DNA of 20,000 nucleotides from positions 57,740-77,739 of the forward strand of contig JALAGF010003564.1 in the NCBI GenBank assembly GCA_030167865.1, read 5' to 3'. The notes below the pieces were generated by a model. It made no database searches. It saw only the letters and a list, made by a program, of their open reading frames with translations, and was not told where the DNA came from. The DNA is from Craspedostauros australis (taxonomy: Eukaryota). Shown here piece by piece: positions 1 through 20,000 of this stretch. The translations under genes and the position numbers were made by a program. Position 1 is the first letter of the stretch. The number at the start of each line of letters is the position of its first letter.

Positions 1-1073
1 CAAGTATCCGGAGACAGTGCATCGTTGCTCACGTTTCATCTCCCTTGCGTCACGATGCCGACGATCCAGTCGAATATTCCTGCGACTTGCTCTGTCAAAC
101 TTTTCGTCCACGGACAACCACTATTCTCAGAAAATCGAGGCGATGCCAAATCCGCGACTCTTATCACGAAGACGCAGGCGATCATCACCTCGTCTCCTCT
201 CTCCTCTCCCGTTTGTCAAGTACTCTGCGGCAGGAGTCTCTCCAGGCTTGATACTCGAGCTCATGGTGTTCGAACGACAATCGCATTCCACATTCATGCA
301 GAGAAGAAGAGTCAGAAACGACGACTGGGAACGAAGGGAGGGCCAGTCGATGGGAATGATGTGACGTTGGTGGTCGTGATTGGTGATGTATCGAGTGAAC
401 GCTGCCGCGACAGAACCCTCCACGCCGCGACGTTTGTCGAATGCGTTCGTTGTCCCTGTGTCGTGGCTCCAATAGGTCTGTGATCCTTCTCCCTCGCTTC
501 TCCTTGGGCGCGAACGAGTTCCGGCGTTGTTGACGTCTTTGTGCGTCAGTTGCTTCTCATCCGCATGTCTCGCGAGAACAGTGAACACTGTCACACGTTT
601 CCTTCACTTTCTGCTTTCAGCACCTTGAACTGGAGCAATGCCGCCAATGAGACATCATGGAGCTGGAACATCCAATGTGCCCAGCGCAGAGCGGTTCATG
701 GAGCTTGGCAGAGCAAACCAGAGTACTTCATCGTGGGATGGAGGGGACAGAAACAGCAACAGCAGCAGCACACTCGACGTATTTGGCGTCGTTGTTGTTC
801 ATGTGGCTGCGAGATGTCGTGTTTTTCTTTGCACCGAAGGAAAGTTCGCGCCACAATTTTGCCAGCAAAATGACAAGATCTGTTGTTCTCGTGGGATGTC
901 ATTGGACACGCGGGATGAGTTTGGTCATGAGTCATCATGTCACGGAGATGCTGCGGCCTGCGTTTGTTTGGTCACACTTTATCACATTTCGATACTTTAC
1001 CACTTAACAGTCCTCAAACGAACAAAGGCAATACAAATCGCGAATGACAAACAAATGTGCGACTGTGAGAAAG

Positions 1074-1108
1074 CACATCATGTCACGTCACATCACGTCA
1101 CATCACGC
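1074..1108. repeat. Pentamer microsatellite (CACRT)x7, imperfect
   Basis: cacat catgt cacgt cacat cacgt cacat cacgc. Confidence 0.85.
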
Positions 1109-3452
1109 CATCTCTTCAAACGCGACCACGGGAGTCTGCTATTTGCAAATCTAGAGAGAGCGCGAGAGAGAAGTCGATCTCACCCGTATCAACTTCGGGA
1201 CAAAAGTCGAGCACTTGGAAGTCCTATCATACCACGTATTGTATGGAGCTGCAAAACATGCATCCTGAGAAAGGCAGAAATGAACTATCGGAGCTGAGGT
1301 TCATCACGACCCACAACGCGCCTTCCAAGAGAAATCGAATTTATGGAGATCATCGGTCGTTCAAATAAATCTGACCGGCTGTGATCTGCTCTCCTCTCCG
1401 CAACGAGGTGCCCCGCTCTGTTCTGCTTCCGTCGAAGTGGAAGAGGAACAAAAGTAGAGTCGACGCCCATCCGTTCTACAGGGATACGTGATAGTTGTCC
1501 TGAGTCTGCCTCTCTTTCTCTCCCTTGTACCTCTCACGGCGTTCGTGCGTTTACCAAATGCGATGTACCCAAAGAAACATGTTTCCTCCAACTCCGCACT
1601 TGTTCCTGTGCGCTTTCGTGATGTCATTCTGACCATGGGTGAAGTGTTTGGTGACCTGAGTCGCTCGTCCAGTGCGAGATTCCGATTCGTGTCAAGGAAA
1701 GGCTGTCTCACTCTGTGCCCTGCGCCTCACCAGATTCATTCGAGGTAGAGAGGATTCAGCTCCTCCATCCTCTCCCTAATCTGTGGGGTTGAGACATTTC
1801 GTCTTTCATCTCTTTCCTTCAGATCAGAACGTTTCGACAAAAGATGGACGCACTCGTACAAAACAGAGTGTGCCTGGGACGAGTTGGCCATGCGATAGTC
1901 GTGGACGCGGTCCATTCTCGAGAAGTGTTCGTCGATGCCGTACTCGCGCCGCTTCTTGGGCAGAGGAGCGGGAATGCTCCCACACAAAGAAGTCGTGCCC
2001 AAGGGAGGCCTCTTGCATCGGTTGGCGATCATCTTCACCGAGGAGCGCAGCATAGAGTAGACTAGGACAGCTTTATCCTTCTATCTCTCGATCGAACGAT
2101 GACCATTGAATCACATACCTCCCGTTCGTCGATGCATAGTGGACGTGTTCAGAGAAAGGAGAGAAGGAAGAGTCTTTGAATACTCCGGCAATGACAAGTG
2201 AACTTTTCTACCGCAGATGCGGACGCTGCCATTCTATTATCATACCGCGAACATGTACGTCTATTGTCACAAGGCCGAACGGACGAGCATAAGGGCGAGA
2301 GAAGGATCAGCGAGGAGTCCAACTGTCCCAAACTTGTAGAGTAGCTCGTAGAATACGAACAGGATCCGATCAACAACAAACCGATCAGCAATGTCCATGA
2401 ATCTTACTCCAACGACCGATGTGCACGAGCACTATACCCACATCATACGCGACAACTTGCAACGAATGAATCACACGAGCTTCTTTCTCATCGTGAACAC
2501 TGGACACTGTCCCAGAGCAAACGCTGAACGTTGCCCGCTGGGCCGGACTTCTGCGTTTGTAGAAACGGAGGGGCGAAATCTGAGGAAACTAAATGCCACC
2601 GTCGCTATTTGCATGGAAACTACACAGACTTCTTTCCTTGGCCCAGTTGAGTCAGGCCAGTTGCAAAAGCTCTCCTCGTCTACACGCTGTCTGCTCTGCG
2701 TGCAACTCTGCTCTGCACGATGATTGCGCCCCATCCCGCCTCAAACTTGCCCTGTGGCCTTCAGCACGCTTGTACTTGTACTTGCACTTTCCTTTACGTT
2801 CGTAACCGCGGCAAAAGCTCTGCAATTCTTGTTCTGACACCTCACGTCTCATTGCACCTTCGGCTGCCAGAACCAAGACCAAAGCCAATTCATGCGGCGC
2901 ACCATCTCGAAACCGTCATTCTTCGCTCCGCAAGCAGGAAACGCTCGTGATGAGATCTATCCTGTGTGAGTGATCGTCCACTTTGCATGCCAAATATCGC
3001 AGCATATTTGCGTCCAACACCAGCGACATCAAGCGAACTTCTGTCACAGAGCTCTCCCAGGTTCGTTGTCCGCTGCTCAGCGCTGCAATAGCTCGTAGAG
3101 TGCAGTCAATTACACTCGCCATGTTTGCGCTTTGTCCATCCTTGCTCTGCCTTCTACTCCGATGATGCGGTTTCTGCTGCTCAGAACAGTGTCAGATGCT
3201 GCTTCGTGTTGTACGCTAACATGGCCGTAGAGTACGAATATCAGCAGGGCTAATCGTCTCGCTATTCGGTGACCTCCCGAGCAACTGCTCCAGCTCTGTC
3301 GGGTTTTGGCGTACCGCTTCTCGTGATTTGACGAGGCACCACCACCCAGAGCGCTGGTTGTGACGATGCCTCTGACGCCGCAGCAGACAGTTGCGCTCTT
3401 GATTGTGTTTGTGCTGTCCATCGGACCACCCTTGAGTTTGCCTCGACATCGA

Positions 3453-6400
3453 CTACGTCTGCGGGAAGGCTGACAAGATGGCGTTGGCAAGAGACGCAAC
3501 ATCCGCCGGCTCGATGGCGTGCACCATGTAACCTCGATTGCGCGGCGTTGCGCGCAATTGGAATCGCCAAAGCAAACCCCGTTGACGAAAGATGGGCCCC
3601 AACGTCTCCCCCAACCCGCTTGCTCTTGCCTCTTCTTCGTCGCTCAGTCTGACCCAGCCCGTCGCAGCGACGGCATTGTCCTTGTTGCTGTCGTCAACAC
3701 GATTGCCGACACGGTCGATGCCATCCTTGCTACATTCATCGCCGTTGTCGTCAATGTTATGACCATCACCATCAAAACCATCGCCGCCACCAGCAGCAGC
3801 ATCACCGTGCGTGCATCTTGAGCGCAGCTGGTTGGACTGTTGCCACTTCTTCTGATGCTGCAAGCAATGGGATTGCATGACTTTCAGCAGCTTCACCGGC
3901 AACCTCCACCGGTCGATGATCCCGTTCGGACCGCATTCCACCTCCACTTGAACCTGCGATGATGAAGCATCAGAGTCGAAACGGAGACTCGACACGTAAC
4001 CGATTGCCGTGGTCTGGTTGACGCAAGCACGTGCGCCGATCTTGGCTTCCAGCAGGCACGTTGCTCGCCGCATGGATGCCTGGCCGGCTTCAGATGCTGC
4101 CCATGTCCGCAGCATCTGCAGACGCGTGCTGCATTCGGAAGCCTTGGAGAAGCTGGATTTGATGCTGTACGATGCGCATGCGCAGTTTTCATCATCGTCG
4201 CATGCTGACAGATCCAGATCATTGAACGCGACCGCGTCACCCACTGCAACTCGCAACGCCGCGCCATCTGTCCTGATGCGGAGAATCAGCATGGACTCAT
4301 CTGTGATGTACATCGTATCCTGCGTCATTGTGAAGATGACACCGATCGTGTCGACGCACTGCGGATGCCGTCTGGCGAAGTTCCGTTGGTTGCATCGAAT
4401 CGCCCAACGTCTGCACTGGACGTGAACGCGAAGCAGACTTTGGTGAGGGCAACCGTCCTGAACATCACCATCGTCATTTCGTTGCAGATGTTGCAGAAAC
4501 GATTGCTGGTGACACCAATCACGGAGACCGGATGATCGATCAGACGAAGCTCCAAAAGTCGACTTTGACATCGACTTGGGCTTCGATGAGACCATCTCCA
4601 TTCGGGTCCTGCTGTTGGCCGTGAGCTGAATCTTCCCATCGTACTTTGTATCTCGAACTGACAGACCAAGCGCGAGGATGCAATGACCATCTTTCATCCG
4701 CTCCATGTGCTCCTCGGATGGCTTCCATATGGTCAGCAGCGCTCGACCATCTGCCTTGACATCCGTGGTTCCGCAGCCGTGGCTCGTCACTAACACGCGC
4801 ATGAAGGGGGTGCTGCTGCGTTCCAAGCTCGTGTCCACCTCAAGCTCAGCCTCCACCTCCTTCTTGATGCGATCTTGCAGGATGCCGCCGCGCTTGTCCT
4901 TCCATCGATCGACTTCGTGTCGATCCTCATCGGACAGGCCGCTGTAGAAATCTTCGGGACACATGCTGCTGGTGAGCTTGTGCCACACCTCGGGCGCCAT
5001 CTCATCGACGTCTGCCTCCACCTCTTGTTCGATCTGATCCGATATCTTCTCCATCGCACGTTGTCTCCGCTTTTCAAACTCCTGCTGACGTGATTCCTCC
5101 ATCGCCTCGGTCAGGATCATGGGCGCAGACGCGCTGCCCTCCACCTTCTCGAGGTATTGACGCGGGTACACTTTGACGACGCGCAGCGTGATTGCTGGGA
5201 TGTTGCCACCGCCCATGATAATGTCGTTGATCCGCTTGATGCAGAGCTTTCCTTTCGTGGAGCGGTATTGGCGCTGAGAAATGCGAACGAAGCCGAGCTT
5301 TGCATCCCACCTGGCCAATCGGGTCGAGTTGGCGCAGATCATGAGCCCGATGGTACACTTGGGACTGGACGAATCGTAGCCTTCGTCCAGCGGGTCGATG
5401 CCGTCGTCACTGCCAGCCAACACGGCCGATGAGACCAGCAGCTTCGTTCCCACCTGAATGCGACCATCACGGACGTACGTGTTGAGCTTGGTGTCCAACG
5501 ACGCCTGCACACCGTACCAACCATCACTTAGCTCCAACTTGTACTTCATCCTGTCACCTGCCTTGCCATCCATGCCACGAGCTGCAGCAGATGGAGCGAA
5601 ATCCTTGGCGCCTCCTGCCTGTTTGTCGCTGGTGAGCGAGGATGAGCCCACCGCTGGTGATATCGCTGGCGATGAAAACACCTGGCTCACGCACAGGATC
5701 ATCATGCGACTGGCAGCAGCATCGCAGTTCAAGACCTTGCGTAGCGCGGACCGCTTGCCATCTCTGACCTCCTTGCGATATCTCTTCGCGAGTTGCTGAA
5801 CCAGCGTGTCGTACGTGAAGTACCGACCAGCCAGGTGCCTGGAGAATTGGCGCTCCGTCGATGACAGCTTCCACACCACCCACCGTTTGTGCGTGAGTAT
5901 CCACTTATCCGTCATGAGCTTGGACGTGCAGCCCATCCCATGCAGCCGGTGTCGGATATCAGCGAATGTTCCGATGCGCGAGGCAGCGCCGTCGGCTGTG
6001 TCGTCCGCATTCGCGTTCTTGTCCACCGATGCATCGCCGGCATCCGGATCTTCAATGCAGGATGGCAAACCGCTGGTCTTGTCAAACAGCACGTGCATGG
6101 CATTCGTGCTGTTGACTGACAGCGTCACGTTTTGGACACCATGAAGTGACCGTTCTGAGTTTGTGGATGTCATGATGCCATACTTCATGTCACGCTTCAG
6201 TTGGGGCATCGTGCCGAAGGCCTGGTTGCCCTTGTGGGTGAATGATCCGATGATTTTGCCACTCCCACGCCTGCCTTCCCTGTTGTCGACGTCCATTGCG
6301 TCATCGTCGTCGTCATCATCGTCGCCATTGCTGCGATTGGTGTTGATGTAGATGCGATTTGCTGGAGTTGCGACGGCATCACTTTTTGATGCTGCGAATT

Positions 6401-9400
6401 CTTGCGACAGCAATGTGCGTGGCGAACGAGTCGAAATGCCATCACGACCACTTGGTCTTTTGGAGACGATCGCATTGGGCGCAGTTGGTCCAGAACTCGC
6501 GATCGGTGTTTCAGCAGCGCAGCCGGGCGCGCCAATGTCTTGTGACGCACCGTCGAAGCATCTCGCTGGGTGTCTTGGTTCCAACGGAGAAAAACCCGGT
6601 GTTTGCTGTGTCAGCCCTTGGGCAATGCTTCGGATCGCTAGGCCGAGCGTTGCATCATACTCGAAGTGAGGCGTCTCTTGTGCCAAAGGAAGCACGGACG
6701 GAGTTGTGGGCGTCTTGTTTCTACATGTCGATGCTGTTTCCTTCATTGTGTCTGGTTCGCGCCGGACGCTTGGCATGAGTGTTGTGCCTGGAACTGATTT
6801 GGTCTCATCTCCAAACAGCCGAGCAGCTCGCTTCCTCGCTTCCTCGCTGACTTGGATCTTCGTGTTGCGTCCGGCGGTTGCGAAGCCACTGAATGCAGCT
6901 TTGGTCTTGGTTCCGTTGTGGGTTGTGCAAGAAAGGGGGCTTGGTTCTGCCTCCTTGTTCACCGCATGAGTTGACTTGTCTTTCCTTGTACTGTTGTTGA
7001 AGCTCAGGTCGCTAGTCGCACTGCGATGATCGTCACCTTGCCCAACATCCAACAGACCGGACGCCTTGCGGAGGCTGTCTGCGGATACATCGATGCCTCG
7101 GCCCGAACCTGCCAGCACAAAACCTGATTGCACCATGCCCAACGCCGTGCGCTTGTAGGGCGCTGCTGTCGGAGTTGTCATTGATTTGATCGGGATGTCT
7201 TTGGCTGTGACATCATGCTCGGATCGTGCACCCACATCTTGAACATTCTTGCTTTCGTATCTCTTCACATCCTGGTCATTCTCATACGTGAGTAATCGAG
7301 CAGCAGAGGCGTCAGTAGAAACATCGGCAGGTGTCGCCGGCTGCTTTGAGTCGCCAAATGCGCTCGCTGGTTGGTGCTCATTGCTGCGATGTTTGAGTGT
7401 GCCATCGATTTGCGTTGTCGGCTGTTGCGTTCGAACCGTGGTTTCATTCTTTCGCTCAGCCCATGGCGAATAGTCTGTCTTGGAACGCAAGACTGACGCC
7501 AAGGTATCAGATGGCATCGGTGGCCTGTTGTCGATCTGTTTGGGCGGCTCGGATGTCGGGGTGTAACTGAACGAGAATGCTTCTGCCGACGGGTGGGTGC
7601 GAACAGAAGCGGTTGGAGATTGCGCGAGGGGCGGTTTGCTGGTGTAACCGAGACCGTTGGTTTTTTGTGGCTGCGTTCGTTTCGATACGTCGAGGGCTCG
7701 AGAGGGCTGTTCATTGCCTCTTTGTTGCAGTGATGTGGATTCTGCCACGGCAGCCGCTGTAGTACTAGTGCCTGTCGAATGCAGCAGCTGCTTGGCTTTT
7801 CTCAGACTCTCTTCTGATACTGTAATGGCGATCCCTTTGCCTGCAGTTGAGAACATGGCTGTGTGATTGAAACCACCAGGAGTTGTTGCTGGTGTCGTTG
7901 CTGATGGTGCTGTCGTCATCGCTGATGATGCTTTGTTCGTCCCTAATTGCGCTGCTGTTGGCGTGGAAGAGGGAGAGAAAGATAGCGCAGCACCTGGCGT
8001 CTCTGGTCTGGGAGTTGATTTTTGAAACGACGAGGACGAAGACAAGGAGGAAGGAACGAATAATGACTTAGCTGCTAGACCATCGCTGAACAGCTTCTTC
8101 GCTTTCAGCAACGCATCCTTTGAGACATGGATGGCCTTGTTCCTTCCAGCAGTGGTAAACAATGCCGACGTTGGTGTTGCGCGCTGGTCGGCTGCATCTG
8201 AAGTGTTGCGAGCAATGCCACCGTCGATTGTCTGAGCAGTTCGTGGTGTGGGCATGGTAGGAATCACTGCCTTTCCTGCGCTCCTGTTTGTTGCCAGGCT
8301 ATTCCGTGTCGTTGGTGTGGGAGACGATGTTCTTGTTGGTCGAGCTACTGCACCTGCTAATCCTGCTGCCGTGCAGCCACCCAGGAGCGAATGAGCCTTT
8401 GCCATGGCTTCTTTGGAGACGTGTATCGGCTTGCTGCTTCCTGTTGTCGCAAAGAGTGCAGCCGGCGTCGCACTGATGTTTGTTGATGTCGATACAGGGA
8501 CTTGTGGAGGCTTGAATGGAGTTGAGGTTTGATTTCGCGTGCTGTTTGTAGCTGGTGGTTTGGTGTTGGTGTTAGTGTTGGTGGAACCGGGAGCAGCACC
8601 GGGAGCACCTCCCGTTGTTGACGTCAATTTCACAGCAGAACTCTGTGGTGACGGAGGCTTCACGACACCAAGAATCATCTTCGCTTTCATCAAGCTCGCC
8701 TCACTGACTTGGATGGGACGATTGCGTCCAGCCGTCGTGAAAATGGCGCTGGCTGTCGGTAGCGTGCGCGAGGACGATTTCGATTTGGTAGGATCAGGGG
8801 CAACCCGTGGTGTTGGTGCAATCCTCGCAAGCGATGGCTTCGGTCGAGGTGGCGCTCTTGAAAGAGGCTTCGCAGTGCTCCGAGTCCCAGCAACTCCGTT
8901 GGTTGGCGTTAGCGTTGGCGCTGACGACGAAGCAAACATCATCTGGGCCCTCCTGAGGCTTTCCTCCGTGACATGAATGGGGCGATTGTTGCCTGCCGTC
9001 GAAAAGAGTGCGATTCCAGTTTCACGTTCACTTGGAACTGGAGATGTGGCAATGGCTGCAACTGCCTGATCACGTTCACCTCTATTGCTGTTTGCGGATG
9101 GCGACATGACTTTGGAATCTGCTCCAGATGCCAGTAACTGCTTGGCACGTGCCATACCCTCCGCAGAGACGCGGATCGGCTTGTTTTGGCCGGCGGTGGA
9201 GAACATTGCGAGACCGTTGTCTGTTTCTGACGTTTGCAACCGCTGGCCGTCCTGCTTGGCTTTGTTGGCATTGCCATCACCATCCTTGCTTTCTGCTTGG
9301 CCGTCCCCTCTGCGTGCAGTCTCGCGCAGGTGTCCAGCAGCAAGATTGTTGTCTGCGTCGCTGTCACTGTCGTATTGAAACGGTTGATGCTTCGCTCGTT

Positions 9401-12400
9401 TCGCATCCTCTTCGGTGACCATGATGGGCCGTTTGATTCCGGCAAGGCTCACAGCCGGCGTCGTGAATTGGAACTTCTTACTGCCAGGCGAATTAGAGAG
9501 CGTCGCAGATGCACCCATCTTTGGACTAGGACTATGACTCGTACTTGCCGTTTCATCAGAGTTCGTTTTTATGGTTGACGATGGCGTGACTTGGCTCGCC
9601 GTGGCGACACGCAACGATCCATTTGCTTTCGGGGTGTGGAGCTTGCGTCGTGGCACCGTGAAGGATGGTCGCCGCCTGGCCAATGTTGACTTGAGAGTTG
9701 GTGATGCTGCTGCTACTGGTCTCCGTGGATGTGGCTGCCGCAGCAAACCTTTCTGTTTACCAGTGGTTGATTGAAACGAAGGCGAGGATTTACTGCGTGC
9801 TGCAAAGCCATCGTCGTCGCGCTGCGGAGGATGGTCAGCGGCTGTTGCTTGGAACATCTGCTTCGCGCGCTTCATGGCGTCTTCCGACACGGCTATCACT
9901 GACTTGCTTCCCGCCGTGGTGAACATGGCTGCTGAGCTTGCCGCGGTGCTCATTGGTGTTGTTGGCAGCGATGGCGTGGATACGCGCTGAGTGTCTATGC
10001 TTGCTGGTGGACGTGCCAAGTTTAATCCAGTCGGTTTTCGCAGCGTCCGGCGTGCGAGTTGCCCATTCATTCCTCGTCCGCTCAATGGTTGCTTTTGTGG
10101 CGACAATGAGTGTGGCGTTGCTTTGGCTGTAGTAGCGTTGCGTGGAGCTTGGTTTCTTGCTTGATCGGAACCCGTAGTCTTGTTGTTGCCAACTGCAGAC
10201 TTTCCATCAGCGTCATGAATGCTCACCCCTCCCAGGAGGCTCTGCGCCTTCGCAAGGTCCTTGGATGACACAGTGATGGGCGTTTTGCTCCCCGCGCTTG
10301 TGAACATCGTAACGACGGTCTCAGCTGAGTTGGTTTGAGGAGCGCTTTGTTGCGCTGTAGTGGACGCCGCAGTGTTGCTGTTCGTCGCCGTCGTTGACAA
10401 TCTTGGCGTCGACACGGGTGCCATTTTGGCAGACTCGTTTGCATTGCGAGTGTTTGGGACAAGATCTTGCGATTCAGACGCTGCGAACGAATCTGAATCT
10501 TCATAGTCAAAGCATTGATTGATGTCAAGCTTGCGCACGTGATCATCGTGAGCAGTTTGAACGCGGTTGGTGTCATCGTTGTTCGTCTTGCTGTTGGCAT
10601 CGCGGGGCCTATCCGCGCTTTCCTTGTTGTTGGGGACAAGGGCGTGGTGGGAGCCTCGCATCTCTGCAAGGTGCTTGGTCGTATTGCAGCGTTTTGGCGT
10701 GTCAGGTAGACTGCTGCTATCACCACCACCATCACCATCGTAATCAGCAGCGACATTCGCAGCAGCGGCCGTAGACTCGGCATCCATCACCTCACCATCA
10801 TCAGATGGTTCCGAGACGATGATTTGAGAACCCGCCAAAGATCCAGGAACGGAATAGTCGAATGACTCTGCCGTGCTCTGGCTTGCGTTGACGTCCTCCT
10901 CCTGCATTGAATGCTGGTCACCCGCAGCTGCTCCATTCGCATCTTTCTGTTCAGTGGCACCTTCGGGATGTGGAGCGTCGCTCACATCGCGCGCCTGATG
11001 TGCATCATCTGTGGCTGTATTATTCGTTCTATTGCACATGATGGCAGCATCGTTTTGGTGCTGCTCAGGCTGTGGCTGCACCGCGCATTCCGGGACTGTC
11101 GCAACGCTGTTGGTTGCTGCAGCTCGATCCTCACTGCTCATCTTTTGCTTCTTTGGTTCCGCACTTTCCACTGGCGCAGGCCTGATTCCGAGTGGCAACG
11201 CAACCAATGCCTCCAGAGGCTTGTAACGGCGCTTCTTCCCTCTGCTCTTTTTGGACTTGCCAGACGAGGCCGATCCTTGCGTTCCATCTGCTTCCGCCTG
11301 ATCTGTTGGCGACGGTGTCCGGCCGTAGACGATGGACACCATGACGGAACGGAAATGAGGCGCACTCGATTCGGATTGAGTCTGCTGCATTGCTCGCACA
11401 TTTCCCCGTTGCTGCGCCGGTGCCATGGGCGAAGCCGGCGTTGTGGTTGGTGTGATGGTTGCTGCCGACGTTGCCATCGCGATCGTCTCCGGTGCTGCCT
11501 GCGTGCGCATGGGAAGCTCGGAAGATGATGCCGGTTTGTCATCTGTACAAGGAGCATTGCCGTCTGCAGGTACTTCACGAGCGCTGTCGTCGAGACCCAT
11601 CTCACTGGGTTGGTGGTCCTGTTCTCCCATGTCGGTAGCAAGTTTTTCTTGCGCTCGCAATGACGATTGCAGTGACGGCAGCGATTTGACCGCAAATTGG
11701 TTCAATGGTCTCACAGCCTTGATACTGTCGTTGCTGTTGCCGTGGTTCTTGCCGCAGCTGTTGTTGTTGTTGTTGATGGTGGTGGCAGTAGTAGTAGCGA
11801 TGTTGATACCCGATACGTTCGTTTCGAGCACGACAGGACAGCCTCTCTGCTGTTGTGACGGTGGATGTTGGGAATGCTGCGATTCCCGTTTCCGTCGTGC
11901 TTGGCGGCGATGCAACCACTCGTCCACAACCGATGGCTTCCTCTTTTGTCGTGCGTCGTCGCGTGGATGCGATGCCAGCAGCAGTGGCACTGATGGGACA
12001 AACGCTGCCTCCGCTTGCTCGTTCCTTGCGGATTGTGCTTGGTTGCACGCCTCTGTCGATTCTATGTGCAATGGTGCGTTCGCAGCAACGTGGTGGTCTT
12101 GGTCAGAACCTGCCTCCGATCCTGATTGTGTGAGTTGCGTCACTTCTTGTTCCGCTCTTGATCTTCTTCGCTTTCTCTTGCTGTGTGCCGTTGGTGCTGC
12201 TTCCTTCCCCACTCCGCTCTGTTTGTGATTGTGTCCGTCTTCTTGGCTATCCCAGTTGCATGGATCGTGCAGATCGCTTCGAGTTGTGGCAAGATGGACA
12301 TCGCCATCACTGCCGGCGGCATCTTTGATGATTTGTGCACAACTTCGTTTCGATTTGGACGCATTCCCGAGTGGTCTCCGATTCCCGCATGCACCACATC

Positions 12401-12452
12401 GTGGTTTCTTGTCGACATTCCGAAGCGTGCACAATGGGCAATCCCACGTCAT
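3453..12452 (-). CDS. BRCA2: BRCA2 homologue (RAD51 mediator), ~2999 aa, apparently intronless
   Basis: One open frame of >9 kb ending at TAG 3453-3455. It holds 11 BRC-like repeats (FxTAG...I.VS.e.l.kA..ll) and diagnostic DBD motifs: KWILTHKRWVVWKL, RYRKE..GKRSALRKVL, LELSDGWY, ANSTRLARWDAKLGF, GGNIPAITLRVVKVYP, LLTIWKP, VDTIG. The ORF track begins at TTG 12749 and the first ATG is at 12719. ATG 12452 (MTWDC...) is preferred because the upstream in-frame stretch is microsatellite-like. Confidence 0.96.
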   Translation of the reverse strand: MTWDCPLCTLRNVDKKPRCGACGNRRPLGNASKSKRSCAQIIKDAAGSDGDVHLATTRSDLHDPCNWDSQEDGHNHKQSGVGKEAAPTAHSKRKRRRSRAEQEVTQLTQSGSEAGSDQDHHVAANAPLHIESTEACNQAQSARNEQAEAAFVPSVPLLLASHPRDDARQKRKPSVVDEWLHRRQARRKRESQHSQHPPSQQQRGCPVVLETNVSGINIATTTATTINNNNNSCGKNHGNSNDSIKAVRPLNQFAVKSLPSLQSSLRAQEKLATDMGEQDHQPSEMGLDDSAREVPADGNAPCTDDKPASSSELPMRTQAAPETIAMATSAATITPTTTPASPMAPAQQRGNVRAMQQTQSESSAPHFRSVMVSIVYGRTPSPTDQAEADGTQGSASSGKSKKSRGKKRRYKPLEALVALPLGIRPAPVESAEPKKQKMSSEDRAAATNSVATVPECAVQPQPEQHQNDAAIMCNRTNNTATDDAHQARDVSDAPHPEGATEQKDANGAAAGDQHSMQEEDVNASQSTAESFDYSVPGSLAGSQIIVSEPSDDGEVMDAESTAAAANVAADYDGDGGGDSSSLPDTPKRCNTTKHLAEMRGSHHALVPNNKESADRPRDANSKTNNDDTNRVQTAHDDHVRKLDINQCFDYEDSDSFAASESQDLVPNTRNANESAKMAPVSTPRLSTTATNSNTAASTTAQQSAPQTNSAETVVTMFTSAGSKTPITVSSKDLAKAQSLLGGVSIHDADGKSAVGNNKTTGSDQARNQAPRNATTAKATPHSLSPQKQPLSGRGMNGQLARRTLRKPTGLNLARPPASIDTQRVSTPSLPTTPMSTAASSAAMFTTAGSKSVIAVSEDAMKRAKQMFQATAADHPPQRDDDGFAARSKSSPSFQSTTGKQKGLLRQPHPRRPVAAASPTLKSTLARRRPSFTVPRRKLHTPKANGSLRVATASQVTPSSTIKTNSDETASTSHSPSPKMGASATLSNSPGSKKFQFTTPAVSLAGIKRPIMVTEEDAKRAKHQPFQYDSDSDADNNLAAGHLRETARRGDGQAESKDGDGNANKAKQDGQRLQTSETDNGLAMFSTAGQNKPIRVSAEGMARAKQLLASGADSKVMSPSANSNRGERDQAVAAIATSPVPSERETGIALFSTAGNNRPIHVTEESLRRAQMMFASSSAPTLTPTNGVAGTRSTAKPLSRAPPRPKPSLARIAPTPRVAPDPTKSKSSSRTLPTASAIFTTAGRNRPIQVSEASLMKAKMILGVVKPPSPQSSAVKLTSTTGGAPGAAPGSTNTNTNTKPPATNSTRNQTSTPFKPPQVPVSTSTNISATPAALFATTGSSKPIHVSKEAMAKAHSLLGGCTAAGLAGAVARPTRTSSPTPTTRNSLATNRSAGKAVIPTMPTPRTAQTIDGGIARNTSDAADQRATPTSALFTTAGRNKAIHVSKDALLKAKKLFSDGLAAKSLFVPSSLSSSSSFQKSTPRPETPGAALSFSPSSTPTAAQLGTNKASSAMTTAPSATTPATTPGGFNHTAMFSTAGKGIAITVSEESLRKAKQLLHSTGTSTTAAAVAESTSLQQRGNEQPSRALDVSKRTQPQKTNGLGYTSKPPLAQSPTASVRTHPSAEAFSFSYTPTSEPPKQIDNRPPMPSDTLASVLRSKTDYSPWAERKNETTVRTQQPTTQIDGTLKHRSNEHQPASAFGDSKQPATPADVSTDASAARLLTYENDQDVKRYESKNVQDVGARSEHDVTAKDIPIKSMTTPTAAPYKRTALGMVQSGFVLAGSGRGIDVSADSLRKASGLLDVGQGDDHRSATSDLSFNNSTRKDKSTHAVNKEAEPSPLSCTTHNGTKTKAAFSGFATAGRNTKIQVSEEARKRAARLFGDETKSVPGTTLMPSVRREPDTMKETASTCRNKTPTTPSVLPLAQETPHFEYDATLGLAIRSIAQGLTQQTPGFSPLEPRHPARCFDGASQDIGAPGCAAETPIASSGPTAPNAIVSKRPSGRDGISTRSPRTLLSQEFAASKSDAVATPANRIYINTNRSNGDDDDDDDDAMDVDNREGRRGSGKIIGSFTHKGNQAFGTMPQLKRDMKYGIMTSTNSERSLHGVQNVTLSVNSTNAMHVLFDKTSGLPSCIEDPDAGDASVDKNANADDTADGAASRIGTFADIRHRLHGMGCTSKLMTDKWILTHKRWVVWKLSSTERQFSRHLAGRYFTYDTLVQQLAKRYRKEVRDGKRSALRKVLNCDAAASRMMILCVSQVFSSPAISPAVGSSSLTSDKQAGGAKDFAPSAAARGMDGKAGDRMKYKLELSDGWYGVQASLDTKLNTYVRDGRIQVGTKLLVSSAVLAGSDDGIDPLDEGYDSSSPKCTIGLMICANSTRLARWDAKLGFVRISQRQYRSTKGKLCIKRINDIIMGGGNIPAITLRVVKVYPRQYLEKVEGSASAPMILTEAMEESRQQEFEKRRQRAMEKISDQIEQEVEADVDEMAPEVWHKLTSSMCPEDFYSGLSDEDRHEVDRWKDKRGGILQDRIKKEVEAELEVDTSLERSSTPFMRVLVTSHGCGTTDVKADGRALLTIWKPSEEHMERMKDGHCILALGLSVRDTKYDGKIQLTANSRTRMEMVSSKPKSMSKSTFGASSDRSSGLRDWCHQQSFLQHLQRNDDGDVQDGCPHQSLLRVHVQCRRWAIRCNQRNFARRHPQCVDTIGVIFTMTQDTMYITDESMLILRIRTDGAALRVAVGDAVAFNDLDLSACDDDENCACASYSIKSSFSKASECSTRLQMLRTWAASEAGQASMRRATCLLEAKIGARACVNQTTAIGYVSSLRFDSDASSSQVQVEVECGPNGIIDRWRLPVKLLKVMQSHCLQHQKKWQQSNQLRSRCTHGDAAAGGGDGFDGDGHNIDDNGDECSKDGIDRVGNRVDDSNKDNAVAATGWVRLSDEEEARASGLGETLGPIFRQRGLLWRFQLRATPRNRGYMVHAIEPADVASLANAILSAFPQT
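4100..6143 (-). other. BRCA2 DSS1/ssDNA-binding domain: helical domain, OB1, OB2 with tower, OB3 (approximate boundaries)
   Basis: Helical domain (~6143-5790: HGV..VTLSVNSTNA, WVVWKL). OB1 (~5760-5290: MILCVS, LELSDGWY, GTKLLV, NSTRLARW). OB2 plus acidic helical tower (~5210-4590). OB3 (~4355-4100: VDTIGVIF..MYITDES..LRI..AFNDL). Confidence 0.88.
6813..10304 (-). repeat. BRC repeat array (10 canonical + 1 degenerate) within BRCA2
   Basis: 24-aa cores at 10233-10304, 9852-9923, 9132-9203, 8934-9005, 8670-8741, 8382-8453, 8088-8159, 7782-7853, 7050-7121 and 6813-6884, plus a degenerate copy at ~9378-9467. Examples: FTTAGRNKAIHVSKDALLKAKKLF, FSTAGKGIAITVSEESLRKAKQLL. Confidence 0.92.
12387..12446 (-). 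other. RanBP2/NZF-type C4 zinc finger at the BRCA2 N-terminus
   Basis: WDCPLCTLRNVDKKPRCGAC matches W-x-C-x2-C-x3-N-x6-C-x2-C exactly. Confidence 0.9.
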
Positions 12453-12737
12453 TGCTCGTGGTGCCGCTCCTTTTGATCTTGCCGATGTTGTTGTTGGTGA
12501 GACATTCAGCAACGACAAGATGAAAACAACAACAACGATGACGATGACGATGACGATGGTGGCACGGTGTGGTTTGGTATTGATTATTTGACAATGGTCG
12601 ATTGCGGCGATGCCGTTCGCGATGGCGATGGCGGTCATCACGTTTGTGGTGCGGAAGCGTTGTTTGTGTTGTTTGTGCGCAGATGTGTGTTTGGTACTGC
12701 TTGTGTCCTCCCTTGTCATCGAATCGTGGATCACAAT

Positions 12738-12824
12738 TTTGGCGCGCAACCCAAACAGAAGACTAGTGCGTACCTCAATCTACTTTCGTGTGACAGTCTA
12801 CTGCCTGAAGCGAAACGCGCCAAA
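12738..12824. promoter_or_regulatory. Inverted pair of E2F consensus sites (TTTGGCGCG) upstream of BRCA2
   Basis: TTTGGCGCG at 12738-12746 (+) and CGCGCCAAA at 12816-12824 (= TTTGGCGCG on -). Both match the E2F consensus TTTSSCGC and lie just upstream of the CA-rich putative BRCA2 leader. Function is inferred. Confidence 0.55.
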
Positions 12825-13778
12825 CACGAGTTGAACGGATTTTCACGGACTGGATTCGCACGTCAAACTGCCGCGCTTCGTCAGGTGCACTTGCAGATGT
12901 GATGATGAAGTCGTTGTTCGACGCGATTGGCTTTACATTAGCCACACCACAGAGCGAAGCGAAAACGGTGTCAACCACATCTGTGTTGGGGCTTGAATAC
13001 TCGTGCAGTGGAGGAGGTGAATGCTGAGAGCGTGATCGTTGAAACTTGCAGTGTTGATGGACTAAGATTGAGTATAGCGGTCTGGTGGAAGGGGAGTGGT
13101 TCCGGATCCAGAAGGAGGAGGATGTCGCTCTGGACGACGATGAGAAGAGCATTTCATCAAACCACGCTTCTGTTTCTGACTGTTTTGAATCAAACGAAGA
13201 GGTGGATGCTAGTCCTCCAGTCTCTCTACCTGTCATTGGTGTGTCGTTGCTTTTTCCACATCATCCACCACACTGCACGCTTCACATCGCCGCCACCAAC
13301 AAAGCGAGAAAAAAGGAACTCATTTTGAATTGGCGATGAAACGGGGATCGTAACTGTTGGCATGGAGACGTGCGCAGGAATCGCACACGAATCTTGACCG
13401 CCAAACGACAACCCCAAACGGACATCCGATGACCATTAATGTCGGCGGGACTTACAGGGTTTGTATTGCCGCACGTCTGTTGGTTGGAATACTGGTTGGA
13501 CGAGTTCTAACGGCCGTTCGTTGGTACTTACAAGAAATACGGCACGATCGCAACGCTCCCATCGAAAAAAGTGAATGAAAAATTATTCAGAGTTGTACAC
13601 TGTACAATGTTTCAGCGATGTCCGACTGACGACTACAATAATTGCTGCTGTATTTGGATGTCACATAAGATATGTGAAGTTGAAGGTGTCACCATGTGAC
13701 ACCCGTTGAGTGCTTCCGAGCGAAATGATACACATGGAAAAGATAGTTTCACGAAAGCCAAATCGCACCCGAGAAAGG

Positions 13779-13786
13779 GCGCGAAA
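13779..13786 (-). promoter_or_regulatory. Third E2F consensus site (TTTCGCGC)
   Basis: GCGCGAAA on the + strand, in the divergent intergenic region. Confidence 0.35.
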
Positions 13787-14169
13787 ATTCTGTTTGTTGG
13801 TGATGTGTGCTCGAAGAATTCGCGCTGGTTGGAGTATTGACGCCGCTGTAGCACGGTACTGTATCTACGAGGAATGTTGTCCGAGAGTGAGCGTTATCGA
13901 AGGAAGGGCGCGGAAAGACCAAGACCGCCAAAGAAACGGCACCGGCGTTATCAGCGTCGCATGATCCGTTGGTGGTTGTTCTCATCATCCGCACCCGTTT
14001 TGCGTGTCTTTGCGTTTGGATGAGGTCTGCGGTTCTCGTGGTCGGCACCATCTTCCAACCATCGAACAGGTGGAGAGAAGCATCCAAGAGAGAGCGTCGA
14101 TCCATCAATCGATCAAGAGAGCCGTGAGAGCGAGAGAGCGATGGAGTTGATGAGGTCGGAGTGAAGCAA

Positions 14170-15250
14170 TACAGCACATCATCACCATCATCATCATCAT
14201 TCACAAGAGCAACTCCAACAAGAACAGCAACAAGAACGAGATCACTCAACCACACCAACACTCACTCACGGAAACAAAGACAATCGATCTTCCCGATCCA
14301 CCGCAGGAAGGCACACACACACACGGCGCAGCGAAACGTGAACAGCGCAAAATCCCACAGTCCGTAAGACAGTCGCAGAGCCCGAACCGCGGAGCCGTGC
14401 CTGTGATCGATTTCCTCATCGACCAACCAACAACAACAAGCACAACAACAAGCGCAACAGCAACAGCAAACACAATTAGACAAGGTCTCTGTTCAAAATC
14501 GCCGTTGAAGCCACAGTCCGTGCGCCATCTTGAAGACGCAGAGACACAGACAGAGAAGGGAGCACAGAGCAACACAAAGCAACAGAGCACGACACAGAAC
14601 CAAGTCACGCAACAGGGAGCACCTGCATAGAGCGCGCCATACTCTCCACAGCACCCACCAGTATTAAACTCCACGAGAGGTATACTGCATCGCCACGTGT
14701 GCCTCGCTTGCAATTCCACGAGACAGGAGTGGCGAACAAGCACTGAGGAACACATACATCACGTTCACCACATCCACAGCGATCAACACGTCCATCAATC
14801 CCAACGGAGTCCACAACTCAGCACGCGAAGGACGATCCCTCAATCCGTAACTGTTGCAAACGACAACATCGCATTGGAGAGCGAAGGCGGATAGCGGTCA
14901 AGCAACCAAAGTCGACAGACTCACAGCAGCGCAGCAGCTGTTGAAGAGAACCTCACTTCGATTCAGCATCGACTTAGCAACACCTTGTCTGCTATACCAT
15001 TCGACTACACACATATCCACATACACCACCAATACTACGCCATACACACTACTTGCAACATCAGCAGGTCAGACGCAACCAGAACCAAAGACGCCTCCGC
15101 ACAAAAGCCTCAGGGGACGCTGCAACACTCGAACTAGCAGCTGATTGACAAACACAATCAGCCTCATCAGTTCGTATCAGCGCAGATCAGTGCCTACCAA
15201 CACGCACCAACACGCAGAGCACCAACAGACAGAGGCCTGGGTCTCCGGAG
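14170..15250 (+). other. CA-rich, low-complexity stretch upstream of the DUF6824 gene (probable long 5' leader/promoter)
   Basis: Strong A+C skew with (CAT)n, (CAA)n/(CAG)n and (CA)n runs and no credible ORF. A shorter CA-rich tract precedes BRCA2 on the minus strand (~12460-12720). Confidence 0.45.
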
Positions 15251-17623
15251 ATGTCGGTCAACGTTGCAGACAGCCACAGCTATAGCAACGGCAACCGCAA
15301 CTGCAACAGCTACAGTACACCATCGAGGAGCCGCCACCTCAACGCCGAATCGGAAATGGCGTCCGCAGGCAGGGTGGGATCGTCCGGCATCGTCGTCACT
15401 CCGGAGGCCCACGGCAGCCATGACAATCATGGTGGCCATGGCAGCCAGGGATCGACTGACGACAGCAGCACCAGCAGCAGCCTCACCAAGCCCGACATCA
15501 ACGACGTGCTGTGCGGCCGCGGGGGCTCCATCAACAGCCACCCGGGCAACGAGAACTTCCGCCGCCTCGTGGAGAAGAGGAAGAGGGTCTACCTCACGGC
15601 CCGCTTCAAAAGAGAGAAGCGCCTCATCGCCAGCAGCATCGTGCAGGAGATCCGCAACATGAAGCCGCCGGGCCGCTTCCTCTCCAAGAAGAGCGAGAAC
15701 GGCGTGGCCGTGTGGTCCGACATCGGCGACGAGAAGGCCAGGGACAAGACGTCGCAGGCGCTCAGGGAGAACGCGCCCACCATCCGTCTGGAGATCGAGA
15801 CGGAGATCAACGAGCAGCGCGAGGAGATGAAGCGCCACGGCGACGTCTCCACCATGGACCACCGCTACTCGCCCAACCAGATGCCGCCGCCGCACGCCCA
15901 TCACATGGCCCATCCCGGCTCCGCGCCACCGCCCCAGCCCTCGGCCGTTCCATCGCAGCATCACTCCTACTGGGACTACAACTATTACTACAACGCCTAC
16001 TACGGACGCGTGGCGCCTGCCCCAACGCCCGCTCCTGCACCATCACCGCACGCACGTCCGCATGCCCATCCTCATGCTCCTTCGCCGCCGCCACCCTACC
16101 CGCAACAGCACCATCCTCACCACGCGTGGCCGCAGTCGCACTCCCATCCCCATGGCCAGGTTGCGCCGCAGCAGCAGCACCATCACGGCCACCACCAACC
16201 CCCATCGCCCGTGCCTCATCACTACGCAAGCCACGGCCACGGCCAGACTCCTCCCAGCCACCCGCATGGACGCATGGACGCCAGGAAGAGGGGCGCCGAA
16301 GAGTCCAAGACCCCCGACGACGACGACCTAGACTTCCGCTACGCCGCCGAACTCCAGCGGCAGGAGAACATGGACGTCTACAGCAGCAGCCAGCGGAAGA
16401 ACTACGCCCGCCACAAGTCAGGAAGGCCGCACCACCGCCATGGCAACGATGCCAACGGACCCGCGTTCCAACCCCTCAGCGTCGATGACATGACCGCCAC
16501 GGGCACGGCTGCCACGGTAGACACCTCCAACAACTCAAGCATGTCCATGAGGTCCAACAAGCCGCACCGCAGTCAGGAGGAGGAGGACCACCGCCTCGCC
16601 GTCGCCCTGCAGGAACGGGAGGACTCCTTGGCGCGCAACCAGATGGCCGCCTCGGCCGACCGATCGCACCGAACCTCCAGATCCAACGCCTTCTCACAGG
16701 TCAACCGCACCAACCGCGATGCCTTCGCGCGCATGATGCAGAACCAGGCAGAGCAGTACGGCGGCGTCAACGTCGACAAGGAGATGAAGCAGAAGAGGTC
16801 GCAGGCCGTCACCACCAACGACCCCACTGCATCCCTCTTCACGCAGATCGGCAACCAGCTCCTCGGCAACTTTGAGTCATGGGAACCCGGCATGAGCGTC
16901 TGTCCTCTAGACGATGTGCGGGGAACCAACTCGCCCGACCTTCTCCAGCAGCAGCAGGAGCAACCGCATGGCGCGCCGCCGTCTCCCTCGCCTTCCATCG
17001 CAAACACCGCCAGCCACTCCGGCTCGGAGTTGCTCGATGCACGCGAAGTCAGCCCGCAGCAGCGACCGCAGGGCGACTGGCCATCCAGGGTGGGCTCGTG
17101 CCACTCCTGGTTGCCCGACACCGCCAACATCTTCGGCTTCAACAACACGCGCCAACGCAACGCGGCGCTCGCCCCCACACCGCACTTCCAGTCCGTCGGC
17201 ATCTCACCCGTCAACTCCCTCGAGATGGACGTCTCCGCCAACGACAAGTCGCAAGGGTCCGTCGGCGGCGGCTCCCTGTGCCAAGTCTTCGACCCGCCCG
17301 TCGACAAGACCCTCATGCAGATGATGCCGCAGGACGACCTCATGCCACGCTCCCTGCAGCACGTCCCGTCATGGGAACGCAGCATGCGCAGTCTCCGCAG
17401 CCGATCGCCCGTTCTCGGAGCCAACGCCAGCATGGACGAAGAAGAGAAGGTCCACAGCTACCTCCTCAAACCCGCGGCGGCCAACAAACGCGTCTTCGCA
17501 CGACCGCCCGAAGGCACCATCCTGCCACAACCGCGCGACGATTCCAACCTCCTCGACCCGCAAGAGTACGACGACTTTCATCACATGCCACCACCATCGT
17601 CCGATGCCATGGAATGGGAGTAA
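15251..17623 (+). CDS. DUF6824 domain-containing protein (790 aa), putative regulatory/nucleic-acid-binding protein with long low-complexity regions
   Basis: ATG 15251 to TAA 17621-17623, with a strong C/G third-position bias. Residues at 15503-15769 (DVLCGRGGSINSHPGNENFRRLV...KREKRLIASSIV..IR...PPGRFL...W..IGDEKARDKTSQALRE) match the diatom-expanded DUF6824 signature. H/P/Q-rich and S-rich tracts follow. Confidence 0.92.
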   Translation: MSVNVADSHSYSNGNRNCNSYSTPSRSRHLNAESEMASAGRVGSSGIVVTPEAHGSHDNHGGHGSQGSTDDSSTSSSLTKPDINDVLCGRGGSINSHPGNENFRRLVEKRKRVYLTARFKREKRLIASSIVQEIRNMKPPGRFLSKKSENGVAVWSDIGDEKARDKTSQALRENAPTIRLEIETEINEQREEMKRHGDVSTMDHRYSPNQMPPPHAHHMAHPGSAPPPQPSAVPSQHHSYWDYNYYYNAYYGRVAPAPTPAPAPSPHARPHAHPHAPSPPPPYPQQHHPHHAWPQSHSHPHGQVAPQQQHHHGHHQPPSPVPHHYASHGHGQTPPSHPHGRMDARKRGAEESKTPDDDDLDFRYAAELQRQENMDVYSSSQRKNYARHKSGRPHHRHGNDANGPAFQPLSVDDMTATGTAATVDTSNNSSMSMRSNKPHRSQEEEDHRLAVALQEREDSLARNQMAASADRSHRTSRSNAFSQVNRTNRDAFARMMQNQAEQYGGVNVDKEMKQKRSQAVTTNDPTASLFTQIGNQLLGNFESWEPGMSVCPLDDVRGTNSPDLLQQQQEQPHGAPPSPSPSIANTASHSGSELLDAREVSPQQRPQGDWPSRVGSCHSWLPDTANIFGFNNTRQRNAALAPTPHFQSVGISPVNSLEMDVSANDKSQGSVGGGSLCQVFDPPVDKTLMQMMPQDDLMPRSLQHVPSWERSMRSLRSRSPVLGANASMDEEEKVHSYLLKPAAANKRVFARPPEGTILPQPRDDSNLLDPQEYDDFHHMPPPSSDAMEWE

Positions 17624-18098
17624 TAGACACACGCCAATGCACATCAATACTCTAGAACATACAATACTATAATACCATCACGCAATGAATTGTCATGGTT
17701 GCCGCGTTCTCGAATCCTTCGCCATCATTGACAACTTCACGAAAGCTATCACGATGCTTTGCATTGTCTGTGCCATGCGAGACGTCTCTGCACCCAGACG
17801 CGGCGGTGGGTCAAAGCATTGCTTGCTCGAGATCTACATGAACGGTGTCTGCAACAGTGACAGCGACACATCTATCCTCATCACCATAGTCAGAATATGG
17901 CGAGCATCGGGATCGACAGCTCTACTGACGCAACGACATACCAGCATTGATCATCACAGCAGGTACAGTTCATTCAATATCAACGGAAGTAACAGCAACC
18001 CTTGAGCATCATGGTACGCAAACTCCAGAGAAATGCATCACTGCGTATATTACTCGAGTACTCTACTCATCCTACCCATCGTCTTCGTCTTCTGTGTC

Positions 18099-20000
18099 TT
18101 AATCGTCATCAAAGTAGTAGTAATCATCATCGTCAATGAAGGCAAAATCGTCTATGTTGTTTGCATTGTCGTCTTCGCCATGGATCAACCCGACATAGTG
18201 CGCGTCCGTCTTCTTGTGCGGATCGCGGGCAGCTTCAAGTTTGTTCATCAATTCTGGTAGGATCCCCATCCCGTCGATTGGGAAAGATGCATACGGCGCA
18301 CGCCCAATTTCCTTCTCCTCATTCACGGCGTGTGGGGCGTCCTCTCGAGGGGCGTCTTCTTGAGGGGCGTCTTCTGCATTCCCATTGTATGTATCTGGCA
18401 GCTTCTTGTACGCCAAGCAGTACAGACCAGTCTTCCCGAAAGGAATCTGGAGGAGCTCATCGCACACTCTGTCCTTGTTTTGGCGGATCTCCTCGGAGTC
18501 GAGTTCGTAGCCATCGGCGCGGATCTTGCTTTGGATGAAGATGGTGTACAGCGCGTGATCCACCAACTCTGATTTGTCTGCATTCCACTTCGCACCGATG
18601 AATGAGACGCTTCCATCTGCGAGATTGCTGTCACTCCCAGCCACAGTCGCAAGGGCGGGGAAGCATGATTCTGGTCCATCTCCCTTATTGTCTGCCAACT
18701 GTTGAAGACCTTCCATCAGATGTTTGTCTATGAACAGGGTCTCCACGTTCGCTGTTGCCGCTTCCGCGAGATCAAGGTCCCGCTTTTCCACGCTGGAGAG
18801 GTCGCATGGAACATCACCATCACTTGGTGTGACCATGATTCCCTTCAGCTTATCCCAGTCGCCTATCGTCTCAGTATCCCCGTGTTCGTCTCGCTTGTTC
18901 AACCACATCGCGGATTTCTGAAAGTACATCCCATCCAAGGCGAGATCGCATTCGGTTGAGACAGGAATCACGTCTTTGAACGCCTCCCACGCCTCTTTGA
19001 TCTCCTTGTCAACATGTTCGGCTGTGTCGTCGCCATCGTTGGTGTAACCTCTCAGGAACATCTTGAGGCTCTTTGTCAAGATGTGGTGCACGTCTTTGCG
19101 TTTCTTCTCCTCGATGGTCATGGCTGCTGAAATGGCACACCTCGCAAGCTGGGTTGACATCACCTCGAACCCAAATGAATGGGCTCCCAACAACGCATCA
19201 GTGTCCTTCGTCCATGGTCCACTGTTCGCAAGCCAGATGCACAGCAGCCGCATCACGTCCTTCATGATGAACGGTTGTGATAGTGTTTGTGTTTGGGTCC
19301 ACTTGCCCGTAAACTCTGCCTGTAGCACGATCCCGTACTTGCGAACGAGACGCTGTATATTCGTTAGCCAGCGATTGCCCTCGGCAGGAACAACTGCAGT
19401 GGTCTCATGGAACGCACTGTAGAAGTCATAGAATGAAGGGCCGTAGCTGAGCGTCATTGCCTTCGCTTGTGCCGTCGTGTCATTGGCGGGTAATTCGAAG
19501 GGCTCTGGATAGAGAAGCACCGCAAAGGCTTGCGATATTGCAGCCATCCGGTCCTTTGCTGCATAGATACCAAGTATGCGGAGTTCATCATCTTGTATTC
19601 CTTTATGGTAGCTCCACAGCGAGTCCATTCCATTCGAATTGATGAACCCCTCGAAAACCGAATACATCAGTCGGATCTCATCATCTGGATCGTTGTACCG
19701 GAGCGGTAAATGAAACATATCACCGATCAAGATAGAAACCATCCGTGCATTGCCCTGGGCGATGATTCCCAGGAATGTCCGCGTCTTCAGATCCTCGAAT
19801 GTCGCGATGTTCTTGTATCCAGCACTGCTCTCCTTATACTCAGATCTGAGTGTCTCGTACAGCTCGCTGGTGACTGTGTTGCCGCTGGGTTTGAGGCACT
19901 TGTAGTGTGCTTGTTTGGATCCAATTGTGCCCCCATACGCACCTGTGCCGGCGACAGAGAACACAACACGGATGGGTCGGTCCGTTTTGAACTTCTCGTC
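18099..20000 (-). CDS. 5'-truncated protein (>=633 aa), putative Crinkler/RHS-like NTPase + restriction-endonuclease-fold nuclease
   Basis: The frame is open from the window edge (DEKFKTDRPIRVVFSVAGTG...) to TAA 18099-18101 and has globular composition, so coding status is solid. The product is inferred from motifs hhhhAGTG, GNAR, GFE, AD and IFIQSK and is less certain. Confidence 0.8.
   Translation of the reverse strand, partial: DEKFKTDRPIRVVFSVAGTGAYGGTIGSKQAHYKCLKPSGNTVTSELYETLRSEYKESSAGYKNIATFEDLKTRTFLGIIAQGNARMVSILIGDMFHLPLRYNDPDDEIRLMYSVFEGFINSNGMDSLWSYHKGIQDDELRILGIYAAKDRMAAISQAFAVLLYPEPFELPANDTTAQAKAMTLSYGPSFYDFYSAFHETTAVVPAEGNRWLTNIQRLVRKYGIVLQAEFTGKWTQTQTLSQPFIMKDVMRLLCIWLANSGPWTKDTDALLGAHSFGFEVMSTQLARCAISAAMTIEEKKRKDVHHILTKSLKMFLRGYTNDGDDTAEHVDKEIKEAWEAFKDVIPVSTECDLALDGMYFQKSAMWLNKRDEHGDTETIGDWDKLKGIMVTPSDGDVPCDLSSVEKRDLDLAEAATANVETLFIDKHLMEGLQQLADNKGDGPESCFPALATVAGSDSNLADGSVSFIGAKWNADKSELVDHALYTIFIQSKIRADGYELDSEEIRQNKDRVCDELLQIPFGKTGLYCLAYKKLPDTYNGNAEDAPQEDAPREDAPHAVNEEKEIGRAPYASFPIDGMGILPELMNKLEAARDPHKKTDAHYVGLIHGEDDNANNIDDFAFIDDDDYYYFDDD
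18330..18374. repeat. 15-bp tandem repeat x3 encoding EDAPQ-EDAPR-EDAPH
   Basis: gtgtggggcgtcctc / tcgaggggcgtcttc / ttgaggggcgtcttc. Confidence 0.9.

Follow-up and report, generated by a model that had tools for sequence, protein, structure and literature searches.

A conserved RanBP2-type zinc ribbon at the N-terminus of diatom-type BRCA2 and its putative role in ubiquitin binding

The BRCA2 gene of Craspedostauros australis, which lies within the 20,000-nucleotide stretch of DNA analyzed here (the window), begins with a zinc ribbon of the RanBP2 type; in the diatom-type clade, this part of BRCA2 is ancestral and has been kept by selection. The first 27 residues of the protein are predicted to fold as a single ribbon of the NZF-like subtype, in which four invariant cysteines are the predicted ligands for one zinc ion. 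BRCA2 recruitment is understood mainly from animals, in which PALB2 and BRCA1 provide the link to ubiquitin signaling; the conserved finger suggests that a different route may bring BRCA2 to damaged DNA. Binding of the diatom-type finger to ubiquitin is putative, and its probability, judged from the comparisons below, falls slightly short of even. The features on which the analysis rests are listed in window coordinates.

3453..12452, minus strand: BRCA2 coding sequence, 2999 codons plus stop, frame unbroken (ORF list, translation, and Pfam)
12450..12452, minus strand: probable BRCA2 start codon (Met1), an ATG, from orthologue starts and the low-complexity repeat upstream
12372..12452, minus strand: RanBP2-type (NZF-like) C4 zinc ribbon, Met1-Pro27 (Pfam PF00641, AlphaFold2, Foldseek, and orthologues)
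12387-12446, minus strand: finger core, Trp3-Cys22
12423..12428, minus strand: Thr9-Leu10, at the site taken in NZF fingers by the "TF motif" that contacts ubiquitin
12399..12410, minus strand: basic loop K-K-P-R ahead of the third Cys (family consensus [RK][RK][RK])
11883..11930, minus strand: second conserved N-terminal motif, VVDEWLHRRQARRKRE, residues 175-190 (regex)
6825..9923, minus strand: BRC (RAD51-binding) repeat array (Pfam PF00634, seven stretches, 4e-37)
5766-6164, minus strand: BRCA2 helical domain (Pfam PF09169, 4e-11, above cut-off)
5286-5750, minus strand: OB1 (Pfam PF09103, 4e-31, above cut-off)
4602-4745, minus strand: OB2, a weak match (Pfam PF21318, 0.076; 13 bits, with the cut-off at 27)

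The open reading frame around the BRCA2 ATG comprises 3098 codons (3453..12749, minus strand). The DNA-binding part of its product retrieved 1632 relatives at E≤1e-3, and BRCA2 proteins named as such in diatoms, animals, and fungi are among those it retrieves. At least nine BRC repeats fit a strict regex, and two more degenerate copies lie upstream of them. The tower and OB3 gave no Pfam match in the translation; the diatom BRCA2 matches likewise show just PF09169, PF09103, and PF00634. Conservation nonetheless extends over the C-terminal 600 residues, with 51% identity to the relative P0002. Used as a query, the N-terminal 400 residues matched none of 5450 candidates (1649-5249 aa) at E≤0.001, as the sequence outside the finger has diverged too far. 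Within this region, VVDEWLHRRQARRKRE follows the family form V-x-x-W-[LI]-x-x-R-[KR]n, which a regex locates C-terminal to the finger in 20 of 50 clade members and which is probably a nuclear localization or partner motif.

The ATG at 12452 is preceded by an open frame of 99 codons that holds two further in-frame ATGs; its sequence is a repeat of the (GTCATC)n type, which if translated would give a hydrophobic run of IVIVIVIVVVVF. The N-termini of orthologues searched by tblastn over 12453-14800 returned noise (best E 0.01), a result by which a candidate upstream exon was ruled out. In 20 of 33 orthologue models, the first Cys of the finger falls within the first 30 residues. Since the upstream repeat has no orthologue match and most orthologue models start just before the finger, ATG 12452 is the likely start of BRCA2 translation.

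Read as the reverse complement of 12452..12372, the gene opens with ATG ACG TGG GAT TGC CCA TTG TGC ACG CTT CGG AAT and encodes MTWDCPLCTLRNVDKKPRCGACGNRRP, in which the Trp, four Cys, and Asn of the fold, spaced as W-x-C-x2-C-x3-N-x6-C-x2-C, are accompanied by Thr-Leu after the second Cys and by Ala inside the second CXXC (C-G-A-C). Pfam Zn_ribbon_RanBP (PF00641, gathering cut-off 27 bits) matches the isolated finger with 28.1 bits (E 1.2e-6) in a 51-aa piece and 30.1 bits in a 33-aa piece, while the same match within the 3098-residue translation, at 21.8 bits, lies under the cut-off. Together with the BRC, helical, and OB1 matches, these scores bear out an earlier sequence-only reading, which had placed an NZF-type zinc finger at the start of BRCA2, had proposed a Pfam zf-RanBP scan, and had given the range 12387-12452, a minus-strand segment that spans exactly Met1 to the fourth Cys. 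AlphaFold2 models residues 1-30 with a pLDDT of 87-95. The modeled finger overlays on Nup153 ZnF3 at 0.3 Å and on TRABID NZF1 at 0.7 Å over 26-27 residues, with target-normalized TM values of up to 0.97 for the fingers of Nup153, RanBP2, and TRABID; Foldseek against the PDB recovered the fold but gave no match at E≤0.001, owing to the very small size of the domain. In the ESM Atlas, the best score of 0.79 was under the meaningful level, and only generic RanBP-finger clusters were returned.

A finger is carried near the N-terminus by 33 other BRCA2 orthologues, so that the survey proposed by the sequence-only reading reveals a fusion conserved across the diatom-type clade. Among the 150 best relatives of the DNA-binding domain, 28 carry it, as do 5 of 8 further diatom-like matches and none of 45 more distant matches, which include animals, fungi, and Tribonema. 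All finger-bearing orthologues fall in one clade (SH-aLRT 99; 50 of 67 tree rows), which includes Nitzschia inconspicua, Cylindrotheca closterium, and C. fusiformis. These 33 proteins were independently predicted and are less than 50% identical in their DNA-binding domains; PF00641 matches all 33 aligned fingers, the four Cys are invariant in every one of them, and the family signature reads W-x-C-x2-C-T-L-x-N-P-x2-[RK]3-C-x-A-C-x2-R-R-P. Four further clade gene models begin inside the finger, and 12 of the 50 clade members have models without it, some of which may be true losses. Annotation pipelines thus miss the finger in several public gene models, which begin within it or downstream of it.

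Residue counts were made over 35 family fingers, P0132 contributing more than one. The first position after the second Cys is Thr in 34 of the 35, and the second is Leu in 31, Phe in 2, and Tyr in 2. Inside the second CXXC, Ala occurs in 24 fingers, Val in 6, Ile in 2, Met in 2, and Thr in 1. Of the 31 standard-length fingers, 30-31 have R or K at each of the two positions preceding the third Cys. The Ran-type L-V dipeptide is found in 0 of 35. The tri-basic loop and the basic tail R-R-P are the most family-specific features; none of the calpain-15, UBA-protein, and nucleoporin fingers that were compared has such a basic cluster.

In the NZF finger of Npl4, the residues of the ubiquitin-contacting motif are T13, F14, and M25. 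As given in PMC11372445, the definition of an NZF calls for Thr-(Phe/Tyr) and, within the second CXXC, a hydrophobic residue, so that the wording of the sequence-only reading, in which "T-F/hydrophobic" was extended to the Thr-Leu of this finger, overstretches the rule. The window finger has Thr-Leu, outside the published Thr-(Phe/Tyr), and its Ala in the second CXXC is the same residue as in Ran-binding fingers. Thr-(Phe/Tyr) is present in 4 of the 35 family fingers (P0155, P0158, P0159, and the first finger of P0132), and three orthologues carry the full NZF triad, as TF/M, TY/M, and TY/I. These three correspond to separate changes on the tree; a tree uniting them was rejected (AU p 7.6e-5), for a group that was chosen after the tree had been seen. 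Met at the third motif position accompanies Phe or Tyr in two of four fingers and Leu in none of 31. Ubiquitin reading is plausible because the orthologues repeatedly adopt the TF/M or TY/M triad, although a general hydrophobic contact with another partner could explain the Leu to Phe/Tyr switches equally well. The proposal by the sequence-only reading that this BRCA2 may read ubiquitin directly is thus partly supported: the motifs of the orthologous fingers speak for it, whereas the window finger itself speaks against it, being T-L/A, of the calpain-15 type, and nearest among solved structures, by single-sequence search, to Ran-binding fingers.

A profile built from the BRCA2 fingers scores NZF fingers at 27-35 bits overall (TRABID 35, YAF2 34, RYBP 33, TAB2 31, and HOIL-1L 31). 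The RNA-binding fingers of ZRANB2, RBM10, and RBM5 reach 19.6, 18.1, and 17.4 bits, respectively, in agreement with the earlier suggestion that the finger is unlike the ZRANB2 type, given that ubiquitin-binding and Ran-binding fingers both score about 30-35 bits. Neither the profile search nor Foldseek separated Ran-binders from ubiquitin-binders. In favor of a ubiquitin link, T-L/A fingers adjoin TF/M fingers and also occur in proteins of the ubiquitin system or of repair (UBA, E2, RING, WLM, and ERCC4).

The NZFs of NPL4, TAB2/3, TRABID, HOIL-1L, Sharpin, HOIP, RYBP/YAF2, and ZRANB3 share with the BRCA2 finger the ribbon of about 30 residues, its Trp, four Cys, and Asn, as well as the Thr at the first motif position. 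The BRCA2 family differs from them in having mostly Leu at the second position (31 of 35) and mostly Ala in place of Met/Ile, which leaves it outside the published definition, and in its specific tri-basic loop. ZF3-ZF5 of calpain-15 (SOL calpain; P0205 and P0206) have the identical T-L / x-A-C signature and are among the top matches of the BRCA2-finger profile, but they belong to a protease with a five-finger array that includes two TF-type NZFs, and they are without the tri-basic loop. In the experiments described in PMC12805371, the T-L/A fingers ZF4 and ZF5 are dispensable for ubiquitin-chain binding, and the binding of ZF3 is "faint" relative to ZF1, as is that of the TF-type ZF2. In two papers, ZF3-5 are classed as RanBP2-type rather than NZF.

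In the Ran-GDP-binding fingers of Nup153 and RanBP2/Nup358, the Leu-Val (hydrophobic-Val) dipeptide after the second Cys is the Ran contact. These are the nearest solved fingers by single-sequence search (RanBP2 2.7e-12, summed over 8 fingers; Nup153 1.6e-6) and the best fold matches (rmsd 0.3-0.5 Å), and they share with the BRCA2 finger the Ala in the second CXXC. They differ from the BRCA2 family in having L-V (also C-V, S-L, and L-L) in place of T-L and in forming tandem arrays in nucleoporins.

RYBP and YAF2 have a basic tail that touches the nucleosome. Both carry one NZF-fold finger at the N-terminus with conserved basic residues after it, as in the BRCA2 family, and their structures on H2AK119-ubiquitylated nucleosomes (PDB 8pp6, 9dby, and 9dde) provide a precedent for a finger reading ubiquitin on chromatin; the differences lie in their TF-type motif and their Polycomb context. 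PMC11372445 counts RYBP and YAF2 among 15 human NZFs and describes extra conservation between or after the CXXC pairs of human NZFs as marking secondary binding surfaces. In vertebrate BRCA2, the PALB2-binding motif occupies the same place, at the very start of the protein and before the BRC repeats, with a presumed role in recruitment. The vertebrate matches begin ...FFEIFK...LGPISLNWFEEL and lack the finger. Conversely, a regex for the PALB2 motif, W-[FLIM]-[EDQ]-[EDQ]-[LIVM] (the vertebrate W-F-E-E-L type), found no match in the window BRCA2, in line with the contrast to vertebrate BRCA2 drawn previously. The finger of the repair enzyme NEIL3 is itself of the T-L type. Single NZFs bring NEIL3 to ubiquitylated CMG (PMC9561275) and ZRANB3 to polyubiquitylated PCNA (PMC10097976), which are precedents for NZF recruitment in repair, albeit in enzymes that differ from BRCA2. 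For Leishmania BRCA2, a putative zf-RanBP domain is reported at a permissive Pfam E-value (PMC3413117); Leishmania is a kinetoplastid, diatoms are stramenopiles, and its BRCA2 was not among the matches obtained here.

Several other readings of the finger have to be weighed against ubiquitin binding. The Thr-Leu/Ala face may bind a non-ubiquitin protein partner, e.g., Ran-GDP or a diatom-specific repair or import factor, in which case the NZF likeness would reflect shared ancestry only. RanBP2 and Nup153 supply the best single-sequence and fold matches as well as the common x-A-C, and Leu at the second motif position occurs in the S-L finger 1 of RanBP2 and in an L-L finger of Nup153; however, Thr holds the first position in 34 of 35 family fingers where Ran-binders have L, C, or S, and the three independent shifts to the canonical ubiquitin triad also argue against such a partner. 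Ran-GDP is not known to have a role at the BRCA2 N-terminus. The poor ubiquitin-chain binding of the calpain-15 T-L fingers (PMC12805371) is consistent with a partner of this kind, as is the TF-less ZnF of HOIP, described as non-ubiquitin-binding with NEMO/OPTN proposed instead (PMC11372445); on balance, this reading appears rather unlikely. The [RK]3 loop and R-R-P tail could instead make the finger an additional N-terminal contact for DNA, RNA, or poly(ADP-ribose), since they are family-specific and absent from the ubiquitin- and Ran-binding fingers compared. In ZRANB2-type fingers, the conserved Asn is followed by an aromatic residue that stacks on a base; in the BRCA2 family, Pro or Val stands there. 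Some RanBP2-type fingers (ZRANB2, RBM5/10, and FUS) do bind single-stranded RNA, as their PDB titles indicate, but the RNA-binding fingers score lowest with the family profile (17-20 bits), and charge-based binding leaves the strict conservation of Thr-Leu unexplained, so that nucleic-acid or poly(ADP-ribose) binding is considered quite unlikely.

It is improbable that the basic residues serve chiefly as a nuclear localization signal or that the finger is a structural cap without a specific ligand. BRCA2 must enter the nucleus, and the KRRC and RRP clusters look like monopartite import signals; nevertheless, a better candidate signal, W-L-x-R-R-x-x-R-R-K-R, lies 150 residues downstream and is conserved in 20 of 50 clade members, and an import signal has no need of the invariant Trp, Asn, Thr-Leu, and four Cys. 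The clade models that lack the finger (12 of 50) or begin inside it (4) could also mean that it is excluded from the mature protein by a downstream transcription or translation start or by splicing. Such an exclusion is very improbable, as the frame runs continuously from the finger through the BRC repeats to the OB folds, and the finger is under strong constraint in 33 orthologues whose DNA-binding domains are less than 50% identical.

To return to ubiquitin binding, we propose tentatively, and with the considerations for and against it close to balanced, that the finger is a recruitment module of diatom-type BRCA2. In the proposed mechanism, the Thr-Leu/Ala patch would dock on the hydrophobic Ile44 patch of ubiquitin, or of a ubiquitin-like fold, that is carried by a protein of chromatin or the replisome where DNA is damaged. 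A second surface, formed by [RK]3 before the third Cys and R-R-P after the fourth, would touch DNA or an acidic surface of the target, by which a weak affinity for ubiquitin would be made target-specific. The RAD51 loader, with its BRC repeats and OB folds, would in this way be brought to lesions in organisms for which a survey of six diatoms reported BRCA2 and found no BRCA1 (PMC4647503). By analogy with RYBP, the finger may even be a direct two-surface reader of ubiquitylated chromatin or replisome proteins that would replace the BRCA1-PALB2 bridge by which animals recruit BRCA2, a stronger version that we regard as somewhat doubtful.

A finger of ubiquitin-reader fold at the N-terminus is a concrete candidate for the recruitment route of diatom BRCA2 and, if the proposal is true, would illustrate how domain fusion can shorten a pathway. 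Moreover, a single orthologous finger provides a natural series, T-L/A, T-L/V, T-Y/I, and T-F/M, in which it can be followed how far the NZF rule relaxes, and this series bears on the many T-L fingers that are now labeled as non-ubiquitin-binding.

The 3098-codon open frame is BRCA2, as the sequence-only reading had named it: Pfam recovers BRC repeats (E 4e-37, 7 stretches; 9 by strict pattern in the window protein), the helical domain (E 4e-11) and OB1 (E 4e-31), with a weak, sub-threshold match to OB2, and the translated frame is unbroken from the finger through to the stop codon. The finger itself, 12452..12372 of the window sequence on the minus strand, reads MTWDCPLCTLRNVDKKPRCGACGNRRP as reverse complement. 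No Pfam match to the tower or OB3 was obtained in the window BRCA2. P0002, a 613-residue relative, aligns to its last 600 residues with 51% identity, which, alongside the missing tower and OB3 matches, indicates a diatom C-terminal DNA-binding region that is conserved yet diverged from animal models. The features of the gene are as follows.

3453..12749, minus strand: BRCA2 open frame of 3098 codons, holding the ATG at 12452
3456-5285, minus strand: C-terminal third of BRCA2, with OB2 sub-threshold and tower/OB3 unmatched by Pfam
11883-11930, minus strand: second conserved N-terminal motif, residues 175-190, here VVDEWLHRRQARRKRE
12453-12749, minus strand: upstream open stretch, 99 codons in the BRCA2 frame with two further in-frame ATGs

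The neighbouring 790-codon ORF at 15251-17623 (plus strand), within the window's most GC-rich stretch (0.61-0.66), carries DUF6824 (E 1.7e-30), a diatom-typical domain; taken with the named finger-bearers given below, it points to a diatom.

The N-terminal finger is real. As an isolated piece, it exceeds the Pfam Zn_ribbon_RanBP cut-off of 27 bits in two runs (28.1 bits, E 1.2e-6, and 30.1 bits); embedded in the complete translated protein, it reaches 21.8 bits, under that cut-off. AlphaFold2 with the family alignment yields pLDDT values of 95, 94 and 87 for residue blocks 1-3 (ten residues each), and Foldseek places the model 0.3 A from Nup153 ZnF3 across 27 columns and 0.7 A from TRABID NZF1, with no match at E<=0.001 for so small a domain. 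The range 12387-12452, proposed from sequence alone, covers, on the minus strand, Met1 through the fourth Cys. Translation probably begins at the ATG at 12452, because the upstream stretch is a GTCATC/GTT-type microsatellite-like repeat (about 12515-12565) whose translation would give a hydrophobic IVIVIVIVVVVF run, odd in a nuclear repair protein, because orthologue N-termini find no match in 12453-14800 (tblastn best E 0.01), and because the first Cys lies at residues 2-30 in 20 of 33 orthologue models. Probably, 12453-12749 is 5' UTR, into which a gene caller could extend the protein; the finger stays within the protein even with an upstream start, and its not being expressed is highly improbable.

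The same fusion recurs among BRCA2 relatives. With the C-terminal 949 residues of BRCA2 as query, a full HMMER scan returned 1632 relatives at E<=1e-3; within the best 150 of these, a complete finger (C-x2-C-x8-14-C-x2-C ahead of the DNA-binding domain) is present in 28, and in 23 of the 51 with at least 1400 residues. A second, named search (61 proteins, 1649-5249 residues) found it in five of eight new diatom-like matches and in none of the 45 remaining proteins, which include named animals, fungi, Tribonema minus, Rhodelphis and other rows. The named bearers comprise Nitzschia inconspicua, Cylindrotheca closterium and C. fusiformis, and automatic annotation already picks up the diatom fusion: UniRef calls the protein from C. 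closterium a 'RanBP2-type domain-containing protein'. Four gene models (P0004, P0005, P0047 and P0048) start inside the finger; together with P0152, they form a set of close-orthologue models beginning inside or just after it, and one public model begins at its Cys-Thr-Leu. The fusion is thus under-reported by automatic annotation, and a model that looks 'fingerless' is poor evidence of loss. Finger number varies within the family, since the orthologue P0132 carries two (TF/V at residue 2 and TL/A at residue 221, denoting the two residues after Cys2 and the middle residue of the second CXXC) and P0213 (992 residues) has two near-identical TL/A fingers with the basic loop.

A tree of the helical+OB1 region, built by a quick method from 67 rows (34 finger-bearers including the window, 4 partial models, 7 named outgroups, and fingerless models in which 900 or more residues precede the domain, with 137 other fetched proteins omitted), unites all finger-bearers in one 50-row clade (SH-aLRT 99) that includes 12 fingerless models; none of the 17 rows outside it bears a finger. 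Several fingerless models are sisters of finger-bearers, which truncation of the gene models would explain as readily as loss.

Across 35 fingers from 34 proteins, P0132 contributing two, the family signature is W-x-C-x2-C-T-L-x-N-P-x2-[RK]3-C-x-A-C-x2-R-R-P. The first position after Cys2 is Thr in 34 and Ser in 1, the second is Leu in 31, Phe in 2 and Tyr in 2, and the middle of the second CXXC is Ala in 24, Val in 6, Ile in 2, Met in 2 and Thr in 1; Met occupies this third position in 2 of the 4 Phe/Tyr fingers and in none of the 31 Leu fingers. Two features are specific to the BRCA2 family, a tri-basic loop ahead of Cys3 and the R-R-P tail; the nucleoporin, calpain-15 and UBA-protein fingers compared lack both. 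The second motif, V-x-x-W-[LI]-x-x-R-[KR]n, lies 20-200 residues past the finger in 20 of the 50 clade members; it resembles a nuclear localisation signal joined to a short amphipathic W-L motif and could be a partner-binding site akin to the vertebrate PALB2 motif. Vertebrate BRCA2 matches begin with an ...LNWFEEL motif, whereas the window BRCA2 has no such match, and the pattern W-[FLIM]-[EDQ]-[EDQ]-[LIVM] is not matched in the window protein.

Of the proposal that BRCA2 opens with an NZF-type finger, the RanBP2-type ribbon stands by Pfam and by fold, but the NZF assignment is not supported as worded. As described in PMC11372445, the ubiquitin-binding NZF subgroup requires Thr-(Phe/Tyr), usually with a hydrophobic residue in the second CXXC, and these residues jointly contact the Ile44 patch of ubiquitin; the window finger, T-L with Ala, fails this definition. 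When solved structures are searched with the single sequence, the Ran-GDP-binding fingers of RanBP2 and Nup153 come out on top, which favours another protein partner, Ran included. Those fingers share x-A-C with the window finger but carry L-V (also C-V, S-L and L-L), whereas the BRCA2 family has a near-invariant Thr within T-L and the Ran-type L-V in 0 of 35, and such a partner is somewhat unlikely. The family profile does not separate the ubiquitin-binding from the Ran-binding classes (TRABID 35, YAF2 34, RYBP 33, Nup153 32, RanBP2 31, TAB2 31, HOIL-1L 31 and NPL4 27 bits); it does set apart the RNA-binding fingers (ZRANB2 20, RBM10 18 and RBM5 17 bits), which bears out the contrast with ZRANB2-type fingers drawn earlier. 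Binding to nucleic acid or PAR is unlikely. A role solely as import signal or structural element is less likely still.

Calpain-15, retrieved by the profile, combines both finger types: fingers 1-2 are TF/I and TF/V-or-M, while fingers 3-5 are T-L/A like the window finger. In two papers on this protein (one being PMC12805371), ZF3-5 are classed as RanBP2-type, not NZF; PMC12805371 describes ZF4 and ZF5 as dispensable for ubiquitin-chain pull-down, and ZF3 and the TF-type ZF2 as 'faint' beside ZF1. The full canonical triad is found in three BRCA2 orthologues (P0155 TF/M, P0158 TY/M and P0159 TY/I), which sit in separate, well-supported regions of the tree, each beside T-L relatives, and so imply three changes; a tree uniting them, a group chosen after the tree was seen, is rejected (lnL 97.5 lower, AU p 7.6e-5). 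Repeated arrival at this triad is expected of a T-L/A face that touches the same hydrophobic patch; the switches could equally reflect some generic hydrophobic contact made with another partner. T-L/A fingers co-occur with TF fingers and with domains of the ubiquitin system or of repair (UBA, E2, RING, WLM protease and ERCC4 nuclease), which weakly supports a ubiquitin link, as does, also weakly, the T-V/V finger of fish HOIP. Two fish HOIP/RNF31 proteins (P0236 and P0242) have TT/T, TV/V and TY/M fingers, with the aliphatic TV/V at the NZF1 position, whose human motif is given as TF. In four protist or metagenome proteins (P0219, P0221, P0238 and P0240), the same finger types are joined to further domains of DNA repair or chromatin: a WGR-domain DNA ligase has three TF fingers, an ERCC4 nuclease has TH/M, TL/I, TL/A and TF/G, a WLM protease has TF/L and TL/A, and a PWWP protein has two of the TL type. 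These combinations suggest that repair outside animals makes broader use of such fingers.

A meiotic-toolkit survey was the sole relevant literature found for BRCA2 and diatom homologous recombination, and no published discussion of a RanBP2-type/NZF finger in diatom BRCA2 was found in a literature set short of most subscription journals; among the titles and abstracts listed for BRCA2 together with NZF, none deals with a finger in BRCA2 itself. In PMC4647503, a survey of six diatom species, BRCA2 was present and BRCA1 not found; PMC3413117 reports a 'putative zf-RanBP' at a permissive Pfam threshold in Leishmania infantum BRCA2, called unique to Leishmania. The gene combines known kinds, a BRCA2 to which an NZF-like finger, of the T-L subtype, has been added. 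For a finger of established fold, position, conservation and motif states, ubiquitin binding is a tentative reading that could well prove wrong. There are precedents for such recruitment: single NZFs are described as bringing the repair enzymes NEIL3 to ubiquitylated CMG (PMC9561275) and ZRANB3 to polyubiquitylated PCNA (PMC10097976). The family-specific basic loop and tail may form a second contact, to DNA or an acidic surface, which fits the report in PMC11372445 that, in human NZFs, secondary binding sites are marked by extra conservation between and after the CXXC pairs. On the ubiquitin reading, the finger would dock BRCA2, at stalled forks or damaged chromatin, onto a target that carries ubiquitin.
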